Source of the DNA: an uncultured bacterium
GTDB taxonomy: Bacteria; Patescibacteriota; Minisyncoccia; Phycocordibacterales; GWA1-40-21
Direction of reading: 5' to 3'
NCBI GenBank assembly: GCA_903831305.1
Contig: CAIKXE010000002.1
Span: forward strand, 15,934 to 79,933
Length of the DNA stretch: 64,000 nucleotides
Positions within the stretch are counted from its first letter, which is position 1. Each line of letters begins with the position of its first letter. The notes under the pieces were generated by a model. It worked only from the letters and a program-made list of their open reading frames with translations. It was not told the origin of the DNA and searched no databases. Of this stretch, positions 1 through 64,000 are shown in pieces. Position numbers and translations under genes: made by a program.

Positions 1-1731
1 CACGGAGGTAGCCACTAGAATATGGATTTTACCATCCTTAAATTCTTGCATCACATACTCTTTATCCGCGGGCAACATCTTGCTATGAAGAATCCCGATT
101 TTATAATTTTTAAAAATGTCACGCTCCAGTCTCTCAGCTTCCTCAGTAACTGATTTGGCAATCACGGCCATCTCCTTAGCCGGATCAGGGACATCTATCC
201 GCGGGCAGATCACATAAGCTTGCCGGCCAGCTTCTAATTCTTTTTTAATTTTATCATAAGTATTTTCTCGTTCACCGGGTAGGACAATCTCCGTAATAAT
301 CGGCTTTCGGCCCGTGGGCATTTGATCAAGCAAGGTGAGATCCAAGTCCCCATAAATAGTCAGGGCCAGAGTCCGGGGGATAGGGGTGGCGGTCATAGAA
401 AGTAAATGCGGATTTATGCCTTCCTTTTGGGCTAGCTTTTGGCGCTGGGCAGTACCAAAGCGGTGTTGCTCATCAATGATCACATAAGCCAAATGCTTGA
501 ATTTGACGGACTTTTGGATCAGGGCATGCGTGCCAATGAGAATCGGTATCTCACCATTCTCCACCCATTTTAACAATTGGGGTTTGGATATATGGGTCCA
601 CTCTTTTGGATTAGTTTTGGAGGGAAATTTACGGCACTCCTTGCCAGTGATGAGGCCGATATTTATGCCGAGGTAAGTAAAGTATTGGATAAAACTTTCA
701 AAATGTTGCTTGGCTAGAATCTCCGTCGGTGCCATATAAGCAGTTTGGAGGTTACCAAAATCCTGCCCTTTAGGCCGGGAGGTGATTATAGAGTAAGCGG
801 TCGAAGCGGCCACAGCGGTTTTACCAGAACCCACATCACCCTCGAGTAGCCGAGACATGGCGTGACCACTTCTAAAATCCGTCATGATATTATCTATGGC
901 TTTTCTTTGCGCATCGGTCGCCGTAAAAGGGAACCTCTTCACAAACTGTTCAATCTCGGCGGGAGTTTTCTCTATCACAAAGCTCGGCTCTTTTTGCCAA
1001 AGTAGGCGGTCTTTCTTTTTTTGGAGTTGAATAAAAAAGACTTCTTCAAAGGCAAACCTTTTTCGAGCGGAGAGGGCATGCTCTCTTTTTAACGGGGCGT
1101 GAATCCAGACCAAGGCCGTGGCGAGCGTGGGGAGGTTGTAAGTCTTTAAAATATACTCCGGGATCGGGTCAATTAAATTATCCAACACTCCTTCTTTAAA
1201 AACTTTTTGCACGGCGTGATAAAGCCAGTTTGTAGTCACCCCCTGGCTCTCTGGGTAGACAGGGTAGAGGGAGTGGGCTTCACCTTCTTCACCGAAGAGG
1301 GAGTCACCTACGCCGGTTGGTATTTTGGTCATGGTTTCAATCTTGGGGTTCATCATGCCGAGTACCTCTTTTCTTTCTGAGACTTTTCCTTCCACTCGGA
1401 CCAGGGCGCCCTCGTGAATCATCTTGGCAATGTAAGGCTGGTGGAACCAGATGGCTTTTATTCGGCCGGTTTCATCTTCAATATAGCCTTCAGAAATAGG
1501 TGTTCGTTTGATAAAAGCTTTACCGGTTTTTAGCCCGCTGATCTTGCCAAAAATGACGACATTTTCTCCGGCTACTAAACTGCTGATGTTTTTCATCTCC
1601 GAGGTATCTCCGTAGCGGGTGGGGAAATGATATAGTAAATCCTCAATGGTTTTAAGGCCAATCTTCTTTAGGGCCTTCTTTTGGCTCTCTTGTAGGCGGA
1701 AGTTTTTCTCTAATAAATCGGTTAAGGGCAT
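1..1731 (-). CDS. recG: ATP-dependent DNA helicase RecG, C-terminally truncated by the window edge (N-terminal about 577 codons present)
   Basis: Minus-strand translation from the ATG at 1731-1729 reads MPLTDLLEKNFRLQESQKKALKKIGL... continuously to position 1. It contains Walker A (GDVGSGKT), a DEQHRFG-type motif and the wedge-domain architecture typical of RecG. The ORF is missing from the track because it runs off the window. Confidence 0.85.
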   Translation of the reverse strand, partial: MPLTDLLEKNFRLQESQKKALKKIGLKTIEDLLYHFPTRYGDTSEMKNISSLVAGENVVIFGKISGLKTGKAFIKRTPISEGYIEDETGRIKAIWFHQPYIAKMIHEGALVRVEGKVSERKEVLGMMNPKIETMTKIPTGVGDSLFGEEGEAHSLYPVYPESQGVTTNWLYHAVQKVFKEGVLDNLIDPIPEYILKTYNLPTLATALVWIHAPLKREHALSARKRFAFEEVFFIQLQKKKDRLLWQKEPSFVIEKTPAEIEQFVKRFPFTATDAQRKAIDNIMTDFRSGHAMSRLLEGDVGSGKTAVAASTAYSIITSRPKGQDFGNLQTAYMAPTEILAKQHFESFIQYFTYLGINIGLITGKECRKFPSKTNPKEWTHISKPQLLKWVENGEIPILIGTHALIQKSVKFKHLAYVIIDEQHRFGTAQRQKLAQKEGINPHLLSMTATPIPRTLALTIYGDLDLTLLDQMPTGRKPIITEIVLPGERENTYDKIKKELEAGRQAYVICPRIDVPDPAKEMAVIAKSVTEEAERLERDIFKNYKIGILHSKMLPADKEYVMQEFKDGKIHILVATSV

Positions 1732-1922
1732 TGCTGTATCTTAGCAAAGATATGCTATAATTAAAAATGAGGATTTGGATTTCTCGTCGAACCATCTTCC
1801 TTTGGAGGGGCTTTTGAGCCTGACTGAGGCGAAAACGGAGAATTTTTTTAGCAGAAAAAATTCGTACCCGGAAAAGGATGTGGTGAGAAAGAGAAATAAA
1901 ATTATTAATTAATTAAAAACAA

Positions 1923-2411
1923 ATGGAACTTTCAACAATTGATATCTTGATTCGTTTAGCCGTGGCGATGGCTTTGGGTGGGCTAGTGGGGATGGAGCGC
2001 ACGATAGCCGGGAAAACTGCCGGGATGCGGACTTATGCCTTGGTCTCCATAGGCTCGGCCTTGTTTGTACTTATTTCTCAAGTCGTGATGCTTACTTTAG
2101 CTAACCCGCTTAGTCTGGACCCACTACGTATTGCCTCTCAAATTATCGTCGGCATTGGCTTTATTGGTGCTGGTTTAGTTTTCCATAATGACCGTGATAT
2201 GAAAACTTCTGGCCTTACCTCCGCCGCTGGCCTGTGGGTCTCAGCTGGTATTGGTATGGCGGCCGGTTTTGCTTTGTATGACTTGGCAGTCATTGCTTCT
2301 ATCCTCACCTTAGTGGTCTTTACCGTGCTCTGGTATGTGGAGCGAAGTTTCAAGAATGTTACTTATGGGGAAAAATGCCCAGAGGTAAAAACTCCAGGGA
2401 AAATATCATAA
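1923..2411 (+). CDS. MgtC/SapB family membrane protein
   Basis: N-terminus MELSTIDILIRLAVAMALGGLVGMERT is the conserved MgtC signature; multiple transmembrane segments. Confidence 0.8.
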   Translation: MELSTIDILIRLAVAMALGGLVGMERTIAGKTAGMRTYALVSIGSALFVLISQVVMLTLANPLSLDPLRIASQIIVGIGFIGAGLVFHNDRDMKTSGLTSAAGLWVSAGIGMAAGFALYDLAVIASILTLVVFTVLWYVERSFKNVTYGEKCPEVKTPGKIS

Positions 2412-2422
2412 TAGTATTTTAA

Positions 2423-2511
2423 GGCGGAGACGGCTGGATTCGAACCAGCGGGGGCGATTAAACCCCACTTCTTTAGCAAAGAAGCACATTAGACCACTCT
2501 GACACGTCTCC
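2423..2511 (-). tRNA. tRNA-Ser (anticodon GCT), long variable arm
   Basis: Minus-strand sequence GGAGACG...CTTCT-TTGCTAA-AGAAG...GCTGG-TTCGAAT-CCAGC-CGTCTCC-G folds with perfect acceptor, anticodon and T arms and a long variable arm. The D-stem is weak, as is common for Ser tRNAs. Confidence 0.8.
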
Positions 2512-2591
2512 TTCAGGAATAAATCTAGCATAAATTCTTTAATAAATCTAGAAGCGTGATATACTATTCATATATTAGCTAATCTAAAATT

Positions 2592-2990
2592 ATGAATGAA
2601 ACATACACTTGGTACTCAAAATTAATCAAACCCTCTTGGGCGCCACCGAGCTGGGTGTTTGGTCCAGCGTGGACTTTTTTGTATACTTTGATTGCTATTT
2701 CCTTTGGCCGAGTGTTTTGGCTGGCTTGGCAAGGGAAAATCGGTTTTATCATTGTTCTGCCATTTATTTTAAATTTAGTTTTTAACTTTGCTTTTAGTCC
2801 AATTCAGTTTACGTTGCAGAATAATTTTCTAGCGGCTATCGATATCCTTCTGGTTCTTGGGACATTGATTTGGGCGATGATCGCCATCTACCCTTATGCC
2901 AGCTGGATTACTTATATGCAAATACCGTATGTGCTCTGGGTTACCTTTGCTACTACAGTACAACTAACAGTTACTTATTTGAATAGGTAA
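2592..2990 (+). CDS. TspO/MBR (tryptophan-rich sensory protein) family membrane protein
   Basis: MNETYTWYSKLIKPSWAPPSWVFGPAWTFLY... is the characteristic TspO N-terminus; five predicted TM helices. Confidence 0.8.
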   Translation: MNETYTWYSKLIKPSWAPPSWVFGPAWTFLYTLIAISFGRVFWLAWQGKIGFIIVLPFILNLVFNFAFSPIQFTLQNNFLAAIDILLVLGTLIWAMIAIYPYASWITYMQIPYVLWVTFATTVQLTVTYLNR

Positions 2991-3085
2991 TTAGTCATCC
3001 TCTTCATCCTCGTATTCACCACTGATAGTGGCGGAAGTGTTTTCGTTTGAATACTTCATGGGGTGATTATAGTATAAACCGATAT

Positions 3086-3865
3086 TTAGTGAGCCAGGGC
3101 ATAACCGCGGATTTTTTGGGGGTTATAGCCGGCGGAGTTGAGGGCGCGGAAAGCCTCGTTCATGGTGGCGCCGGTGGTGATGACATCGTCGATTAGGATG
3201 AAGCATGAGTTTAAGCCCCGCCCAAAGCTTTCTTCGCTTAACGCTCCGCTAATCGCTCTGAAAGCTTTGGGCGGGGCTTTTTTATAACTAATCGTTACAA
3301 GTGTTTCCCCGAGGCTTTGGTGGCTGCTTACCGAAAAAGACCCACGGAGATTTTCCAGGCGCTTTTTACGATTACTGACTTTGGTTTGGTGCGGGGTGTC
3401 CACTTTTTTAATTAAGAAATTTTCTAGCAGTCGGAAATTATCTCCCTTTCTCTCTTGATCAATTTTTATTAATTCACGAACGATCAGTTTGCACTGATTA
3501 AATCCCTTTTCTTTCTCTCTTTCTCGGGAAGAGGGGATAGGAACCAAAAATGGTTTTTTAAAATTATTAAAGGTTTCTAAATCACTCAAGTCTTCCAAAA
3601 TATATTCATATAAAAGTAAGCTAAAATCTCGAATCAGCTTTTTATTAGCCCGGTATTTTATCTCCCAGATGGCCTGTCTACATAAGGCCGTTTTATAGTT
3701 AAAAATAGCCTTGATTTTACTAGTCTCAAAATCAAAGTTGTCAGAGCGCGGAATTTTATCAAATAAGCCGTCTGGACCCAGGGTCTCTAACTGTCGAACT
3801 CTTTCTTCTTTTGGTAAGATTAGGTCGGTTATTTTGTTCCAAAACGTGATTAGGCTGTTATTCAT
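3086..3865 (-). CDS. comF: ComF family protein (phosphoribosyltransferase-like, competence-associated)
   Basis: C-terminal LILIDDVITTGATMNEAFRALNSAG is the PRTase-type motif of ComFC. Confidence 0.7.
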   Translation of the reverse strand: MNNSLITFWNKITDLILPKEERVRQLETLGPDGLFDKIPRSDNFDFETSKIKAIFNYKTALCRQAIWEIKYRANKKLIRDFSLLLYEYILEDLSDLETFNNFKKPFLVPIPSSREREKEKGFNQCKLIVRELIKIDQERKGDNFRLLENFLIKKVDTPHQTKVSNRKKRLENLRGSFSVSSHQSLGETLVTISYKKAPPKAFRAISGALSEESFGRGLNSCFILIDDVITTGATMNEAFRALNSAGYNPQKIRGYALAH

Positions 3866-3905
3866 TTCTAATTATGATATAATATAAAGCGTAAATAGTA
3901 AAAAT

Positions 3906-5030
3906 ATGATTAATATTCCGGATTTTATAAAAAGTATTTTTTCCAGTGATCAGGGTAAAAGTGTGCTCGGTATTGATATTGGTCCTTCTTCTATCAAGAT
4001 CGTTCAGCTGAAAAAGAGAAAGGGCCGAGCCATCCTTGAGACTTATGGTGAATTATCACTTGGTCCATATGCGGGGCTAGAAATCGGACGGTCCACTAAT
4101 CTGACCACCGAACAGCTTGCTCAGGCGGTAGTGGATGTTTTGCGTGAGTCTAATGCCACCACTAACCGTAGCGGTATTTCTATTCCGATGGGGTCAAGCT
4201 TGGTTTCCTTTATCAAATTACCCAAGGTAGACGAAAGCCAGTTGGCCCAGATGATTCCACTGGAGGCACGTAAATATATTCCAGTTCCTATTTCGGAAGT
4301 CAGTATTGATTATTTAGTTATTCCCAGAAATGACAGTATCGCTTCCGAATATCAAAACAGTGAAGAAAAACCTGAGGAGAAAACTATTGATGTCCTCTTG
4401 GTGGTTATTCACAATGACGCCATGGCACGTAATAAAGAGATCACCCGCATTGCTAAGCTGGAGACGACTTTTTCCGAAATTGAAATCTTTGGTTCTATGC
4501 GTTCTGTTTTAGATCAGGGTACAGCACCACAGATGATTATTGATTTTGGTTCTGGTTCTACTAAGATCTATATTGTGGAGCGGGGGATATTGCGGGTCTC
4601 GCATATGATCAGTCGGGGTTCACAGGATATTACTCTCGCTATTTCCAAATCACTCGGTATTAGTGTGGATGAAGCTGAGAAAATGAAACGCGAGAGAGGA
4701 CTACTAAAAAAAGAAGGTGAGCAGATGGATATTAATGAAATCACTTCTTTGACCTTGGATTATATTTTCTCTGAGGTTGGCCGGGTGTTACTGAATTATC
4801 AGAAGAAAAACGAGCGGAATATCAGTAAAGTGTTTTTGACCGGTGGTGGGGTCCTGCTCAAAGGCTTGAGAGAGAAGGCAGAAACTAGTTTTAATGTGCC
4901 AGTGGTGATGGCGGATCCTTTTTCCAAGGTGGAGTTTCCGGCTTTTTTGGATGCCGTTTTAAAACAAGCCGGGCCATCTTTTTCTGTGGCTATTGGTTTG
5001 GCTTTGAGACGCTTGCAAGATTCGGAGTAG
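3906..5030 (+). CDS. pilM: Type IV pilus assembly protein PilM (actin-like ATPase fold)
   Basis: Begins GIDIGPSSIKIVQLKK...; 374 aa; lies at the head of a pilM-pilN-pilO arrangement. Confidence 0.85.
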   Translation: MINIPDFIKSIFSSDQGKSVLGIDIGPSSIKIVQLKKRKGRAILETYGELSLGPYAGLEIGRSTNLTTEQLAQAVVDVLRESNATTNRSGISIPMGSSLVSFIKLPKVDESQLAQMIPLEARKYIPVPISEVSIDYLVIPRNDSIASEYQNSEEKPEEKTIDVLLVVIHNDAMARNKEITRIAKLETTFSEIEIFGSMRSVLDQGTAPQMIIDFGSGSTKIYIVERGILRVSHMISRGSQDITLAISKSLGISVDEAEKMKRERGLLKKEGEQMDINEITSLTLDYIFSEVGRVLLNYQKKNERNISKVFLTGGGVLLKGLREKAETSFNVPVVMADPFSKVEFPAFLDAVLKQAGPSFSVAIGLALRRLQDSE

Positions 5031-5077
5031 GTTTGTATAGCTTTTATTTTTGATTAGTATTATAATAGTACAAGAAT

Positions 5078-5716
5078 ATGGAAGTAAAAATGCAAACATC
5101 TTTTATACCGAAGAAACCGATTATCGAAAGCCGTTCGGCTGGTTCGAGTATCAGTTTATTCCTCCTACTCTCTATTATTGTTTTTATTGTAACTATGGCG
5201 GCCGCTTCTGGTGTTTGGCTGTGGCGGGAATCATTGATAAAACAAGTTGATAAGGATATTGAGGATCTGGCGGCGGCCAAAAAAACTTATGTTGACAGCA
5301 CGATTGATGATCTCATCAGATTAGATAATCGGATTGAAGTATCTAAAGTTTTATTACAGAATCACCTAGCCGTATCTCCCGTGTTCACTTTTTTAGAAAA
5401 TAATGTCTTAAAGTTTGTCAGATTAAAATCCATGAGGTTTTCTTATGCTGGTAGCGAGAAAATAAAGATTGATCTTTCAGGTACGGCTGGTAGCTATGGG
5501 GTATTGTCAAAACAGTCTGACGCCTTTGGTGATTTGAGATTAAAAAGTCTCATCTCTCAACCGGTCATATCAGATTTTAGCCCACTTGCTGACGGCGGAG
5601 TCTCCTTTAATTTTTCTGCTTCTATTTATCCTAAACTCGTGACATATGCTGATATCGGTGATACGGGGGATAGTTCCGCTGTGGATATTAATAATGCCTC
5701 TTCTACGACTCAATAA
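5078..5716 (+). CDS. pilN: PilN-like bitopic membrane protein
   Basis: Single N-terminal TM then a periplasmic domain, immediately after pilM. The true start may be the ATG at 5090 (MQTSF...). Confidence 0.6.
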   Translation: MEVKMQTSFIPKKPIIESRSAGSSISLFLLLSIIVFIVTMAAASGVWLWRESLIKQVDKDIEDLAAAKKTYVDSTIDDLIRLDNRIEVSKVLLQNHLAVSPVFTFLENNVLKFVRLKSMRFSYAGSEKIKIDLSGTAGSYGVLSKQSDAFGDLRLKSLISQPVISDFSPLADGGVSFNFSASIYPKLVTYADIGDTGDSSAVDINNASSTTQ

Positions 5717-5724
5717 ATAATTAA

Positions 5725-6288
5725 ATGAATATTATAACATCAATCATTTTAATAATCATTTCAATCGGGACATTTTTTATCTATATTGATCCAACCTATC
5801 AAGGTGCTAATTTACCCAATGATAAACTGAGCGTAAAAGATTTGCTAGCCAAAGATGCTAAATACCAAAAAGCGCTAGCCGATACTAATATGATTCGTGA
5901 AAACAGACAGAAGTTACAAGATAAAAAAGCCCAATTTGATTTAGTTGATCTTGAGCGCCTAGAAAAGCTTTTACCAAATAATATTGATAATATCAAATTA
6001 GTAATTGATATGAATCAGATTGCCCAGAGCCATGGTTTGGTGCTTAAAAATATTAAGTTGGACACGGCAGCCAAGTTAGAAACTGGCAAGATCGGTCAAG
6101 ACAACAGTAAATACGGCACTGTCGGGCTTTCCTTTACTGTCACTTCTTCCTATGACAACTTTCAGAATTTCTTGGGTGATTTAGAGAAGAGTCTCCGTTT
6201 GGTAGACATCACTGATCTATCAGTTACAAGTAATGATACCGGTGTTTATGATTTTTCTGTCGGTCTGAAAACTTATTGGTTAAAATAA
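5725..6288 (+). CDS. pilO: PilO-like bitopic membrane protein
   Basis: N-terminal TM plus a coiled-coil region; third gene of the pilMNO order. Confidence 0.6.
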   Translation: MNIITSIILIIISIGTFFIYIDPTYQGANLPNDKLSVKDLLAKDAKYQKALADTNMIRENRQKLQDKKAQFDLVDLERLEKLLPNNIDNIKLVIDMNQIAQSHGLVLKNIKLDTAAKLETGKIGQDNSKYGTVGLSFTVTSSYDNFQNFLGDLEKSLRLVDITDLSVTSNDTGVYDFSVGLKTYWLK

Positions 6289-6298
6289 TATTATTAAT

Positions 6299-6610
6299 AT
6301 GAATCAGAAAACCAAACAAATAATAATAGCTATCATTATCATCAGTATTGCTTTTGTTATTTTTAAGGTTTCTTTTCCTAACGGCGGGGTAGAGACTGAT
6401 ACCGCCCTGGTAACTGATAATAATGCTCCGGCTGAAGTGATTGACGGGCAGATCATACTTACCTTATTGGAAAATTTAAAGAGGGTTACCTTGGATGAGT
6501 CTATTTTTGCGGACGCAGTTTTTACCAGTTTGATCAATTTTGAAAAACCGATAGAGTCTCAACCTGTTGGCCGACAAAATCCATTTTTGCCTATCGGTCG
6601 GGAATTTTAG
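6299..6610 (+). CDS. Small membrane protein in the pilus operon (possible PilP analogue)
   Basis: 103 aa with an N-terminal TM; sits between pilO and pilB. Confidence 0.4.
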   Translation: MNQKTKQIIIAIIIISIAFVIFKVSFPNGGVETDTALVTDNNAPAEVIDGQIILTLLENLKRVTLDESIFADAVFTSLINFEKPIESQPVGRQNPFLPIGREF

Positions 6611-6634
6611 TTTACCTTTTTAAGTTTAACCTGT

Positions 6635-8377
6635 ATGAGTATATTAGATATTTTAGCCCAAAAAGAAGTAATAAAAAGGGGTGATATTGGCCGGATCAAG
6701 ACTGAGGCTGAATCCGCCGGTGTTCCTCTGGAGCAGATCCTGATAAAATTTGGCGTAAATGAAGATGCTGTTTTAGATGCCAAAGGCGAGTATTATAATA
6801 TTCCGACCAGAAACCTAGAAGGACAGCAGATCCCTTTTTCTATCTTAAAAAATATTTCTGAAGACTCGGCGGTCCATTATAATTTCGTGCCGATCGGGGT
6901 AAAGGACGGGCTATTAGAGGTTGGTATTGTGGATCCTGAAAATATTGAAGCCCGAGATGCGCTAAATTTTATTGCTAGTAAGCTCAATATGCCATTTAAG
7001 CTTTATTTGATCTCAATGGCTGATTTTCAAAAGGTGCTAGATGATTATAAAGGTCTCTCGGGGGAGGTGACAGAGGCCTTGACCGAGCTTCAGTCTGAAT
7101 TAGCCCAAGACTCCGCTAATGTGGAAATCGAGGCCAAGGCGGCAGCTGAGGATCCATTTGAAACCAAGATCGTGGAGGATGCCCCAGTGACCAAGATAGT
7201 ATCAACTATTTTACGTTATGCGACTGAGGGCGGGGCTTCAGATGTTCATATTGAACACATGAAGGACAAGATTCGCGTTCGTTACCGAGTGGACGGCACC
7301 TTAAATACCAGCATTCTTTTACCAGTAGCTGTGCATTCCGCGGTAGTCGCTAGAATCAAGATTTTGTGCAACATGAAGTTGGATGAGAAACGTAAGCCCC
7401 AAGACGGTCGTTTTTCGGCCAAGATTGATGGCCGTAAGATTGATTTTCGTGTTTCTACTTTTCCCACTTTTCATGGAGAGAAAGTCGTGATGAGAATTTT
7501 AGATCAAGAAAAAGGTGTCCAGTCTTTGGACCAGATCGGCTTATCAGAAACTAATTTGGCCTATATCCGTGATGCCATCAGACGGCCTTACGGGATGATT
7601 TTGATTTCTGGTCCAACCGGTTCCGGTAAAACTACCACCATGTATTCTATGTTGAATGAAATTGATAAGGAGGGTTTGAATGTTTTGTCACTGGAGGATC
7701 CGATCGAATATAATATTGAAGGAGTATCTCAATCACAGGTTTTTGCAGACATTGGCTATACTTTTGCCAATGGTCTCCGTACTACTTTGCGCCAGGATCC
7801 AGATGTGATCATGGTCGGAGAAATCCGTGATAAGGAAACAGCTCAGCTGGCGGTGCAAGCGGCTTTGACCGGCCATTTGGTTTTAGCTACTATCCATACT
7901 AATAATGCGGTGGGGGTTATTCCACGACTCATTGATATGGGGGTTGATCCGTATTTGATTGCTCCGACTCTGATTTTAACTATGGCTCAGCGCTTGGTGC
8001 AGACTTTATATCCGGGCACGGGCAAGGCTGTAGCCGTCGATGGTAGCATAAAGGCTATGTTAGATAAGGAGTTTCAGGATTTGCCAGCTGAATATAAGAG
8101 CAAATTACCTAAATTTGAGTCAGTCTATGATCCAGAGGCTTCGGCCATGTGTCCGACCGGTATCAAGGGCCGAATAGCCGTTTTTGAGGCCTTTAAGATG
8201 AATAAAGAGATTGAAAAGCTTATTTTGACAGGTCCGACGGAGGCTAATATTTTTGAATCCCTTCGTAAGCGGGGGATGCTCACCATGAAGGAAGATGCTA
8301 TTATTAAAGCCTTGAATCGGCAAGTACCTTTTAGCGAGGTGGACGGTTTAGGGATGATGGAAGATGAGGAGATCTAG
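6635..8377 (+). CDS. pilB: Type IV pilus assembly (extension) ATPase PilB / GspE family
   Basis: Walker A GPTGSGKTT, ASDVHIE...RYRVDG motif and a C-terminal tetracysteine-like region; 580 aa. Confidence 0.9.
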   Translation: MSILDILAQKEVIKRGDIGRIKTEAESAGVPLEQILIKFGVNEDAVLDAKGEYYNIPTRNLEGQQIPFSILKNISEDSAVHYNFVPIGVKDGLLEVGIVDPENIEARDALNFIASKLNMPFKLYLISMADFQKVLDDYKGLSGEVTEALTELQSELAQDSANVEIEAKAAAEDPFETKIVEDAPVTKIVSTILRYATEGGASDVHIEHMKDKIRVRYRVDGTLNTSILLPVAVHSAVVARIKILCNMKLDEKRKPQDGRFSAKIDGRKIDFRVSTFPTFHGEKVVMRILDQEKGVQSLDQIGLSETNLAYIRDAIRRPYGMILISGPTGSGKTTTMYSMLNEIDKEGLNVLSLEDPIEYNIEGVSQSQVFADIGYTFANGLRTTLRQDPDVIMVGEIRDKETAQLAVQAALTGHLVLATIHTNNAVGVIPRLIDMGVDPYLIAPTLILTMAQRLVQTLYPGTGKAVAVDGSIKAMLDKEFQDLPAEYKSKLPKFESVYDPEASAMCPTGIKGRIAVFEAFKMNKEIEKLILTGPTEANIFESLRKRGMLTMKEDAIIKALNRQVPFSEVDGLGMMEDEEI

Positions 8378-8430
8378 GGTGCTGTACGAGGTCTGTTTTA
8401 TTAGTTAATAATTATGGTATAATTAAAAGT

Positions 8431-8826
8431 ATGGAAAATATAAAACCAAAGGTACTAATTGTAGATGACGACAAGTTCTTGATAAATATGTATTCTATCA
8501 AGTTTAACAAAAGGGAATTTGAAGTAAATTCGGCAATGTCTGGTGAAGACGCTATTAGCAAGCTCAAGGGTGGCTATACGCCGGATATTATTTTATTGGA
8601 TATCGTGATGCCGGTGATGGATGGTTTTGAGATTTTGGAGGCTATTCGGACTAATAATCTGTCACCGAAGTCTCTGATCATCATGCTTACTAATCAAGGC
8701 CAGCTTACGGACATTGAGCGCGCAAAGAGCTTTGGTATTAACGGCTACATTATCAAGGCAACTACTATTCCTTCTGAGGTGGTAGCCGAGGTAGAAAAGA
8801 TTTATAATTTGGCAAAAAAATCATAA
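8431..8826 (+). CDS. Single-domain response regulator receiver (CheY-like; PilG/PilH-like)
   Basis: LIVDDD...DIILLDIVMPVMDG receiver motifs; 131 aa; no histidine kinase seen in the window. Confidence 0.8.
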   Translation: MENIKPKVLIVDDDKFLINMYSIKFNKREFEVNSAMSGEDAISKLKGGYTPDIILLDIVMPVMDGFEILEAIRTNNLSPKSLIIMLTNQGQLTDIERAKSFGINGYIIKATTIPSEVVAEVEKIYNLAKKS

Positions 8827-8830
8827 AAAT

Positions 8831-9892
8831 ATGACCGATTATAAAATATATTTAGCGGAACTCGTAAAAACAGTTGTTAATGAAGGAGCTTCTGATATGC
8901 ACTTATCAGAAGGGCGTCACCCAACGATTCGGGTATCTGGTATGCTTTTACCCCTGGTCAAACATGCCGTACTTTCCAAGGCAGACACCGCTGGTTTGCT
9001 AGCAGAGCTCTTAACCGATAAAAATAAAGAATTATTTTATAGTACCAAGGAGGTAGATTTTTCCTACAGTTTAGATAGCGCCCGTTTTCGTGGTAATGCT
9101 TATTTTCAACAAGGGGCGGTGTCTATTTCTTTACGTCTAGTTCCTCGGGAGATCAGAACTTTTGAAGAATTAAATTTGCCAGATATTTTAAAGACTTTTG
9201 CGGAGAAACAGCAAGGTTTTTTCTTGGTGGTGGGACCAGTGGGGCATGGTAAAAGCACCACTCTGGCAGCGATGATAGATTATATTAATACTAGCCGAGC
9301 AGAACATATTTTAACCATTGAGGATCCGATAGAATATATTTATGAGCAAAAGCGTTCAGTGATAGATCAGCGTGAAGTGCGGATTGATACGGATGACTTT
9401 CCTAATGCTTTACGTAGTATGTTCCGTGAGGACGTAGATGTGGTGCTTATTGGGGAGATGCGTGGGATAGAGACTATTTCCACGGCCGTTACCGCCGGTG
9501 AGACTGGCCACTTGGTGTTTTCTACTTTGCATACAAACAGTGCTTCACAGACGATTGATCGAATCATTGATTCCTTTCCTGGTACTCAGCAAGATCAAAT
9601 CCGTAGCCAGCTGGCTAGTAGCTTGAACGGTATTTTCTCTCAGCGTTTGATACCGCGTATTTCCGGGGGTCTGATTCCCGCTTATGAGCTTTTGATAAAT
9701 AATAGCGCTATCGCAAATTTGATTCGTGAAAAGAGAACCCATGAAATAAACACCGTGATTGAGACCAGCTCTCAAGATGGGATGGTGGATATGAACCGCT
9801 GTTTGGCTGACTTGGTAGCGAGGGGAGAGATCACCATTGAAAATGCTTACCAGTTTTCCTTCAACCCTAAAAACCTAGAACGTCTTTTGTAA
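8831..9892 (+). CDS. pilT: Twitching motility / pilus retraction ATPase PilT
   Basis: 353 aa; Walker A GPVGHGKST; PilT-type motifs ASDMHL and GEMRG. Confidence 0.85.
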   Translation: MTDYKIYLAELVKTVVNEGASDMHLSEGRHPTIRVSGMLLPLVKHAVLSKADTAGLLAELLTDKNKELFYSTKEVDFSYSLDSARFRGNAYFQQGAVSISLRLVPREIRTFEELNLPDILKTFAEKQQGFFLVVGPVGHGKSTTLAAMIDYINTSRAEHILTIEDPIEYIYEQKRSVIDQREVRIDTDDFPNALRSMFREDVDVVLIGEMRGIETISTAVTAGETGHLVFSTLHTNSASQTIDRIIDSFPGTQQDQIRSQLASSLNGIFSQRLIPRISGGLIPAYELLINNSAIANLIREKRTHEINTVIETSSQDGMVDMNRCLADLVARGEITIENAYQFSFNPKNLERLL

Positions 9893-9957
9893 ATTCTTAT
9901 TTGTTGGTCGATTCGTATCATTTGTTCATTTGTAGATTCGTTAATTAATTAGTCAAT

Positions 9958-11163
9958 ATGATTTTTAAATACAAAGCCATAGACACTAGTAATAATCAGA
10001 AGGAAGGCACCATTGAGGCTGTCAGTTTGGAGGTGGCTATTGCTTCCTTGCAAAAAAGAGGCTTGGTGTTATCAAATATCAGTCCAGTAGAGCAAAAGTC
10101 TTTTTTGGAAAGAAATGTCTCTTTCTTAGAGCATATCTCAAGTAAGGATATCGTCATTCTATCTCGTCAGATGGCTACTTTGTTTGAGGCTCAGGTTTCT
10201 GCACTACGCGTTTTTGAGCTTTTGTCCAGTCAGGCCGAGAAGAATTCCATCAGGCAAAAACTATCTGAAATTGCAGGTGATCTCCAGGCGGGCAGTACTA
10301 TCTCAGATGCTTTAGCAAAGCATCCAGATATGTTTTCACCATTTTATGTGAATATGATAAAGTCTGGTGAAGAGTCTGGTAAGCTTGATCAGACTTTGCT
10401 TTATTTGGCGGATTATCTGGACCGGACTCATGAAGTGACCTCTAAAGTGAAGAGTGCTTTAGTCTATCCGGCTTTTATTGTTTTTACTTTTATTGCGGTG
10501 ATGGTTTTGATGCTGACCGTGGTGATACCAAAAATCAGCGCTATCCTGGTGGATTCCGGTCAAGACATTCCCGTCTATACTAAAGTCGTTCTTGGTATTT
10601 CTGGTTTTTTTGTGAGTTATGGGATGTTTATTTTGATAATCCTCGTGGTTGGCGGCTTTTTCCTCTGGCGTTATATTAAGACCGAGGCTGGGCGGTACTC
10701 CTTTGATTCCTTAAAAATTACCTTTCCAGCGATTCAGGTTCTTTATCGCAAGCTTTATTTGTCCAGAATTGCTGACAATATGAACGTGATGTTACTTTCT
10801 GGTATACCTATTGTCCGGGGCTTGGATCTGACATCCAAGGTGGTGGATAATAAGGTGTTTGAAAACTTAATAAACCAGGTGGTGGAAGATGTAAAGACGG
10901 GCAGTTCTATCTCTGATGCAATGATGAAGTCCGGAGAAATCCCCAGTATTTTTATTGCGATGATCAAGATCGGTGAGGAGACCGGTCAGCTGGGTAATAT
11001 CTTGAAAACCTTGGCTTTATTTTACCGCCGAGAGGTGATGAACGCCATAGACACTTTGGTGGGGCTTATTGAGCCAGTGATGATTGTCCTTCTGGGTTTT
11101 GGAGTAGCCTTCTTACTCGCTTCCGTACTTATCCCTATTTATAATCTATCTGGGGCGATGTAG
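9958..11163 (+). CDS. pilC: Type IV pilus platform protein PilC / GspF family
   Basis: 401 aa, two GspF repeats, three TM segments. Confidence 0.85.
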   Translation: MIFKYKAIDTSNNQKEGTIEAVSLEVAIASLQKRGLVLSNISPVEQKSFLERNVSFLEHISSKDIVILSRQMATLFEAQVSALRVFELLSSQAEKNSIRQKLSEIAGDLQAGSTISDALAKHPDMFSPFYVNMIKSGEESGKLDQTLLYLADYLDRTHEVTSKVKSALVYPAFIVFTFIAVMVLMLTVVIPKISAILVDSGQDIPVYTKVVLGISGFFVSYGMFILIILVVGGFFLWRYIKTEAGRYSFDSLKITFPAIQVLYRKLYLSRIADNMNVMLLSGIPIVRGLDLTSKVVDNKVFENLINQVVEDVKTGSSISDAMMKSGEIPSIFIAMIKIGEETGQLGNILKTLALFYRREVMNAIDTLVGLIEPVMIVLLGFGVAFLLASVLIPIYNLSGAM

Positions 11164-11168
11164 GGCAC

Positions 11169-11290
11169 AACCGCCCCGGTTCGCAAGGCCTCACCACCCC
11201 GCCTTGACCAAGGTGGGGAAAGGGAACTCAAACAACGAGGGTCTGCTTTCTCCTCCTTAGTCAAGGAGGAGTGGCATTCTGATGACGAGG
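11169..11290. repeat. Copy A of the GC-rich dual-hairpin intergenic element
   Basis: About 80 nt are nearly identical to 13503-13585 (CCACCCCGCCTT..AAGGTGGGGAAAGGGAACTCAAACAACGAGGGTCTGCTTTCTCCTCCTTAGTCAAGGAGGAGTGGC). Two perfect hairpins; starts right after the pilC stop codon. Confidence 0.8.
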
Positions 11291-11315
11291 TGGTGTGAAG
11301 TTTTCCACACCTCTC

Positions 11316-11345
11316 ATTGTTGCTTATTTTAGATGTGCTATAATA
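11316..11345 (+). promoter_or_regulatory. Sigma70-like promoter upstream of pilA (TTGTTG, 16 nt, TATAAT)
   Basis: Sequence TTGTTGcttattttagatgtgcTATAAT read directly; about 140 nt upstream of the pilA start. Confidence 0.45.
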
Positions 11346-11482
11346 TCTAGCATAAGCTAATTTTATTTTAGCTTTCCCGAAATTTTTGGTCGATCTCGTT
11401 TTGTCACTCTTACGTAAAGTGGTAAAGGAGTCAAAAATAAAAGGAATTTATAAGGTTTTAGTAATTTAATAATAAATATTAT

Positions 11483-11923
11483 ATGAAAAAAGGTTTTACA
11501 CTTATTGAACTTCTCGTCGTTATCGCTATTATTGGTATTTTGTCTTCTGTCGTTTTAGCTTCTTTGAATTCAGCTAGAAGTAAAGGTGCAGATGCTGCAG
11601 TGAAAGGTAATGTCGCGGGAATCCGGGCACAAGCAGAGCTATATTATGATGATTCTACAAAAGGTAATCAATCATATGGTATCGTTACGGCAAGCTGTAC
11701 AACTGGTATATTCTCAGATTCAAATATTACCAATGCAATTAATGGTGCCAATGCACAAAAAGGGACAGGAACTACCTTGTGTTTTGCTAGCTCCACTGCC
11801 TGGGCAATATCAGTACCTCTAAAAGGTGATGCTGGAAAGTGGTATTGTGTTTCTTCTGATGGTGTAGCAACCACAACATCTGTTGCTGCAGCTATTAGTG
11901 CTTCAGACCCATCTTGTAATTAA
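11483..11923 (+). CDS. pilA: Type IV major pilin (prepilin with class III signal peptide)
   Basis: MKKGFTLIELLVVIAIIGIL matches G|FTLIE with E5. 146 aa with a C-terminal Cys pair. Followed by an intrinsic terminator. Confidence 0.9.
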   Translation: MKKGFTLIELLVVIAIIGILSSVVLASLNSARSKGADAAVKGNVAGIRAQAELYYDDSTKGNQSYGIVTASCTTGIFSDSNITNAINGANAQKGTGTTLCFASSTAWAISVPLKGDAGKWYCVSSDGVATTTSVAAAISASDPSCN

Positions 11924-11943
11924 TTTATCTTAATTTCAAACAA

Positions 11944-11975
11944 AAAACCACCCGAAAGGTGGTTTTTTGTTTGGT
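11944..11975 (+). terminator. Rho-independent terminator after pilA
   Basis: AAAAAACCACCCGAAAGGTGGTTTTTTGTTT: a GC stem with flanking A and T tracts. Confidence 0.8.
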
Positions 11976-11977
11976 GG

Positions 11978-12100
11978 TTTTGAGGCAACCGCCCCTAACC
12001 CCTCCTTAACTAAGGAGGGGAAGAGACGTGACTCTAACTGGGTTACTCTTTCACCTTCCCGCCTCAGTTGAGGAGGGACTGAGGGAAGTTGGCTCTTGGA
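11978..12100. repeat. Copy C (diverged) of the dual-hairpin intergenic element
   Basis: Shares CAACCGCCCCT and the hairpin CCCCTCCTTAACTAAGGAGGGG with the same loop as copy B, plus a second hairpin CCCGCCTCAGTTGAGGAGGG. Confidence 0.6.
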
Positions 12101-12123
12101 GCAGGTTAGTGTATAATGTCACC

Positions 12124-12639
12124 ATGAAAGCAAACAAAGGTTTCACTATTATTGAAGTCCTGGTGGTCATAGCTGTCATTGCTGTATTGACCATCCTTAT
12201 TTTTCCGTCACTGAACAATATTCAAAAGAAAAATCGTGATGCTGAGCGGATTGCGGACATTTCATCCATCCAGCTGGGTCTACTTCTATATTATAGCCAA
12301 CACCCAACAGGGGGTTACCCTGAAGATATTTATAATTCAGATTTTAGTCCCCAATACGTCACGGCCGAGGTTTTGGTCGGTCCCGATGGTAAAAATTATA
12401 CCTATGTCCCTTTGACCCACATTACCACACTAAATCCTAAATGTTCCTATTATCATTTAGGCACAGCCCTAGAGCTTCCGAGCGCTCAGATAGATGCCAA
12501 TGATGATTTTGATTCTACTAATGATCCTGACTCACCCCCACCTATTAAAAAAACATTGTCAGGCGGCTACTTGTATTGTGATCCAGAAAATAACACTGGC
12601 CTAGCTCCTAGCCCTACAAATTATAACGTCCATCCCTAA
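12124..12639 (+). CDS. Prepilin-type N-terminal domain protein (minor pilin)
   Basis: MKANKGFTIIEVLVVIAVIAVL. The track ORF begins at 12028 inside the repeat element, but the pilin-consistent ATG is 12124, 7 nt after a TATAAT. Confidence 0.75.
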   Translation: MKANKGFTIIEVLVVIAVIAVLTILIFPSLNNIQKKNRDAERIADISSIQLGLLLYYSQHPTGGYPEDIYNSDFSPQYVTAEVLVGPDGKNYTYVPLTHITTLNPKCSYYHLGTALELPSAQIDANDDFDSTNDPDSPPPIKKTLSGGYLYCDPENNTGLAPSPTNYNVHP

Positions 12640-12643
12640 TATC

Positions 12644-13477
12644 ATGCCCACTCAAATTTTATTTTACCTTTTAGTTTTTATCTTTGGCACTATTGTGGGG
12701 AGCTTTTTAAATGTCTTGGTTTTGCGTTATGGCACCGGTATCTCACCCATGAAGGGGCGGTCATTTTGCTTTTCCTGCGGTAAAAAGCTAGGGGCTCTCG
12801 AGCTTATTCCGGTTTTCAGTTTCCTTTTCCAAGGCGGTAAGTGTAAGGGCTGTCAGAGTAAAATCTCTTGGCAGTATCCGGTAGTAGAGGCTATTGCCGG
12901 CTTGCTTTTTGTGGCCGTTATTTTACGTTATTCTGGTTTGGTAGGGTTGATCTTTGATTCATGGTTGGTCGTCATTTCTTTGTTAGTCATTGCGGTCCTG
13001 GTGGCTATCACCGTCTATGATATAAAGCACAAAATAATTCCTGATGGGCTGACTATTACCTTTGGTCTTCTGGCGCTCACTAAAATAGTACTAGATTATA
13101 ATCAGCTGACTTTGACTCCAGAGGCCAGCAAGATCCACTTGATTTCATATTTACTGGCTGGTCCGGGTCTGGCCTTACCCTTTTTCTTCCTTTGGTTATT
13201 TTCCAAAGGCCGGTGGATGGGGCTAGGGGATCCCAAACTGATGGTTTGTATGGGCTGGTTTTTGGGGCCGATTATGGGTTTGTCTGCCATTATTTTGGCT
13301 TTTTGGAGCGGGGCGCTTTATGGGCTAGTCCTTCTCGCTCTATCTAAATTCAGTTGGCATGGTCTGAAAATCACCGGCAAAACAGAGGTTCCTTTTGCTC
13401 CGTTCCTGGTTCTTGGCTTTCTTTTAGTCTTTTTCTTTCAGATTGATATTTTGAACCTTGGTTTCTTGTTACCCTGA
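12644..13477 (+). CDS. pilD: Prepilin peptidase PilD (A24 family aspartic peptidase / N-methyltransferase)
   Basis: N-terminal CxxC...CxxC zinc-ribbon-like motif (CFSCGKKL...CKGCQSK), multiple TM segments, 277 aa. Confidence 0.85.
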   Translation: MPTQILFYLLVFIFGTIVGSFLNVLVLRYGTGISPMKGRSFCFSCGKKLGALELIPVFSFLFQGGKCKGCQSKISWQYPVVEAIAGLLFVAVILRYSGLVGLIFDSWLVVISLLVIAVLVAITVYDIKHKIIPDGLTITFGLLALTKIVLDYNQLTLTPEASKIHLISYLLAGPGLALPFFFLWLFSKGRWMGLGDPKLMVCMGWFLGPIMGLSAIILAFWSGALYGLVLLALSKFSWHGLKITGKTEVPFAPFLVLGFLLVFFFQIDILNLGFLLP

Positions 13478-13479
13478 CC

Positions 13480-13597
13480 AACCGCCCCGTCCATCAGAAT
13501 GGCCACCCCGCCTTAACTAAGGTGGGGAAAGGGAACTCAAACAACGAGGGTCTGCTTTCTCCTCCTTAGTCAAGGAGGAGTGGCGAAGCTTTGTGAG
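13480..13597. repeat. Copy B of the dual-hairpin intergenic element
   Basis: Nearly identical to copy A over about 80 nt; begins 3 nt after the pilD stop codon; a TTGTGA-16-TATAAT promoter overlaps its 3' flank. Confidence 0.8.
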
Positions 13598-13621
13598 CCG
13601 AGGTGGTTGTGTTATAATGTA

Positions 13622-14233
13622 ATGATGATATTTAGGAAAAAAGTTAATTCCGGTTTCACCCTTGTAGAGCTTTTGGTCACTATCACTATCTTTACTGTCC
13701 TGACCGGGGTGGTGCTTTTTAGCCAGAGTAAATTCAATAGCTCTATTTTACTTACTAATTTGGCCTATGATATAGCTCTCACTACCCGCCAAGCGCAAAA
13801 TTATGGCATAAATATTAAGGAATATGATGCTGGTGAATTTTTACCATACGGCGTGCATTTTGATTTGTCTAGTACAAAATCTTTTATTTTATTTGCTGAT
13901 CATGGTTATTATAATAATAAAGAAAAGGTTAGTCCTTATGACGGCGGAGTAACTTTTTGTGATTTAGGACACGGTTGTGTAAACCGGTATAATATCCAGG
14001 GTGGTAATTTTATTTCTGCTCTTTGCGTGACGTCTGGAGAAGGGGAAACGTGTGATCTTGAAAAGCTGGATATTATTTTTCAAAGGCCAGATCCTGATGC
14101 CAAGATTTATGCTGGTGGGGTTACTGACACTACTTATTCTAAAGCTGTCATTGTGGTCACGGGTTCTGATGGAAGCACTAGAGAGGTGGTGGTTCAAGCT
14201 AACGGCTTAATCCAAATTGGAGAAAATATATGA
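13622..14233 (+). CDS. Prepilin-type N-terminal cleavage/methylation domain protein (minor pilin)
   Basis: MMIFRKKVNSGFTLVELLVTITIF. A TATAAT at 13612-13617 lies 4 nt from the ATG; the track start at 13580 is inside the repeat. Confidence 0.75.
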   Translation: MMIFRKKVNSGFTLVELLVTITIFTVLTGVVLFSQSKFNSSILLTNLAYDIALTTRQAQNYGINIKEYDAGEFLPYGVHFDLSSTKSFILFADHGYYNNKEKVSPYDGGVTFCDLGHGCVNRYNIQGGNFISALCVTSGEGETCDLEKLDIIFQRPDPDAKIYAGGVTDTTYSKAVIVVTGSDGSTREVVVQANGLIQIGENI

Positions 14234-14835
14234 TGAAATATTTTAATTTTAAAAGAAAGTTAGTGTGTGGGTTTACGCTCGTGGAGATGATGGTGGCTAT
14301 TGCCGTTTTCTCCATTGTGATGGTGGTAGCCATGAGTGCCTTGATCAACGTGATTGATGCCAATAATAAAGCTCGGTCTATCAAAACCGCTATTAATAAT
14401 ATTAGCTTTGCTTTAGAGGGTATTTCCAAGGATATGCGCATGGGGGAGGAATATGCCTGTGGAAATGACGTTTCTAATCTATCAGGTAATTGCCTTGATG
14501 GAGGAAGTGCTATTAAATACCGCTCACAAAGGGCTTATCTAGACACGACAACCGGTAAAAACAGTTTTGCCTATTACAAATTTTCAGGAACACAGCTTTA
14601 TGAGTGCTTAGAAAAAGAACTTAATGATAATTGCAATGGTGTAACTGCAGTTTTTAGCCCCGTTACTTCTTCTGAGGTTACCCTAAAAAAGGTTATATTT
14701 TATATTCTTGGTGTTGGTGAGGCAGGTAAACAACCCAGGATGATTATGACCATCAGCGGTGAAGCGGGGACGAAGGAAAAGATCAAAACTACTTTTGATT
14801 TGCAGACCAGTGTGTCACAGCGAAAAAGAATATAA
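14230..14835 (+). CDS. Prepilin-type minor pilin (GspG/PilW-like)
   Basis: CGFTLVEMMVAIAVFSIVMV prepilin motif; 201 aa. Confidence 0.75.
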   Translation: MMKYFNFKRKLVCGFTLVEMMVAIAVFSIVMVVAMSALINVIDANNKARSIKTAINNISFALEGISKDMRMGEEYACGNDVSNLSGNCLDGGSAIKYRSQRAYLDTTTGKNSFAYYKFSGTQLYECLEKELNDNCNGVTAVFSPVTSSEVTLKKVIFYILGVGEAGKQPRMIMTISGEAGTKEKIKTTFDLQTSVSQRKRI

Positions 14836-14836
14836 T

Positions 14837-15349
14837 ATGATGAAGACAAATATAAAAAATAATAATGGGTTTACTTTACTTGAGGCCATGGTGGCCATTT
14901 CTATTCTCATGGTGGCCGTCGTCGCCCCTATCACTATCGCCCAGAAGGGACTTTCTTCAGCTGTTTATTCTAAGAATCAAATGATTGCTTCATATCTCGC
15001 CCAGGACGCCCTTGAGTATATTAAAAATGTGCGGGATGAAAATATTAAGAATAGCCAATTATGGCTGGAGAGTCTTGATTCTTGTGTCGGCGAATCAAAA
15101 TATTGTCAGATAGATACTATAAAGCCCGTCACTGATTTTGGGGTGGTAAAACCCTATAACAGCGCAGTTTTATCACTAGATAGCAATGGTTTTTACGGCT
15201 ATGATGGGGGAACACCTACAAATTTTATGCGGAAAATTAATATTATAGTAGATCCTTTTGGGAATAATTCTGATGAAGCTCAGGTTACGGCAACTGTCAG
15301 TTGGAATACAGATAAAGTAGAAGTTAAAACTTTAATTTATAATTACTAA
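14837..15349 (+). CDS. Prepilin-type minor pilin (PilV-like)
   Basis: MMKTNIKNNNGFTLLEAMVAISILMV. The track ORF starts earlier (14759) and overlaps the previous gene. Confidence 0.7.
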   Translation: MMKTNIKNNNGFTLLEAMVAISILMVAVVAPITIAQKGLSSAVYSKNQMIASYLAQDALEYIKNVRDENIKNSQLWLESLDSCVGESKYCQIDTIKPVTDFGVVKPYNSAVLSLDSNGFYGYDGGTPTNFMRKINIIVDPFGNNSDEAQVTATVSWNTDKVEVKTLIYNY

Positions 15350-15350
15350 A

Positions 15351-15926
15351 ATGATAATTTTTGACTTAAAAAAGAATAAAGGGACCTGCCCCGCGAAGCT
15401 GAAGCGTATTGGGGGGTTTGCCCTTCTTTTTTCAGTTTTGGTGGCCAGCCTGCTTTTGACCATCGGCCTCTCTATCTTTAGAATCGCCCTAAAAGAGCTA
15501 GCTATCTCTACCGCCACTAGACAGTCTATCCACGCTTTTTATGCGGCGGACAGCGGGCGAGAGTGTGCACTATATTGGGATAATAAAGAAAAGGTTCCGT
15601 ATCTTTTTAATTCGTATATTTCCCTTGCCCCAAAAGTCTCTGGTGGCGAAATATTCTGTGGTGGAATGTCCATTAATCTTGCTTTGACACAGAGCTTTGA
15701 AAACCCAATGGTTGATAAGATAGAATCTTTTATCCCGCAAAGTGCTAGTATTAATAATATAATTTCTGTTTCTGCTGATTTGCTAGGGCCGAATTTCTAT
15801 GTGCTTATTGATAGAACTAAGGTTGTTTTAAGCCCAGTATCAAAAGTGTTTACCACAATCAAATCGTACGGCCAAGATTCAGTGGGGGGAGACAGAGTAC
15901 AGAGAGCTATTATTGAAACATATTAA
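15351..15926 (+). CDS. Pilus-associated membrane protein (PilX-like N-terminus), hypothetical
   Basis: N-terminal TM then a Cys-containing periplasmic domain; last gene of the pilin block. Confidence 0.45.
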   Translation: MIIFDLKKNKGTCPAKLKRIGGFALLFSVLVASLLLTIGLSIFRIALKELAISTATRQSIHAFYAADSGRECALYWDNKEKVPYLFNSYISLAPKVSGGEIFCGGMSINLALTQSFENPMVDKIESFIPQSASINNIISVSADLLGPNFYVLIDRTKVVLSPVSKVFTTIKSYGQDSVGGDRVQRAIIETY

Positions 15927-17937
15927 ACTGATGAAAGAGCGTTATGAAAAATTGATACGGGCCATAGAGCATCATCAGTATCTCTATCATACTCTGGATC
16001 AGCCAGAGATTACCGATGAAGCCTATGATTCCCTGATGCGGGAGTTACTCGAGATAGAGGCCAGACACCCGGAGTTCATATCACCTTTGAGTCCTAGCCA
16101 GCGAGTGGGTGGAGTACCACTCTCAGAATTTAAAAAGGTCCATCATCAGGTCCGGCAGTGGTCTTTTGATGATGTTTTTGATTTTAACGAGCTTATAAAG
16201 TGGGAGGAAAAGATAAAGCGCCTGATGCTAAAAGAGCCTAGCTTAAAATCCGAGAGATTAGAATATTGTTGTGAATTAAAAATAGATGGTCTAAAGGTTG
16301 TTTTGACTTATATAAACGGAGAGTTTGTAGAAGGGGCTACGCGCGGTGACGGGCAGGTGGGGGAAAATGTGACCGAGAATCTAAAGACTATAAAATCTAT
16401 TCCGTTTTTTCTGCAAGAAAAGGTGGATATAATAGTGGTGGGAGAAGCTTGGATGAATAAAAGTGAGCTGGCCCGGATAAATAAAGAACGAGAGAAAAAC
16501 GGCGAACAAATATTTGCCAATACTAGGAATGCTGGCGCCGGCTCTATCCGTCAGCTGGATCCTAAGGTCACGGCAAAAAGAAGACTTGATACCTTTATCT
16601 ATGATATTGATGCTCTAGGCTGGGAGTGGCCCAAAACTCAAGGTGAGGAATTGGAATTATTAAAAAAGCTAGGTTTCAAAACCAACCCATATTTTCATAT
16701 TGCTAAAGATTTAGCGGAAGTCCAAAAGTATTATCTGGAATGGACAAAGAAAAAAGATAAAATGGATTACGGTTTGGATGGAATTGTAATAAAAATAAAC
16801 TCGCGTAAAATCCAGGAGGTCCTGGGTTATACGGGCAAGACTCCGCGCTGGGGTGTGGCTTATAAATTTCCAGCGGAACAGGTGACGACGGTGGTGGAAG
16901 CTATTGTGCTTCAAGTGGGGCGGACCGGGGTACTTACTCCGGTAGCACATCTCACACCGGTCCGGGTGGCCGGGTCTCTAGTCTCACGAGCTACTCTGCA
17001 TAACGAGGATGAAATAAAACGCCTAGACGTGCGGGTGGGTGATACCGTCATTTTGCAAAAAGCGGGGGACGTGATTCCGGATATTGTGGCGGTTCTAAAA
17101 GAGTTTCGAACTGGTAAGGAAGTAGCTTATGAGTTTCCAGCTACTGTGGCGGATTGTGGTGGTGATGGCCGGATTGAGCGGGTGCCAGGACAAGTAGCTT
17201 GGCGTTGTGTAAGTAAGGATTCTTTTGCTCAGAAACGCCGGATTTTTTATCATTTTGTGTCAAAAAAAGCCTTTGACATGGATGGCTGTGGACCAAAGAT
17301 AATCGATGTCTTATTGGACAACAATTTGATTGCAGACTTTGCTGACATTTTCACTTTAAAAAAAGGTGATCTTTTAGCCCTGCCTCGTTTTGCAGAAAAG
17401 TCCGTGGATAATCTCTTGGCATCTATTGAGAAATCACGACCGGTCAGCTTATCAAAATTTTTGGTGAGTTTGTCTATTTCTCAGGTGGGGGAGGAAACCG
17501 CTATTGATCTGGCCAAGCATTTTGGTAGTATAGAAAAACTGCGAGTGGCTTCCTTTGAGGATTTGCAACAGCTTGATGGCGTGGGGCCGGTAGTGGCGGA
17601 GGCTCTCACTCTCTGGTTTGGAAATAAAAATAATAAGCGGATCCTGGACGACCTATTTGCCCAAGTAAAAATATCAAGGAAATTCCTTGATGAAGATAAA
17701 GGTAAAAATGGAAAATTAGCAGGTAAAACCTTTGTGATTACTGGCACACTTTCTGCTTTGTCCCGAGACCAAGCCAAGGATAAAATCCGGGCCCTGGGCG
17801 GAGAAACTTCGGAATCTATATCAGCCAAAACCTCATATTTAATAGCGGGGGAAAATGCCGGTTCCAAACTTGAAAAAGCTCAAGCTCTCGGGGTGGCAAT
17901 ACTAAAGGAGGGAGATTTTCTTGATCTACTTAAATAA
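15913..17937 (+). CDS. ligA: NAD-dependent DNA ligase LigA
   Basis: KxDG adenylation motif (CELKIDGLKV), OB fold, zinc finger CGG..., HhH repeats and a BRCT tail; 674 aa. Confidence 0.9.
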   Translation: MKHIKLMKERYEKLIRAIEHHQYLYHTLDQPEITDEAYDSLMRELLEIEARHPEFISPLSPSQRVGGVPLSEFKKVHHQVRQWSFDDVFDFNELIKWEEKIKRLMLKEPSLKSERLEYCCELKIDGLKVVLTYINGEFVEGATRGDGQVGENVTENLKTIKSIPFFLQEKVDIIVVGEAWMNKSELARINKEREKNGEQIFANTRNAGAGSIRQLDPKVTAKRRLDTFIYDIDALGWEWPKTQGEELELLKKLGFKTNPYFHIAKDLAEVQKYYLEWTKKKDKMDYGLDGIVIKINSRKIQEVLGYTGKTPRWGVAYKFPAEQVTTVVEAIVLQVGRTGVLTPVAHLTPVRVAGSLVSRATLHNEDEIKRLDVRVGDTVILQKAGDVIPDIVAVLKEFRTGKEVAYEFPATVADCGGDGRIERVPGQVAWRCVSKDSFAQKRRIFYHFVSKKAFDMDGCGPKIIDVLLDNNLIADFADIFTLKKGDLLALPRFAEKSVDNLLASIEKSRPVSLSKFLVSLSISQVGEETAIDLAKHFGSIEKLRVASFEDLQQLDGVGPVVAEALTLWFGNKNNKRILDDLFAQVKISRKFLDEDKGKNGKLAGKTFVITGTLSALSRDQAKDKIRALGGETSESISAKTSYLIAGENAGSKLEKAQALGVAILKEGDFLDLLK

Positions 17938-17939
17938 TT

Positions 17940-18152
17940 TTACATACTCAATAACTGACTGTAAGCTGAAATATCAAAACTGGACATAAAGCTCGGTAAT
18001 ACAAAAAGAAGACCGATCAAAGGGAGAACGGTGACCACGATGGTGATAATGAGAGTCCAGAGAAAAAAGTTTTTTAGGAACTTGATATATTTACTAATGA
18101 CGTCTATTTTTCCTTCCAATACATCTAGTCTATTTTTTAATTCGTTATCCAT
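17940..18152 (-). CDS. Small hypothetical membrane protein (70 aa)
   Basis: ORF with one strongly hydrophobic segment; convergent with ligA. Confidence 0.35.
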   Translation of the reverse strand: MDNELKNRLDVLEGKIDVISKYIKFLKNFFLWTLIITIVVTVLPLIGLLFVLPSFMSSFDISAYSQLLSM

Positions 18153-18206
18153 CTATTCATTGTAACATATTTTTTTTGTTTTGGACGGTTTTTATGCTAC
18201 AATTCA

Positions 18207-18497
18207 ATGATGGAGATAAAGGATATTGAGAAATTGGCTAAACTGGCTCGGATCGAGCTCTCTGAGGCGGAAAAACAAGCTTATCTAAAGGATATGAGCG
18301 CTATTTTGAATTATGTAGATCAAATCAAGGAAATAGTGGGGACCACCAGTGAGGAGAAAAAGGCCGGTGATCTCCGTAATGTCACTCGTCTGGATGAGTC
18401 CCAAGATCAAGACCAGGATAAGGCTCGGGCCATAATTGCTGAATTTCCCAGACAAGAAAGAAATTACTTAAAAGTAAAAAAGATATTAGAAAACTAG
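18207..18497 (+). CDS. gatC: Glu/Asp-tRNA amidotransferase subunit C
   Basis: MMEIKDIEKLAKLARIELSEAEKQ... is the typical GatC N-terminus; 96 aa; directly precedes gatA. Confidence 0.85.
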   Translation: MMEIKDIEKLAKLARIELSEAEKQAYLKDMSAILNYVDQIKEIVGTTSEEKKAGDLRNVTRLDESQDQDQDKARAIIAEFPRQERNYLKVKKILEN

Positions 18498-18499
18498 TT

Positions 18500-19939
18500 A
18501 TGATTGATTTAAAAAATTTAACAATAAAACAAGCACATGAATCTTTACTAAGTGGTAAATACACCGCGGTGGATTTGGCCCAAGCCTATTTGGAAAATAT
18601 AAAAACAAAAGACAGTAAAATCCACGCCTATCTGGAAGTTTTTTCTGATGTTTTGGATCAGGCTAGGGAATCAGACAAACGTATTGCTAGCAAAGACCGG
18701 GTTACGGTTTTGACCGGAATACCTATTGCAGTAAAAGATAATATTTTAATCAAGGGACGGATTGCTAGTTCGGCCTCAAAGATGCTAGAAAATTATCACG
18801 CCACCTATGATGCCACTGTCATAAAAAAGCTAAAAGAGGCTGGGGTGATTTTCCTTGGTCGGACAAATATGGATGAATTTGCGATGGGTGGCTCTACGGA
18901 GAATTCTGCTTTTGGCGTAACTCACAATCCTTGTGATTTAGAGAGGGTAGCGGGTGGTTCTTCTGGTGGGTCGGCGGCGGCTGTTGCCGGGGATATGGCC
19001 CTGGCTGCTTTAGGGTCAGATACTGGTGGTTCTATCCGTCAGCCAGCGAGCTTTTGCGGTTTGGTTGGATTTAAGCCTACTTATGGGGCCGTTTCTCGTT
19101 ATGGGGTGATGGCGATGGGCTCATCCTTTGACCAGATTGGTCCTTTTGCTAAAAGCACCGAGGACGCGCAAATCCTTTTTGATTTTATTGCTGGCTCGGA
19201 TATCATGGACTCCACTAGCGTTAGTCCCCAAAGCTTGGCCTTGGGTATTCACAAAGGCCTAGCCTTGGGGCCAATAAAAATTGGTATTCCGAAAGAGGTG
19301 ATGAAAGTGGAGGGGATGGATGAAGCGGTCCTCGCTAATTTTAATCAGTCAGTGGAAAAGTTAAAAAAACTTGGTTATGAAATACAGGAAGTCAGCTTGC
19401 CAAACTTGCCGTACTCTCTAGCGGTCTACTATACTTTGATCCCAGCTGAAGTGTCATCAAATATGGCGCGTTTTGATGGAGTGCGTTATGGTTTGCATGT
19501 GGAGGGGGCTAATATGACTGACGATTATTTTAAATCCAAGCAGACTGGTTTTGGTCCAGAAGTAAAACGCCGAATTATTTTGGGTACCTATATCTTATCT
19601 TCTGGCTATTATGATGCTTATTATAATAAGGCTAATATCGTTCGGGATCTGATCCGAGCCGACTATAAAAAAGCCTTTGAGATAGTAGATGTGATTATTA
19701 CCCCGACCACGCCTAGTCCAGCCTTTAAAATTGGGGAGAAAATAAATGATCCATTGAAATTATATTTGGAAGATATTTTTACTGTTCCTGCTAATTTGGC
19801 TGGTATACCAGCTGTGTCTATCCCATCTGGTTTTAAACCTGTCGGAGCCAGTAAATTACCCCTTGGGTTACAGCTGTTGGCGGCCTCGGGCAATGACAAA
19901 TTATTATTTACTGTTGCTGCAGACTTTGAAAGTAAATAA
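18500..19939 (+). CDS. gatA: Glu/Asp-tRNA amidotransferase subunit A
   Basis: Amidase signature GGSSGGSAAAVA; 479 aa. Confidence 0.9.
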   Translation: MIDLKNLTIKQAHESLLSGKYTAVDLAQAYLENIKTKDSKIHAYLEVFSDVLDQARESDKRIASKDRVTVLTGIPIAVKDNILIKGRIASSASKMLENYHATYDATVIKKLKEAGVIFLGRTNMDEFAMGGSTENSAFGVTHNPCDLERVAGGSSGGSAAAVAGDMALAALGSDTGGSIRQPASFCGLVGFKPTYGAVSRYGVMAMGSSFDQIGPFAKSTEDAQILFDFIAGSDIMDSTSVSPQSLALGIHKGLALGPIKIGIPKEVMKVEGMDEAVLANFNQSVEKLKKLGYEIQEVSLPNLPYSLAVYYTLIPAEVSSNMARFDGVRYGLHVEGANMTDDYFKSKQTGFGPEVKRRIILGTYILSSGYYDAYYNKANIVRDLIRADYKKAFEIVDVIITPTTPSPAFKIGEKINDPLKLYLEDIFTVPANLAGIPAVSIPSGFKPVGASKLPLGLQLLAASGNDKLLFTVAADFESK

Positions 19940-19960
19940 TTATCTGGTATTATATAAGTA

Positions 19961-20599
19961 ATGGACCCACTCGCTAAACAACCATTTGATCTAGTTTCGC
20001 TTTTAACTTCAATCATCAATAATTTTTTAATTAATATCTTTGGCCAGGACTGGGGGAAGTCTGTAGAAAACCTTTGGTCACTTTTGCCGGATTATGCGGT
20101 AGCGGTTATGCTCCGGGTCATAACTTTTTCTTTTGTGCTTTCGGTTATTTTGATTGTCATCGTTGTTTTGTTAATTAGAAGTATGATGGGTTACAGAAAG
20201 AAGATGAATGATACTTTGACCTTCCCCGGGGATAAGGCGGACCAGGAGGTAAAGCCAACTTCTCTTCGAACGCCACCACCAGTAATAAATGAAAAGTGGC
20301 AGAATGTGCTGGCCCATATCAATTCGGAAAACGCCAGTGATTGGAAGCTGGCCATTTTGGAATGTGACATTATGCTTGGTGACCTCCTGGAAAAGATGGG
20401 GTATATGCAGGAAAGCATAGGGGAGAAGCTAAAGGTGATTGAGCCTAGTGATTTTACTGGTATTGAATATGCTTGGGAGGCGCATAAAATCCGCAACGCC
20501 ATTGCTCATGATGGTTCAGACTTTATGATAAATGACCGGGAGGCTAAAAGAGTCATCGGCCTATATGAAGCCGTTTTTAGAGAGTTTGAATATATCTAG
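19961..20599 (+). CDS. Membrane-anchored protein with a C-terminal HEPN-like domain (R-x4-H motif)
   Basis: Two N-terminal TM segments. The C-terminus contains EAHKIRNAIAHDGS, fitting the HEPN Rx4-6H nuclease motif. Confidence 0.5.
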   Translation: MDPLAKQPFDLVSLLTSIINNFLINIFGQDWGKSVENLWSLLPDYAVAVMLRVITFSFVLSVILIVIVVLLIRSMMGYRKKMNDTLTFPGDKADQEVKPTSLRTPPPVINEKWQNVLAHINSENASDWKLAILECDIMLGDLLEKMGYMQESIGEKLKVIEPSDFTGIEYAWEAHKIRNAIAHDGSDFMINDREAKRVIGLYEAVFREFEYI

Positions 20600-20602
20600 T
20601 AG

Positions 20603-20673
20603 TCTTACTTTTGTGCCGATGGATGGAATTGAACCATCTTTTGAGGCTTATGAGTCCCCCGTTCTACCATTGA
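20603..20673 (-). tRNA. tRNA-Met (CAT) elongator-type (or tRNA-Ile2)
   Basis: Minus strand GCCGATG-TA-GTTC-AATGGTA-GAAC-G-GGGGA-CTCATAA-GCCTC-AAAA-GATGG-TTCAATT-CCATC-CATCGGC-A. Perfect acceptor, D and T arms with canonical GG and TTC loops; one mismatch at the base of the anticodon stem. Confidence 0.75.
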
Positions 20674-20812
20674 ACTACATCGGCGTTATTTAATTTTCCC
20701 TAGAATCTACCAACAACTACATCGGCGTTATTTAATTTTCCCTAGAATCTACCAACAACTACATAGGCATATTACTTTACCCTATGTCCAACACCAATAA
20801 CTACATCAACAT
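20664..20812. repeat. Tandem 42-bp repeat array (3.5 copies) of tRNA-Met 5'-fragment plus promoter-like sequence
   Basis: Period-42 units CTACATCGGCGTTATTTAATTTTCCCTAGAATCTACCAACAA, two identical and two degenerate. On the minus strand each unit reads TTGTTG-18nt-TAAATA-ACGCCGATGTAG, a -35/-10 pair followed by the first 12 nt of the tRNA and a degenerate D arm. Confidence 0.8.
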
Positions 20813-20894
20813 ATTATGTCTGCTTAATATAGCATTTTGAGGCAAAAAATCAAACCAGTATTGCTATTTGGCCAAAAAATGATACTATGTGATT

Positions 20895-20965
20895 AGCGGG
20901 GTAGAGTAACAGTAATTCGCGAGGCTCATAACCTTGAGATGTACGTGCGAATCGTACCCCCGCAA
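20895..20965 (+). tRNA. Initiator-like tRNA-fMet (CAT) with non-canonical D and T loops
   Basis: AGCGGGG-TA-GAGT-AACAGTA-ATTC-G-CGAGG-CTCATAA-CCTTG-AGAT-GTACG-TGCGAAT-CGTAC-CCCCGCA-A. It has a 1-72 mismatch and an A11-T24 pair like bacterial initiators. It lacks G19 in the D loop and TTC in the T loop. Confidence 0.55.
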
Positions 20966-21065
20966 CAATTAATTATTTTTGTGATCTAGTACTTGTTATT
21001 GGTGTATTTTATTGCTCAAATGTAGATTTTGTGTATAATAATGAGGATCTCATTTTTTTGAGATT

Positions 21066-21380
21066 CATCGCCACGCGGGCGTAGCTCAACGGTAGAGCAC
21101 TCCCCTGTAGACGTGCAGCTTTCCGCCGAGATGCGGATTGAAACTCTCTGGGATAACGGTGAAGGCTAAGTTCCATTTTGGAATATGCGAACACCGTGGG
21201 AACTCTTGTGAGATTTGGGGCCATCGGTCCCGAGTGAAACGAGGGAGCGCCGTAGAGACTAGATACCGGAGTACCCTAACTCACTGTGTGTGAAGGGTAA
21301 AGATATAGTCCATGCCACTATGAAAATAGTGAATTAGTGCACGGGAGAGGCCGTGGGGTCAGCACCCATCGCCCGCGCCA
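21066..21380 (+). tRNA. tRNA-Asp (GTC) interrupted by a group I intron; exons 21066-21099 and 21340-21380, CCA encoded
   Basis: 5' exon GCGGGCG-TA-GCTC-AACGGTA-GAGC-A-CTCCC-CTGT; 3' exon CAC-GGGAG-AGGCC-GTGGG-GTCAGCA-CCCAT-CGCCCGC-G-CCA. The spliced anticodon loop would be CTGTCAC, with G10, C38 and G73 as in tRNA-Asp. Confidence 0.75.
21100..21339 (+). ncRNA. Group I self-splicing intron (about 240 nt) in the tRNA-Asp anticodon loop
   Basis: Contains the conserved group I core elements R (GTAGAGACTAGA, 21253-21264) and S (AAAGATATAGTCC, 21297-21309), which pair as P7 (GACTA/TAGTC). The 5' exon ends in U and can pair CUGU with the intron GCAG at 21106-21109 including a U-G wobble (P1). The intron ends in G. 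There is a P9-like hairpin CCACTATGAAAATAGTG. Confidence 0.75.
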
Positions 21381-21383
21381 GTA

Positions 21384-21406
21384 AAAGCCCTGAATAAGGG
21401 CTTTTC
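21384..21406 (+). terminator. Hairpin with flanking A/T tracts directly after tRNA-Asp
   Basis: AAAAGCCCTGAATAAGGGCTTTT. Confidence 0.5.
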
Positions 21407-21409
21407 TGT

Positions 21410-21587
21410 TGCGCGGGCGAAGCAAGCAAATGATTTTGCTTGCGTTGGGTTGCTGACCGGCGGAGCCAGATTTTTTCAGTAGAAAAAATAGGTGAGCCGG
21501 TGTCCAACCCGAGCCGAGCGACGGCGAGGGGAGAGGTGCGGACAAGCACCCACATTGTTTTGTGCGAGGGAGAGTCCATCGCCCGCG
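21410..21587 (+). ncRNA. Structured ncRNA-like element (about 178 nt) closed by a tRNA-Asp acceptor-like stem; identity unknown
   Basis: The 5' end CGCGGGCGAAGC and the 3' end GGGAGAGTCCATCGCCCGCG copy the tRNA-Asp acceptor and anticodon-stem sequences but lack D and T arms. The interior folds into at least four hairpins. It is followed by the terminator at 21591-21625. Confidence 0.45.
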
Positions 21588-21590
21588 GTT

Positions 21591-21625
21591 AAACCACCCC
21601 AGAAGGGGTGGTTTTTGTTTTTTAA
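21591..21625 (+). terminator. Rho-independent terminator
   Basis: AAACCACCCCAGAAGGGGTGGTTTTTGTTTTTT. Confidence 0.85.
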
Positions 21626-21679
21626 TTATTTTGTTTGTGTTATAATATGAAGGGTTATTAGTAATTTATTTATAAAAAT

Positions 21680-22093
21680 ATGGGTACTCAAAAAATTGTC
21701 TGGGATGAAAAATATAGTGTGGGGGTAGAGGAGATTGATAACCAGCACAAGCGGATGTTTGAAGTGATAAATGAATTATTAGAGGCTATAAATACTAATA
21801 CCACTGAGGATCATCTCGGTAATATCATTGACGGGCTTATAAAATATAAGGTATTTCACTTTGCGACTGAAGAAAAATATTTTAAGCAGTTTAATTATGA
21901 AGGAGCAGAAGAACATATACTAAAGCATAAAGAGTTTAATGATAATTTGATGGTTCTAAAGGATAAGTACCCCATCTATAGTGTTGAATTTGCTTTTGAA
22001 TTAGTTGATTTTCTTGAGGATTGGCTTATTGATCACCTCATGATTGTAGATCAAAAATATAAAAAGTGTTTTGCTGAACATGGCTTAAAATAG
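21680..22093 (+). CDS. Bacteriohemerythrin / hemerythrin-like metal-binding protein
   Basis: WDEKYSVGVEEIDNQHKRMF is the classic hemerythrin HHE motif; 137 aa. Confidence 0.8.
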   Translation: MGTQKIVWDEKYSVGVEEIDNQHKRMFEVINELLEAINTNTTEDHLGNIIDGLIKYKVFHFATEEKYFKQFNYEGAEEHILKHKEFNDNLMVLKDKYPIYSVEFAFELVDFLEDWLIDHLMIVDQKYKKCFAEHGLK

Positions 22094-22107
22094 AAATATT
22101 ATTTATT

Positions 22108-23699
22108 ATGTATTCTCTTTTGAAAAAATCATTAAAAAAAACATTCTCTATCCTTTTTGGTTTCCAGTTGTTATTAATCTTAATATTAGGGATTTTAATT
22201 TTTGTTTTATATAAAAATCAGGGTAATTTGGCAAAAAGCCGGGATAATCAGTATGCTTCATATCAGTTGGCTGACCAGCTACGCCAAAGCTCGGATGATC
22301 TTACGCGTATGGTTAGAACTTATGTAGCCACCGGTAATCCTGAGTTTGAGAGGGAATATTGGGCCGTTTTGGATATCAGGAATGGTAAAATTCCTCGTCC
22401 GGATGATTACGATAATATTTATTGGGATTTTGTTTCCGCCACTGGTCAAAAACCACGCGCTGATGGAACCGCCGTTTCTCTGTATGATTTGATGGTTAAA
22501 GAGGGTTTCACTGAAGAAGAATTAAATAAACTATCTTTGGCTAAGAAAAATTCTGATGGCTTAGTAAGGGCAGAGACTGTGGCTATGAACGCCATGAAGC
22601 GGTTATTCGTTTCCGTATTGACGGTATGCTGCGCCTCGCCGGTTCGGTGACGATGGAGTATTATGAAAATGTTTTAAATCGCATAAAGATTCAGTCAAAC
22701 TTGCGCACCGATGAGCACTTCTCACCTCAGGATGGAGCTATCCGTTTTATAAATAAGGATTCATCAGTAGATTTGCGTGTTTCTATCGCCCCGACCCTTG
22801 ATGGTGAGAAAGTCGTAATCAGGATTTTAGCAGAATATGTTAAGGGTTTAACCTTTGTGGATTTAGGTTTTTCTGATTATCATATCAAGCTGATTGAAGA
22901 GGCCTCTAAGAAGCCCTTTGGTATGATTTTGGTTTCCGGGCCAACCGGTTCTGGTAAAACCACATCTCTCTATGCTTTGATAAAAAAGTTGAATACTCCA
23001 GAAGTAAATGTCACCACTATTGAGGACCCAGTAGAGTACCGGATGTTTGGAGCTAATCAGATTCAAGTCAATCAAAAAACTAATTTAACTTTTGCCAAAG
23101 GTCTCCGGGCAATTGTTCGTCAAGACCCCAATGTCATTTTGGTCGGAGAAATACGTGATGGAGAAACTGCCGAAACGGCTGTAAACGCGGCTTTAACCGG
23201 ACACTTATTACTTTCTACTTTTCATGCTAATGACGCTGCTACTAGTATTCCTAGATTGCTAGAAATGAATATTGAGCCTTTCCTTTTAGCTTCCACTTTG
23301 GAGCTCATTATCGCTCAGCGTTTGGTCCGCCGGGTTTGTGAGTCCTGCCGTTATGGCTATAAAGAAAAGATATCAGCCATGAAGGAAACATTTCCACAAG
23401 CAAAGGACTATTTTGCGGGGACTGAAATTACTCTGTATAAGGGCAAGGGCTGTTCTACTTGTAATGGGACTGGTTATAAGGGTAGAACCGCCATTGTGGA
23501 GATGATCAATGTCACAAGGGCAATTAAGGAGTTGATTAATAACAAGCCTTCTTCCGAGGAGGTGTGGAAGTTAGCTAAAGCCGAGGGGGCTAAGTCACTC
23601 TTTGCTGACGGAATAGAAAAGGTGAAGATGGGCGTGACTACCCTAGAAGAGGTGATCCGAGTGGCCTCACCAGGTGAGATAGTTGATTTTAAAATTTAA
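22108..23699 (+). pseudogene. Chimeric, frameshifted GspE/PilB-family ATPase: TM + CHASE3-like sensor segment (22108-22650, frame 1) joined out of frame to an ATPase core (22557-23699, frame 0)
   Basis: The ATPase frame opens right after a stop at 22554-22556, directly at the conserved HEAVIRFRIDGML motif. It carries Walker A GPTGSGKTT, the Asp/His boxes and a C-terminal CxxC...CxxC, but lacks the N1/N2 domains. The upstream frame encodes a TM segment plus a segment resembling sensor-domain consensus (YVATGNPEFEREYW). Confidence 0.55.
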
Positions 23700-23702
23700 A
23701 AT

Positions 23703-24812
23703 ATGAAATTTGATTTTAAAAAAAGTCCAAAATCTTTTTGGCGCGGATCCTTCATTAAATTACGTTCTTTTGGTCTGCATAATGAGTCAAACTTTTTTAT
23801 TCAAAACTTAGCGGTACTGATTGGAGCGGGGATCGGTATTCCAGACGCTTTGGAATCAGTGCAGCAGGAAATAAAATCCTTTCGCATGCGCTCGGCCAAT
23901 AAAGAAATTATGGAAAGTGTAAATGAGGGCTTATCACTTTCCCGGGCGATAGAAAGAGCCGGTATCGTCGCTCCACACACCTTGGCCCTTATCTCTTTGG
24001 GGGAAGTATCTGGTCGTTTGTCAGCTAATCTCCAGGTGGCCGCCTTGCAAAATGAAAAAGAAGCCGCCTTTCGTTCTCGTATTCGTTCAGCTTTAGCTTA
24101 TTCTTCCTTTGTCTTTGTGACCGCTCTCGTGGTGGGAATAGGTGTGGCCTGGTTTGTATTACCAAAGATTGCTTCATTCTTTAGCGACCTGAATGCGCCA
24201 CTTCCGTTTATAACTAAATGGATTATCGCGGTGGGAGTTTTTCTCCAGGATTATGGTTACGTCTTTGTCCCATTATTTTTAATTATCATTGGTATCCTGT
24301 TTTACTTCCTCTTCTCTTTTCCCAAAACTAAATTTGTGGGCCACACTATTCTTTTTCATATCCCGATTATAAGAAAACTTATTTTAGAAACAGAAGTCTC
24401 TCGTTTTGGTTTTTTTTCTGGGACTATGGTGTCCGCCGGTATCCCGATCCAGAATGTCTTTGATCTCTTGCCGTCAACTACCACTTTTGGAAATTATAAG
24501 GATCTCTATATCTATCTAGCTAAGAGCGTGGGGGAGGGGTCATCTTTTCAGAGAATGTTTTTAGAATATAAGAATTTAAATTCTCTTTTTCCTTTGCCGG
24601 TTCGGCAGATGATTGTGGCCTCGGAAAAGTCTGGAACCTTGTCAGAAATCCTGCTGAAAATCGGAGCTCTATATGAGGCCAAGGTAGAGACCACTTCTCG
24701 TAACATTCCAGCCTTCCTCGAGCCAGCCCTGCTTCTGTTTATTGGAGTCGTCGTGGCTATTTTAGCTTTGGGTATTCTTGTTCCGGTCTATAATTTAGGT
24801 CTTTATTTTTAA
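23703..24812 (+). CDS. GspF/PilC-family inner-membrane platform protein
   Basis: 369 aa; two GspF repeats and three TM segments. Confidence 0.8.
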   Translation: MKFDFKKSPKSFWRGSFIKLRSFGLHNESNFFIQNLAVLIGAGIGIPDALESVQQEIKSFRMRSANKEIMESVNEGLSLSRAIERAGIVAPHTLALISLGEVSGRLSANLQVAALQNEKEAAFRSRIRSALAYSSFVFVTALVVGIGVAWFVLPKIASFFSDLNAPLPFITKWIIAVGVFLQDYGYVFVPLFLIIIGILFYFLFSFPKTKFVGHTILFHIPIIRKLILETEVSRFGFFSGTMVSAGIPIQNVFDLLPSTTTFGNYKDLYIYLAKSVGEGSSFQRMFLEYKNLNSLFPLPVRQMIVASEKSGTLSEILLKIGALYEAKVETTSRNIPAFLEPALLLFIGVVVAILALGILVPVYNLGLYF

Positions 24813-24818
24813 TTTAAT

Positions 24819-25247
24819 ATGAAGAAAGGCTTTTCTCTAATTGAAATGATTGTAGTCATCGGTATTATAAGTATTGTTGGTTCTATTTCTCTGGTGACTT
24901 ATAATACTTTGCGTTATGTGGGTGATGCTCGGCATGCCGCTTATGTTTTTGTGGATGCTCTAAAGGAAGCTCAGAATAAGGCTAAAATAATGGAGTATGA
25001 TACCGCCTGGGGGGTAAAAGTTAATACTGCTGATGCTGTGGTTTTTAGTGGAGCCTCATATTCCGGCCGTGAGACGTCACGAGACAAAGTCTACATAATA
25101 CCAAAAGATTTAATAATTTCTGGACCCACGGAAATAGTTTTTGCCAAGTTTACTGGTCTGCCAAATACTTCTGGTACCACTACTTTTTCTAATGCTTTTA
25201 GCACGAGCACGGCTTATGTTTGGTCCAGTGGAGTAATCGGTTATTAA
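24819..25247 (+). CDS. Prepilin-type N-terminal domain protein (pseudopilin)
   Basis: MKKGFSLIEMIVVIGIISIV. Confidence 0.8.
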   Translation: MKKGFSLIEMIVVIGIISIVGSISLVTYNTLRYVGDARHAAYVFVDALKEAQNKAKIMEYDTAWGVKVNTADAVVFSGASYSGRETSRDKVYIIPKDLIISGPTEIVFAKFTGLPNTSGTTTFSNAFSTSTAYVWSSGVIGY

Positions 25248-25250
25248 TTT

Positions 25251-27728
25251 ATGTTTAATTTTTTTTCAAAAAAAGGTATGACAGTGGTGGAGACGGTAGT
25301 GGCCGTTGGTATCTTTGCTATTTTGTCTACTGTTGCTTATGAAATCTATATTGGGGTGGATAATCTGGTCAAGCGGGCGGATCAAAAGTCTACCGCCTTA
25401 TGGTTAGCTGAGGAAGGAATAGAAGCCGTAAGGTCAATTCGGGACGAAAATTTTACTAGCCTAGCTGATGGTACTTATGGTCTATCAGCCTCGGGTAATA
25501 AATGGGTTTTGGCTGGTAGTTCTGATGTGGTGGATAATTATACGCGTGTTTTAAATATTTCCACTATCTCGGCAAACGAAAAAGATGTCTTGGCTACTAT
25601 CAGTTGGAATTATAAAACCCAAAATAATTCTTTAAGCTTGAATAGTCGGCTGACAAATTGGCATAAGGTGGATTATAATGCTGGCTTGACGGTGGAAAAA
25701 GTGATTATTAATCACGGTGGTAATGCTACCTCGACTACCTTTGCTCCTTACACAGTGAGTATTACGGTCGGTACTAGCACCACTGATACGGTGGTAGAAG
25801 CGGGAGCCACTAATCAGTTTATGCCTGGTACTTATACGGTGACGGAAACAGCAGATCCAAATTATACTCAGTCCTTTGATCTGGATTGTAACGCCCTAGG
25901 TGAGGTGACTGTAGCCACCAGTAGTACCAAGGTCTGCCGTATTATCAATGAAGAAAAGCCGGCTAAATTACGGGTAAACAAAACCGTTATTAATCATGGT
26001 AATAGCAAGGTTGTTTCAGACTTTTCCTTACGAGTGGATTCTAACCCCGTTACTTCTGGGGCTTTAAATACTTTTGACTCTGGAGTGCATACTGTTTCTG
26101 AAGTGGTGGATGCTGAGTATGATACGACGATCGGCGGTGATTGTAATAGTGGTGGTTTAGTCACTCTGGTGCCTAATGTGACTAGGACCTGTTCGGTCAC
26201 TAATGAAGAAAAGTTATCTTATGTGACGGTTTATAAAAATATAATTAATCATGGGGGGACCGCGGTTACGGCAGATTTTGCTCCTTATAAAGTGGGGGCC
26301 ACGACTGTGACCTTAGGAGCTACGACCACCAAAAATTCCGGCACCTATACCGTGACAGAGACGGTGGATCCGGCTTATACTCAAACTTTTAGTGGGGATT
26401 GTAATGGTTCTGGTTCTATCACCCTCATTGGTGGTATGACTAAGACTTGTACCATTACTAACGAAGAAAACTTTGTCGTTCCGACGGTGACGATTCCTAC
26501 TGTTACCTCCATCACTCAGACTACGGCTACTTTGGGAGCGACAGTGGCTTCCTTGGGCGTGCCACACAGTATTTCCGCTCGGGGTACTTGCTGGGGGACA
26601 ACATCAAATCCAGTTACTAACTGTGTGGCAGAAGGCGGAACGACTACCGGTGTCTTTACTCAGGCTCGCACCGGATTCACCGCGGGTACGACTTACTACT
26701 ATCGCGGTTACGCTACAAATAGCACCGGGACTGGTTATTCTGCCGATGGGACCTTTACTACTTTGACGGCCAATGTGGTGCCAACAGTCACTACGCCGAC
26801 GGCAACTGCTATTACTTCAAATTCTGCTACTTTGGGGGCGGATGTTACTTCTCTTGGTATTCCCGCTACTATTACGGCTAGGGGTACTTGCTATGGTACA
26901 ACACCAAATCCAGTTACTAACTGTGTGGCAGAAGGTGGAACTACTACCGGAGTTTTTACTCAGGCTCGCACCGGATTCACGGCGGGTACGACTTACTACT
27001 ATCGCGGTTACGCCACCAATAGCACCGGGACGGGTTATTCAGCCGATGGGATGTTTGCCACTGTTGCTATCTGCTCAGTGGCAGCCGCAACGGTGGGTAC
27101 TCCTACGACTTATGATAATGCCGGATCTGTTTCGGCGGTGGTGGCTAAGCCAACTGGTGTGACTCAGGGTGATATTATGTTTGCTCAAGTTTTTCATTTT
27201 AATAGTACGGATCGATTTACTACCACACCAGCGGGTTGGACGGAAATTGGTCGTCATAAAAATGGTAACTATAATCAAGCTCTGCTCTATAGGGTCGCCA
27301 CCGCTGGTGAGGGAGGAGTTTCAAACTATACCTTCAGTCTTGTTTCAAGTTCTAAATTAGCGGTTACTATTTCTGCCTATCGCGGTTGTTTTGACATTGC
27401 AAATCCGATTGATAGTTTCTCTAATGTGGAGTATGTGGTAAATAATACTACCTATCGGGCTGGTAGTATTAATTTGTCAGCCGCTAGCACCACCGTTTTA
27501 ATGTTTCCAAGTGTTTATAATGGTTCGGTTAGAACTTTTTCTCCTCCTTTGACACAAGGTGGGGGCTGGACCGAGGATCATGATCATGGAACAAATACGG
27601 CTGACTTCTCTCGAGCCGGCTATCGTAAATTTATTTCCAGCGCAGGAGCTACCGGTGTGATAGACAGTATAGGAAACTCTAATAATAATGCTAAGCATGC
27701 TTTTGCTGTCGGTTTGCATCGTTTATAG
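25251..27728 (+). CDS. Large (825 aa) prepilin-leader protein with repeated beta-sandwich domains (pilus-associated adhesin candidate)
   Basis: N-terminus KKGMTVVETVVAVGIFAIL is a prepilin-type motif. Three about 90-aa repeats (VINHGG...TVTETxDPxYTQxFxxDCN) are followed by two about 95-aa near-identical repeats (TCxGTTxNPVTNCVAEGGTTTGVFTQARTGFTAGTTYYYRGYATNSTGTGYSADG). Confidence 0.75.
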   Translation: MFNFFSKKGMTVVETVVAVGIFAILSTVAYEIYIGVDNLVKRADQKSTALWLAEEGIEAVRSIRDENFTSLADGTYGLSASGNKWVLAGSSDVVDNYTRVLNISTISANEKDVLATISWNYKTQNNSLSLNSRLTNWHKVDYNAGLTVEKVIINHGGNATSTTFAPYTVSITVGTSTTDTVVEAGATNQFMPGTYTVTETADPNYTQSFDLDCNALGEVTVATSSTKVCRIINEEKPAKLRVNKTVINHGNSKVVSDFSLRVDSNPVTSGALNTFDSGVHTVSEVVDAEYDTTIGGDCNSGGLVTLVPNVTRTCSVTNEEKLSYVTVYKNIINHGGTAVTADFAPYKVGATTVTLGATTTKNSGTYTVTETVDPAYTQTFSGDCNGSGSITLIGGMTKTCTITNEENFVVPTVTIPTVTSITQTTATLGATVASLGVPHSISARGTCWGTTSNPVTNCVAEGGTTTGVFTQARTGFTAGTTYYYRGYATNSTGTGYSADGTFTTLTANVVPTVTTPTATAITSNSATLGADVTSLGIPATITARGTCYGTTPNPVTNCVAEGGTTTGVFTQARTGFTAGTTYYYRGYATNSTGTGYSADGMFATVAICSVAAATVGTPTTYDNAGSVSAVVAKPTGVTQGDIMFAQVFHFNSTDRFTTTPAGWTEIGRHKNGNYNQALLYRVATAGEGGVSNYTFSLVSSSKLAVTISAYRGCFDIANPIDSFSNVEYVVNNTTYRAGSINLSAASTTVLMFPSVYNGSVRTFSPPLTQGGGWTEDHDHGTNTADFSRAGYRKFISSAGATGVIDSIGNSNNNAKHAFAVGLHRL
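26480..27065 (+). repeat. Intragenic tandem duplication (2 x about 285 bp, about 88% identical) within the 825-aa gene
   Basis: Nucleotide blocks 26494-26760 and 26781-27050 align nearly base for base. Confidence 0.8.
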
Positions 27729-27777
27729 TATTATATTTTATATGGTTATAAAAAAATTACATAAAAAAAGCGGGGGG

Positions 27778-28263
27778 ATGACCTTGGTGGAAACGCTAGT
27801 GGCTATTGCTATTATGTCCCTGCTGATGCTTACGGTGGCTTCTTTGTTAGCTAGTACTTCTAAAAGTGAAAAGAGGAACAGAGTGATTACCGAAGTAGAA
27901 TATCAGGCTTCCGCTCTTATTTATGAGATTGCTCAGTCTGCTCGTAATGCAAGCTCTATTGTGAGTCCGCTTGTGGCCGCTACTTCTACTACCTTAAATT
28001 TAGTTTTGTCTTCAGTGCCGGCCGAGAGCCCAACTATTTTTTCTTTGACCGATCAAGCCCTATATGTGTCTCGTGGGGGAGCGGCGGCTGAGCCGATATC
28101 AAGTGACACCATACTCGTGACGGGTCTGACCTTTGAAAATATTTCTGCCTTAAATACCCATGGGGCTATCAGAGTCACCCTCAATGTCCAGGGAGCAAAT
28201 CCAAATAATAAGCCCGAGCTTGTTTATGCCACTAGCCGGACTACCACAATCACATTAAGATGA
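27778..28263 (+). CDS. Prepilin-type N-terminal domain protein (pseudopilin)
   Basis: MTLVETLVAIAIMSLLML preceded by GGGGG as an SD-like sequence. The track ORF starts at 27688 and overlaps the upstream gene; 27742 is an alternative start. Confidence 0.7.
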   Translation: MTLVETLVAIAIMSLLMLTVASLLASTSKSEKRNRVITEVEYQASALIYEIAQSARNASSIVSPLVAATSTTLNLVLSSVPAESPTIFSLTDQALYVSRGGAAAEPISSDTILVTGLTFENISALNTHGAIRVTLNVQGANPNNKPELVYATSRTTTITLR

Positions 28264-28658
28264 AAATTATTAATTACAAAAATAATAAAGAAGGATTTGC
28301 CTTGCTTTACGTTATGCTGGTCTTGGCTAGCATTATTGTGGGTCTAGCTTTATCCGCTAATCAGTCGGCTTTTTTCTCGGCTAATCGGTTGAAATCATAT
28401 TCTAATTCGGCGGAGGTAAGGATGATAGCTGGTTATTGTGGGGAAAATCTTTTGATGCAGATTAGGGATAATCCAGCGCTTGTTACCACTGGTACTCTTA
28501 GTTATGCTGGTGGGTCTTGCACTTACAGTATTTCCGGTACCGTACCAGTCAAAGTGATAACCATTATTGCTTCAAAAAATAACATTTATAAAAAGCTCAC
28601 TATCACCACTTCGCAAATTTACAGCACTATTGAGGCTACCTGGGTAGAGACAAATTAG
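28260..28658 (+). CDS. Pilus-associated hypothetical protein with N-terminal TM (PilX-like)
   Basis: EGFALLYVMLVLASIIVGLAL with conserved Cys residues; 132 aa. Confidence 0.5.
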   Translation: MKIINYKNNKEGFALLYVMLVLASIIVGLALSANQSAFFSANRLKSYSNSAEVRMIAGYCGENLLMQIRDNPALVTTGTLSYAGGSCTYSISGTVPVKVITIIASKNNIYKKLTITTSQIYSTIEATWVETN

Positions 28659-28705
28659 TGGTCATAATTGAAAGAAAGCGGTAAATAAGCTATTATCAGC
28701 GTGTA

Positions 28706-28779
28706 GCCAAATTAGTTCAGTGGTAGAACACTACTTTCGTAAAGTAGAGACGTGAGTCCGATTCTCACCTTTGGCTCCA
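28706..28779 (+). tRNA. tRNA-Thr (CGT), CCA encoded
   Basis: GCCAAAT-TA-GTTC-AGTGGTA-GAAC-A-CTACT-TTCGTAA-AGTAG-AGAC-GTGAG-TCCGATT-CTCAC-CTTTGGC-T-CCA; one 7-66 mismatch. Confidence 0.8.
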
Positions 28780-28780
28780 A

Positions 28781-29686
28781 ATGTCAGAAAAAGATATACA
28801 GAAGAAAAAGCTGGAAGAATTAGAAGCCTTGATGAATCAGGTGGATTTTTGGGCTGATAAGGCCCGCGCGCAAGCGGTGATTAAGGAGATTGCGGATTTA
28901 AAAACAGAGATTGCCGGCGTGGGTAAATATGATAGTGGTGATGCTGTGCTTACTATCATTGCTGGAGCTGGTGGCGTGGATGCTGAGGATTTTGCCCGAA
29001 TGCTTTTGGAAATGTATTTGAAGTTTTTTACTAAAAAAGGTTTTGGTTATCAGACAGTTCATCAGAATGAAAATAATCACGGCGGTTTTAGAAATGTCAC
29101 TATTGAAGTGACCGGCCATTCGGCTCTGAGAGCCTCAGGCTCGATGAGCAAGGGAGCTTACGGATTGCTAAAAAATGAGAACGGCGTACATCGGTTAGTG
29201 CGGACTTCACCTTTTAACGCTAAAGGTTTGCGCCACACTTCTTTTGCACTAGTAGAATTTATTCCTAAATTTGAAAAAGCGAGTGCTAGTGATTTAGTCA
29301 TCCCCGAGGAAGATATTCGCTACGAGTTTTCTCGCTCTAGTGGTCCGGGTGGGCAAAATGTAAATAAGCGGGAAACCGCTGTTCGGGTTGTCCATATTCC
29401 GACCAATATGGCCGTGCATGCTGAGGGTGAGCGTTCTCAGGCCCAGAACAAAGAAAAAGCCTTACAGATATTGCGCGCTAAACTGTATGTGAAGCAGGAG
29501 GAAGAGAGAAAGAAAAAAGAGCAGGGTCTGTATGTAAGTAAAACCATGGAAATAGAGTGGGGTAATCAGATCCGCTCTTATGTCCTGCACCCTTATAAAA
29601 TGGTCAAGGATCACCGGAGTGGAGTAGAAACCGCCCAGGTGGATGAAGTGCTTGATGGTGATATTGAGCGTTTTTTGGTACAATAA
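28781..29686 (+). CDS. prfB: Peptide chain release factor 2 (short form lacking the N-terminal about 25 aa and the frameshift site)
   Basis: SPF tripeptide (RTSPFNAKG) and GGQ (SGPGGQNVNK). The N-terminus aligns with E. coli RF2 just after the +1 frameshift position. The ATG begins 2 nt after the tRNA-Thr CCA. Confidence 0.85.
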   Translation: MSEKDIQKKKLEELEALMNQVDFWADKARAQAVIKEIADLKTEIAGVGKYDSGDAVLTIIAGAGGVDAEDFARMLLEMYLKFFTKKGFGYQTVHQNENNHGGFRNVTIEVTGHSALRASGSMSKGAYGLLKNENGVHRLVRTSPFNAKGLRHTSFALVEFIPKFEKASASDLVIPEEDIRYEFSRSSGPGGQNVNKRETAVRVVHIPTNMAVHAEGERSQAQNKEKALQILRAKLYVKQEEERKKKEQGLYVSKTMEIEWGNQIRSYVLHPYKMVKDHRSGVETAQVDEVLDGDIERFLVQ

Positions 29687-29696
29687 CTACATTATA

Positions 29697-30287
29697 ATGC
29701 TAGAAAATATCATACAGCTCATTATTTACCACAAGTACCTGATAATTATTCCGGTTACCATAGTTGAAGGACCAATCGTTTCCTTTTTGTCTGGGTTTTT
29801 GGTTCAGCTTGGAGTCCTCAACTTTTTTTATGCCTATATATGTCTCATGATAGGTGATCTTATTGGAGATGTTGCCTGGTACTGGTTGGGCTGCAAATGG
29901 GGGATGCCCTTCATCAGAAAATTTGGAAAATATTTCAGTCTCTCTGAAGAAAAAATTCAACCCATACATAAATTATTTCATAAATATCACACCTCAGTTT
30001 TATTCATCTCAAAACTGACAACTGGTTTTGGTTTTGCTCCGGCCGTCCTCTTTACGGCTGGAATGACAAGAATCCCATTTTCACGTTATCTAACTCTAAA
30101 TTTTTTTGGGCAGTTTATTTGGACAGCGCTACTTCTCTTCCTTGGATTTTTCATAGGGCACCTCTATGAAAGTTTTAATTCAATACTCGAGCGAGTTTCT
30201 ATTTTTGTTATTGTTGCTGCATGCTTCTTTTTAATAGTCGGTTTTGGTAAATATCTCCGAGGCCGTATAATAAATAAAACCATATGA
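29697..30287 (+). CDS. DedA/VTT-domain family membrane protein
   Basis: IIIPVTIVEGPIVSFLSGFL and ...GMTRIPFSRYLTLNFFGQFIW are typical of DedA. The track start at 29643 overlaps prfB, so the ATG at 29697 was chosen. Confidence 0.7.
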   Translation: MLENIIQLIIYHKYLIIIPVTIVEGPIVSFLSGFLVQLGVLNFFYAYICLMIGDLIGDVAWYWLGCKWGMPFIRKFGKYFSLSEEKIQPIHKLFHKYHTSVLFISKLTTGFGFAPAVLFTAGMTRIPFSRYLTLNFFGQFIWTALLLFLGFFIGHLYESFNSILERVSIFVIVAACFFLIVGFGKYLRGRIINKTI

Positions 30288-30970
30288 TATCTATCGTTAT
30301 ACCAGCGCATAATGAGGAAAAGTATATCGGGCGAACACTCAGGGCGGTTTTAGATTTGGATTATCCAGATTTCGAGGTGATTGTTATTGATAACGCTTCG
30401 ACTGATAATACCAGTGCTATAGCAAAGTCTTTTCCTGGAGTAAAGGTTTTTTTTGAAAAACAAAAGGGCACTCAATTTGCCAGAGAACGCGGAAGGGTAG
30501 AGTCAAAAGGAGAAATTATTGCTGGTATAGATGCTGACTGTATTCCAGATAGAGACTGGCTCAAGAACGGTGTGGTTTATTTTAATGATCCAAATGTGGT
30601 TGCTGTCTCTGGTCCTTATTATTATTATGACACTGGCTGGTTTTTTCGTTCCGTCTCTCTTTTTATCCAGAGGACGTATGCCATAACAAATGATATCCTT
30701 CAGTTTTTTCATCACGGCGCTGTCCTAATTGGTGGTAATTGGCTCATTCGAGCTTCGGCTATGGAAAAGATAGGCGGGCATGATACCAGTTTTGTTTTTT
30801 ATGGTGATGATACTGATACAGCAAAGAGGCTTTCAAAAGTCGGTAAAATCATATTTTCCACCAAGTTCGTAATGCAATCATCTGGCCGGCGATTTGAAAA
30901 TATAGGTCTCCTCAGAACACTTTATAATTATGCTTTAGGTTTTTTAAGAGTCACGTTAAAGAAAAACTAG
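30284..30970 (+). CDS. Family 2 glycosyltransferase
   Basis: MISIVIPAHNEEKYIGRTLRAVLDLDYPDFEVIVIDNASTD... with a DxD motif (GIDADC). Confidence 0.8.
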   Translation: MISIVIPAHNEEKYIGRTLRAVLDLDYPDFEVIVIDNASTDNTSAIAKSFPGVKVFFEKQKGTQFARERGRVESKGEIIAGIDADCIPDRDWLKNGVVYFNDPNVVAVSGPYYYYDTGWFFRSVSLFIQRTYAITNDILQFFHHGAVLIGGNWLIRASAMEKIGGHDTSFVFYGDDTDTAKRLSKVGKIIFSTKFVMQSSGRRFENIGLLRTLYNYALGFLRVTLKKN

Positions 30971-31017
30971 AAGAAGACGGTATCCTCTTAATCCCACATA
31001 TATGGTTATTTGTCTAG

Positions 31018-31046
31018 TTGTATAAATATAGCATATATGCTATACT
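31018..31046 (+). promoter_or_regulatory. Sigma70-like promoter (TTGTAT, 17 nt, TATACT)
   Basis: Read directly from sequence; it heads a 400-nt locus with no long ORF. Confidence 0.4.
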
Positions 31047-31211
31047 CTCTGTGAGATAAGAGATTGAAAGAAAAAGCTACTTGATAATTAAAGAACAGAG
31101 ACCCTTCCTGGGGAGCTTTTAAAACGTTTGAGATTTCCCCGGGGAGGGGATATGGGTCACTTAGCTACCCAAGACGTTGTCGGACGTCTTAATAGCCCCC
31201 TTCTTCTAAAA

Positions 31212-31385
31212 TGATGAAAATTTTAGGAGCCCTGGGACTAGGTTTAGCTATTCTGATCCTCCGCTCACTTATGCCAACGGTCTTTCAGGCATTTGAGCAT
31301 ACCCTTCTCGTGTTCTTTAGCTTAGCAGGCTCGCTACTTGGTAAAGCCCAAGTTTTAGTGAACAACCTGCCCGTCTCTCCTTAAT
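31212..31385 (+). CDS. Candidate small hydrophobic protein (57 aa), below the 60-aa cut-off of the ORF track
   Basis: MMKILGALGLGLAILILRSLMPTVFQAFEHTLLVFFSLAGSLLGKAQVLVNNLPVSP; two predicted TM helices. A terminator follows at 31420-31460. The SD is weak. Confidence 0.3.
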
Positions 31386-31419
31386 CCGCTTTACGCTGAT
31401 TAGGAGAACCACGACCTTG

Positions 31420-31460
31420 ATCCCAGTTTGCCTCGCGCAACCTGGGATCTTTGTGTTTTG
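31420..31460 (+). terminator. Rho-independent terminator (GATCCCAG ... CTGGGATC + T-tract)
   Basis: 8-bp GC-rich stem with a 15-nt loop followed by TTTGTGTTTTGGTT. Confidence 0.6.
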
Positions 31461-31513
31461 GTTGAAAAAAAATGAGAAATAAGGTATCTTTAGGAAGTGC
31501 TTATTTGTAATAA

Positions 31514-31589
31514 GCCAAGATAGCTCAGCTGGTAGAGCACGTCATTGGTAATGACGAGGTCCCGGGTTCAAACCCCGGTCTTGGCTCCA
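31514..31589 (+). tRNA. tRNA-Thr (GGT), CCA encoded
   Basis: GCCAAGA-TA-GCTC-AGCTGGTA-GAGC-A-CGTCA-TTGGTAA-TGACG-AGGTC-CCGGG-TTCAAAC-CCCGG-TCTTGGC-T-CCA; all stems perfect. Confidence 0.9.
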
Positions 31590-31714
31590 ATCACAAACAA
31601 ACTTATTTGTTTGTGCCGGGGTTTGAACGGCGGAACGATGTTTTGATAGCAATTAAAACCGTGAGCCGGTGCCCAGTCTAAAATTTTTGACGCGAAATTT
31701 TAAGGCGAGGGCTA

Positions 31715-31732
31715 GTCCCGGTCTTGGCTCCC
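31715..31732 (+). repeat. Direct repeat of the tRNA-Thr(GGT) 3' end (GTCCCGGTCTTGGCTCCC), 126 bp downstream of the tRNA
   Basis: A 17/18 match to tRNA positions 60-76. A second T-arm-like fragment CCGGGGTTTGAAC lies at 31616-31628. Confidence 0.6.
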
Positions 31733-31778
31733 AAAAGTGTTTGGAGGAATATCACTTTGGTGATATAATCTAGGGGAC

Positions 31779-32459
31779 ATGATTTACTTTGATAAAGTTT
31801 CTAAAATTTATTCTGATGATTGCTCGGCTTTGGAAGATATCAGTCTAAAGATTGAGCCCAAGGAGTTTGTTTCCATTGTCGGTCACTCCGGCGCTGGCAA
31901 GACCACCTTGATCAAGATGATTTTGGCTGAGGAAAAGCCGACTAAAGGAACGGTCTTTTATGAGTCGGCCAATGTCCATAAGTTGAAGGGGAAAGAGATT
32001 ACGGCTTTGCGCAGAAAGATCGGTACAGTTTTTCAGGATTTTCGGCTACTCCATAATAAAACGGTTTATGAGAATATTGCTTTTGCCATGGAGGCGGCGG
32101 GCCGGACAGATGAAGAGATCGAGGCTGATGTGCCGCATGTTTTAGAGCTCGTGGATATCAGTAAGAAGATTTATAGCTTCCCAAGCGAACTGTCTGGTGG
32201 GGAGAAACAGCGCGTGGCAATTGCCAGAGCTATTGTGAACCAGCCAGATGTGATTATTGCGGATGAGCCGACCGGTAACCTAGATCCGGCTAACACCTTT
32301 GAGATAATGCAGATTTTAAAAAAGATCAATGATTTGGGGACGACCGTGATTATCACCACGCATAATCGAGGGGTAGTGGAGTCACTTGGTAAGCGGGTGA
32401 TCAGTATGCAAAACGGTAAGATCGTTCGAGATGATAAAAATGGTTCATTTATGTTATAA
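31779..32459 (+). CDS. ftsE: Cell division ATP-binding protein FtsE
   Basis: Walker [13 protein letters not shown] signature [14 protein letters not shown], Walker [12 protein letters not shown]; immediately followed by ftsX. Confidence 0.9.
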
Positions 32460-32467
32460 TTTACATT

Positions 32468-33403
32468 ATGTTTTTCACTAAAATAAAAAGAACTTTTAGG
32501 GCGGGGGTGACGAACTTTTGGCGTAACGGTTTTGTCTCCCTATCGTCACTCGTGGTGATGTTTATCACCCTCTTTATGATCTGCTCGCTGATTTTTATGA
32601 GCGCTATTTTGAAATTTTCCTTGGCTGAGATAAAAGATAAAGTAGATATCAACGTTTACTTTACTACTAAGGCCAGTGAGGCTGATATTTTAAGCTTAAA
32701 AAAATCAACAGAAGCTTTATTAGAAGTAGAAAAAGTTGACTATCTGTCTAGTGAGAATGTTTTGACTAATTTTAAGGAAAGGTGGAAGGATAACGGCTTA
32801 GTGCTCGAAGCGTTAGATGAGCTTGGAGAAAATCCTTTTGGGGCACAAATGAATATCAAAGCCAAGGATCCATCACAGTATGAGGGTATCTCTAATTTTT
32901 TTGGCTTGAAAGGAACTGACTGTAAATCATTTGAGAGTAAGTTTCCTGTAATTGAAAAGGTAAATTATTGCCAAAATAAAGTTATAATAGACAATCTAGT
33001 CAAAGTTACAAATGCTGTTAACACTGTCGGTTTTTGGATCGCACTAATTTTATTGATAATTTCTATTGTCATTACCTTTAATACTATTCGTTTGGCCATC
33101 TTTATCTCTAAGGAAGAAATCTCCGTGATGCGCCTAGTGGGGGCTTCTGGCCGGTATGTGAAAGGACCGTTTGTTGTGTCCGGCATCCTTTATGGTATTG
33201 TTTCGGCTACTTTAGTGTTGGCGGTTTTCTTCGGTCTCACTTATTGGCTGGGTAGTTTGTCCAAGGACTTTTTTGTCAGTCTAGACCTCTTTGCTTTTTA
33301 TCTGAAAAACTTTGGGCAAATCTTTCTCATAATTTTTGGTTCGGGTATTGCCCTCGGTGCCGTGTCTAGCTACTTGGCTGTGAGACGGTATTTGAAGATC
33401 TAG
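32468..33403 (+). CDS. ftsX: Cell division permease-like protein FtsX
   Basis: 311 aa; TM1, large periplasmic loop, three C-terminal TM segments; genomic context with ftsE. Confidence 0.85.
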
Positions 33404-33490
33404 TCTAGACAATTTTCTATAATCTGTTAGTCTTTTACTAGATTTGATGTCTGACGTTCGGTGTCTTAAACCTGAGAAAATGGGGGTACG

Positions 33491-33748
33491 GTGATGCAGA
33501 TTTTCTTGATGAGGAACCAGGACTCGGTGTACTTTCTGGTACTAGCGGAGAGTGAGGATGAAGCAAAGCGGAAACTCGAAGCTTGGAAGCCTGGAACCTA
33601 CGCCTACGCTGGCGAGACGCTCATTCTTTCCATTACCCGTATCGGTCCGATTGCTATGGTGGAGAACCACTTCATGGTTCGGCTACCGCAGCTGAGTCTT
33701 GGGCTTCAGACGGCCCAGATTGAGTACAGTACTCCTCCGAAAGGTTGA
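33491..33748 (+). CDS. Hypothetical 85-aa protein, atypically GC-rich (about 52% GC)
   Basis: ORF with GC-rich codon usage in an AT-rich genome, followed by a GC-rich terminator. Confidence 0.4.
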   Translation: MMQIFLMRNQDSVYFLVLAESEDEAKRKLEAWKPGTYAYAGETLILSITRIGPIAMVENHFMVRLPQLSLGLQTAQIEYSTPPKG

Positions 33749-33768
33749 ATCAGGGTCTTCTTTGTACC

Positions 33769-33808
33769 TAGAGCCACCGCGTCCGCGCGGTGGCTCCTTC
33801 CTTTTTAT
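33769..33808 (+). terminator. Rho-independent terminator (GAGCCACCGCG tccg CGCGGTGGCTC + T-tract)
   Basis: 11-bp perfect GC stem then CCTTCCTTTTTATATT. Confidence 0.8.
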
Positions 33809-33846
33809 ATTGAAAAAAAACTGATAATAAGGTATCCTGTCACTAT

Positions 33847-33917
33847 TGCGGGTTCGTCTAAAGGTAGGACACATCCCTCTGAAGGATGGTATTGGGGTTC
33901 GAGTCCCTGACCCGCAG
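33847..33917 (+). tRNA. tRNA-Gln (CTG)
   Basis: TGCGGGT-TCG-TCT...GAC-A-CATCC-CTCTGAA-GGATG-GTAT-TGGGG-TTCGAGT-CCCTG-ACCCGCA-G. U1-A72, G73 and a 3-bp D stem are as in bacterial tRNA-Gln. Confidence 0.8.
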
Positions 33918-33958
33918 CAAAATTTGAGGCCTAGGTATTTTATGTTAGAATAGTACTA

Positions 33959-35818
33959 ATGAAATATATCAAATGGTGGGTGGCGGATACAGTACTTATG
34001 GTCTTTCTTCTGGTAGTCCTACTCCTTGAGGGTTTGAATAGTTTACATGTGGACATTCATAATCCGCTTATTGCTATTGTGGCCGTGATCGGGACTATAC
34101 CCGTGGCTTGGAGCGCTATCAAGGTGGTTTATAGTAGAAAAATTTCCATTGACCTTTTAGCAGCGATTGCTTTGATCTTTTCTTTGATTGAAAAACAGTG
34201 GCTATCCGCTATCTTTATAAACTTGATGCTTACCTCCGCCCGCCTGCTTTTGGCTTATAATGAAGCACGCGCCAGGAAGAATCTGGAGAGCTTGCTCAAA
34301 CTAAAGCCATTAAATATCAAAGTAAAAACGGAGGTCGGAATAATAGAGGTAAAATATCAGGAGGTAAAAGTGGGTGATGTGGTAATGATAGATTTAGGTG
34401 AGCGTATACCGGTGGATGGTACGGTGATCTCGGGGTCAGCATCCATAGATGAGTCATCTTTGACCGGCGAGTCTATACCCGTAAATAAAACGGCGGGTGA
34501 TATGGTGGCGAGCTCTGGTTTGGTGGTTTCTGGTAATCTGATGATTCGGACGGAGAAGGTAGCGGGGGACACCACCCTGGAGAAGATAATCAAAATGGTG
34601 GAGCAAGCCCAGATTGACAAGCCGGATATTCACACGGTGGCCGAAAAGTTTGCCACTTGGTATCTGGCGATTATTTTTGTTTTGACTGTTATTTTGTATT
34701 TTTTTACGCAGGATATGACCTTGATTCTGGCCGTTCTCTTGGTCATCTGTGCGGATGATATTGCGGTGGCTATGCCTCTGACTTTCCTCACCGCCATCAG
34801 TTTCTCTGCTAAAAAGGGTATTATTATAAAAGGAGCAAGTTTTTTAGAGGCTTTACGGGATATCAAGGTGATTTTTGTGGATAAGACCGGGACTCTGACC
34901 AAGGGCAAATTAAAGGTGGAGGGTTTTATCTCTGAATTACCAGAGCAAGATGCTATTTTAAAATACGCTGGTATCTGTGCTGAGCTCTCTGATCACCCTA
35001 TGTCCAAGGCCATCGCTTTATATTCTATCGGCACCAAGGGACAGGGTGTTGAAATACCGGAAACCTTTAGTGAAGTCAGTGGTAATGGTATGCGAGCGAT
35101 TTTTGCCGGTCAAGAGTTACTTTTAGGTCGGCAATCATTTTTGGAAAATAACAATATCAAGATTTCTCCCAAGGTTTTAGCAGAAATAACAGCAGAAGAG
35201 GAGAAGGGTTTTAATGTAACCTTTTTGTCTTACGGTCAAAATTATGTGGGTTATTTTATTATTGCGGATGAGATAAAAGAAAATATAAAGTCCTCTATGG
35301 AGGAATTAAAAAAACTTGGAGTGGAAAAGATCATCATGCTCACCGGGGATAATGAGCGGGTAGCCAGGCGGATAAAAGAGGTGACGGGTATTACAGATTT
35401 TTATGCTAATTTATCACCCGGGCAAAAACTGGAGCATATTAAAAACAGTCTAAATAAAAAATACAAAGTGGCCATGATCGGTGATGGTATCAATGATGCC
35501 GCGGCACTCTCCTTGTCTGATGTGGGGATTGCCATGGGGGGAATTGGCTATGATGTAGCCATTGAATCCGCTGATGTGGTGCTTATGAAGGATGATTTCT
35601 CCAGGGTGCCACAAATGATTAAAATATCAAAGTATGTGATGAATATTGCGGAGCAGGACTTTTGGATCTGGGGGTCCACAAACCTCATCGGTTTAACCTT
35701 GGTTTTTATGGGTATTTTAGCTCCTACGGGTGCCTCAGCCTATAACTTCCTGACAGATTTTCTGCCCCTTTTTAATTCCACCCGTATCTTTCAGGTCTAT
35801 TTGAAGGAAAAGGTTTAA
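33959..35818 (+). CDS. Cation-transporting P-type ATPase (short, 619 aa)
   Basis: DKTGTLT phosphorylation motif, TGES-like actuator motif (TGESIP), GDGINDA hinge. No CPC motif and no N-terminal metal-binding domain were seen. Confidence 0.8.
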
Positions 35819-35866
35819 ATTTATATTTGTATTGCATTATATTTTAGCTGATATATAATACTAGGT

Positions 35867-36271
35867 ATGGAAAATACACAAAAATTTACTCCTGGGACCA
35901 AGATCGTCATTGTGGAAGATGACAAGTTTCTTGGTGGTTTGGTTTTTAAAAAATTAATTGAAGAGGGTTGTACTGTCCGTCATATTGAAAGTGGAGAGAG
36001 AGCTCAGGCCTCAATTGAATCAGAAATACCAGATTTGATATTTTTGGACTTACTTTTGCCCGGCGTTAGTGGTTTTGATATTTTGGCTGGTTTAAAGAAA
36101 AATGATGATACCAAAGATATTCCAGTGGTTCTTTTGTCAAACTTAGGTGAGAGGGATGATATCCGAAAAGGTCTGGATTTAGGAGCAACTAGTTTTCTAA
36201 TCAAGGCGTCTATGACGGTAGATAGTATTATTGCTGAGGCCTCAAGAATCCTTCGAGCCAGGAAGAAATAA
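35867..36271 (+). CDS. Single-domain response regulator receiver protein
   Basis: IVIVEDDKFL...DLIFLDLLLPGVSGF...KDIPVVLLSN receiver motifs; 134 aa. Confidence 0.75.
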   Translation: MENTQKFTPGTKIVIVEDDKFLGGLVFKKLIEEGCTVRHIESGERAQASIESEIPDLIFLDLLLPGVSGFDILAGLKKNDDTKDIPVVLLSNLGERDDIRKGLDLGATSFLIKASMTVDSIIAEASRILRARKK

Positions 36272-36272
36272 G

Positions 36273-36989
36273 CTAATTTTTTTGTAAGAATAGTAGATAC
36301 TCTTTATTCCCTGATCCGCCTAGGATCGGGGAATCAATAGTTTTAACTACAGCCAAATGGTTTTGTGCACAAAAGTTCTTGATTTTTTCTAATACTTTTT
36401 CTCGGATCTGATCATTTTTAACAACACCACTTTTATTTTTATCTATATTAGCACTTTCAAATTGTGGTTTAACTAAAGCAATAATCTTGCTTTTTTCTTT
36501 GAGTAAATCAGATACTTTTTGTAAAACCAGTGCCAGTGAGATAAAAGAGACATCAATCACTGCTAGATCGGCTTTCTCCGGTAATTTATTAATTTTTCTG
36601 ATATCGGTTCTTTCCATAGAAATTACGCGCGGGTCAGTTTTTAGTTTGGAATCTAATTGATCAGTTCCTACGTCCACCGCGTAGACTTTTTTAGCCCCAG
36701 CTTGTAATAGGCAATCCGTAAAGCCACCAGTAGAGGAACCAATGTCTAAAACCGTTAGACCAGTGGGGTCCACTTGAAACTCCGTCAGGGCCTTTTCCAG
36801 CTTGAGTCCGCCCCGTCCGACATATTTAGGCTGGGCTGTTATCTCGATATCTGTTTCTAACGGGTATTCTTTGGCTGGTTTAGTCACTACTTCACCATTA
36901 GCCTTGACTAGACCTTTTTTAATTAAGTCCACTGCTACCGCCCTACTTTTTGTCAGTTTCTTTTTGGTAATTAATATATCTAATCTCAT
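36273..36989 (-). CDS. tlyA: TlyA family rRNA (cytidine-2'-O)-methyltransferase
   Basis: N-terminal S4 domain (MRLDILITKKKLTKSRAVAVDLIKKGLVKANG) plus an FtsJ-like methyltransferase with GSSTGGFTD. Confidence 0.8.
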   Translation of the reverse strand: MRLDILITKKKLTKSRAVAVDLIKKGLVKANGEVVTKPAKEYPLETDIEITAQPKYVGRGGLKLEKALTEFQVDPTGLTVLDIGSSTGGFTDCLLQAGAKKVYAVDVGTDQLDSKLKTDPRVISMERTDIRKINKLPEKADLAVIDVSFISLALVLQKVSDLLKEKSKIIALVKPQFESANIDKNKSGVVKNDQIREKVLEKIKNFCAQNHLAVVKTIDSPILGGSGNKEYLLFLQKN

Positions 36990-37034
36990 AAATACATATT
37001 AGTATATTTTTAAAAAATTTGATACACTAAAAGA

Positions 37035-37814
37035 ATGAAATGGAGACATTATTTATCTTTGGCTGGTTTAGCATTTTTTTTGAGTATTTTTGCCCTTATT
37101 TACACAGGTATTATTGATGTAAACTATCTGGATCTGAAGTCTAGGATTAATTGGCTACCACTACTTATCGTGGCAGCGGCTTTTGTGGATAGTATTAATC
37201 CTTGTGCTTTCTCTGTCCTGTTTATCACTTTGGCTTTTTTATTTAGTCTCGGGCATAGCCGGTCACAGATTATTAAAACTGGTTTGGTCTATGTCGGGGG
37301 AATATTTTTGACTTATATTTTAATTGGCCTGGGGATATTAAAGGTTCTGACTATTTTCAATATTCCAAACAGTATGGCCAAGCTGGGAGCCATCGCTATT
37401 ATTATCTTTGGTGTCATTAATCTTTTAAATGAGTTTTTTCCCAAATTTCCGATCAAGCTTAAAATGCCAGACGCCTCACACAGTAAAGTGGGGGAGCTGA
37501 TTGCCAAGGCTACTGTGCCGGCTGCTTTTATTCTAGGACTGCTCGTGGGGATGTTTGAGTTTCCTTGTACCGGGGGCCCGTATTTGCTGGTGTTGGGCTT
37601 ACTACATGATGAAGCTAATTTTATGAAAGGTTTTTGGTATTTAGTTTTGTATAATTTTATCTTTGTTCTGCCATTACTTATTGCTATCTTTATCTCCACG
37701 GATAAGCCCATCTTAGAAAAGCTGGATAAATTACGCCGACTGGAGACTAAAAAGGGGCGCGTGTGGGTAGCCCTCATTGTTATCGCTATGGGTTTATTAG
37801 TTTTTATAATATAA
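37035..37814 (+). CDS. CcdA/DsbD-family thiol-disulfide transporter (cytochrome c biogenesis-like)
   Basis: Conserved Cys in SINPCAFSVL and FPCTGGPY; six TM segments. Confidence 0.7.
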   Translation: MKWRHYLSLAGLAFFLSIFALIYTGIIDVNYLDLKSRINWLPLLIVAAAFVDSINPCAFSVLFITLAFLFSLGHSRSQIIKTGLVYVGGIFLTYILIGLGILKVLTIFNIPNSMAKLGAIAIIIFGVINLLNEFFPKFPIKLKMPDASHSKVGELIAKATVPAAFILGLLVGMFEFPCTGGPYLLVLGLLHDEANFMKGFWYLVLYNFIFVLPLLIAIFISTDKPILEKLDKLRRLETKKGRVWVALIVIAMGLLVFII

Positions 37815-37821
37815 TTTAAAT

Positions 37822-38325
37822 ATGACTGAAGACACAAATATAAAATATGCCGAGATTTATAAGAAGGTAGAGGCTATGAAAGCCAGTGGAACTTTGGATT
37901 TATCTACTGAGGAGGATCTAGCTATAGCGATTATGAATTTGATTTCTTTGGAAGAGCATTTTTACTTTACCGGGGCCAAGACAGATAAGCCAGAATATTT
38001 TGATTTGATGAACGAAGTCCGTCTAATGCGCACCAAACTTTTGGCTCGGCTGATAGATAAGAAGGAAGGCGAGGTCTGGTGTATCTCTAAGCATTTATTG
38101 GCTACTTCTATGCGTCTGATGGAGGTCGGTACCAAGCTACAGAAGGAGGGTAAAAAGGATGAGGCCAGGGATTTTTTCACTGATTCTCACAAGATGTTTA
38201 ACTTATTCTTTGCTCTGAGACTTAAAATTGTCAGTATCCCCGATTTGAAAAAGGTGGCAGAAGCAGAACAACCAATGACTCTGAAGGATGTGATGTCTAA
38301 ATTAGTAGATTGTTGTAATGAATAA
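37822..38325 (+). CDS. Hypothetical protein (167 aa) between ccdA-like and thioredoxin-like genes
   Basis: ORF only; no recognisable motif. Confidence 0.4.
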   Translation: MTEDTNIKYAEIYKKVEAMKASGTLDLSTEEDLAIAIMNLISLEEHFYFTGAKTDKPEYFDLMNEVRLMRTKLLARLIDKKEGEVWCISKHLLATSMRLMEVGTKLQKEGKKDEARDFFTDSHKMFNLFFALRLKIVSIPDLKKVAEAEQPMTLKDVMSKLVDCCNE

Positions 38326-38713
38326 TGATATGAAAAATAAAAGTGAAATTATTGTTCCTGTTATCGTTGGTATATTGACGCTCGTTTTCGTCGGACTTTT
38401 TGCTTACTTTGGTAGTAGTGGTGGGGTTGTGAAAAATGATAAAACTGGCCTTTTTGAAGGGCAAATGAGTTTGGAAAAGCTTTCTGAAATAAGTACTTGT
38501 CCATTGACCAGTGATAAGGATAGTTTTGCTAAATGTTTGACAGAAAAAGGTTGGACCATGTATGGGGCCAAGTGGTGCTCTCATTGCCAGGCACAAAAAG
38601 ATTTATTTGGTGATTCATTTCAGTATGTTACCTATGTGGAATGTCCGGACAACGCAGAATTATGCGTGGCGGAGGGAATAAACGGTTATCCGACCTGGAA
38701 AGTCAAAAAATAG
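38318..38713 (+). CDS. Thioredoxin-fold protein with WCxxC active site, membrane-anchored
   Basis: N-terminal TM; GAKWCSHCQAQK active-site motif; 131 aa. Confidence 0.65.
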   Translation: MNNDMKNKSEIIVPVIVGILTLVFVGLFAYFGSSGGVVKNDKTGLFEGQMSLEKLSEISTCPLTSDKDSFAKCLTEKGWTMYGAKWCSHCQAQKDLFGDSFQYVTYVECPDNAELCVAEGINGYPTWKVKK

Positions 38714-38882
38714 CCGGCTTGTGGATAACCTTTTCCTTGCATCTTTCTGTGGGCTTGATACAATATATAGCAAGCTTAAAAAGCGTTTATTAATTTATCA
38801 GCCTAATTAACAGCCCCGTAAAATTAATAGCGGGACAATGTTCTCAGAAAAATTGAGAAAATATAAAATGCCCAAAATAAAT

Positions 38883-39371
38883 ATGTCAAAGTGTGCTAAT
38901 TCCCAAAAAGGTTTCACCCTTTTGGAAATCCTGTTGGTTGTCGGTATCATTGCTATCTTGGCTGGTATCGTCATTTTGGCTATCAACCCTACCAAGCAGT
39001 TGGGTGATGCCAGAAATGCTCAAAGACGAGCAGATGTCCTCACTATTTTAAATGCCATTTATCAATATACTATTGATAACAATGGTACTATCCCTGCTAC
39101 TATTACCTCAACTTCTGCTTGCGCCTTAGGAGCAAGCCTGGAGATTGCCACTGGTACGGCTACTACTACCGGAAGCCTGGTTGGACTATACTCATACCTT
39201 GTCGGATCAGCCGCCGCTTCTTCTACCTATATCGTTTCTATTCCTAGGGATCCACTTGCTACCTCTACTGGTCCTGGTTCTGGCTATTCTGTCACTAAAA
39301 CTGCTTCAAGTCGGATTACAGTTTGTGCTCCGCTTGCTGAAAACGCTGTTTCTATTTCTGTCACCAGATAA
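38883..39371 (+). CDS. Type IV pilin (prepilin)
   Basis: MSKCANSQKGFTLLEILLVVGIIAILAG. The track ORF starts at 38838; 38868 and 38883 are alternative in-frame ATGs. Confidence 0.75.
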   Translation: MSKCANSQKGFTLLEILLVVGIIAILAGIVILAINPTKQLGDARNAQRRADVLTILNAIYQYTIDNNGTIPATITSTSACALGASLEIATGTATTTGSLVGLYSYLVGSAAASSTYIVSIPRDPLATSTGPGSGYSVTKTASSRITVCAPLAENAVSISVTR

Positions 39372-39440
39372 TCATATCTTTGTCCGCTTGTCTTGGACGA
39401 GCGGATTGTAGGTTTGGCTATTTTTATTGAAACAAAAGAG

Positions 39441-41135
39441 ATGCCTTTAACACTAGAAAAATTAAAAGAAATACTAGTTTCGGGCAACTATGTCAATGAA
39501 CAAAGTTTGGAAAATGCGGCGGCCACCGCTTTAAAAAAAGGTGAGCCTATAGAAGTGGTTTTGGTGCGGGAAGAAATGATTAAGGATGAAAAGCTGGGGG
39601 AGGCAATTTCCAAGTATTATAATGTCCCTTATACGGATTTGCGAGAGGAAAATATTCAAAATGATTTATTGGAAATGTTACCTGAGGCGGTAGCTTTGAA
39701 GCAAAATGCCGTGATTTTTGCTAAAACTGATGAGGGTTATAGCTTGGCTACTTCAGAACCGACTAATCTGAGTTTTATAAAAAGCGTGGATCAGTCTACT
39801 GAAGGACGAATCAAGATTTATTATGCTACTCCTTCCGGGATGCTTGAGGCTTTTAAGGCCTATAAGAATAATATCTTCAAGAATGTCTTGGATCTGATTG
39901 AAAACTATAAAGTGCACAATGATGAAAATAGTGTGGTGCTTCTGGTCAATCAGTTTTTGGAATATGCTTATGATAATAATGCTTCAGATGTACACATAGA
40001 GCCTTTGGCAAATAATGTGGTGTCTGTTCGTTTCCGTATTGATGGTATTTTGACTGAGGTGGTGCGTTATCCGATCGAGATGCATGACAAGATTATTTTT
40101 CGGGTAAAGATCATGTCTCACCTCCGTACGGATGAGCGCGGAGCGACGCAAGACGGTCGCTTTGAATATAAAACTGATCAGATGGAGTTTGACGTGCGTG
40201 TCTCTATTTTGCCAATTACTAATGGAGAAAATATTGTTTTTCGTATTCTCTCTGAGCGAGCCAAGAAAGTCCAGCTTGAGGATTTGGGTTTGAGTACTTT
40301 TGACTTAATAAAGGTTAAAAGGGCTATTGCTCAGCCTTATGGTATGATACTCGTGGTGGGGCCAACGGGGGCCGGTAAGACTACTACTTTATATTCTCTT
40401 ATTCAGATTTTAGCCGCCTTACCTATCAGTATTGTGACCATTGAAGATCCAGCAGAATACAGTATTGATAAGGTTCAGCAGATTCAGGTAAATCTGAAGA
40501 AAAATATTACTTTTGCCAATGGTCTACGTTCTATTGTGCGTCAGGATCCAGATGTGATTATGGTGGGAGAAATCCGTGATAGTGAGACCGCCAGTATTGC
40601 AGTGAACGCCGCTATGACTGGTCACCTTTTGTTTTCTACTTTGCATGCCAATGATTCGGCCACTATCTTTCCACGTTTGTTTGAGATGGGGGTGGAACCA
40701 TTTTTGGTAGCTTCCTCCATTAACGTGGTAGTAGCCCAGAGACTAGTCAGAAAAGTCTGTCCAAATTGTCGGATTAATTATCCTAAAACAGCGGCTGATA
40801 TCCCAGCCATTTTAGAGCAAGAAAAAACACCACAGTTTAAGGCTATGATGTCTAGGTTTTTTCCTAATAAGGAGCTTAAGGATATCAAGCTTTATCGGGG
40901 AACTGGTTGCAAGGCCTGCAAGCATACCGGTTACTTGGGGCGTATTGCCGTGTTTGAAGTGATGGAAGTGGATGATGATGTGCGAGCTTTAATCAGCGTC
41001 AAATCTTCCTCTTCAATGGTTAAAAATAAAGCCGAAGCCAATGGTATGACGCTTATGTATTACAATGGTTTGGTGCACTTGTTTAATGGTATCACCACCT
41101 TTGATGAATTAGAGGGGCTTTCCAATTTTGATTAA
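39441..41135 (+). CDS. Second PilB/GspE-family pilus ATPase
   Basis: Walker A GPTGAGKTT, ASDVHIEP...RFRIDG, C-terminal CPNC...CKAC zinc motif. The track start at 39393 was moved to the ATG at 39441 preceded by AAAGAG. Confidence 0.85.
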   Translation: MPLTLEKLKEILVSGNYVNEQSLENAAATALKKGEPIEVVLVREEMIKDEKLGEAISKYYNVPYTDLREENIQNDLLEMLPEAVALKQNAVIFAKTDEGYSLATSEPTNLSFIKSVDQSTEGRIKIYYATPSGMLEAFKAYKNNIFKNVLDLIENYKVHNDENSVVLLVNQFLEYAYDNNASDVHIEPLANNVVSVRFRIDGILTEVVRYPIEMHDKIIFRVKIMSHLRTDERGATQDGRFEYKTDQMEFDVRVSILPITNGENIVFRILSERAKKVQLEDLGLSTFDLIKVKRAIAQPYGMILVVGPTGAGKTTTLYSLIQILAALPISIVTIEDPAEYSIDKVQQIQVNLKKNITFANGLRSIVRQDPDVIMVGEIRDSETASIAVNAAMTGHLLFSTLHANDSATIFPRLFEMGVEPFLVASSINVVVAQRLVRKVCPNCRINYPKTAADIPAILEQEKTPQFKAMMSRFFPNKELKDIKLYRGTGCKACKHTGYLGRIAVFEVMEVDDDVRALISVKSSSSMVKNKAEANGMTLMYYNGLVHLFNGITTFDELEGLSNFD

Positions 41136-41144
41136 CCCTAAAAT

Positions 41145-42209
41145 ATGAAAATCAATTTATCATTTTTTAATAAAATATCACTGGAGGACCAAATCAGTTT
41201 TTCCAAAAATTTGGCGGTACTGCTTCGCGGTGGAGTGACGATCAATGAGGCGGTGGATTCCTTGGCTAGCCAGTCCAAGGGTAATATGCGCAAGGTTTTG
41301 TATCGTATCAAAGGTCATTTGGAAAATGGTGTTTCTCTTTATTCGGCTATCAGTGAAGAACCAGGGGCTTTTGGCCAGATTTTTATGAGTTTGGTCAAGG
41401 CGGGCGAGCTCTCAGGTTCCTTGTCTGAAAACTTGGAGTTTTTAGCCACCTGGCTCGAGCGGGATAGTAATCTGAGGCGAGAGATCAATGGTGTTTTGCT
41501 TTATCCCAAGATCGTTTTGACCGCCGTGGTCCTGCTTGGTGGTGGGTTATCTATTTTTATTTTGCCTAAATTAGTACCGATGTTCACCAGTCTTAACGTG
41601 ACTTTGCCCCTGATTACTAGAATAGTTTTGGCCGTTTCGGTCTTCCTACAGTCTTATTGGGTAAAGGTTATTGTCGGCACTTTCTCCACCATTACCGCCA
41701 CTTTTTTAATTTTTAAAATCCCTGTTATGAAGTACCTTTACCATAAAACCTTGGTTCATTTCCCTTATATTCAGAAATTTATTGTAGGGTATCAGCTGGC
41801 TCTCTTTTCTCAGTTGATGGGGACCCTGCTAAAGTCAGGTATCCCGATCGACGAGGCTTTAGAAGTAGCTTATGTAGGGACATCAAATTTGTATTATAAA
41901 AAAGTATTAAAGGAAATAATGGATCGGACTAATATGGGGGTATCATTGGTGGGAACAATGCATCTTTATCCCGAGCTTTATCCGGCAAACTCTTTGAGTA
42001 TTTTGTCTGTAGGAGAGAGTAGCGGAACGTTGGAGGACTCCTTTTTTAAGATTTCGGAATTTTGGACTAAAGATATTTTGGATCGGACCAAGCTCTTACC
42101 AACCATTATTGAACCAGTTCTTTTGGTAGTCATTGCGGCGGCGGTGGGAATGATCGCTCTTTCTATTGTCATGCCGATTTATAAACTGACCGGAAATTTG
42201 AAGAATTAG
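41145..42209 (+). CDS. Second PilC/GspF-family platform protein
   Basis: 354 aa, GspF repeats, three TM segments. Confidence 0.8.
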   Translation: MKINLSFFNKISLEDQISFSKNLAVLLRGGVTINEAVDSLASQSKGNMRKVLYRIKGHLENGVSLYSAISEEPGAFGQIFMSLVKAGELSGSLSENLEFLATWLERDSNLRREINGVLLYPKIVLTAVVLLGGGLSIFILPKLVPMFTSLNVTLPLITRIVLAVSVFLQSYWVKVIVGTFSTITATFLIFKIPVMKYLYHKTLVHFPYIQKFIVGYQLALFSQLMGTLLKSGIPIDEALEVAYVGTSNLYYKKVLKEIMDRTNMGVSLVGTMHLYPELYPANSLSILSVGESSGTLEDSFFKISEFWTKDILDRTKLLPTIIEPVLLVVIAAAVGMIALSIVMPIYKLTGNLKN

Positions 42210-42246
42210 ACAACCTCACTGGGCTAAAGTATGTTATAATAATCTT

Positions 42247-45200
42247 ATGAAGAGAGGTTTTTCTATGTTTGAACTTTTACTCGTAGTAGCTATTGCGGCG
42301 GTGATTTTTACTATTGTGGCCCCGGTGGGTATTAGCCTTTATCGAGCACAACTAGTGGAGGAGGTGCGGAGCAACATTATTGATGCCCTGCAAAAAGCTC
42401 GTCATAACTCTATTTTGCAAAAAGGGGATACGGCTTATGGAGTGCGCGTGGTAGCCGGGAGTTATACTATATTTCAGGGTGTGACATATGACACCAGGAA
42501 TATTGATGGAGATGAAGTTTTCCCGGTTGCCAGTAACGTCTCTTTTTCCGGTTGGCAGGATATTATTTTTGCTAAACTGACTGGCTTACCAAATGCTACG
42601 GGGACCCTGGCTATAAATTATAATGATATGAATCGTGGTATTGCGGTGGATATTTCTGGTGGTATTTCTAAGGTGGATGTGGTGGGCGGGGTGGAGGTGG
42701 TTACCGCTACTTATAGTGTCACTTTTGATGCAAATGGTGGTATTGGTAGTATGTCAGCTCAGACCTTTGATTCTGGGTCCACCGCTAATCTGAGTATTAA
42801 CACTTACACACGCTCTAGTTATGTTTTTGTTGGTTGGGCCACGAGTGTTGGTGGAGCAGTGTCTTATGCCGATGGTGCAAGTTATACTATGGGCTCTGCT
42901 AATGCCACACTATATGCCAAGTGGATAACGGTTCCCGGTGCACCCACTATTGGCACAGCTACTGCTGGTAATGCCACCTCTAGTGTCACATTCACTGCTC
43001 CGGCATCTGATGGTGGGGCAACTATTACTGGTTACACCGTCACTTCTAGCCCTGGTGGTCTCACTGGTACTGGTTCGGCTAGCCCTATTATCGTCACTGG
43101 TCTTTCAAATGGCACGGCCTACACGTTCACTGTCACCGCCACAAACTCTGTTGGCACCGGTACTTCTTCCGTCGCTTCAAACTCCATCATTCCTTCGGCT
43201 ATTTCAGCTGGTGGTCTAGTTTCTTACTGGCCGTTTGACGGTAATGCTAATGATATTATTGGTTCAAACCACGGCACAGTCTATGGTGGAGCATCTCTTG
43301 CTTCTGGTCTTAAGGGGGTCACCGACACGGCCTACAGTTTTGATGGTGTGGATGATTATATCAATGTAAACTCTTCATTTGGTAATCCAAATACAGTTAC
43401 TATTTCAGTTTGGTTTAAAACAAGCAGTAATGGAATTATATTTAATCAACATGATACCGTCTCACCTCCTACTAGCGCAAACTCTCATGTGCCAGCTCTC
43501 TGGGTGATTCCGGATGGTAGGCTTAGGGCTGAGTTATGGTCCGGAAGTATTGGAGCGATTTATAGTTCTAATAGTGTTGCTGATAATAATTGGCATCTTG
43601 CTACTTTAGTTGGTAATACTAATATTCAGTATTTATATCTTGATGGTGTTTTAGTGAATAGTAGAAGTGGTAACCTCAGTCAAAGCTGGTGGGCCAGAAC
43701 TACTTTTGGTGTCGGTTATGCAGCAAACCGTGAGGGCTCTGCTTCCGTTTGGAAATATTTTCCTGGATCGCTTGATCAAGTACATATTTATAACAGGGCC
43801 TTGTCTGGTTCAGAAATTTTGGTTATTTATAATGAGGAAAAACCGACCATCGTTGTCCCTGGTGCGCCCACTATTGGCACAGCTACCGCTGGTAACGCCA
43901 GCTCTAGTGTCACATTTACTGCTCCAGTTTTTAATGGTTATGAAAATATCACTAGCTATACGGTGACCTCTAGCCCGGGTGGCCTCACCGGTACTGGTTC
44001 GGCTAGCCCTATTATTGTCACCGGTCTTTCAAATGGCACGGCTTATACTTTTACTGTTACTGCTACTAATTCAGCTGGTACAAGTTTGTCTTCAGGCGCG
44101 TCCAACACGGTAATGCCGACGGTTGTTTCTGGAGGGCTTGCTTCATTTTGGCCGTTTGATGGTAATGCTAATGATTTGGCATCAACTAGTAATGGAACGG
44201 TTTATGGGGCTACAGCGACAACTGGTACTAGAGGCATAGCTAGTACGGCTTATAATTTTAATGCTAACACTGATTATATAGGAGGATTTGGGGATAATTT
44301 TGACATGGGGACCAATAATCAGACTATCTCTGCTTGGTATAAGGGAGGGACTTTGTCACAGATAGGGATGATTGTTGGTAAATCTCGTTATGCTGGCGGT
44401 GCTGGACGTTGGGCGGTGTATTTAACCACTGCCGGTAAGGTCGGAATGTTTATGAACTGTGGTGGTGCGGATATTGATGGTATTGGAACTAATTCTCGGG
44501 TCATAACTGATAATGTTTGGCATCATATTGTGGGAGTGTGGGACCGAGCCGGTAATTTTACTACTTATGTTGATGGTGTAGCTGATGGAGTAGTATCTAT
44601 CTCATCGTGTAATGGCTACAATATGGATAACCCTTATTACTTTTTGATTGGTACTTATGGTGATGAAACTGGTACGGGTGGTATAAAAACAATTTTGACG
44701 CTCAAGGGTAGCTTGGATCAGATTCGCTATTATAACAGGGCTCTTTCAGCTTCGGAAATTCTAGAAATTTTTAACACCGAGAGCCCTTGGTATAACAGTG
44801 CTTGGGCTTACCGCACCAGAATCACCATTGACCGCACCAAGGTAGCAAGCTCCACTGGCACGTTACTCGCTAATTTCCCCGTACTTATAAGTACTACCAG
44901 TGCCATGTTTAAAGATACGTCAAACAGTGGACACGTGGGGCAGGCGGATGGTGGGGATATTGTTTTCACTTCCGCTGACGGTATTACCAAGCTGGATCAT
45001 GAGATAGAGAGTTATACGCCCGCTTCTGGTAACCTCATCACCTGGGTGGAAGTGCCATCAGTTGCTACCACCACGAACACGGATATTTATATGTATTATG
45101 GCAATGCCAGTGTGGCAAATCAGTGGAATGCCTCAGGCACTTGGGATAGTAATTATAAAGGCGTGTGGCATTTATCTGATGCTGGTAATTCTACTAGTAC

Positions 45201-45873
45201 GGATTCTACTAGTAATGGTAACAATGGCACGAATAATGGTGTGACCGCTACTTCTTCAGGTCAAATAAACGGAGGATCATATTTCAATGGTGCGGGTTAT
45301 ATTAATATTCCTAGTAATTCTAACTTAAATGCTGGCAATAGCGGAACAACTTTGACTGTTTCTGCCTGGGTTAATCCAACAACTGCAGGCACTGATCAGA
45401 CAATTGCTTCAAAGTGGGATTATAATACTCAAGCTTCATGGGGTTTTCAAACAGGGGCAGGAGGTGAAGGTGGTGCAAGTAATTTACAAACATATATTCC
45501 CTCAACTGTTACTGATATAGGAGATAAAAAAGTATGGACGACAGATAATGGGCTATCATCAGGGTCGTGGCAGTATGTTCTTTTTGTTTATGATGGAAGT
45601 CAAACAGGAAATACAAATAGAGTTAAAATATATATTAATGGTAATTTAAAATCTGAAGCATCAGGTGGTACAGTACCATCCTCAGCCTCCGGAGGTTCTG
45701 CTTCAGTTAAAATTGGTAAATTTGGTGGAAACCTCACAAGATATTTTTCCGGTTCAATAGATGAAGTTCATATATCTTCCGTTGCCCGTTCTGCTGATTG
45801 GATAAAGACGGAATATAATAATCAAAGCGCACCGAATACTTTCTACACCATCGGCTCTGAGGTGACGTATTAG
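42247..45873 (+). CDS. Giant (1208 aa) prepilin-leader protein with 2 FN3 domains, 2 LamG-like lectin domains and a C-terminal DUF2341-like + LamG module (pilus-tip adhesin candidate)
   Basis: N-terminus MKRGFSMFELLLVVAIAAVIFTIV. Two about 90-aa FN3-like repeats (PGAPTIGTATAGNA.SSVTFTAP...YTVTSSPGGLTGTGSASPIIVTGLSNGTAYTFTVTATNS). Two LamG-like segments end in LDQVHIYNRALSGSE and LDQIRYYNRALSASE. The C-terminal module (WAYRTRITIDRTKV...DIYMYYGNASV...VARSADWIKTEYNNQSAP) recurs in the 47550 gene. A TGTTATAAT lies 6 nt upstream of the ATG. Confidence 0.8.
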   Translation: MKRGFSMFELLLVVAIAAVIFTIVAPVGISLYRAQLVEEVRSNIIDALQKARHNSILQKGDTAYGVRVVAGSYTIFQGVTYDTRNIDGDEVFPVASNVSFSGWQDIIFAKLTGLPNATGTLAINYNDMNRGIAVDISGGISKVDVVGGVEVVTATYSVTFDANGGIGSMSAQTFDSGSTANLSINTYTRSSYVFVGWATSVGGAVSYADGASYTMGSANATLYAKWITVPGAPTIGTATAGNATSSVTFTAPASDGGATITGYTVTSSPGGLTGTGSASPIIVTGLSNGTAYTFTVTATNSVGTGTSSVASNSIIPSAISAGGLVSYWPFDGNANDIIGSNHGTVYGGASLASGLKGVTDTAYSFDGVDDYINVNSSFGNPNTVTISVWFKTSSNGIIFNQHDTVSPPTSANSHVPALWVIPDGRLRAELWSGSIGAIYSSNSVADNNWHLATLVGNTNIQYLYLDGVLVNSRSGNLSQSWWARTTFGVGYAANREGSASVWKYFPGSLDQVHIYNRALSGSEILVIYNEEKPTIVVPGAPTIGTATAGNASSSVTFTAPVFNGYENITSYTVTSSPGGLTGTGSASPIIVTGLSNGTAYTFTVTATNSAGTSLSSGASNTVMPTVVSGGLASFWPFDGNANDLASTSNGTVYGATATTGTRGIASTAYNFNANTDYIGGFGDNFDMGTNNQTISAWYKGGTLSQIGMIVGKSRYAGGAGRWAVYLTTAGKVGMFMNCGGADIDGIGTNSRVITDNVWHHIVGVWDRAGNFTTYVDGVADGVVSISSCNGYNMDNPYYFLIGTYGDETGTGGIKTILTLKGSLDQIRYYNRALSASEILEIFNTESPWYNSAWAYRTRITIDRTKVASSTGTLLANFPVLISTTSAMFKDTSNSGHVGQADGGDIVFTSADGITKLDHEIESYTPASGNLITWVEVPSVATTTNTDIYMYYGNASVANQWNASGTWDSNYKGVWHLSDAGNSTSTDSTSNGNNGTNNGVTATSSGQINGGSYFNGAGYINIPSNSNLNAGNSGTTLTVSAWVNPTTAGTDQTIASKWDYNTQASWGFQTGAGGEGGASNLQTYIPSTVTDIGDKKVWTTDNGLSSGSWQYVLFVYDGSQTGNTNRVKIYINGNLKSEASGGTVPSSASGGSASVKIGKFGGNLTRYFSGSIDEVHISSVARSADWIKTEYNNQSAPNTFYTIGSEVTY

Positions 45874-45909
45874 TTTTTAGTTTGAGTTTTTTAATGATAT
45901 AATTTAATC

Positions 45910-47016
45910 ATGACTATTACTCAGATCAAGCATAGCCAAGGATTTTCTCTTTTAGAGCTGGTTTTGGCGATCGCCATTTTTGCCTTTGGTTCTTTTGCCA
46001 TGGGGGCCATGCTCATTGATTCTAACGTGAGCACTAATGTAAGTATTGAACGTACCGCCGCCCTGCTTTATGCCAAGGAGGGGATAGAGGCAGTGCGGTC
46101 TATCCGGGATAATGACTGGAATACTATCTCTGCTCTTACCGATGGTAATCACGGTCTGAGTATTAATACCGCTAGCAGTACTTGGTCTCTAAGTGGCATT
46201 GCTGATTCATTGGACAGTAAGTTTACCCGGACGGTAAATATCTCAGCTAGTTCTACTGCTTCCTTTTTAAAAAATGTGGCAGTGACGGTGGACTGGCCTC
46301 TGCAATCTGGCAAGCTGGCTACCACCACCTTAAATACCTTGGTGACAAACTGGATTAATGTGCGTAACTTACCGAGCCAAATCCCTACGGATGGTTTAGT
46401 GGCTTATTGGTCCTTTGATGACGCTATGGCCGGTACGGCCGTGGACAGTGTGGGGACAAGTACCGGTACTGTCTATGGTGCTACTTCTACTCCGGGGGTC
46501 AGGAGTTACGGGTATAGTTTTGATGGAGGGAGTGGCTATGTTGATACTAAACAAATTAACTTTAATTACTTAGCAGTGTCTATGTGGTTTTATATGAAAA
46601 CTAATAATGGGACTGGTCAGTATGTATTGGCAAGTTCCGACGATGGGTCAAGTAGAAATTGGGCATTGTATTTTAACCCATCAGGTGCGCCGAACATTAT
46701 TCGTTTCTTTGTTTTTGTGAATAGTGTTGCTCAAATGTATGATGTTCCTTTTATTCCTTCGTTAAACACTTGGTATCATGTAGTAGCCACTGCTGATGGC
46801 TCATATTTAAAAATATATGTAGATGGTGATGTTCAATCACCGCCATTTGCTTATTCTGGGCTTATTGATAAAACAGGTGTTACTGTAAAGATAGGAAAGG
46901 GTTCTAATTCCTACTCACCGAATTATTTTGATGGCAAACTTGATCAAGTCCGTATTTATAACCGTGCGTTGACGCCTTATGAAGTAGAGGTGATTTATAG
47001 TGAGGAGAAGCCCTAA
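45910..47016 (+). CDS. Prepilin-leader protein with LamG-like lectin domain (368 aa)
   Basis: QGFSLLELVLAIAIFAFG; shares the region ...EGIEAVRSIRDN with the 25251 gene; C-terminal LDQVRIYNRALTPYEVEVIYSEEKP. Confidence 0.75.
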   Translation: MTITQIKHSQGFSLLELVLAIAIFAFGSFAMGAMLIDSNVSTNVSIERTAALLYAKEGIEAVRSIRDNDWNTISALTDGNHGLSINTASSTWSLSGIADSLDSKFTRTVNISASSTASFLKNVAVTVDWPLQSGKLATTTLNTLVTNWINVRNLPSQIPTDGLVAYWSFDDAMAGTAVDSVGTSTGTVYGATSTPGVRSYGYSFDGGSGYVDTKQINFNYLAVSMWFYMKTNNGTGQYVLASSDDGSSRNWALYFNPSGAPNIIRFFVFVNSVAQMYDVPFIPSLNTWYHVVATADGSYLKIYVDGDVQSPPFAYSGLIDKTGVTVKIGKGSNSYSPNYFDGKLDQVRIYNRALTPYEVEVIYSEEKP

Positions 47017-47041
47017 TAATTAGGTGGTATAGTATAATAAT

Positions 47042-47431
47042 ATGCAGAAAAATTTTAAAGAATGGCATAAGAATAAAAGTGATATACATGAAAATAAGCA
47101 AAGACCTTTTTTTCATGAACAAGAGGTCTGGTTTGCTTCACTTGGATCAAATATTGGTTTTGAACAGGATGGTGTTGGGGAAAGTTTTTTAAGGCCAGTG
47201 GTTATTATTAAGAAGTTTAATAACGAAATATTTTGGGGTATTCCGACCACTAAGAAAAATAAAAAAGGAGTGTACTATTTTAGATTTAATTGGGGTAAGG
47301 ACAATGGCAGTTCGGCAATTCTTTCTCAAATAAGGTTGGTTGATAGTAAACGGTTATTTTATAAAATAGGCCAGATTAGTGATAAAGATTTAAAAGAAAT
47401 CAAAAAGCGTATTATTTCTTTGTTAGAATAA
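47042..47431 (+). CDS. MazF/PemK-family toxin-like protein (mRNA interferase fold), solo
   Basis: EVWFASLGSNIGFEQDGVGESFLRPVVIIKK...GIPTTKK...SAILSQIRLVDSKRL follows the PemK/MazF consensus (W..L.P..G.EQ.G.RP.VV...P.TT.....QIR..D..RL). No antitoxin-sized ORF is adjacent. Confidence 0.65.
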   Translation: MQKNFKEWHKNKSDIHENKQRPFFHEQEVWFASLGSNIGFEQDGVGESFLRPVVIIKKFNNEIFWGIPTTKKNKKGVYYFRFNWGKDNGSSAILSQIRLVDSKRLFYKIGQISDKDLKEIKKRIISLLE

Positions 47432-47549
47432 TACGCTTTTTGTTTGGACCCCCTTGCGGGGGAGGGCCGAAGCCATTTAGAGTATAAGTATAACAAACAA
47501 ATGATTTGTGTCAAGTCTAAAATAAGGTTATAATATCAGTATAAAATAC

Positions 47550-48812
47550 ATGAAAAAAAGAGGGTTTACATTACTGGAGGCGGTTTTATATCTGGCGATC
47601 GCTGGGGTGGTCATCTACTTTATCAGCGGGTTTGCGTTCAACGCCATTTTTGGTAAAGCCAAGATTGAATCCATCCAAGAGGTGAGTGAGGGTAGCCGGT
47701 CCGTGCTGGACCAGATCAGTAGCGCCATCAGTAATTCTTCTGAGATCAATGGTTTGGAGGTGGACGTTCCGCCAGGGGAAACTGTTCCTTGGTATGATGT
47801 CTCTTGGATCTATCGAAAAAAGATTACTATTGATAAAACCAAGGTACCTAATACTGATCAGACTAATTTTCCGGTGTTGGTGTCACTCACTGGTCTCTCA
47901 AATATAAATGCAAACGGTACCGATATTAGATTCACTGATTCAACCGGTACTGGAGAACTAGCTAGAGAAATTGAATCATATTCCGCTGGCACATTGGTGG
48001 CTTGGGTCAAAGTGCCCGTACTTTCTACTTCTGCCAATACGGATATTTATATGTATTATGGCTCTTCGGGAGCCTCAGAGCCTTCGCCAAGATCGGCCTA
48101 CGGTTCACAAAAAGTTTGGGATGATGGTGGGAGTAATTATTTTAAAGGCGTGTGGCACTTAGCCGACCCGACAAATCCAGTTGATTCTACAGATGCGAAT
48201 AACGGGACAAACAGTGGATCGACAGCTACGGTTGGTCAGGTTGATGGCGGTGCATATTTTACTTCAGCAAATTATATCTCTCTTGGAGCATCAAATTTAT
48301 TTACTCCAACAACAGCATCAACTTTAAGTTTTTGGGTCAAAACATCCAACACGCACTACCAAAGATTATTTGTTTTTGAAAGGGCGTCTGGTTCATCAGC
48401 TATGGCTTTAAATATTGCAGTTAGTACTGGCGCCGGTGACGATAATAACGGGAAACCTTATGCTTTTTATCGCAATAGCTCAGATATATTGCTTTCAATG
48501 ATTGGTCCGTCGTCAATTGCTGATGGCAACTGGCATTACTTATCATATACTATTAATAATACAGTGGGCAGTTTATATGTCGACGGAATATCAGCTGCAA
48601 CTGCCAGTGATATTAGCGTTTCAAAAACTTTCAATTTTTCGAGCGATAATGCTCTTATTAACTATTTTACTAGCAATGGCCTTAATCCGGGATATCTCGA
48701 TGAGTCCAGATTTTCTAACACTGCCCGCTCGGCGGATTGGATAAAAACAGAATACAATAACCAAAGTTCACCAGCGACTTTTTACACCGTGGGGTCTGAG
48801 GAGACACCCTAG
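47550..48812 (+). CDS. Prepilin-leader protein with DUF2341-like + LamG-like module (420 aa)
   Basis: MKKRGFTLLEAVLYLAIAGVVIYF. Its WIYRKKITIDKTKVPNTDQTNFPVLVSL...DIYMYYGSS...ARSADWIKTEYNNQSSPATFYTVGSEETP parallels the C-terminus of the 1208-aa protein. Confidence 0.8.
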   Translation: MKKRGFTLLEAVLYLAIAGVVIYFISGFAFNAIFGKAKIESIQEVSEGSRSVLDQISSAISNSSEINGLEVDVPPGETVPWYDVSWIYRKKITIDKTKVPNTDQTNFPVLVSLTGLSNINANGTDIRFTDSTGTGELAREIESYSAGTLVAWVKVPVLSTSANTDIYMYYGSSGASEPSPRSAYGSQKVWDDGGSNYFKGVWHLADPTNPVDSTDANNGTNSGSTATVGQVDGGAYFTSANYISLGASNLFTPTTASTLSFWVKTSNTHYQRLFVFERASGSSAMALNIAVSTGAGDDNNGKPYAFYRNSSDILLSMIGPSSIADGNWHYLSYTINNTVGSLYVDGISAATASDISVSKTFNFSSDNALINYFTSNGLNPGYLDESRFSNTARSADWIKTEYNNQSSPATFYTVGSEETP

Positions 48813-48814
48813 TC

Positions 48815-48940
48815 AACCTCTCCCGCCAGCCGACTGGTGACCTCCCCTCATCTGATGGGGGGGGTGCGGAGAGTAACGTCTTCTCCCTCACATTAGTTAA
48901 GGGGAGGGTGTCGTTCTGACGACCGGAGAGGTTGTGTTTG
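48815..48940. repeat. Copy D (diverged) of the GC-rich multi-hairpin intergenic element
   Basis: Outer 10-bp stem CAACCTCTCC...GGAGAGGTTG encloses the hairpins CCCCTCATCTGATGGGGGG and CCCTC...GAGGG. Starts 3 nt after the upstream stop; a TATAAT lies 8 nt before the next gene's GTG. Confidence 0.55.
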
Positions 48941-48979
48941 TGTGTTGGTTTTGAGAGCGGATGTGGTATAATTTAAAAT

Positions 48980-49414
48980 GTGGAGAAGTATTTTAATCAG
49001 CGGAAAAATAAGCAAAGGGGTTTTTTGGTCTTGACCCTAGTGCTTCTGGTCTGTGCCACGGTTCTCGCTATCGCTTCTGGTATCTTTCTCCGTTCCATCG
49101 GCAAAGTAAGTGAGACCGGTGATTCAGAAAACTCTTTTAAATCCTGGAGTGCGGTGAATGCTTGCGGGGAATATGCCCTGGGGCGTATGGCCTCTATTGC
49201 TAGTGGTCAGCCAGGCTGGGCCTATCAAGGAAATGAGCTTTTGACCATCGGGGGTGAGACATGCTATATTTATGGCATAATTACCCAGGGAGAAAGCAAA
49301 ATCATTCAGGCTTCAAGTACGGTTTCCAATTTTACTAAAAAGATTGTTATTGAAGTGGCCACTAATACTCCCAAGGTCGTGATTAGTTCCTGGCGGGAAG
49401 TGGCGGATTTTTAG
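48980..49414 (+). CDS. PilX-like pilus protein with N-terminal TM (144 aa), GTG start
   Basis: RGFLVLTLVLLVCATVLAIASGIFL. The start follows the ORF track (GTG at 48980), 8 nt after TATAAT. Confidence 0.5.
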   Translation: MEKYFNQRKNKQRGFLVLTLVLLVCATVLAIASGIFLRSIGKVSETGDSENSFKSWSAVNACGEYALGRMASIASGQPGWAYQGNELLTIGGETCYIYGIITQGESKIIQASSTVSNFTKKIVIEVATNTPKVVISSWREVADF

Positions 49415-49426
49415 TTTAAATAGTTT

Positions 49427-50812
49427 ATGGATTATAAAGAAAAATTAAGAGAAATTCTGAGTGTAAAGTTTGATAATGCCTTTGGTTTAGACATTGGTGA
49501 TGGCTCCGTGGAGATTATTCAGTTGCAAAAGTTTTTTCGCTACTCTATTACCACTTATGGTCGGGAAGAATTGTCAGCGGGAGTTGTAGAAAACGGCCGA
49601 ATCCTTGATCCTAATGCTCTGGCGGAGAGCCTTAAAAAGTTGCTTCGCAACGCCAAGCCCAAGAGAGTGTCCACTAACAAGGTGATTGTTTCCTTGCCAG
49701 AGTCTCAGGTCTTTACAAATTCTTTTGAAGTTGATTCCAAGCTTAAGGCCGGAGCTTTATCAAATGTTATTTTAGAAAAAGTTGGCCTTTCAATGCTTGT
49801 TAATGTGGATAAAACATATTGGGATTATATGGTCAGTCCTTTGCCGGACAAGACAAAAAAACTGGTGACTTTTTTCTGTGTTCCAAAGGAGATCGCAAAT
49901 AGTTATGTCAAATTTTGTAATTCTATCGGGCTTGAGGTGGTGTCCCTCTGTCTGGAGCCACTAAGTTTGGCTAGAGTCATTTTAAAAAGTGCTTCTAGAC
50001 AAAGCCTGATAATTGATATCGGTTCTGGTGCTACCAACCTTAATTTTTTTGATAGTAATGATAAGTTAAATGTCTCTATTACTTTGCCGGTTGCGGGAGA
50101 GCAAATGACCAAGGCTATAATGGATAGGTTAAAAATAGAGAGGGACGAGGCAGAGACATTAAAGGTCAAATTTGGTTTTCAAGATGTACCAGAAAACACC
50201 ATTCGCCCTATTATCCAGCCCGTTTTTGAGGATATCATGTCTGAGATAAAAAGCGCTATTACTTACTATGAGGAATCATTTAAACAAAAGCTAGATGATA
50301 TTTACCTTATTGGTGGCTCGGCTCTTTTGCCGGGGTTATTAGAGGCAATGCGCGTGGGTTTGGCAAGGACAGTTGTTTTTGGTGCTTGTACCCATAATAT
50401 TGATTTTACAGTTATGACTGGTAAAAATAATCAGTTTGTTTTATTTGCCAATGTTTTAGGTTTGGGGATACTTGGCTCAAGCACTGGGTATCGGGACATT
50501 AACTTTTTAAAGAAGATGCCACGAGTAGAGTCAAATTCAGTAAATAAGCTTAATCTGCTAAAATTAGGATATCTGAGTAAAGTGAATACCTTGCGTACCA
50601 TTATGAATAATAAGTTGATTTTGATATTGATGATCGCCGTAATTGCCACCATTTTTTACTTTATGCTTTTACAGATAGAAAGTTATGAAAAGAAATTGGT
50701 AGAAGAAAATACCTTGAGTGAGGTGTTACTACCTTCACCGGTAAGCCGTGGTGGAGTTTTGTCTACTAGTACTGAGGCAAACATTATTAGCACCTCAACC
50801 ATAATCAAATGA
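49427..50812 (+). CDS. PilM-like actin-fold ATPase fused to a C-terminal PilN-like TM segment (461 aa)
   Basis: GLDIGDGSVEIIQLQK... PilM-type N-terminus; TM segment near residue 395 (LILILMIAVIATIFYFMLL). Confidence 0.7.
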   Translation: MDYKEKLREILSVKFDNAFGLDIGDGSVEIIQLQKFFRYSITTYGREELSAGVVENGRILDPNALAESLKKLLRNAKPKRVSTNKVIVSLPESQVFTNSFEVDSKLKAGALSNVILEKVGLSMLVNVDKTYWDYMVSPLPDKTKKLVTFFCVPKEIANSYVKFCNSIGLEVVSLCLEPLSLARVILKSASRQSLIIDIGSGATNLNFFDSNDKLNVSITLPVAGEQMTKAIMDRLKIERDEAETLKVKFGFQDVPENTIRPIIQPVFEDIMSEIKSAITYYEESFKQKLDDIYLIGGSALLPGLLEAMRVGLARTVVFGACTHNIDFTVMTGKNNQFVLFANVLGLGILGSSTGYRDINFLKKMPRVESNSVNKLNLLKLGYLSKVNTLRTIMNNKLILILMIAVIATIFYFMLLQIESYEKKLVEENTLSEVLLPSPVSRGGVLSTSTEANIISTSTIIK

Positions 50813-51978
50813 CTAATACCCTAAAAAACAACGGTTTGTTTTCGGTTTATCTTCTGGGTTTCCTTTTTGCTTTTCATACGGCTCTTCCGACCTATATTAA
50901 CTCCAGTTTTTTGAACACTTTTATTTCTGAGAAAATGATCGGAATTATTTATATTATTGCTTCTATTTTTACCATCTGCTGTTTTTTATTTATGCCTCTG
51001 GTTCTAAAAAAGTTTGGTAATTATCACACGGCCCTGTTTTTAATTTTTGTAGAAATTTTGGTTTTACTGGGCTTGTCATTCTTTGATTCCTTTTCATGGC
51101 TAATCCCTCTTTTTATTGCAAATTTAGTGGCCATTCCGCTTATTTATTTTTCTACGGATATATTTTTAGAGGGTTATTCTAGTAACCGCGCCACTGGTAG
51201 AATCCGGGGTATATATCTCACCTCAGTGAATCTAGCGTGGGCCATATCACCACTTGTGAGTGGTTTGATTTTGGTTGAGGGTGACTATTCAAGGATATAT
51301 TTTGCTTCTTTTATTTTTATGTTGCCGGTGCTACTTATTTTGGTGTCTCGGCTCAAGCGGTTTAAGGACTCGCCGTATGAGGCTACCCATGTTTGGCAGA
51401 CGATCAAAGTTATTTCTCGGAGTAGAGATTTGCGGAATATTTTTATGGCTAATTGGTTTTTGTTTTTCTTTTATTCCTTGATGACTATTTATACTCCGCT
51501 TTATTTGTCAAAAAATATTGGTTTCTCATGGGGGGAGATCGGTATTACTTTTAGTATTATGCTTTTGCCATTTGTTCTATTCCAATTTATTCTGGGTCGC
51601 TTGGCTGACAAAAAATGGGGGGAGAAGGAGATGCTTTCTTTAGGCTTTATTATTATTGCTATTTCCACCAGTTTGATTTCTTTTATTACAGACAAAAATA
51701 TAGTACTGTGGGCCACCATATTGTTTGTTACGCGTATTGGTGCCAGTATTATAGAGGTGATGTGTGACACTTATTTTTTCAAAAAGGTAGATAGCTTGAA
51801 TGCCAATATAATTAGTTTCTTTAGGATGTCTAACCCCATTGCTTACATCGTGGCTCCACTTTTTGCGGTTATCATGCTTAATTTCTTTTCTCTGGAACTC
51901 CAGTATCTTTTCTTGGCCCTGGGCCTGATTATGTTTATTGGTCTTAAATTTAGCTTATCATTAGAAGATACCAAATAA
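50809..51978 (+). CDS. MFS-family transporter
   Basis: 12 predicted TM helices; GRLADKKWG-type motif between TM8 and TM9. Confidence 0.65.
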   Translation: MTNTLKNNGLFSVYLLGFLFAFHTALPTYINSSFLNTFISEKMIGIIYIIASIFTICCFLFMPLVLKKFGNYHTALFLIFVEILVLLGLSFFDSFSWLIPLFIANLVAIPLIYFSTDIFLEGYSSNRATGRIRGIYLTSVNLAWAISPLVSGLILVEGDYSRIYFASFIFMLPVLLILVSRLKRFKDSPYEATHVWQTIKVISRSRDLRNIFMANWFLFFFYSLMTIYTPLYLSKNIGFSWGEIGITFSIMLLPFVLFQFILGRLADKKWGEKEMLSLGFIIIAISTSLISFITDKNIVLWATILFVTRIGASIIEVMCDTYFFKKVDSLNANIISFFRMSNPIAYIVAPLFAVIMLNFFSLELQYLFLALGLIMFIGLKFSLSLEDTK

Positions 51979-52034
51979 GCTCTTAGCTATCTTTAGGTGT
52001 TGCTTTTATCGTATTTATATGTATAATTGTCCAC

Positions 52035-52718
52035 ATGTTTAAATTACACGTTGAAAAGAGGGATTTAAAAGAGGCTTTGGTGCCATTGCGTGAATCTGGT
52101 AAGGTACCAGCCGTTTTTTACGGCCCTAAGGAACCGTCAACCGCTATTAAAATGACTTTGTCAGATTTTAAAAAAGCTTGGAAAAGCGCCGGTGAATCCA
52201 CTGTGGTATCACTCGAGGGTAACGGTATTCTAGCTGAGGTTTTGATCCATGATGTGGACCTTGATCCTGTGACTGATGTCCCTATCCATGTAGATTTTTA
52301 TGCCATTGAAAAAGGTAAAAAACTGACTGTGGATGTGCCTCTAGAATTCATCGGTGTCTCACCAGCCGTTAAAGAGCTTGGAGCCGTGCTCGTCAAGGTA
52401 CTTCATGATGTGGAGATTGAGGCCTTACCAAAGGATTTACCGCACAAATTAGAAGTGGATATTGCTAGCCTGGTTACCTTTGATAGTGTGTTGACCGCCA
52501 AGGATATCAAATTACCAGAGGGTGTTGCTCTTAAAATAAAATTGGATGAAGTTATTGCCTCAGTGTATGAGCCAAAGGAAGAGGTGGTGGAAGCCGCTCT
52601 AGTGGATCTTTCTGCTATTGAGGTAGAGAAGAAGGGTAAGGAGGCTAAGGAAGGAGAGGCTGGTGCTGAAGTAGCTGATGCCCCAGAGAAGAAGGATGAA
52701 AAGAAAGACAAGAAATAA
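52035..52718 (+). CDS. rplY: 50S ribosomal protein L25 / general stress protein Ctc
   Basis: GKVPAVFYGPKEP...VHVDFYAI L25 fold with an acidic Lys-rich tail. Confidence 0.85.
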   Translation: MFKLHVEKRDLKEALVPLRESGKVPAVFYGPKEPSTAIKMTLSDFKKAWKSAGESTVVSLEGNGILAEVLIHDVDLDPVTDVPIHVDFYAIEKGKKLTVDVPLEFIGVSPAVKELGAVLVKVLHDVEIEALPKDLPHKLEVDIASLVTFDSVLTAKDIKLPEGVALKIKLDEVIASVYEPKEEVVEAALVDLSAIEVEKKGKEAKEGEAGAEVADAPEKKDEKKDKK

Positions 52719-52759
52719 TTCAGACCGGGCTAAAACCTAAAATTTATGCTAAAATAACA

Positions 52760-54181
52760 GTGATGAACAAATTTGTCACTGTTATTTTAATTTTGTTAAT
52801 TTTATTTTTAGGCTTTTTTGGTTTAAAAAATGTTTCTTGGGCGGAGACACAATCATGCCCAGCGGGTATGGCTATTTCTGAGTGCTCAAGATTAATGGCT
52901 GAATATGATGCCTTGCAAAAGGAAATTGCCGAATGGCAAAAGGTATTAGATGAGACAAAAGCTAAAAAAAGCACTTTGCAGGGAGATGTGACTATTTTAA
53001 ACGCTCAGATAGCTAAAGCCGAGAAGGAGATAAAACAGCGCACCATCACGGTCACTACTTTGACGTCAGAAATAAATCAAAAAGTGAAGAATATCAGCTC
53101 CTTGGAAACGCGGATTGAGAATGACCGGAATCTTTTGGCTAATCTATTAAAAAAGAAGGATCAAAATGAAGTGGAGCCTATTTTTTATCTTTTACTTTCA
53201 TCTCAAGATTTGGCTAATATGATTGTGGATGTGGACAATGTGCAAATGGTTAATAAGGGTCTACAGGATTTGTTTGCGGAGTTGCGTGATGTGAAAGCTT
53301 TAACTCAAAAGGAAAAGGAAGCTTTAGCTGTTAAAAAAGATCAAGAGCTTGATGCTCAATATGAAGTAGAGCAAAAAAAGAAGCAAATTAGCCAAAACCA
53401 AATACAGAAAAAAGAGCTTTTGACTATCACGACGAAAGTTGAGTCTAATTATCAAGCCGTACTATCAGAGCGGCAGCGTCAGGCAGAGGTGATCAGAAGT
53501 GCTTTGTTTGATTTACGTGATACGACCGGTATTTCCTTTGCTAAAGCTTTGGAGTATGCCACTTATGCTGGTGAAAAAACGGGGGTTCGACCAGCCATTA
53601 TTTTAGCAATTTTGTCACAGGAATCAGACCTGGGGAAAAACATTGGTTCCTGCTACGTGTCTGACTTAATCACCGGGAATGGTGTGGGTAAGAACACCGG
53701 GACAAAGTTTGAACGAGTGATGTATGCTCCACTACCTGGATCTACCAGTAATCGTCCAAGTGACACGGCTTATTTTGAGCAAATTACTAAGGAGCTCGGA
53801 TTGACTTGGGCCACAACCCCTGTTTCTTGTCCGCCGGGGGCTACTTATTATGTAGGTAGAGGCTTTGGTGGTGGTATGGGTCCGACTCAGTTTATTCCTT
53901 CGACTTGGGCTGGTTTTGTATCACGCCTGAAGAACACTTTAGGGGTTTCGACTCCTAACCCATGGGATCCCAAGCACGCTATCATGGCAACCGCTATATA
54001 TATCTCTGATTTGGGTGCCGGAACACAGACCTACACGGCTGAACGAAATGCCGCCTGTAAATATTATTCCGGCTCGGTTTGTACGCCTGGGCGCAAACCC
54101 GCTAACACTTTTTATGGTGATCAGGTGATTGCTAAGGCGGAGAAATTTCAAGCCGATATTGATTTCTTAAAAAATATTTAA
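52760..54181 (+). CDS. Coiled-coil protein with a C-terminal lytic transglycosylase (SLT-like) domain
   Basis: N-terminal TM and a long coiled coil; C-terminus has AIILAILSQESDLG (E-S catalytic motif) and YYSG. Confidence 0.6.
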   Translation: MMNKFVTVILILLILFLGFFGLKNVSWAETQSCPAGMAISECSRLMAEYDALQKEIAEWQKVLDETKAKKSTLQGDVTILNAQIAKAEKEIKQRTITVTTLTSEINQKVKNISSLETRIENDRNLLANLLKKKDQNEVEPIFYLLLSSQDLANMIVDVDNVQMVNKGLQDLFAELRDVKALTQKEKEALAVKKDQELDAQYEVEQKKKQISQNQIQKKELLTITTKVESNYQAVLSERQRQAEVIRSALFDLRDTTGISFAKALEYATYAGEKTGVRPAIILAILSQESDLGKNIGSCYVSDLITGNGVGKNTGTKFERVMYAPLPGSTSNRPSDTAYFEQITKELGLTWATTPVSCPPGATYYVGRGFGGGMGPTQFIPSTWAGFVSRLKNTLGVSTPNPWDPKHAIMATAIYISDLGAGTQTYTAERNAACKYYSGSVCTPGRKPANTFYGDQVIAKAEKFQADIDFLKNI

Positions 54182-54273
54182 AAGCTATTTTGACTATTGG
54201 GCCTTTTTAGTATAATCTTAAATCAGAATAGAGTTCTTATTATATTGGTTAAACAAAAGACAGGGGAGACGAG

Positions 54274-54738
54274 ATGATAGTTAATTGTGGTTCTCAGGAT
54301 GGCTACGGTTTTGAAAGAGAGGCCTTTGGTATTGCTTCACCAGATGTGGATGAGCGCCTTCGGTCTGAGCGGGTTCGTTCCTTCACTGAAGCTATACAAA
54401 AGGTTATGCGGTGTCAACATTTTCTGGACTGGAACCCTAGGAAACCGAAGACGCCACTGATACAGAGTCTCTTCCGGCGGGTGGCTCACGGCTTACGAGA
54501 TCATCGGGATTTGCGTTTTTACATCTCGGTCGGTACCTGGCTTGATCCCATGGGCGTTGATTGCTTTTTTGAACATCAAGATCGAGTCGTCACTATTGAC
54601 CTGACCGTCCGGCCCTTCAAACATGATCTGCGGGCAGATTTTCTGCTTTCGCGCCTAGATTTTGTGTTGGACTGCCATTATCAGTTGGCGGATCGGATGG
54701 CCAAAAAACTGTCCAGAAGACAGAAACTGGTTGCCTAG
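54274..54738 (+). CDS. Hypothetical Arg-rich protein (154 aa), atypically GC-rich (about 50%)
   Basis: ORF with a GC-rich terminator GGACCGCGCTTGCCAGATGTGGCAGGGGCGGTCC at 54755-54790. Confidence 0.4.
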   Translation: MIVNCGSQDGYGFEREAFGIASPDVDERLRSERVRSFTEAIQKVMRCQHFLDWNPRKPKTPLIQSLFRRVAHGLRDHRDLRFYISVGTWLDPMGVDCFFEHQDRVVTIDLTVRPFKHDLRADFLLSRLDFVLDCHYQLADRMAKKLSRRQKLVA

Positions 54739-54902
54739 AAAAAGGAATGGACCGCGCTTGCCAGATGTGGCAGGGGCGGTCCTTAAAGTTTATATTTAGT
54801 TATTTTTGACAAAATAGAGTTTATTAAATCTGTTATGGCTTGTGACTAAACAAAAGGCAAAAATATGATAAAATACGGCTTCTCTTATTTATAAATTATT
54901 AG

Positions 54903-56210
<1,308 letters not shown>

Positions 56211-56214
56211 ATTA

Positions 56215-57756
56215 ATGTTAAGTCCGGAAATTAAAAAACCTGTGGCTTTGATTGTGCTTGACGGCTGGGGATATCGGGAAGAGAAAGAGCACAATGCTAT
56301 TGCTGAGGCCAAAACCCCTTTCTTTGATGAGCTGTGGCGGGATTATCCGCATTCCTTGCTGGAGGCTAGTGGTTTGGCGGTGGGATTACCAGAAGGACAA
56401 ATGGGTAATAGCGAAGTGGGGCATACTACTATTGGCGCTGGTAAAACGGTTTTTACTGATCTGGTGCGAATCAGTGAATCAGCCAAAAGGGGTGGGTTTG
56501 GTGATAACGAAGCTTTACAGAAATTATTTTCTCATGCTGTAAAAAATAATTCTACCCTGCATCTCTTAGGGCTTATTGGTACTGGCGGAGTGCATGCACA
56601 TAGTGATCATCTGATAGCCGTACTAAAATCAGCCAAAGAGGCCGGGGTAAAAAGAGTAGCGATCCACGCCTTTGCGGATGGCCGAGATACGCCACCAGAA
56701 AGTGCCGGCGGTTATTTAGTGGACTTAGAAAAAGTCCTAGTAGATTTAGATTACGGCTTTATCTCTACTCTGGCCGGCCGGTATTATGCCATGGACCGAG
56801 ATAATAATTGGGACCGTTTGGTGAAGGCCGAGCAAGCAATTTTCACTGGAGCCGGGATGCAAGCTGGTAATCAGAGGGCCTCAGTGGTGGCTAAATTATT
56901 TTATTCTAAAGGGAAGACGGATGAGCACTTTGAACCGGTAGTGTTTCTGGATCAGACCGGACAAAAGGAAACAATAAAAGAAAATGATGCCGTCTTTTTC
57001 TTTAATTTCCGAGCAGATCGAGCTAGGATGCTGGCGCAGAAAATAATGGAATATGCCGTCGGTAAAAATATCTTATTTGGAACTATGACGCAGTATGATA
57101 AAAGTTTTGCTTGCCCGAACCCTGATGGTACTAGGGCTTGTCTGGTAGCTTTTTCACCAACCGTCATTGAAACGACTCTGGCTAAAGAAATATCAAAGGC
57201 CGGCCTATCCCAGGCCCATATTGCCGAGACGGAGAAATTTGCTCATGCCACATACTTTTTAAATGGCGGAGAAGAAAAGCCTTATCCTAAAGAGGAGCAT
57301 ATTCTCGTACCGAGCCGGAAAGATGTACCAACTCATGATTTGGCTCCAGAGATGATGGCTGAGGAAATTGCTAATAAGGCGATTATGGAAATAAACAAAG
57401 GAACTGATTTTATTTTTATTAACTTTGCCAATGCGGATATGGTGGGCCATACGGCGAATAAGGAGGCCATAATTAAAGGAATAGAGAGGGTAGATTTAGA
57501 ATTAAAAAGAGTAGTACTGTCTATCCAAGAAAAAGGCGGAGTGGCTTTTATTACAGCTGATCATGGTAATGCCGAAATAAATGTAGATACTAAAACGGGG
57601 GAGAAACACACGGCTCATACCTTGAGTCCGGTACCGTTTATTATTACGGATAAAACAAAAACGTTAAAAAATGGCACTTTAGCGCAAATCACCCCGACAA
57701 TATTGAAGATTCTGGGTATTGAAAAGCCGGATATAATGACCACGAGTCTCTTTTAG
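56215..57756 (+). CDS. gpmI: 2,3-bisphosphoglycerate-independent phosphoglycerate mutase
   Basis: LIVLDGWGY...NSEVGH...ADHGNAE motifs; 513 aa. Confidence 0.9.
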   Translation: MLSPEIKKPVALIVLDGWGYREEKEHNAIAEAKTPFFDELWRDYPHSLLEASGLAVGLPEGQMGNSEVGHTTIGAGKTVFTDLVRISESAKRGGFGDNEALQKLFSHAVKNNSTLHLLGLIGTGGVHAHSDHLIAVLKSAKEAGVKRVAIHAFADGRDTPPESAGGYLVDLEKVLVDLDYGFISTLAGRYYAMDRDNNWDRLVKAEQAIFTGAGMQAGNQRASVVAKLFYSKGKTDEHFEPVVFLDQTGQKETIKENDAVFFFNFRADRARMLAQKIMEYAVGKNILFGTMTQYDKSFACPNPDGTRACLVAFSPTVIETTLAKEISKAGLSQAHIAETEKFAHATYFLNGGEEKPYPKEEHILVPSRKDVPTHDLAPEMMAEEIANKAIMEINKGTDFIFINFANADMVGHTANKEAIIKGIERVDLELKRVVLSIQEKGGVAFITADHGNAEINVDTKTGEKHTAHTLSPVPFIITDKTKTLKNGTLAQITPTILKILGIEKPDIMTTSLF

Positions 57757-57834
57757 ATTAGATTTGTTTATGTTATTATTAGCTTATATCAGGCTTAATT
57801 AATAATCTCTCGAAAACTCGAGATAAATAAAAAT

Positions 57835-58251
57835 ATGTTTAAAAAAATAGCGCAATTTTTTGATAAGCTGGAGGATCGGGTGAGGGCCAGGCTCAGCCAC
57901 CGGTCCATCCTTTATGCTTTGATTGGCGGTACTTGTACTGTTCTTTTTTGGCGCGGGATTTGGCACTCCGCTGATATTTTAATGGTTCGGGGTGGGTTTT
58001 GGGGTGACTTTTTCTATGAGCCGACCTCTATCATTTGGACTTCAGTGATTCTTTTGATGACTGGCCTTTTTGTCTCAAACTTTATTGGAGAAAGAATTGT
58101 TATTTCCGGACTTAAGCGAGAGAAGAAAGTGACTGATAAAACAGAGTTGGAAGTCCAAGAGGAGGAGATAAGGATTAAGAGGTTGGAAGATAAAATGGAC
58201 ACACTGCTCAAAGAAATTTTAACCATAAAAGATGACTTGGCTAAAAAGTAA
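57835..58251 (+). CDS. Hypothetical membrane protein (138 aa)
   Basis: Two TM segments and a C-terminal coiled coil. Confidence 0.4.
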   Translation: MFKKIAQFFDKLEDRVRARLSHRSILYALIGGTCTVLFWRGIWHSADILMVRGGFWGDFFYEPTSIIWTSVILLMTGLFVSNFIGERIVISGLKREKKVTDKTELEVQEEEIRIKRLEDKMDTLLKEILTIKDDLAKK

Positions 58252-59125
58252 AAAGACGGTCGCCGTTCACTCTGGTAATTTTCATGCTGATGACATTTTT
58301 TCGGTAGCTCTTTTATCACTATATCTTAAAGAGAAGGTAAAAATCATTAGAACGCGAGATGAGGCTGTCTATGGGCAGGCAGATTATGTTTTTGATATTG
58401 GGCAAGTTTATGAGCCCGAGCATAAACGGTTTGACCACCATCAGACGGGTGGAGCCGGTAATAGGGTAAATGGCATTCCTTATGCTACTTTTGGTTTATT
58501 GTGGAAGGAGTATGGGGAGAGTTTAACCGGTTCAAAGGAAGCTAGTGATATGATAGATAAAAAGCTTGTGGCTCCAACAGATGCTGATGATAACGCAGTG
58601 GATATTTGCGCAGATTTTACTTACGGTGTTAGGCCATACACTGTTTCGGACTATATTGTCTACCGTAATTCTATTTGTGAGGAAAAAGATCGTCAGATAG
58701 TTTTTGAAGAGCTTGTAGAGTGGGCCAAGAATATTGTTCAGATGGAAATTAAAGTTGCCAACAAGTTCCTGATTGACCGAGAGAAGATAGTGACCGTTTA
58801 TAATTCAACGACAGACAAAAGGCTGATTATTTTAGATGAAGATTATGAGGAAGTGCAGGTTCTTGCTGACTATCCGGAGCCTTTGTTTGTGGTCAGACCA
58901 GCGCCGGCTATCAGTGCTTGGAAGGTATACGCGGTCAAAGTGAAAGGAGAAAAATTTAAAAATCGGATTGATTTACCGGTTGCTTGGGGGAGTAAAAGGG
59001 GTGTGGAATTCGCCCAGGTTACTGGTGTGGCTGATGCCCTATATTGTCATCACCAGCTCTACATGGCGATTGCTAAATCTAAGGAAGGTGCTATCAAACT
59101 GGCCCAAATCGCTTTAGAAAAGTAA
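58232..59125 (+). CDS. MYG1/UPF0160 family metal-dependent hydrolase
   Basis: VAVHSGNFHADDIFSVALL...RFDHHQ motif. Confidence 0.75.
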   Translation: MTWLKSKKTVAVHSGNFHADDIFSVALLSLYLKEKVKIIRTRDEAVYGQADYVFDIGQVYEPEHKRFDHHQTGGAGNRVNGIPYATFGLLWKEYGESLTGSKEASDMIDKKLVAPTDADDNAVDICADFTYGVRPYTVSDYIVYRNSICEEKDRQIVFEELVEWAKNIVQMEIKVANKFLIDREKIVTVYNSTTDKRLIILDEDYEEVQVLADYPEPLFVVRPAPAISAWKVYAVKVKGEKFKNRIDLPVAWGSKRGVEFAQVTGVADALYCHHQLYMAIAKSKEGAIKLAQIALEK

Positions 59126-59147
59126 GATAGTGTGTTAGTATCTATTT

Positions 59148-60116
59148 ATGGCATTTATTGATGAATTAAAATTGCATATTCGCGCCGGCCGGGGTGGTGA
59201 CGGTGTGGTGCGCTGGCTCCATGAAAAAGGCAAGGAATTTATGGGTCCGGCTGGTGGTAATGGTGGTCAAGGGGCCGATGTTTATGCTCGCGCTACGCGG
59301 GATATTGGTATTTTGAATAATTATAAAAACCTCAAGGAAATAGAAGCGCCGAAGGGTGGTGATGGTGGTAATAAGAGCTGTCATGGGGCCAACGGGGTGG
59401 ATTTATATTTGGATTTTCCGGTGGGTTCTGTTATTACCAATTTACAAACCGGGGGGAAAGTTTTTCTTGATAAAGAAGGGGAAACTAAACTATTGGCTCA
59501 GGGAGGTCGCGGGGGGATGGGTAATGAAAATTTCAAATCATCCACGAACCAGCGTCCAGAACAGTCTAGTCCGGGAAAACCGGGTGAAGAATTTGATTTT
59601 TATATTGAAGTAGAGCTTGTGGCGGATGCGGGACTCATCGGTTTGCCAAATGCCGGTAAATCCAGCTTGATCAATGAACTGACCAATGCAAAATCCAAAG
59701 TGGGAGCCTATCAGTTCACCACGCTTGAGCCAGCCTTGGGTGATATGTACGGTTTTATCTTGGCGGATTTGCCGGGGCTCATTGAGGGCGCCTCAGAAGG
59801 TAAGGGACTCGGTGATAAATTCCTCCGTCATATAAAAAGAACCAAGATTCTTTTCCACTGTTTGTCCCTGGAGAGCACTCGTCTGATTACAGATTATAAA
59901 ACTATTAGACGTGAGCTTAAGGCTTACAGTCAGGAATTGGCGGACAAGAAGGAAATACTCGTTTTAACTAAGACGGATATGCTGACGGAGAAGGAGCTTA
60001 AAGAGATAGTGAAAAAGCTTCACAAACTTAATCCAAATATTTTAACGGTGACCATTTTAGACGATGCTTCTGTTAAAAACCTCAAGGATAACCTGATCAA
60101 GATTTTACGAGGCTAG
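59148..60116 (+). CDS. obg: GTPase Obg/CgtA
   Basis: Gly-rich Obg fold, then G1 GLPNAGKSS, G3 DLPG, G4 TKTD. Confidence 0.9.
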   Translation: MAFIDELKLHIRAGRGGDGVVRWLHEKGKEFMGPAGGNGGQGADVYARATRDIGILNNYKNLKEIEAPKGGDGGNKSCHGANGVDLYLDFPVGSVITNLQTGGKVFLDKEGETKLLAQGGRGGMGNENFKSSTNQRPEQSSPGKPGEEFDFYIEVELVADAGLIGLPNAGKSSLINELTNAKSKVGAYQFTTLEPALGDMYGFILADLPGLIEGASEGKGLGDKFLRHIKRTKILFHCLSLESTRLITDYKTIRRELKAYSQELADKKEILVLTKTDMLTEKELKEIVKKLHKLNPNILTVTILDDASVKNLKDNLIKILRG

Positions 60117-60156
60117 GTTTGCTTTTTAGCTAATAATCTGCTAGAATTTTAAAACT

Positions 60157-60378
60157 ATGAAAAAAGATATACATCCAACATATTTTCCTAAGTCAGAGAC
60201 CACTTGTGCTTGTGGGGCTAAATTTAACGTCGGTTCTACCAAGGAGGCTATTGAGGTAGAAATCTGCGCAGTTTGCCACCCATTTTACACTGGTAATGAT
60301 AAGGTGCTTGATACCGCTGGCCGGGTGGAGAAGTTCAAAGCTCGCAAAGCCGCTGGAACCAAGAAAACCGCTAAATAG
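60157..60378 (+). CDS. rpmE: 50S ribosomal protein L31
   Basis: [10 protein letters not shown]...CACGAKF...[10 protein letters not shown] zinc-ribbon form. Confidence 0.9.
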
Positions 60379-60381
60379 CGA

Positions 60382-60497
60382 ACTGGGAGTAGAATATTGT
60401 GTTTGTGAGCCTCTCGGAAGACGACGGTCTGAGAGTGAGAGATTTTTTCAGCAGAAAAAATACTCGTGCTCAAAAAACATAATATTCTACTCCCAGT
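60382..60497. repeat. 115-nt imperfect palindrome (20-bp arms) enclosing an AT-hairpin motif, between rpmE and prfA
   Basis: Arms ACTGGGAGTAGAATATTGTG / CATAATATTCTACTCCCAGT; inner hairpin GATTTTTTCAGCAGAAAAAAT at 60441-60463. Confidence 0.7.
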
Positions 60498-60521
60498 TTT
60501 GTTTTATGCTACAATAATCAC

Positions 60522-61505
60522 ATGACAATAGAAGAATTCAAAAATAATAAAAAAACGGAATATCTGGCTGATGAGTATTTAAGACTAGATAAGGAAGAAA
60601 ACTCGGTTAAAGAAATGCTCACTGCTGACCCCAGTATGGCGGAGATGGCCGGTGAAGAACTGGCGACTTTGACGTCTCAAAAAGAAGTCCTCTGGAAGCA
60701 GATGGAAGAGATTTTGACTGAAGAAAAACAGGAAGAAGAATTCCCGAATGAAATAATTATGGAAGTGCGCGCCGGGGTGGGTGGGGATGAAGCGGCTTTG
60801 TTTGCCGAGGTACTCGCTAAAATGTATGCTGGTTATGCGGGGATTAAAAACTGGAGTTTTACCGCTATTGATGAATCCCGTAATGATTTGGGTGGTTATA
60901 AGGAAGCGTCATTTGAAATAAAAGGTTTGGGTGTATATAAGGAACTGCGTTATGAGACCGGGGTGCATAGGATACAAAGGATCCCCGAGACGGAGAAGAA
61001 TGGCCGGGTGCATACTTCTACTGCTTCCGTGGCCGTCTTACCGATCAGAAAAAAAAGCTCGGTGGAAATCAAACCATCGGACTTGCTGATTGAATTTTCC
61101 CGGGCTGGTGGTAAGGGTGGACAGAATGTGAACAAAGTGGAGACCGCCGTGCGCATAGTGCACAAGCCGACCGGTATTGAAGTGCGTTGTGTGGCCGAGC
61201 GTAGTCAGTCCAGGAACAAGGAAAAAGCCATGACTATTTTGACGGCTAAACTGGAGTTACAAAAGTCTGAAGCGGATGCGGCACAGTTTGCTAAAGAGAG
61301 AAAAGATCAGATCGGTACCGCCGACCGGTCAGAAAAAATCCGCACTTATAATGTTTTACAGGACCGGATCACGGATCACCGGGTCAAACAGTCTTGGTAT
61401 AATATTGAAAATATTTTAAATGGTGAAAAGGTGGGGGATTTGATCAAATATGTGGGGGAAAATATCGGCAAACCGGTGGATGGTAAGACTGAGGATGACG
61501 AGTAA
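60522..61505 (+). CDS. prfA: Peptide chain release factor 1
   Basis: P-E-T tripeptide region ([14 protein letters not shown]) and GGQ ([11 protein letters not shown]); 327 aa. Confidence 0.85.
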
Positions 61506-61510
61506 AAAGT

Positions 61511-61539
61511 TTGACTTCTATAATAAAAAGGTGTATAAT
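61511..61539 (+). promoter_or_regulatory. Near-consensus sigma70 promoter (TTGACT, 17 nt, TATAAT) upstream of the GC-rich ORF
   Basis: Read directly: TTGACTtctataataaaaaggtgTATAAT. Confidence 0.5.
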
Positions 61540-61653
61540 AGTAGTTAGATAGTTACAAGATGTTTGTTAGCCGTAAATGAGCGGATGCTCGTTCGGCTGT
61601 GTGTCAGGTGGACACTGTCCAAGACTGGACAAGTCCAAAGTGGGAGAAGGACA

Positions 61654-62229
61654 ATGAGCAACGAACTGATGCTCGATGTCGGTCAGGCGAATGAGCTGAA
61701 GATGGCTTTTCGTCGTGAGGGTTCGTGGACGAATGAGCAGATCAAGAGGTTCTGTGAACTCCGTGGTTTGCTCAGCCAGGTTCTGGAGGTGCTCGAAGGC
61801 CGCGCTGAGATCAAACCCATGGAGTATGTCGTGGATCTCGACGCCGCTCCGTTCATCCCGAATGGTTGGACGGTGGAGTCCCACAAGCAGGGTGGACAGT
61901 GGAAGTATGATGCCACGAAGGTGTCGCTCTACCTGTCCGAAGGCCAGAAGGGCGGCAAACGTCTGGTCGGCACCAAGCTCCGCGAGGAACTGGAAAGCCT
62001 GCCAGTCATGAACGCCAACTTGTTGGAGTTCTACCTGGCTCACCCCCACCTCATTCCCGAAGAATGGAAAGGTGAGTATATCTTCTTCTGGGGAACGGTC
62101 TACCGTGACGCCGATGGCGACCTCTACGTTTGGTGCCTCTTCTGGAACGGCGAGAGGTGGTACTGGGGCTGCCGCTGGCTTGAGGACGACTGGGCCGGCT
62201 ACGACCTGGCGGTTCTGCTCGGCGAGTAG
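61654..62229 (+). CDS. Hypothetical protein (191 aa) encoded in a roughly 60% GC island; probable horizontally acquired gene
   Basis: High-GC3 codon usage (agc aac gaa ctg atg ctc gat gtc ...), SD GGGAGAAGG 6 nt upstream, Trp-rich C-terminus (FFWGTVYRDADGDLYVWCLFWNGERWYWGCRWLEDDW), followed by a GC-rich terminator. Confidence 0.6.
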   Translation: MSNELMLDVGQANELKMAFRREGSWTNEQIKRFCELRGLLSQVLEVLEGRAEIKPMEYVVDLDAAPFIPNGWTVESHKQGGQWKYDATKVSLYLSEGQKGGKRLVGTKLREELESLPVMNANLLEFYLAHPHLIPEEWKGEYIFFWGTVYRDADGDLYVWCLFWNGERWYWGCRWLEDDWAGYDLAVLLGE

Positions 62230-62285
62230 CCAAGGCACCAGCCCAACAGGTAAAAAGATAGATACCTGGAAATTCTATCGCTCAC

Positions 62286-62321
62286 AACACCCCTCGCGGC
62301 TTCGGCCACGCGGGGTGTTTT
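62286..62321 (+). terminator. GC-rich Rho-independent terminator after the foreign ORF
   Basis: ACACCCCTCGCGGCTTCGGCCACGCGGGGTGTTTT. Confidence 0.7.
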
Positions 62322-62375
62322 ACGTTTAGTATTTTCTTGCTTTTTTTGGCTATATTTGGTAAGCTACTGTGACAT

Positions 62376-63083
62376 ATGGAAGAAACAAAAAAGATAAATA
62401 ACGAGCGAATTGATCAGATGTTCTCCGTCGGGGCCCATTTTGGCTACTCCAAAACCCGCCGTCACGCTAGCGTCGCCCCTTATATTTTCGGGGTAAAGAA
62501 CAAGGTAGAGATCATTGACCTAGAAAAGACTGATGATTTACTGGAAAAAGCCTTAGCTTTTGTTTCTACCCTTGCTCGAGAGAACAAGCAAATCCTCTTT
62601 GTGGGTGGTAAGAATGAAGCCCGCGCGGCTTTGAAAATCGCTGCTGAGTCCATCGGTATGCCATTTGTGGATGGTCGCTGGATCGGAGGAACTCTCACCA
62701 ACTTCCCAGAAATCAAGAAGAGACTAAACAAGCTGGAAGATTTAACTAAACAAAAAGAACGCGGTGAGCTTTCAAAATACACCAAGAAAGAGAGACTGAT
62801 GATTGACCGCGAGATTGCTAACTTGGACCGCTTTTTCTCTGGTATCTTGCCAATGAAAGATTTGCCTAAGGCCATGGTGGTAGTAGATTCTAAAAAAGAG
62901 ATTATCGCCGTCACTGAAGCCTTGAAGATGAAAATCCCTGTTGTGGCTCTCTGTGGTACGGATACCAATATTTCTGATATCAATTATCCTATCGTCGCTA
63001 ATGACGCCTCCGTTTCTAGCATCACTTTTTTTGTGAATGAAATCGCCAAGGCTTATCAAAAAGCCAAGGTGCTCAAGGCCTAG
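62376..63083 (+). CDS. rpsB: 30S ribosomal protein S2
   Basis: GAHFGYSKTRRHASVAPYIFG...ILFVGGK S2 motifs; followed by tsf. Confidence 0.9.
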   Translation: MEETKKINNERIDQMFSVGAHFGYSKTRRHASVAPYIFGVKNKVEIIDLEKTDDLLEKALAFVSTLARENKQILFVGGKNEARAALKIAAESIGMPFVDGRWIGGTLTNFPEIKKRLNKLEDLTKQKERGELSKYTKKERLMIDREIANLDRFFSGILPMKDLPKAMVVVDSKKEIIAVTEALKMKIPVVALCGTDTNISDINYPIVANDASVSSITFFVNEIAKAYQKAKVLKA

Positions 63084-63176
63084 TTTTCTCTAAAGCTTGG
63101 GTCTCTCAGTTATTAGTGGCTTTTTATGGTAGAAACTAGTATAATTATAGTTACTTAAAAGTTAATTAAAATTTAT

Positions 63177-63779
63177 ATGGCAACAATCACTACAGAGCAA
63201 ATCAAGGAGTTAAGAGATATGACTGGTCTCTCTATTATGCAATGTAAGAAGGCCCTGGAAGAAGCAGAAGGTGATATCTCCAAGGCAAATATTTTGTTAC
63301 AGAAAAAGGGCGCCGGTATTGCTGCCAAGAAGGCTGACCGTAACTTGGGTGCCGGCCGGGTAGCCTCTTATGTCCATTCTAACGGTAATATTGCATCCTT
63401 GGTAGAATTACTCTGTGAGACGGACTTTGTGGCCAAGAATGATGAATTTGGGGCTTTAGCCTATAATATTGCCATGCAGGTAGCCGCCACTAATCCACTT
63501 TATTTAAAGATGTCTGATATCCCTGAAGCCACCAGAAAGGAAGCCGAGGAGGTGTTTGTGAAGGAGGTGGAGGGCAAACCAGCGGAGATGAAAGCCAAGA
63601 TCTTGGAGGGTAAGCTTAATTCTTATTTTAAAGATAAAGTGCTTTTGGAGCAAGAATATATCAAGAATCCTGAAGTGACCGTGAATGGATTGATCGAAGC
63701 CTTCATTCAGAAATTTGGCGAGCGTACGGAGATCGGCCGGTTTAGCCGGATTGGTGTCGGGCAAAAATCATTATGCTAA
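63177..63779 (+). CDS. tsf: Elongation factor Ts (short form)
   Basis: TAEQIKELRDMTGLSIMQCKKAL UBA-like N-terminus and LCETDFVAKN motif. Confidence 0.9.
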   Translation: MATITTEQIKELRDMTGLSIMQCKKALEEAEGDISKANILLQKKGAGIAAKKADRNLGAGRVASYVHSNGNIASLVELLCETDFVAKNDEFGALAYNIAMQVAATNPLYLKMSDIPEATRKEAEEVFVKEVEGKPAEMKAKILEGKLNSYFKDKVLLEQEYIKNPEVTVNGLIEAFIQKFGERTEIGRFSRIGVGQKSLC

Positions 63780-64000
63780 CTTTTGTTGTATTTATAATTT
63801 CTCTTGTTTTGATTGCTTTTTTGTTCATGCAAAAGAGCTTTGAGATATCTTATGGTAAGAAAGTACTTTTGGAGGAGACTTTTCTCAAATGCGATATTGG
63901 GATTCACAATATCTTACTTAAAATCAAGTATTGGTGGAGTCATGTAAATTTCAAGAATACTAGGCTGGTTTTTATGTGGGTTATGGTTAATGTAAGGAGA

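What the first reader, a model, noticed from the sequence alone, without database searches (positions are those of the whole stretch)
21384..21625. tRNA-Asp-derived structured RNA element immediately downstream of the intron-containing tRNA
A roughly 178-nt segment is closed by an 8-bp GC helix whose strands copy the tRNA-Asp acceptor stem: GCGGGCGAAGC at the 5' side, and GGGAGAGTCC-CATCGCCCGCG (a copy of the anticodon-stem 3' strand plus the acceptor strand) at the 3' side. It lacks D and T arms. It contains at least four internal hairpins, including one copy of the recurrent GATTTTTTCAGTAGAAAAAAT motif. It sits between a weak hairpin and a strong intrinsic terminator, so it looks like a discrete transcript or the processed 3' part of the tRNA transcript. 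It could be a tRNA-like ncRNA, such as a Y-RNA-like or tRNA-mimic regulator, or a relic of integrase-mediated duplication.
Basis: seen in the sequence. Interest (0 to 1): 0.6.

Follow-up and report, generated by a model that had tools for sequence, protein, structure and literature searches.

The report
RtT-like tRNA-linked structured RNA repeat
Just behind an intron-containing tRNA-Asp gene lies a ~178-nt, very stably folded non-coding element whose closing stem pairs a sense copy with an antisense copy of that tRNA's own 3' end; I found no description of its family, which occurs behind tRNA genes in many Patescibacteria, has strong covariation support, and is laid out like the poorly understood E. 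coli RtT repeats.

Summary
Window 21411-21588 folds far better than shuffles (z -6.35). It is closed by an 8-bp helix whose strands copy the tRNA-Asp acceptor strands, and it sits between a weak hairpin and a strong terminator.

It is not a one-off relic. Of 96 distinct metagenomic tRNA-Asp loci, 25 carry a homologue at the same place, sometimes in tandem. The same inner two-hairpin module follows tRNA-Thr (also in this window, 31590-31731), tRNA-Met and an intron-containing tRNA(CAU).

Each copy has an exact antisense copy (11-15 nt) and an exact sense copy (12-22 nt) of the 3' end of the tRNA it follows. These two copies form the basal stem.

The structure is well supported: 93.5% of cells are paired against 64.6% in shuffles, 52 of 53 pairs show double changes, and G.U outnumbers A.C 114 to 22 on the tRNA strand.

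No Rfam family matches. The layout equals that of E. coli RtT (RF00391), without homology.

Best reading: a structured RNA in the 3' trailer of tRNA operons, with a tRNA-end-like stalk and a conserved apical module. Its function is unknown. A miniature mobile or integrative element is the main rival.

The window copy is a rearranged, composite member of the family.

The parts
21075..21108 (+). tRNA-Asp(GUC) exon 1 (acceptor 5' strand GCGGGCG, D arm, 5' half of the anticodon arm, ending ..CCUGU)
   Evidence: It is 75% identical to intron-containing tRNA-Asp genes in L008 and L013. ARAGORN calls the intron-less orthologues tRNA-Asp(gtc).
21109..21339 (+). Group I intron in the anticodon loop of tRNA-Asp
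   Evidence: Rfam Intron_gpI scores 46.5 bits (gathering score 50), E 1.3e-10, over 21084-21332. The splice sites are inferred from U|A...G|CAC, which restores the loop CUGUCAC.
21340..21380 (+). tRNA-Asp exon 2 (anticodon-stem 3' strand GGGAG, variable loop, T arm GUGGG-GUCAGCA-CCCAU, acceptor 3' strand CGCCCGC, G73, encoded CCA)
   Evidence: This segment is the template for the sense and antisense copies in the element.
21383..21410 (+). Hairpin T1 (AAAGCCC-UGAAUA-GGGCUUU plus UCUGUU), weakly terminator-like. With the tRNA 3' end and the P1 5' strand it forms a ~55-nt imperfect palindrome.
   Evidence: It does not pass the terminator rule. The palindrome was seen as an 83.6% inverted self-match. 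It is homologous to T1 of L143.
21411..21419 (+). P1 5' strand (GCGCGGGCG), a copy of the tRNA-Asp 5' acceptor strand that pairs with 21580-21587
   Evidence: In alignment A2, helices 1-2 are 86-90% paired and all 8 pairs show double changes.
21422..21443 (+). Hairpin A (GCAAGCAAA-UGAU-UUUGCUUGC)
   Evidence: Present in the MFE fold. In the family, helix 3 is 97% paired and 7 of 7 pairs are compensatory.
21444..21455 (+). P2 5' strand, the 'anti-T' segment (GUUGGGUUGCUG). In relatives it reads AUGGGUGCUGAC, the exact reverse complement of the tRNA-Asp T-loop plus T-stem 3' strand.
   Evidence: antisense match of 11-15 nt to the cognate tRNA, against 8 nt or less for non-cognate tRNAs. In the window's MFE fold it pairs instead with CCAACCC 21504-21510.
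21457..21500 (+). P3 (CCGGC/GCCGG), GGA/GA internal loop and hairpin B (AUUUUUUC-AGUA-GAAAAAAU). This is the recurrent AU-rich motif.
   Evidence: Helices 7-9 are 96-99% paired and all pairs are compensatory.
21501..21533 (+). P4 5' strand (UGUCCAACC) and hairpin C, with the near-invariant GACG loop at 21520-21523 (GAGC-GACG-GCGA)
   Evidence: Helices 10-12 are 85-94% paired.
21535..21553 (+). T-arm-like hairpin GGUGCGGACAAGCACC followed by CAC. It is a diverged sense copy of the tRNA-Asp T arm and serves as the P2 3' strand of unit 1.
   Evidence: Alignment with L187, which ends ..GCACCCAUCACCCG. The R1 alignment of window 21413-21564 supports the assignment.
21551..21579 (+). Remnant of a second unit: a small hairpin CACAUUGUUUUGUG, then CGAGGGAGAGUCCAU (P4 3' strand plus T-stem 3' strand, as in L143 and L153)
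   Evidence: (alignment A3).
21580..21588 (+). P1 3' strand CGCCCGCG plus G, a sense copy of the tRNA-Asp acceptor 3' strand and discriminator G73. No CCA is encoded.
21591..21623 (+). Strong intrinsic terminator T2 (AAACCACCCC-AGAA-GGGGUGGUUU plus a U-run)
   Evidence: It is homologous to the terminator that directly follows tRNA-Asp in L183 and L187.
31590..31731 (+). Paralogous element behind tRNA-Thr(GGU) (31514-31589): hairpin A 31593-31614; anti-T 31615-31628; P3/B 31629-31667; P4/C 31668-31715; copy of the tRNA-Thr 3' end 31716-31731
   Evidence: nhmmer gives E 1.7e-18 and R1 gives 42.1 bits, E 2.3e-7. The anti-T segment is the exact 13-nt reverse complement of the Thr T-loop plus T-stem 3' strand.

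Best explanation
The element belongs to a family of structured, non-coding RNA elements, undescribed as far as I could find, that sit in the 3' trailers of tRNA genes in Patescibacteria (Paceibacteria/Parcubacteria-like genomes).

Each unit has four components:
- Hairpin A.
- An antisense copy of the neighbouring tRNA's T-loop and T-stem 3' strand. In the Asp-linked copies there is also a copy of the acceptor 5' strand.
- A constant apical module of two hairpins. Hairpin B has a GGA/GA internal loop and an AGCA/AGUA loop. Hairpin C has a GACG loop.
- A sense copy of the last 12-22 nt of that tRNA.

The sense and antisense copies pair to form a basal stalk (P1 plus P2). This stalk reproduces the acceptor/T-stem stack of the cognate tRNA.

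Inferred mechanism:
1. The unit is transcribed from the tRNA promoter, by read-through where hairpin T1 is present.
2. Its tRNA-like stalk and 3' end let the tRNA end-processing machinery (RNase P, RNase Z or exonucleases, possibly CCA addition) define a discrete ~150-180-nt RNA.
3. The invariant loops of the apical module are the working part, most likely a protein-binding platform.
4. Units multiply, are lost, and stay identical to their tRNA through recombination between the repeated tRNA 3' ends. This gives tandem arrays and composite copies such as the one in the window.

Shown here: family membership, structure, strand, linkage to tRNAs, the sense/antisense templating, and the RtT-like layout. 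Inferred: co-transcription, processing, and function of the module.
For: Stability and recurrence:
- z -6.35 for the window element.
- Identical sequence in six independent assemblies of the same species.
- 25 of 96 distinct tRNA-Asp loci carry a homologue beginning roughly 25-35 nt after the tRNA's 3' end; at least three are tandem.
- 44 model R1 hits in about 1 Mb of loci searched.

Structure:
- 93.5% of cells are paired against 64.6% in shuffles. 52 of 53 pairs show double changes. The covariation score is 0.631 against 0.188 (0 of 500 shuffles reach it) and 0.03-0.09 for slid partners.
- RNAalifold on an independent MAFFT alignment recovers A, P2, P3, B, P4 and C, with 28 of 42 pairs compensatory.
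- An unconstrained MFE fold of L090 gives nearly the same structure.

Strand: G.U plus U.G number 114 against 22 for A.C plus C.A.

Templating on the cognate tRNA:
- Sense matches of 12-22 nt and antisense matches of 11-15 nt, against 8 nt or less for non-cognate tRNAs.
- Seen for Asp, Thr-GGU, Thr-CGU, Met and an intron-containing tRNA(CAU).
- The acceptor variants AGCCGC, GCCCGC and AGUCGC co-vary between tRNA and element.

Transcription context:
- No promoter-like site between the tRNA and the element, and a strong terminator after it.
- Thr- and Met-linked copies start 4-20 nt after the tRNA with no intervening hairpin.

Precedent:
- E. coli RtT units end in the tRNA-Tyr 3' end. The closing helix of RF00391 pairs that copy with its complement.
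- rttR is an RNA made from one repeat unit of the tyrT operon (PMC3318445, citing Bosl & Kersten 1991).
- Plant t-elements show that tRNA-like stems are cleaved by RNase P and RNase Z and receive CCA tails (PMC1920247, PMC11658184).
Against: - No transcript data are available.
- In Asp-linked copies a terminator-like hairpin with a U-run (T1) lies between the tRNA and the element, with no promoter after it. That is odd for an expressed gene.
- P1 often extends 2 bp past position +1 and P2 can be 10-12 bp. The stalk is therefore not a faithful 12-bp acceptor/T minihelix, and no T-loop elbow is present.
- Thr- and Met-linked copies lack the P1 5' strand.
- Only 26% of tRNA-Asp loci are occupied. 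Flanks show an insertion or deletion polymorphism bounded by the tRNA 3'-end repeat.
- Solo copies exist away from any detectable tRNA (L157, L014, L165).
- Compensatory change in hairpins is, from general knowledge, also seen in non-coding mobile elements (REPINs).
- No partner protein was identified.
Confidence: 0.5

Rival explanations
1. It is a miniature non-autonomous mobile or integrative element. A ~150-200-bp non-coding unit inserts site-specifically into the T-loop-to-3'-end segment of tRNA genes. The sense copy is the attR or target duplication. The folded single strand (P1 plus P2) reconstitutes a duplex that mimics the target, in the manner of integron attC or CTX-phage attP. The conserved hairpins would be recognised by a recombinase encoded elsewhere.
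For: - Direct repeats of the tRNA 3' end flank the inserted DNA. The ancestral terminator and promoter lie distal to the element (L206 against L145 and L164; window against L183 and L187).
- Occupancy is patchy at 26%.
- Tandem arrays, composite units and solo copies occur.
- The same module is fitted to at least five different tRNAs with exactly matching flanks.
- An identical hairpin B occurs in two differently placed copies of one contig, L129.
Against: - No integrase, transposase or reverse transcriptase lies next to the window copy. The neighbours are GatA, hemerythrin and T2SS genes.
- Copies are few and diverged within a genome. The Asp and Thr copies of the window differ in most stem positions, so there is no sign of a recent burst.
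- Positions are orthologous across distant genomes (GatA 55-64% identical).
- The polymorphism is explained equally well by deletion between the direct repeats.
- Pairs show strong G.U bias on the transcribed strand.
Confidence: 0.2
2. It is a cis-acting device that controls maturation or termination of the upstream tRNA. The antisense segments (anti-acceptor and anti-T) compete with the tRNA's own 5' strand and T-stem for the tRNA 3' half in read-through transcripts. Alternatively they extend the T1 terminator into a ~25-30-bp duplex, a possible RNase III site. The downstream sense copy would act as an internal decoy that resets the switch.
For: - The antisense match to the cognate tRNA's T-loop and T-stem 3' strand is exact over 11-15 nt.
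- A ~55-nt palindrome is formed by the tRNA 3' end, T1 and the P1 5' strand.
- A recent preprint describes RtT as involved in processing of the adjacent tyrT transcript (10.1101/2024.07.17.603846).
Against: - A tRNA that has already folded is unlikely to be invaded.
- The element's own sense copy sequesters the antisense segments.
- This reading leaves the conserved apical module unexplained.
- Solo copies occur with no tRNA nearby.
Confidence: 0.15
3. It is a neutral relic: a decaying partial duplicate of tRNA-Asp, or a recombination scar, with no function.
For: - The window copy is visibly rearranged, with a T-arm remnant and a fragment of a second unit.
- P1 is degenerate in some members (L121, L128, L013).
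Against: - All seven helices show covariation across 34 distinct sequences.
- The loops are nearly invariant: GACG, AGYA and GGA/GA.
- The same module occurs behind other tRNAs.
- z is -6.35.
Confidence: 0.05
4. It is a true tRNA mimic that acts in trans: Y-RNA/YrlA-like (Ro-bound), tmRNA-like, or a minihelix that is aminoacylated.
For: - The acceptor stem and discriminator G73 of tRNA-Asp are preserved.
- There is a weak alpha_tmRNA hit of 17.7 bits across the tRNA T arm, T1 and the P1 5' strand.
Against: - There is no T-loop/D-loop elbow, no anticodon arm and no CCA.
- There is no G3.U70 and no tag reading frame. ARAGORN finds no tmRNA.
- No Y_RNA or YrlA hit appears even at E up to 10.
- The 17.7-bit hit is far below the gathering score of 50 and is explained by the real tRNA T arm.
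- Met- and Thr-linked copies lack P1 altogether.
Confidence: 0.05

Closest known systems
E. coli RtT RNA / rttR repeats of the tyrT-tyrV operon (Rfam RF00391)
   Same: - It lies directly downstream of a tRNA gene on the same strand.
- It forms tandem units of ~178 nt.
- Each unit ends with a ~19-nt copy of the tRNA's 3' end, running from the last T-loop bases through the acceptor strand.
- The closing helix of the consensus structure pairs that copy with an upstream complementary segment, GGGGAAGGAU/AUCCUUCCCC.
- Its function is still unclear.
   Different: - There is no sequence or covariance-model homology. RF00391 gives no hit in the window even at E up to 10 or in five related loci at E up to 0.05.
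- The inner structure is different.
- RtT is enterobacterial and tied to tRNA-Tyr. It encodes CCA and overlaps the small tpr ORF.
- The Patescibacteria family uses one constant module behind several different tRNAs.
- The Asp-linked copies add a copy of the acceptor 5' strand and hairpin A.
Plant mitochondrial t-elements (tRNA-like processing signals)
   Same: They are tRNA-derived stems embedded in longer transcripts. RNase P, RNase Z and the CCA-adding enzyme recognise them without any decoding role (PMC1920247, PMC11658184). This is the model for how the P1/P2 stalk could define the RNA's ends.
   Different: t-elements keep a whole cloverleaf and flank mRNAs. Here only the acceptor strands and T-stem are kept, the T-loop is replaced by an ~85-nt module, and the host transcript is a tRNA operon. 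Processing was not tested.
Partial tRNA duplications at the ends of elements integrated into tRNA genes (attL/attR; CIME-like non-autonomous derivatives)
   Same: - A direct repeat of the tRNA 3' part, starting in the T-loop or T-stem, bounds the inserted DNA.
- The ancestral flank lies distal to the insert.
- Tandem accretion occurs.
   Different: - The insert is only ~130-180 bp and non-coding.
- It is conserved as a covarying fold with G.U bias.
- It carries an inverted copy of the target as well.
- No integrase is nearby.
sRNAs derived from the 3' external transcribed spacer of tRNA operons (e.g. 3'ETS-leuZ)
   Same: They are a functional RNA released from the trailer of a tRNA transcript (general knowledge; mentioned in PMC6191717).
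   Different: 3'ETS-leuZ is short, depends on Hfq, and acts by base-pairing as a sponge. It carries no copies of the tRNA's end.
REPIN / BIME-type structured intergenic repeats
   Same: They are non-coding hairpin repeats that keep their pairing through compensatory change. They are modular and are transcribed at gene 3' ends (general knowledge).
   Different: REPINs occur in tens to hundreds of near-identical copies and are not tied to tRNA ends. Here there are a few diverged copies per genome, each fitted to its own tRNA.

Membership tests
RtT RNA (RF00391) | Located immediately downstream of a tRNA gene on the same strand, often in tandem units | tested here: met
   Window. 25 of 96 tRNA-Asp loci are occupied and tandem units occur in L129, L159 and L186. 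The E. coli reference region is.
RtT RNA (RF00391) | The unit ends with a copy of the tRNA's 3'-terminal segment, and the closing helix pairs this copy with a complementary 5' segment | tested here: met
   One search gives sense matches of 12-22 nt and antisense matches of 11-15 nt. One search shows the same arrangement in the RF00391 consensus.
RtT RNA (RF00391) | Match to the family covariance model (gathering score 45 bits) | tested here: not met
   There is no RtT hit in the window at gathering score, at E up to 10 over 20950-21700, or at E up to 0.05 in five related loci. The E. coli units score 133-137 bits.
tRNA (RF00005) | Cloverleaf with D arm, anticodon arm and T arm with a T-loop | tested here: not met
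   ARAGORN and Rfam call six tRNAs in the window but nothing at 21411-21588. Only the acceptor strands and a diverged T-arm remnant are present.
tmRNA | tRNA-Ala-like domain (G3.U70, T arm, CCA) plus a tag reading frame and pseudoknots | tested here: not met
   ARAGORN finds no tmRNA. alpha_tmRNA scores 17.7 bits against a gathering score of 50 and covers the real tRNA T arm. The acceptor helix is GCGGGCG/CGCCCGC, with no G.U at position 3:70.
Y RNA / YrlA | Ro-binding basal stem plus a tRNA-like T-arm/D-arm module, encoded near rsr | tested here: not met
   No Rfam hit at E up to 10. The neighbouring genes are GatA, a 212-aa ORF, hemerythrin and T2SS genes. Presence of rsr elsewhere in the genome was not tested.
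Integrative element in a tRNA gene (attL/attR) | A direct repeat of the tRNA 3' segment bounds the inserted DNA, and empty and occupied sites exist | tested here: met
   L206 against L145 and L164; window against L183 and L187; 26% occupancy. Deletion between the repeats gives the same pattern.
Integrative element in a tRNA gene (attL/attR) | A recombinase (tyrosine or serine integrase) encoded within or next to the element | tested here: not met
   The element has no coding capacity. Pfam assignments for the called neighbours show no integrase. A recombinase acting in trans cannot be excluded.
Plant-type t-element (tRNA-like processing signal) | Cleavage by RNase P and RNase Z, and CCA tailing at the tRNA-like stem | not testable with these tools
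   Only the structural prerequisite is shown: a 7-9-bp acceptor-like helix stacked directly on a T-stem-like helix, followed by discriminator G73.
Intrinsic terminator (T2) | GC-rich hairpin followed by a U-run | tested here: met
   21591-21614, 10 pairs, 6 of them G-C, tail TTGTTTTTTA. T1 (21383-21410) does not pass the rule.

The most novel reading that the evidence does not exclude
The family is a new kind of non-coding, self-templating mobile element. Its two antisense segments (anti-acceptor and anti-T, split by hairpin A) would act as a bipartite guide that base-pairs with the 3' end of a tRNA gene or transcript and directs insertion there. Insertion would duplicate the target as the sense copy. 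The constant two-hairpin module would recruit a host or trans-encoded enzyme. On this view E. coli RtT would be an independent or decayed example of the same principle.
Probability: 0.12. Interest if true: 0.9.

Novelty: new variant of a known kind. Interest (0 to 1): 0.66.

Why it matters
- RtT has been known since the 1980s-90s (my recollection of the literature), and in E. coli and its relatives it is tied to tRNA-Tyr. Its role is still unsettled. I searched only Rfam and a few text queries, but I am not aware of another reported example of its design.
- A second, unrelated and much more widespread family with the same design suggests a general principle of tRNA-operon biology or of tRNA-targeted genome dynamics. 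The shared design is a structured RNA behind a tRNA gene whose basal stem pairs a sense copy with an antisense copy of that tRNA's 3' end.
- The principle now becomes testable with comparative data, because many tRNAs, many genomes and clear covariation are available.
- The family adds a sizeable structured RNA class to Patescibacteria. These organisms have reduced genomes in which retained non-coding structure is likely to matter.
- It flags short conserved loops (GACG, AGYA, GGA/GA) as candidate protein-binding sites.
- It warns annotators that partial tRNA copies behind tRNA genes in these genomes are not simply integrase scars.

Tried and rejected
Database and collection searches:
- Rfam at gathering score and at E up to 10 gave no family for the element. 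The only hits were noise and a sub-threshold group I intron in the tRNA.
- ARAGORN found no tRNA or tmRNA at the element.
- Four viral-contig scans were run with short module patterns. Three gave 120 chance hits each, mostly in GC-rich contigs, and none matched the family HMMs. One specific hairpin-B pattern gave 0 hits. They say nothing either way about phage carriage.
- Literature searches for a described Patescibacteria tRNA-linked RNA found nothing.

Ideas considered and dropped:
- Hairpin C loop GACG as a T-box-like specifier for the Asp anticodon. The same loop occurs in Thr- and Met-linked copies.
- A kissing interaction between the hairpin A loop (CUGCU) and the hairpin B loop (AGCA). 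The loops do not co-vary; A loops of UGGGA or UGAU occur with the same B loops.
- A canonical k-turn at GGA/GA. There is only a 1-nt bulge.
- Hammerhead or box C/D readings of the invariant CUGA. It is absent from non-Asp copies.
- A retroviral-type primer-binding site. The complementarity is to the genomic 3' end, not to the CCA end.

Other copies of the motif:
- The two other copies of the AU hairpin in the window (1841 and 60441) are not further elements. They match only model positions 55-80.

Fold of the window copy:
- The window's MFE pairing UUGGGUUG/CCAACCC is not the family's P2. It may be an alternative fold specific to this subgroup and could not be resolved with five sequences.
Full report
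**1. The observation.**
- The window holds a tRNA-Asp(GUC) gene split by a 231-nt group I intron. Exon 1 is 21075-21108, the intron 21109-21339 and exon 2 21340-21380. Rfam Intron_gpI scores 46.5 bits, just under the gathering score of 50, with E 1.3e-10.
- Next comes a weak hairpin T1 (21383-21410), then the element (21411-21588), then a strong intrinsic terminator T2 (21591-21623). The consensus scan calls T2 but not T1.
CGCGGGCG (21412-21419) pairs with CGCCCGCG (21580-21587). GCGGGCG equals the tRNA's 5' acceptor strand. CCATCGCCCGCG is a 12-nt exact copy of the tRNA's 3' end.
- The 183-nt stretch folds at -87.8 kcal/mol against -60.5 +/- 4.3 for shuffles (z -6.35). It contains hairpins A, B (the AU-rich motif), C and two smaller ones.
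- The AU-rich motif occurs three times in the window, against none expected.

**2. Organism and close relatives.**
- GatA, 1.5 kb upstream, is at best 64% identical to proteins of Patescibacteria MAGs labelled Paceibacterota, Nomurabacteria or 'Saccharibacteria'.
- Six other assemblies of the same species carry the element unchanged.
- Two more distant genomes have the intron-containing tRNA-Asp. L008 has nothing behind it. L013 has a shorter homologue in the same position, with a compensatory change in an inner helix (ACCGGC/GCCGGU against ACCGAUUG/CAAUCGGU).

**3. A family.**
- A metagenome scan for the unusual tRNA-Asp T arm (GTGGGGTCAGCACCCATC) returned 120 loci.
- Among 96 distinct tRNA-Asp loci with at least 250 nt of downstream sequence, 25 (26%) carry a homologous element beginning roughly 25-35 nt after the tRNA's 3' end. 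Three of them have clear tandem units.
- Many of these tRNA-Asp genes have no intron. The element is therefore linked to the tRNA, not to the intron.
- nhmmer profiles and a covariance model (R1, built from L090 and L114 with a hand-drawn structure that the unconstrained MFE reproduces) find 44 copies in about 1 Mb of loci searched.
- The window scores 71.6 bits (E 1.4e-14) at 21413-21564. It has a second hit at 31587-31728 (42.1 bits), directly behind tRNA-Thr(GGU).

**4. Architecture.** From 5' to 3':
- P1 5' strand. It copies the tRNA's 5' acceptor strand and often has U2.G71. It is present in the Asp-linked and some other copies.
- Hairpin A. It has 8-9 bp and its loop is often CUGC.
- P2 5' strand. 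It is the exact reverse complement of the tRNA's T-loop plus T-stem 3' strand (for example AUGGGUGCUGAC for Asp and CCGGGGUUUGAAC for the window's Thr).
- P3. It has 3-5 bp, a GGA/GA internal loop, and hairpin B with an AGCA or AGUA loop.
- P4. It carries hairpin C with a nearly invariant GACG loop.
- P2 and P1 3' strands. Together they are a sense copy of the last 12-22 nt of the tRNA, through the discriminator.
- A terminator follows.

Further points on the architecture:
- The inner module is constant, whereas the flanks always match the neighbouring tRNA. Sense matches are 12-22 nt and antisense matches 11-15 nt, against at most 8 nt for non-cognate tRNAs.
- The hosts seen are Asp, Thr-GGU, Thr-CGU, elongator Met and an intron-containing tRNA(CAU).
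- Acceptor variants of tRNA-Asp (AGCCGC, GCCCGC, AGUCGC) are mirrored in the adjacent element.
- A shorter 'type 2' inner domain also exists (L013, L110, L184 and others).

**5. Support for the structure.**
- On the 34 distinct sequences of alignment A2, 93.5% of cells form standard pairs, against 64.6% in shuffles. 52 of 53 pairs show changes on both sides.
- The covariation score is 0.631 against 0.188 (0 of 500 shuffles reach it). With the partner slid by 1-3 columns it is 0.03-0.09.
- That alignment was fitted to the model, so I checked independently. RNAalifold on a plain MAFFT alignment of 12 copies recovers A, P2, P3, B, P4 and C, with 28 of 42 pairs compensatory.
- G.U plus U.G pairs outnumber A.C plus C.A by 114 to 22. 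The folded strand is therefore the tRNA strand.

**6. The window copy is composite.**
- The alignment with its nearest relatives (L187, L183, L143, L153) shows the following order: hairpin C, a diverged T-arm copy (GGUGCGGACAAGCACC, 21535-21550; L187 ends there with ..CCCAUCACCCG), a 29-nt remnant of a second unit (CACAUUGUUUUGUG plus CGAGGGAGAGUCCAU), and the P1 3' strand.
- The statement 'lacks a T arm' is therefore only partly right.
- The 'GGGAGAG' piece is also the family's P4 3' strand and is found behind other tRNAs (GUCGAGGGAGAAAUUCC and similar).
- The MFE pairing UUGGGUUG/CCAACCC is not the family's P2 and may be a subgroup alternative.

**7. Dynamics.**
- In L206 the flank after the element (terminator, promoter and gene start) is homologous to the flank that directly follows tRNA-Asp in element-free loci L145 and L164. 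The window's T2 is the terminator that follows the tRNA in L183 and L187.
- The unit (T1, body and duplicated tRNA 3' end) is thus an insertion relative to empty sites. Equally, empty sites may be deletions between the direct repeats.
- Tandem arrays, composite units, solo copies without a nearby tRNA (L157, L014, L165) and an identical hairpin B in two differently placed copies of L129 show ongoing recombination.
- No integrase, transposase or reverse transcriptase neighbours the window copy.
- Viral-contig scans gave only chance matches or nothing.

**8. Comparison with known families.**
- No Rfam 15 family matches the element or five relatives.
- ARAGORN finds no tRNA or tmRNA there.
- Text searches found no description.
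- The closest precedent is E. coli RtT. In K-12, tyrV is followed by ~178-nt units (RF00391, 133-137 bits). Each ends in AAUCCUUCCCCCACCACCA, the tRNA-Tyr 3' end. The family's consensus closing helix pairs AUCCUUCCCC with an upstream GGGGAAGGAU. This is the same sense-plus-antisense design.
- rttR is an RNA made from one such unit (PMC3318445, citing Bosl & Kersten 1991). Its role is still described as unknown (10.1101/2024.07.17.603846).
- The Patescibacteria family is not homologous to RtT. It has no model match, a different interior and many host tRNAs. It works or is organised like RtT but is not a member.
- Plant mitochondrial t-elements show that tRNA-like stems inside longer transcripts are cut by RNase P and RNase Z and receive CCA tails without being charged (PMC1920247, PMC11658184).

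**9. Interpretation.**
- Best reading (0.5): a conserved structured RNA of tRNA-operon trailers.
  - It is transcribed from the tRNA promoter. No promoter-like site lies between the tRNA and the element, and Thr- and Met-linked copies begin 4-20 nt after the tRNA.
  - Its stalk imitates the acceptor/T-stem stack of the neighbouring tRNA and probably recruits tRNA end-processing enzymes.
  - The constant two-hairpin module is the active part.
  - Recombination at the repeated tRNA ends explains copy-number change and concerted evolution.
- Main rival (0.2): a miniature mobile or integrative element whose fold serves its own propagation.
- Lesser rivals: a cis device acting on tRNA maturation or termination (0.15), a neutral relic (0.05), and a true trans-acting tRNA mimic (0.05).
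- Weak points of the best reading:
  - T1 lies ahead of the Asp-linked copies.
  - The stalk's geometry is not tRNA-like.
  - Occupancy is patchy.
  - There are no expression data.

**10. Verdict.**
- The finding is real and more interesting than a local oddity. It is a member, somewhat rearranged, of a widespread family of tRNA-linked structured elements that I found described nowhere. The family parallels E. coli RtT.
- Novelty: a new variant of a known but poorly understood kind.
- Function remains to be shown.

Noticed in passing
window 31590-31731: A second, diverged copy of the same element lies directly behind tRNA-Thr(GGU) (31514-31589). It has hairpin A, a 13-nt exact antisense copy of the Thr T-loop and T-stem 3' strand, the B and C module, and a 15-16-nt sense copy of the tRNA-Thr 3' end. 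It has no P1 5' strand and no intervening terminator.
   Followed up: yes
window 21075-21380: tRNA-Asp(GUC) is interrupted in the anticodon loop by a 231-nt group I intron that scores just below the Rfam gathering score (46.5 against 50 bits). Intron-containing and intron-less alleles coexist among relatives. The T-loop reads GUCAGCA instead of the usual UUCRANY. L197 8560-8810 holds another intron-containing tRNA(CAU).
   Followed up: partly
window 60380-60500: A ~120-nt hairpin (z -9.8) lies between an rpmE-like ORF end and a prfA-like ORF. It has a 28-bp near-perfect outer stem whose 5' arm looks like an extended -10 promoter. It encloses a GACG-loop hairpin and a copy of the AU-rich hairpin B (GAUUUUUUCAGCAGAAAAAAU, 60441-60461). 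It matches only positions 59-79 of the family model.
   Followed up: partly
window 1765-1900: The structured 5' leader of an MgtC-like ORF (start ~1924) contains a third hairpin-B-like motif (AAUUUUUUUAGCAGAAAAAAU, 1841-1861), preceded by GGA and next to a GACUG-loop hairpin. Rfam gives no hit. It might be a regulatory leader that reuses the same hairpin.
   Followed up: partly
window 21369-21420: A ~55-nt imperfect palindrome (83.6%) is formed by the tRNA-Asp acceptor 3' strand, hairpin T1 and the element's P1 5' strand. In read-through RNA the tRNA 3' strand therefore has an alternative partner. The same feature is present in most Asp-linked copies.
   Followed up: partly
L087-L206, downstream of the tRNA-Asp terminators (e.g. 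L206, L145, L164, L149): A promoter-like consensus recurs (GACTGATTGGAC ... GAACTG(T)GNTATAAT, with an extended -10). It appears to be typical of these Patescibacteria and helps to recognise ancestral flanks.
   Followed up: no
L139 4563-4778: There is a weak CsrC-like Rfam match (33.4 bits against a gathering score of 61, E 1.6e-6) upstream of the tRNA cluster. It may be a GGA-rich repeat RNA and is unrelated to the element.
   Followed up: no
window 20613-20684 (-) and 20895-20966 (+): Two divergently oriented tRNA-Met(CAU) genes lie just upstream of tRNA-Asp. The Met/Met/Asp(/Thr) cluster is conserved in many of the metagenomic loci (L157, L129, L139, L111, L128).
   Followed up: no

Follow-up and report, generated by a model that had tools for sequence, protein, structure and literature searches.

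Two reading frames that overlap out of register in the 64-kb stretch of DNA analysed here (the window) raise the question of whether they are the halves of one novel gene, split by a frameshift, or the remains of two ordinary ones. The upstream ORF (22108-22650, 180 aa, frame +1) encodes a hydrophobic transmembrane (TM) helix, FSILFGFQLLLILILGILIFVLY, and after it a soluble segment. The downstream frame, which in the frame listing is open from 22557 to 23699, directly 3′ of a TGA at 22554-22556, encodes the core of a GspE/PilB-type ATPase and, as called from its first ATG, gives a 357-aa ORF (22626-23699) in a frame other than that of the 180-aa ORF. The two frames overlap by 94 nt with an offset of -1. 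An earlier interpretation made from the letters alone (the sequence-only reading) had recognized the TM helix, the soluble segment and the opening of the ATPase frame after the TGA, as the ORFs bear out, and took the locus for either a decaying paralogue or, if a sequencing error is involved, a novel signal-responsive fusion. Comparison with related loci leads us to a different answer: the locus is very likely the scar of a single ~4.65-kb deletion, and the two remnants are probably non-functional and form a young pseudogene pair.

The ancestral layout of the region was drawn from eight related Patescibacteria loci. The operon in these relatives comprises genes for hemerythrin, a sensor, a dCache-HAMP-PAS-HisKA-HATPase kinase (~780-790 aa), three single-domain receivers (~125 aa each), PilB (~550 aa), PilC and pseudopilins, and it is complete in loci L006, L008, L014 and L016. 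L007 has a truncated upstream ORF at the contig start, followed by the kinase, three receivers, PilB and PilC; the contig of L013 opens inside the kinase gene and continues with three receivers, PilB and PilC; two receivers (L012) or one (L010) are present before the contig end; and L009 encodes a complete Che cluster in place of the kinase, with three receivers still upstream of PilB. Three receiver genes lie directly upstream of a ~550-aa PilB in L006, L007, L008, L009, L013, L014 and L016.

The window retains both flanks of this operon. Its first gene and left syntenic anchor encodes a bacteriohemerythrin (21680-22093, + strand; Pfam Hemerythrin, 1.8e-11; NCBIfam bacteriohemerythrin, 1.2e-35), with 75% and 86% identity to the genes at the same position in L008 and L016, respectively. 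Downstream of the ATPase frame, the gene for a PilC/GspF-like platform protein (23703-24812, + strand, 369 aa; Pfam T2SSF in two stretches, 5.2e-36) is 77-82% identical to its orthologues in L006, L008, L009 and L010 and 90% identical to that in L013. It is followed by four pseudopilin-like genes (24819-28658, + strand; 142, 825, 191 and 132 aa) with matches to the prepilin N-terminal methylation motif, collinear by tblastn with L008 genes of 141, 834, 175 and 129 aa. The platform gene and the pseudopilin genes are unbroken, as the sequence-only reading had stated. Collinearity with L008 covers gatA, a 209-212-aa gene, tRNAs and hemerythrin on the left side, and PilB from about residue 187 to its end, PilC and the four pseudopilin-like genes on the right side. 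Comparison with the relatives' loci gave no kinase or receiver match at the window site, and a search of the rest of the 64-kb window for relocated copies returned only weak (~30%) matches, to unrelated receivers at 8431-8826 and 35867-36271.

The sensor side of the locus is best understood from L016, a contig of a GTDB representative MAG that encodes an intact 324-aa sensor, a 791-aa histidine kinase, three receivers and PilB. The matching sensor family occupies the same operon position there; identity between the window fragment and the L016 sensor is 92% over residues 35-164 (tblastn) and 89% over all 164 codons. The sensor genes of L008 and L006 (247 and 518 aa; PAS/dCache_3) were also considered as counterparts and were discarded as not homologous. 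The fragment has 77 homologues, of which the full-length members (298-324 aa) have two TM helices, with an extracytoplasmic domain of ~190 aa between them and a coiled coil at the C-terminus. The family is unnamed, and some sources label its members MCP or CHASE3; searches of Pfam and NCBIfam with the fragment and with the full-length L016 sensor returned no family above noise.

What the window keeps of this gene (22108-22599, + strand) is codons 1-164 of a parent of ~313-324 aa, enough for TM1 and some two-thirds of its extracytoplasmic domain. The N-terminal TM helix and the LRQSSDDLTR...YV.TG...IRNG..PRP motifs of the family are present, while the remainder of the extracytoplasmic domain, the second TM helix and the coiled coil are missing, the alignment ending at residue 163. 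In the alignment to full-length sensors, similarity stops abruptly between AMNAMK and the following G, with none after K163: the homologues continue with GLFEDSQGNFT..., and the window continues with RLFVSVLTVCCASPVR and a stop. This tail (22600-22650, + strand, ending in TGA 22648-22650) is pilB DNA in the wrong frame, and the same DNA read in frame 0 encodes the conserved AVIRFRIDGMLRLAGSV. None of the 13 invariant and 34 near-invariant columns of the sensor alignment lies beyond residue 162, apart from P178, which sits in the out-of-frame tail and was rejected as spurious.

The ATPase remnant (22596-23699, + strand) corresponds to residues 189-556 of a full-length orthologue (P0198, 556 aa), to which it is 92.4% identical over the common part; its identity to other full-length orthologues is 75-86%. 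Among named relatives, the closest are MAGs that bear the labels Candidatus Paceibacteria, Candidatus Saccharibacteria and Patescibacteria group, which places the window in a Patescibacteria (CPR) genome. The sequence-only reading had the ATPase frame begin exactly at an IRFRIDGML box, a placement that has to be corrected, since the first 13 open codons, WLSKGRDCGYERH (22557-22595, + strand), are sensor DNA out of frame without PilB homology. The homology starts from the E (GAA, 22596-22598, the first PilB-derived codon of the window) of EAVIRFRIDGML. In all PilB orthologues EAVIRFRIDGML is preceded by ASDIHFEPQGK where the window has these 13 codons, and the motif is wholly absent there. Downstream, the frame of the remnant stays open without a break for 367 codons and keeps every catalytic motif, with Walker A (GPTGSGKT(T)), Walker B (VILVGEIRD), the His box (TGHLLLSTFHAN) and the tetracysteine CxxC...CxxC (CESC ... 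CSTC, aligned with the paralogue at 39393) all found.

The domain content of the remnant is that of a PilB without its N-terminal part. The ATPase frame matches Pfam T2SSE at profile positions 34-370 only (E = 6.5e-111) and has no Pfam match to the MshEN/N1 domain, which both full-length paralogues in the window possess (6635-8377 and 39393-41135, each 580 aa, MshEN plus full T2SSE). It scores 416.8 bits against the NCBIfam PilB model TIGR02538 (cut-off 675.65) and 426.4 bits against the GspE model TIGR02533 (cut-off 630.25), reaching neither cut-off. In comparison with PilB/PilF structures of the GspE superfamily (6f8l, 5tsg, 5zfr, 5it5), its 367 C-terminal residues can be aligned over their full length, the E of about 1e-100 in this comparison being the value for the full-length orthologue. 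Like these proteins it has the Walker A, Walker B, His box and tetracysteine motifs, with PilC and pseudopilin genes next to it; unlike them it lacks MshEN/N1, the first ~25 residues of N2 (a helix and the ASDIHxEP strand) and a native start, and the N2 domain is thus incomplete. The crystallised N2+CTD constructs of Thermus PilF (5it5, 5oiu, 6ejf) begin at orthologue residue 160-164, whereas the remnant begins at residue 189, or at 199 if counted from ATG 22626, about 25-35 residues further on. The remnant has thousands of homologues, and the comparison of length and architecture covers the 120 listed, which include the window's own 357-aa ORF; the other 119 are 444-595 aa long, nearly all with MshEN and T2SSE.

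The two truncated genes meet at a four-nucleotide junction. Window position 22596 aligns both to position 1383 of L016, in the sensor gene, and to position 6032, in pilB, two positions separated by 4,649 bp. In the window, sensor-specific sequence ends with T22595 and pilB-specific sequence starts with C22600, so that the crossover lies within the GAAG at 22596-22599 (+ strand), a tetranucleotide present at both L016 breakpoints (L016 sensor, ATGAAGGGGTTATT; L016 pilB, GGGGAAGCGGTGGTT; window, ATGAAGCGGTTATTC). The window codons at the junction are GCC ATG AAG CGG TTA TTC GTT TCC; the L016 sensor has GCC ATG AAG GGG TTA TTT GAA there, and the PilB orthologues have (G/A)AG GA(A/G) GCG GT(T/A/G) (A/G)TT CGT TT(C/T). 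GAAG is nested in an imperfect 12-nt match, GAAGnGGTTATT, on the assumption that the ancestral pilB of the lineage had the present GTT ATT. Reads from an undeleted allele would be expected to continue as ...ATGAAGGGGTTATTTGAA....

The locus therefore resembles deletion-derived pseudogenes formed at short direct repeats, with collinear flanks, head-to-tail truncation of both genes, four nucleotides (GAAG) common to the L016-inferred breakpoints and an out-of-frame join; it differs from them in that the mechanism here is read from a relative (~89% nucleotide identity on the sensor side) and not from the lineage's own ancestor. Judged from the L016 sequence, GAAG at both breakpoints suggests that the deletion arose by microhomology-mediated illegitimate recombination or by replication slippage. 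The alignments show a deletion that spans from sensor codon 164 to pilB codon 189. It removed the 3′ half of the sensor gene (the distal extracytoplasmic part, the second TM helix and the coiled coil), the kinase and all three receivers, and, from PilB, residues 1-188, which comprise MshEN/N1 and the first ~25 residues of N2 (the helix and the ASDIH strand). The two parts are joined out of phase, so that the sensor ORF runs through 17 nonsense codons to its stop and the ATPase frame is left without its native start. The phase of the join also explains why the two frames differ, and a single-base event is neither needed nor implied.

The proposal that a sequencing or assembly error conceals a single TM-sensor-ATPase chimera has to be weighed against this background. 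A single-base change within 22557-22650 would formally join the frames, and the sequence-only reading was right that the product would have about 530 codons (164 + 366); its halves, however, come from two genes that lie 4.65 kb apart in relatives. The A-run at 22650-22660 that had been put forward as a candidate site of error does not exist. The sole homopolymer of at least 5 bases in 22540-22670 is AAAAA at 22546-22550, and since it lies upstream of the TGA an indel there is unable to fuse the frames; the fusable interval 22557-22650 has no homopolymer of that length. The identical junction is present in the independently assembled JGI metagenomes 3300045650 (L004) and 3300045653 (L005), each one base different from the window over 3,887 and 2,536 bp, respectively (99.96-99.97% DNA identity). 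The exact 180-aa product is found on contigs of up to 80-83 kb in ENA ERZ1426747 and ERZ1426769, and also in JGI, NCBI and Logan sources, with the same gene order (180, 357, 369 and 142 aa) on all contigs that have it. The junction allele is the only one seen for the species in public data (13 contigs).

Two further searches concern the same point. The exact 46-nt junction gave no match among the GTDB species representatives, among which the species or this contig is not included. A hypothetical undeleted allele and a sensor-side 30-mer each gave no match in metagenome contigs; the collection also misses the L004/L005 sequence, and because it did not return a 30-mer known from these two loci, the nulls are uninformative. 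A search for the same fusion in relatives, as the sequence-only reading had advised, found the fused architecture in none of the 77 sensor homologues and none of the 120 PilB homologues listed. A repaired chimera would moreover comprise two broken folds, a sensor domain cut at two-thirds of its length and an N2 domain minus its first elements. A concealed chimera is accordingly very hard to credit, and we reject the idea of a novel frameshifted sensor-ATPase fusion: the halves are ordinary remnants of two genes. Of the two possibilities that had been offered, the pseudogene is nearer the truth, with the amendments that the remnant is by position the locus's own PilB (an orthologue) and not a paralogue, and that a 4.65-kb deletion and not a 1-bp frameshift created it.

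The 94-nt overlap with an offset of -1 is also what would be expected if programmed -1 ribosomal frameshifting joined the frames in vivo. The interval 22557-22650 contains no slippery heptamer of the form X XXY YYZ, and the only heptamer, GGGTTTC at 22503, is upstream of the in-frame TGA at 22554. The overlap is accounted for by the deletion and is conserved in no relative, which leaves programmed frameshifting with a negligible chance of being correct.

Under the deletion reading, the remaining question is whether the ATPase remnant still works. In GspE/PilB/PilT ATPases, N2 packs against the C-terminal domain of the neighbouring subunit in the hexamer, and N1 serves docking and regulation. 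Given these roles, the loss of N1 and of the start of N2 suggests that the remnant is non-functional: the truncated motor would have an incomplete N2 fold and no N1 docking, and its regulators are gone. This probable loss of function is read from domain anatomy.

It is nevertheless conceivable that cells still produce the clipped ATPase, with translation re-initiating at one of its first in-frame start codons (ATG 22626, GTG 22647 or ATG 22653), and that it acts with PilC as a regulator-independent motor, the deletion being a regulatory bypass. The frame and all motifs are intact, and the remnant keeps 98 of the 98 near-invariant positions (at least 97% conserved among the best 120 homologues), from which the other homologues depart at a median of one. 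The remnant has not accelerated relative to PilC: dN/dS to the closest intact orthologue is 0.029 for the remnant and 0.036 for PilC, and because dS to intact relatives is saturated (about 2 or undefined) these values reflect the history before the deletion and not later selection. GTG 22647 in the ATPase frame overlaps the TGA of the sensor ORF (22648-22650) as GTGA, through which translational coupling is conceivable from the sequence. The downstream operon is intact, and the junction allele's status as the sole one in public data also fits continued use. Against this, the protein would have no N1 and an N2 that lacks its first helix and strand, and none of the 120 closest homologues is so truncated, the shortest having 444 aa. 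The native genes of the window start after AT-rich leaders, whereas the coding sequence around the internal starts (22626, 22647 and 22653) is GC-rich. Equal conservation is also what a recent deletion would leave. On balance we regard a functional remnant as unlikely. Still more doubtful is the stronger proposal that the deletion is adaptive, having taken out the kinase, the three receivers and the N-terminal part of the ATPase that serves regulation and docking at a single stroke, with a constitutively active N2-clipped mini-PilB, coupled via GTGA at 22647-22650, still powering the pilus; if true, neither N1 nor a complete N2 would be required for a PilB to function.

The absence of decay in the remnant can be explained either by a recent deletion or by a remnant that is still used. 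We favour the deletion being evolutionarily young, because the remnant is free of decay. As a rough estimate, the finding that none of 98 invariant codons has changed would make a neutral remnant younger than about 1.4% divergence; the compared strains, which are 99.97% identical, fit within this bound. Only two strain SNPs were found relative to the window, both in the sensor remnant and both non-synonymous: K94R and T66P. At least 90% of the sensor homologues conserve the residue altered in T66P. With n = 2, the SNPs hint only weakly that constraint on that remnant has relaxed.

The deletion reading bears on the annotation of this locus and on the biology of the organism. Public records of a "methyl-accepting chemotaxis protein" (180 aa) and a "GspE/PilB-like protein" (357 aa) from this Patescibacteria lineage would be the halves of a deletion scar, and represent neither functional genes nor a novel fusion. 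The pilC and pseudopilin genes may still be transcribed from the upstream promoter, although orphaned; either of the full-length PilB paralogues in the window might serve them in trans, or they may be heading for decay. Of the three type IV pilus-like loci of the population, one has probably lost its dedicated motor and all its signalling input, and the scar would illustrate how a genome that is already reduced continues to lose genes.

The signal-responsive arrangement that had been sought in a fusion is, to judge from gene content, present in relatives in conventional form, with CheY-like receivers and either a kinase or a Che module encoded beside PilB. Excerpts of three papers (PMC10519157, PMC11181946, PMC13507683) describe CheY-like single-domain regulators that act on the type IV pilus motor, with PilG/PilH in Pseudomonas, PixG/PixH/TaxP1 in Synechocystis and DrdR in Xanthomonas as examples. 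As far as these excerpts describe receiver control in the three genera, the relatives' loci resemble it, with three receivers and a kinase (a Che cluster in L009) adjoining PilB and encoded in trans; the window differs in that the module has been deleted, and there is no covalent link between sensor and ATPase. The conserved operon in relatives suggests that Paceibacteria-like organisms regulate pilus activity by environmental cues. The sensor slot of the operon is exchangeable between loci.

The region upstream of the gene for the type IV pilus ATPase PilB was compared among the Paceibacteria-like relatives, on contigs L006, L007, L008, L009, L012, L013, L014 and L016. The relatives share an operon encoding a hemerythrin, a variable sensor, a histidine kinase with dCache, HAMP and PAS domains, three single-domain receivers, PilB, the platform protein PilC and pseudopilins; in L009 a full Che cluster takes the place of the histidine kinase. 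The conservation of this hemerythrin-sensor-kinase-receiver-PilB arrangement suggests that CPR bacteria control a type IV pilus-like machine through an oxygen- or iron-linked signal.

The sensor slot of this operon diverges differently from its surroundings. Between the window (22108-22599) and the relative with the undeleted operon, L016 (895-1386), the sensor gene has a dS of 0.40 and is 89% identical at the nucleotide level; for its neighbours, the hemerythrin gene (window 21680-22093) and pilB (remnant at 22596-23699), dS exceeds 2 and nucleotide identity is 77-82%. In other relatives the same slot is occupied by unrelated sensors (PAS or dCache_3). These comparisons make the sensor gene look like a cassette that can be exchanged, and the low dS of the sensor relative to its flanks, together with the unrelated sensors in the same slot, implies that it was probably replaced laterally and recently. 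Such a recent replacement would set an upper bound for the age of the deletion that joined the front of the sensor gene to the PilB remnant.

Type IV pilus-like ATPase/platform genes occur at three distinct loci in the 64 kb. The first (6635-11163) encodes PilB (580 aa), a receiver-like protein of 131 aa, PilT and PilC; the second (22596-28658) is the locus with the truncated PilB; and in the third (39393-42209) the genes for PilB (580 aa) and PilC precede an ORF of 1,208 aa. A pseudopilin-like protein of 825 aa (25251-27728, + strand) carries two near-identical internal repeats of ∼90 aa, read from the translation as …PTVT…ARGTC.GTT.NPVTNCVAEGGTTTGVFTQARTGFTAGTTYYYRGYATNSTGTGYSADG…, and its orthologues in the relatives vary in length from 471 to 861 aa.

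The tRNA-Asp(GUC) gene (21075-21380, + strand) is interrupted by a 231-nt group I intron (21109-21339), which splits the anticodon loop at CUGU|CAC and scores 46.5 bits against Rfam RF00028, marginally below the gathering score of 50. ARAGORN did not detect the interrupted gene in the genomic sequence, and folded the joined exons as tRNA-Asp. The allele in L016 and L014 lacks the intron, with the exons abutting exactly, and the intron is present in L008. Directly 5' of the intron-bearing gene in L008 lies a LAGLIDADG-type ORF (2099-2776, weak Pfam match), with no counterpart at the corresponding site in the window.

Directly 3' of tRNA-Asp is a GC-rich element of ∼175 nt (21412-21588, + strand), with a hairpin on either side (21383-21405 and 21591-21614). 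It is strongly structured (z = -7.2 against shuffles) and carries a copy of the tRNA-Asp acceptor stem in its closing stem and 3' end. The element is kept in L008, where the hairpin changes look compensatory; no match was found in L016 or L014, and a search of Rfam returned nothing at E ≤ 0.01.

Two tRNA-Met genes lie at 20613-20684 (- strand) and 20895-20966 (+ strand). Adjoining the first are tandem copies of ∼43 nt (∼20672-20810), in which, by eye, aactacatcggcgttatttaattttccctagaatctaccaac occurs twice exactly and then in degenerate form; every copy has the tRNA-Met gene's terminal bases at its start. These copies may represent a footprint of integration or of an att-like site.

Follow-up and report, generated by a model that had tools for sequence, protein, structure and literature searches.

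Diversity-generating retroelements (DGRs) are abundant in the Patescibacteria, where their targets have been reported as being without recognisable domains (PMC8144416, PMC5758913). The described systems closest to the locus considered here are found in this very host group, i.e., the DGRs of the Patescibacteria (CPR), which Roux et al. 2021 (PMC8144416) treat as 'clade 2' and for which Wu et al. 2018 (PMC5758913) give a CPR set with the unclassified variable-repeat (VR) classes UVR1-6. CPR DGRs are reported to have, as a tendency, a single adjacent target (Wu et al. 2018, PMC5758913), and a Treponema DGR has been described with seven extra, remote targets (PMC5758913). In the DGR of the Bordetella phage BPP-1, an IMH and a hairpin/cruciform serve in target recognition and lie directly downstream of the VR with no counterpart after the template repeat (TR); the structure consists of one stem of 7-10 bp capped by a GRNA loop (Guo et al. 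2011, PMC3240598).

The window analysed here (the whole stretch of 64,000 nucleotides, or 64 kb) carries a gene for a 191-aa protein whose family shares several features with the CPR DGRs: a cellular rather than viral residence, cassettes wedged among housekeeping genes, a small target protein devoid of a signal peptide, transmembrane segment or Pfam domain, and a C-terminal VR with adenine-specific TR/VR mismatches. Unlike the CPR DGRs, however, the window has the target gene alone; the family is set beside UVR1-6 by description. In lying away from a reverse transcriptase (RT) and a TR the gene is comparable to the remote targets of Treponema, although for those a matching TR belongs, by definition, to the genome that carries the target. 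Further, its product has no detectable sequence similarity to Mtd of phage BPP-1 (1yu0) or TvpA of Treponema denticola (2y3c) and, in contrast to these, is much smaller (191 aa), lacks an export signal and is neither a phage tail-fibre protein nor a lipoprotein. The best explanation of the locus, to which we assign a probability of about 0.72, is that it represents a solitary, probably fixed DGR variable-protein cassette. In the literature to which we had access, which was limited, no description was found of a GC excess restricted to target and TR, of the leader RNA or of the heptamer array presented below.

Composition and coding frame of the GC-rich island

The whole window has a GC content of 41.7%, as against 57.0% for positions 61580-62330 and 58.0% for the ORF at 61654-62229. 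The richest 576-bp stretch in the window begins at 61671 (58.7% GC, with the runner-up at 53.6%; window mean 41.7%, standard deviation 3.8%). An earlier note on this DNA had placed a rise from about 40% to about 60% GC at roughly 61580 and the return at roughly 62330; in 50-bp steps the content goes up at ~61575 and down at ~62325, so that these borders hold while the level is to be corrected to 57-58%. The next-highest stretches of the window lie at ~21041-21600 and ~26521-27100 (53-54%), the first of them adjoining tRNA genes at 20614-20965.

Such an island could in principle be an assembly chimera or a contaminant, or it could be a structured RNA or an antisense gene instead of a plus-strand ORF; indeed, GC-rich pieces of AT-rich genomes are commonly structured RNAs, and an antisense ORF of 223 aa does exist at 61567-62238. 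The order prfA-ORF-rpsB has, however, been assembled independently from at least eight samples with identical junctions, which excludes a chimera, and the four contigs for which DNA is available are 99.99-100% identical to the window, so the segment is real, as the earlier note had advised checking. The plus frame of the ORF at 61654-62229 shows GC contents of 0.61, 0.37 and 0.76 at the three codon positions; the last value compares with 0.40±0.06 (maximum 0.50) in the 61 other long ORFs of the window and bears out the high GC3 claimed earlier. Relative to the gene of its 72%-identical homologue (locus L092), substitutions number 30, 14 and 55 at codon positions 1, 2 and 3, and this concentration at the third position marks the plus frame as coding. 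Rfam returned only tRNAs for the window at the gathering threshold and no family for the island or the canonical leader at a permissive threshold. The antisense frame is wholly open in 31 of 76 homologues, and its mean openness of 0.71 equals the expectation from synonymous-codon shuffles (0.73), in keeping with the earlier view of it as a compositional effect; this control rules out an antisense gene. Taken together, these alternatives to a real, plus-strand gene retain a negligible probability.

A family of DGR variable proteins essentially confined to Patescibacteria

Scans of the 191-aa protein against Pfam, PHROGs and NCBIfam gave no match, and a profile search of PDB sequences gave a single, irrelevant one. 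In contrast to the earlier verdict of a Trp-rich protein without recognisable motif, a search of protein collections recovered 383 homologues of 185-200 aa with 50-72% identity, and the Trp-rich C-terminus proved to correspond to a DGR variable region. All homologues bearing a name belong to Patescibacteria (Paceibacteria, Nomurabacteria, Parcubacteria). A profile search (E <= 1e-3) extended the family to 4569 cluster representatives, with 370 loci in GTDB species genomes and only two distant relatives among 2.9 million viral contigs; hence, the family is essentially confined to Patescibacteria.

The relationship to DGRs is apparent from loci with longer flanks. At L005, the last 123 nt of the gene are repeated 329 nt downstream with 84% identity, and every mismatch falls at an adenine of the downstream copy; this locus and L008 possess the full set of VR, TR, Avd (NF033474 / PF22296) and RT (RVT_1). 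In about half of the examined loci the last ~125 nt of the gene constitute a VR, with a TR ~330 nt downstream (313-398 nt in 36 related loci) followed by Avd and RT. Across 38 TR/VR matches, mismatches sorted by TR base number 603 at A, 16 at C, 25 at G and 18 at T, i.e., 603 of 662 are at adenines, the remainder coming mostly from two matches to a second paralogue. As this near-exclusive location at TR adenines is the defining DGR signature, the family can be recognised as one of DGR targets. Additionally, the differences between two alleles that are 90% identical (P0074 and P0122) are almost confined to the VR. The alignment of the VR displays a scaffold of the form FFWGTxYR..DG.L.VR.L.W.G.RW.W...WL...W....PAA, which is interleaved with ~15 near-random columns.

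In the window gene the VR equivalent, delimited by the family alignment, spans 62101-62226 (aa 150-191), where the invariant scaffold alternates with hypervariable codons, all of which are NNC, the form that derives from AAC-type TR codons. Against the closest foreign TR, that of L008, this VR has 12 mismatches at A and seven at non-A positions. Judged by its sequence, the window protein is a member of the main variable (target) protein family of Patescibacteria DGRs. It is a small, probably cytoplasmic protein in which the N-terminal ~50 aa make up a three-helix region and the remainder a domain with a putative C-type-lectin-like fold. In this family, the RT/Avd pair copies the TR into cDNA with its adenines misread, and the mutagenised cDNA replaces the last ~125 nt of the target gene; ~15 NNC codons on the ligand-binding face are thereby randomised and the Trp/Gly/Leu/Arg scaffold stays constant.

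Several variations on the family organisation were observed. The C-type-lectin-like module (profile positions ~53-188) also occurs as 2-4 tandem copies in proteins of 300-800 aa (P0244-P0248), and some loci have two adjacent paralogous family genes (L019 6386-7647; L039 10001-11478). The cassette order of this clade, as seen at L005 (6571-7500), is target, terminator, a ~330-nt spacer starting TAGGTGAATA, TR, terminator, an oppositely oriented avd, and RT. Only ~40 nt, terminator included, follow the TR there, which implies that the TR has the long structured RNA on its 5' side, as opposed to its 3' side in BPP-1.

Anatomy of the window cassette

The island is a self-contained expression cassette in which a single ORF is preceded by a strong promoter and a structured 5' leader of its own and followed by a terminator. 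It occupies 61506-62336 and lies, like all features described here, on the plus strand; its neighbours are the stop codon of prfA on the left and, on the right, the -35 box belonging to the native promoter of rpsB. The cassette promoter, of sigma-70 type, lies at 61511-61539, with the -35 hexamer TTGACT at 61511-61516 and the -10 hexamer TATAAT at 61534-61539 (the latter within GGTGTATAAT, 61530-61539); in a consensus scan this TTGACT-17-TATAAT arrangement matches 11 of 12 positions, and its earlier description as near-consensus is thus accurate. It was also called native in style, a point with which the data disagree: the promoter sits within the insert, and the GGTGTATAAT motif followed by GTAGNTAGATAGTT is common to the window, L092 and many further family loci. 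As both the promoter and the leader are shared with family members of other genomes, they came in together with the gene.

The 5' leader at 61560-61653 comprises a diverged P1-like hairpin (61569-61598), the P3 hairpin (61610-61636) and, 7 nt ahead of the ATG, a GGGAG Shine-Dalgarno motif (SD, 61642-61646) that the earlier note had correctly picked out. Its predicted fold has a z-score of -3.1. The structured leader preceding the gene accounts for the GC content rising ~75 nt before the ATG. Over its final ~60 nt the leader is almost identical to that of L092, and the family covariance model R1 finds only a weak match in the window (61560-61657, 16 bits, E 0.89), with P3 and the SD recognisable and P1 strongly diverged.

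In the family at large, the genes are preceded by a structured leader of ~130 nt, consisting of P1, P2, a conserved single-stranded AGCCCGCUGGCA and P3 just ahead of the SD. P1 is a long hairpin with compensatory changes at 17 of its 18 pairs and with 93-97% of alignment cells paired; P2 is short. Matches of 50-119 bits to the R1 model occur immediately 5' of the gene in ~65 of ~80 family loci (e.g., L037 9874-10004; L004 5860-5995), before DGR-linked and stand-alone genes alike, and are nearly absent elsewhere in the 1.2 Mb searched. A second, weaker match (47 bits) was noted at L060 (6003-6152), upstream of an unrelated 177-aa ORF lying 4 kb from the family gene.

Downstream of the ORF, positions 62230-62246 hold the remnant of a post-VR array of 7-nt repeats, from which ~36-60 nt are missing relative to L092, L010, L013 and L008. 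The 3' UTR proper (62247-62323) begins with a CAGGUA...UACCUG hairpin at 62247-62268 and ends with an intrinsic terminator, also picked up by a terminator scan, in which the stem at 62288-62317 reads CACCCCTCGCGG-CUUCGG-CCACGCGGGGUG with a UUCG loop and is followed by a UUUU run. The GC-rich terminator mentioned earlier is therefore present. The fold of the 3' UTR has a z-score of -3.5, and both of its hairpins are kept in L010 and L008 with compensatory changes. The right border of the insert is given by the native rpsB promoter (TTGCTT...TAAGCT, 62337-62365), which lies outside the insert and is kept in the cassette-free L215, L216 and L218.

Insertion at the prfA-rpsB junction

The neighbourhood in the window reads obg-rpmE-prfA-[ORF]-rpsB-tsf. 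In L216 and L218, whose RF1 proteins are 87-88% identical to that of the window, prfA and rpsB are 44 nt apart (4985-5028) and the site is empty, reading GAGTAA-TATAG-TTGCTT. In the closest relative, L215 (RF1 95% identical), a DUF4258/DUF2283 pair occupies the identical junction (1055-1697). As relatives have prfA and rpsB either adjacent or separated by another insert, the segment at 61506-62336 represents a lineage-specific insertion, and the single-gene island perceived between these genes is substantiated: the cassette has one ORF, and the junction is empty in relatives. Within the lineage this junction is a hot spot of insertion that takes other small cassettes too. The DUF4258 and DUF2283 pair of L215 is toxin-antitoxin-like. 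The ORF list and the empty-site alignments disclosed no integrase or transposase and no direct or inverted repeats at the cassette junctions. The gene is a recent arrival in the prfA-rpsB spacer of what the names of RF1 relatives indicate to be a Paceibacterota genome, and its most likely source is another Patescibacterium.

A GC excess shared by the whole family

The earlier interpretation of the locus was that of a recent foreign gene, received from a high-GC donor outside the lineage, such as a host bacterium or a phage, and driven by a native promoter. The recent insertion is in line with the empty or differently occupied sites of relatives; the high-GC donor fares poorly. The compositional outlier is real and the insertion is lineage-specific, both as this interpretation would have it. 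However, the named homologues are all from Patescibacteria, and the nearest one, at 72% identity, resides in a similar low-GC setting. The scarcity of relatives in viral contigs (the two distant ones noted above) speaks against a phage source, as the Patescibacteria-only distribution does against a host bacterium. Further, the promoter and leader are part of the cassette.

The gene exceeds its flanks in GC in 69 of 73 loci, by 10.6 points on average (p = 5e-13), in hosts with GC contents of 33-60%. In 27 complete cassettes, the offset from the flanks is -2.7 for the RT, 0.0 for the spacer between variable-protein gene and TR, +7.8 for the non-VR part of the gene, +17.3 for the VR and +10.4 for the TR. 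The GC3 of the non-VR part of the gene is 0.66 versus 0.47 for the RT (p = 5e-5), and the excess is equal in stand-alone and DGR-linked copies. Since homologues exceed their flanks nearly everywhere while the co-resident RT is host-like, a high-GC donor is not indicated; the earlier note had itself named GC-rich homologues in relatives as evidence that would overturn its view. The GC richness is a property of the gene family and its TRs wherever they reside, not a donor fingerprint, and the foreign high-GC origin is accordingly very improbable. At the L008 cassette (6001-8485), for example, the target has 55% GC, the RT 31% and the host 34%; Avd is also host-like in DGR cassettes.

At four-fold degenerate sites the gene has A 0.10, C 0.47, G 0.21 and T 0.21, as compared with A 0.21, C 0.27, G 0.23 and T 0.29 in the flanks, and it is enriched in NAY codons ending in C as well as in Lys/Glu/Gln codons ending in G. 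Candidate explanations for the excess are a homing-related constraint, recurrent transfer of the variable-protein gene and TR with slow amelioration, and an expression-linked bias. Gene GC regresses on host GC with a slope of 0.48, and in some low-GC hosts the gene has nearly reached host composition, so that transfer followed by slow amelioration is a viable option. Codon bias linked to expression is unlikely to be the only cause: the GC3 of rpsB, tsf and rpmE is only ~0.50, and the enrichment extends to G-ending Lys/Glu/Gln codons. The co-divergence of target and RT, which bears on gene-specific pressure versus module transfer, gave a Mantel r of 0.54 but a Spearman coefficient of 0.12. An implication is that a strong compositional outlier of a small episymbiont genome may be a stand-alone gene for a hypervariable ligand-binding protein rather than host or phage DNA, and that GC-based calls of horizontal transfer will misread the whole family. 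The family-specific leader RNA and the GC excess of target and TR provide checkable leads on regulation and mechanism.

The solitary state of the gene

No repeat of 61560-62340 was found elsewhere in the 64-kb window (blastn, word size 7), and tblastn with two family RTs and one Avd gave nothing below E = 1 in the same window. The rpsB gene starts 146 nt past the stop codon of the ORF, which leaves no room for a TR after it. A scan of metagenomes for a TR with the 3' end of the VR (CYGGCGGTTCTGCTCGGC) yielded at least 120 unrelated GC-rich matches, with no family member among the matches listed. Of the distinct loci with sufficient flank (~66), a TR is present in 38 and absent within 3-10 kb in 28, i.e., ~40% are stand-alone. 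The nearest relatives of the window gene are all stand-alone and differ in context, e.g., P0002 is flanked by macB and folD, and P0009 by polA and holA.

The post-VR heptamer array and the status of the window copy

The stop codon and the terminator are separated in most family loci by 50-70 nt that contain tandem 7-nt units (CTTGGAC-like) with short inverted repeats, amounting to ~5-7 heptamers (e.g., L037 10572-10617), and no such array follows the TR. Per 80 nt, the mean number of units is 4.3 in DGR-linked loci, 0.45 in control DNA and 0 in the window. As in BPP-1, the VR is immediately followed by a conserved element that the TR lacks, and, like the BPP-1 element, the array contains short GC-rich inverted repeats such as GGACC..GGTCC. 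By this analogy it is a candidate homing-target element, although the single stem of BPP-1 is represented here by tandem heptamers and the window copy is without them. In alignment A3, the window has a 36-column gap directly after the stop codon, indicating a deletion of at least 36 nt; the array is likewise missing in about 10 other loci, mostly stand-alone ones, and is present in all but 2-3 linked loci. As the hairpin/cruciform is needed for homing in BPP-1 (PMC3240598), loss of the array should, by extension, disable homing.

The VR of the window also bears two scaffold substitutions, R160W (CGG>TGG) and P185L (CCG>CTG), both being C>T changes at non-adenine positions. Across the family, scaffold deviations average 1.83 in loci without the array versus 0.56 in loci with it (p = 0.009), and 1.19 in orphans versus 0.375 in DGR-linked loci (p = 0.018), to be compared with 2 in the window. 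The identical window protein is encoded on 15 contigs, and the only variant departs from it at positions other than the hypervariable ones; as the contigs sharing the VR are clonal (99.99-100% identical), this says little about its stability over time. The loss of the array, the two C>T scaffold substitutions and the presence of one VR allele in every assembly suggest that the window copy is probably a fixed allele that is no longer diversified and would now serve as a binding protein of fixed specificity.

The main competitor of this reading is an active remote target, whose VR would still be rewritten in trans by a DGR (RT, Avd and TR) elsewhere in the genome. The search for TR and RT covered the 64-kb window, and their presence elsewhere in the genome is compatible with its outcome. 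Non-adjacent, remote DGR targets are documented (PMC5758913), and the share of loci without local TR and RT (~28 of ~66) makes the stand-alone state a normal one for the family. The orphans L060 and L076 show 4.4% divergence outside the VR as against 11.6% within it, where every change falls at positions 1-2 of an NNC codon, and this DGR-type VR divergence is also seen between L053 and the linked L050. The exclusively NNC hypervariable codons of the window are, moreover, what A-mutagenesis predicts. Against this stand the 64 kb without a TR or an RT, the deletion of an array that is near-universal in linked loci, the absence of VR variants among 16 contigs, and the two non-adenine scaffold substitutions, both of which homing would erase unless the TR carried them. 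On balance, continued diversification from a distance is the less favoured account and rather unlikely beside that of a solitary, probably fixed cassette, though with evidence on either side. For the family as a whole, some stand-alone copies appear to be diversified in trans, and others, probably including the window copy, are array-less and drifting.

A broader proposal, which we put forward tentatively, is that the family has three cis-features of its own, namely a covarying leader RNA of ~130 nt specific to these genes, a tandem heptamer array in place of the canonical hairpin/cruciform homing signal, and a GC-rich, A-poor coding composition imposed on target and TR, with RT and Avd exempt. 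Should the array act as the homing signal and the homing chemistry require this composition, the window copy would be a natural 'retired' target; DGR-evolved binders would then be cut loose, frozen and passed around the Patescibacteria as single-gene cassettes. The comparison of loci with and without the array offers a testable handle on what makes genes homing targets in Patescibacteria DGRs.

Two observations concern apparent orphans of the family. Six of them retain the spacer start TAGGTGAATA. At L076 (4001-6633), a large serine recombinase of 546 aa (Resolvase, Recombinase and Zn ribbon) is found just past the DGR spacer start, with no TR or RT within 10 kb, so that this locus is apparently an interrupted cassette and not a true stand-alone one.
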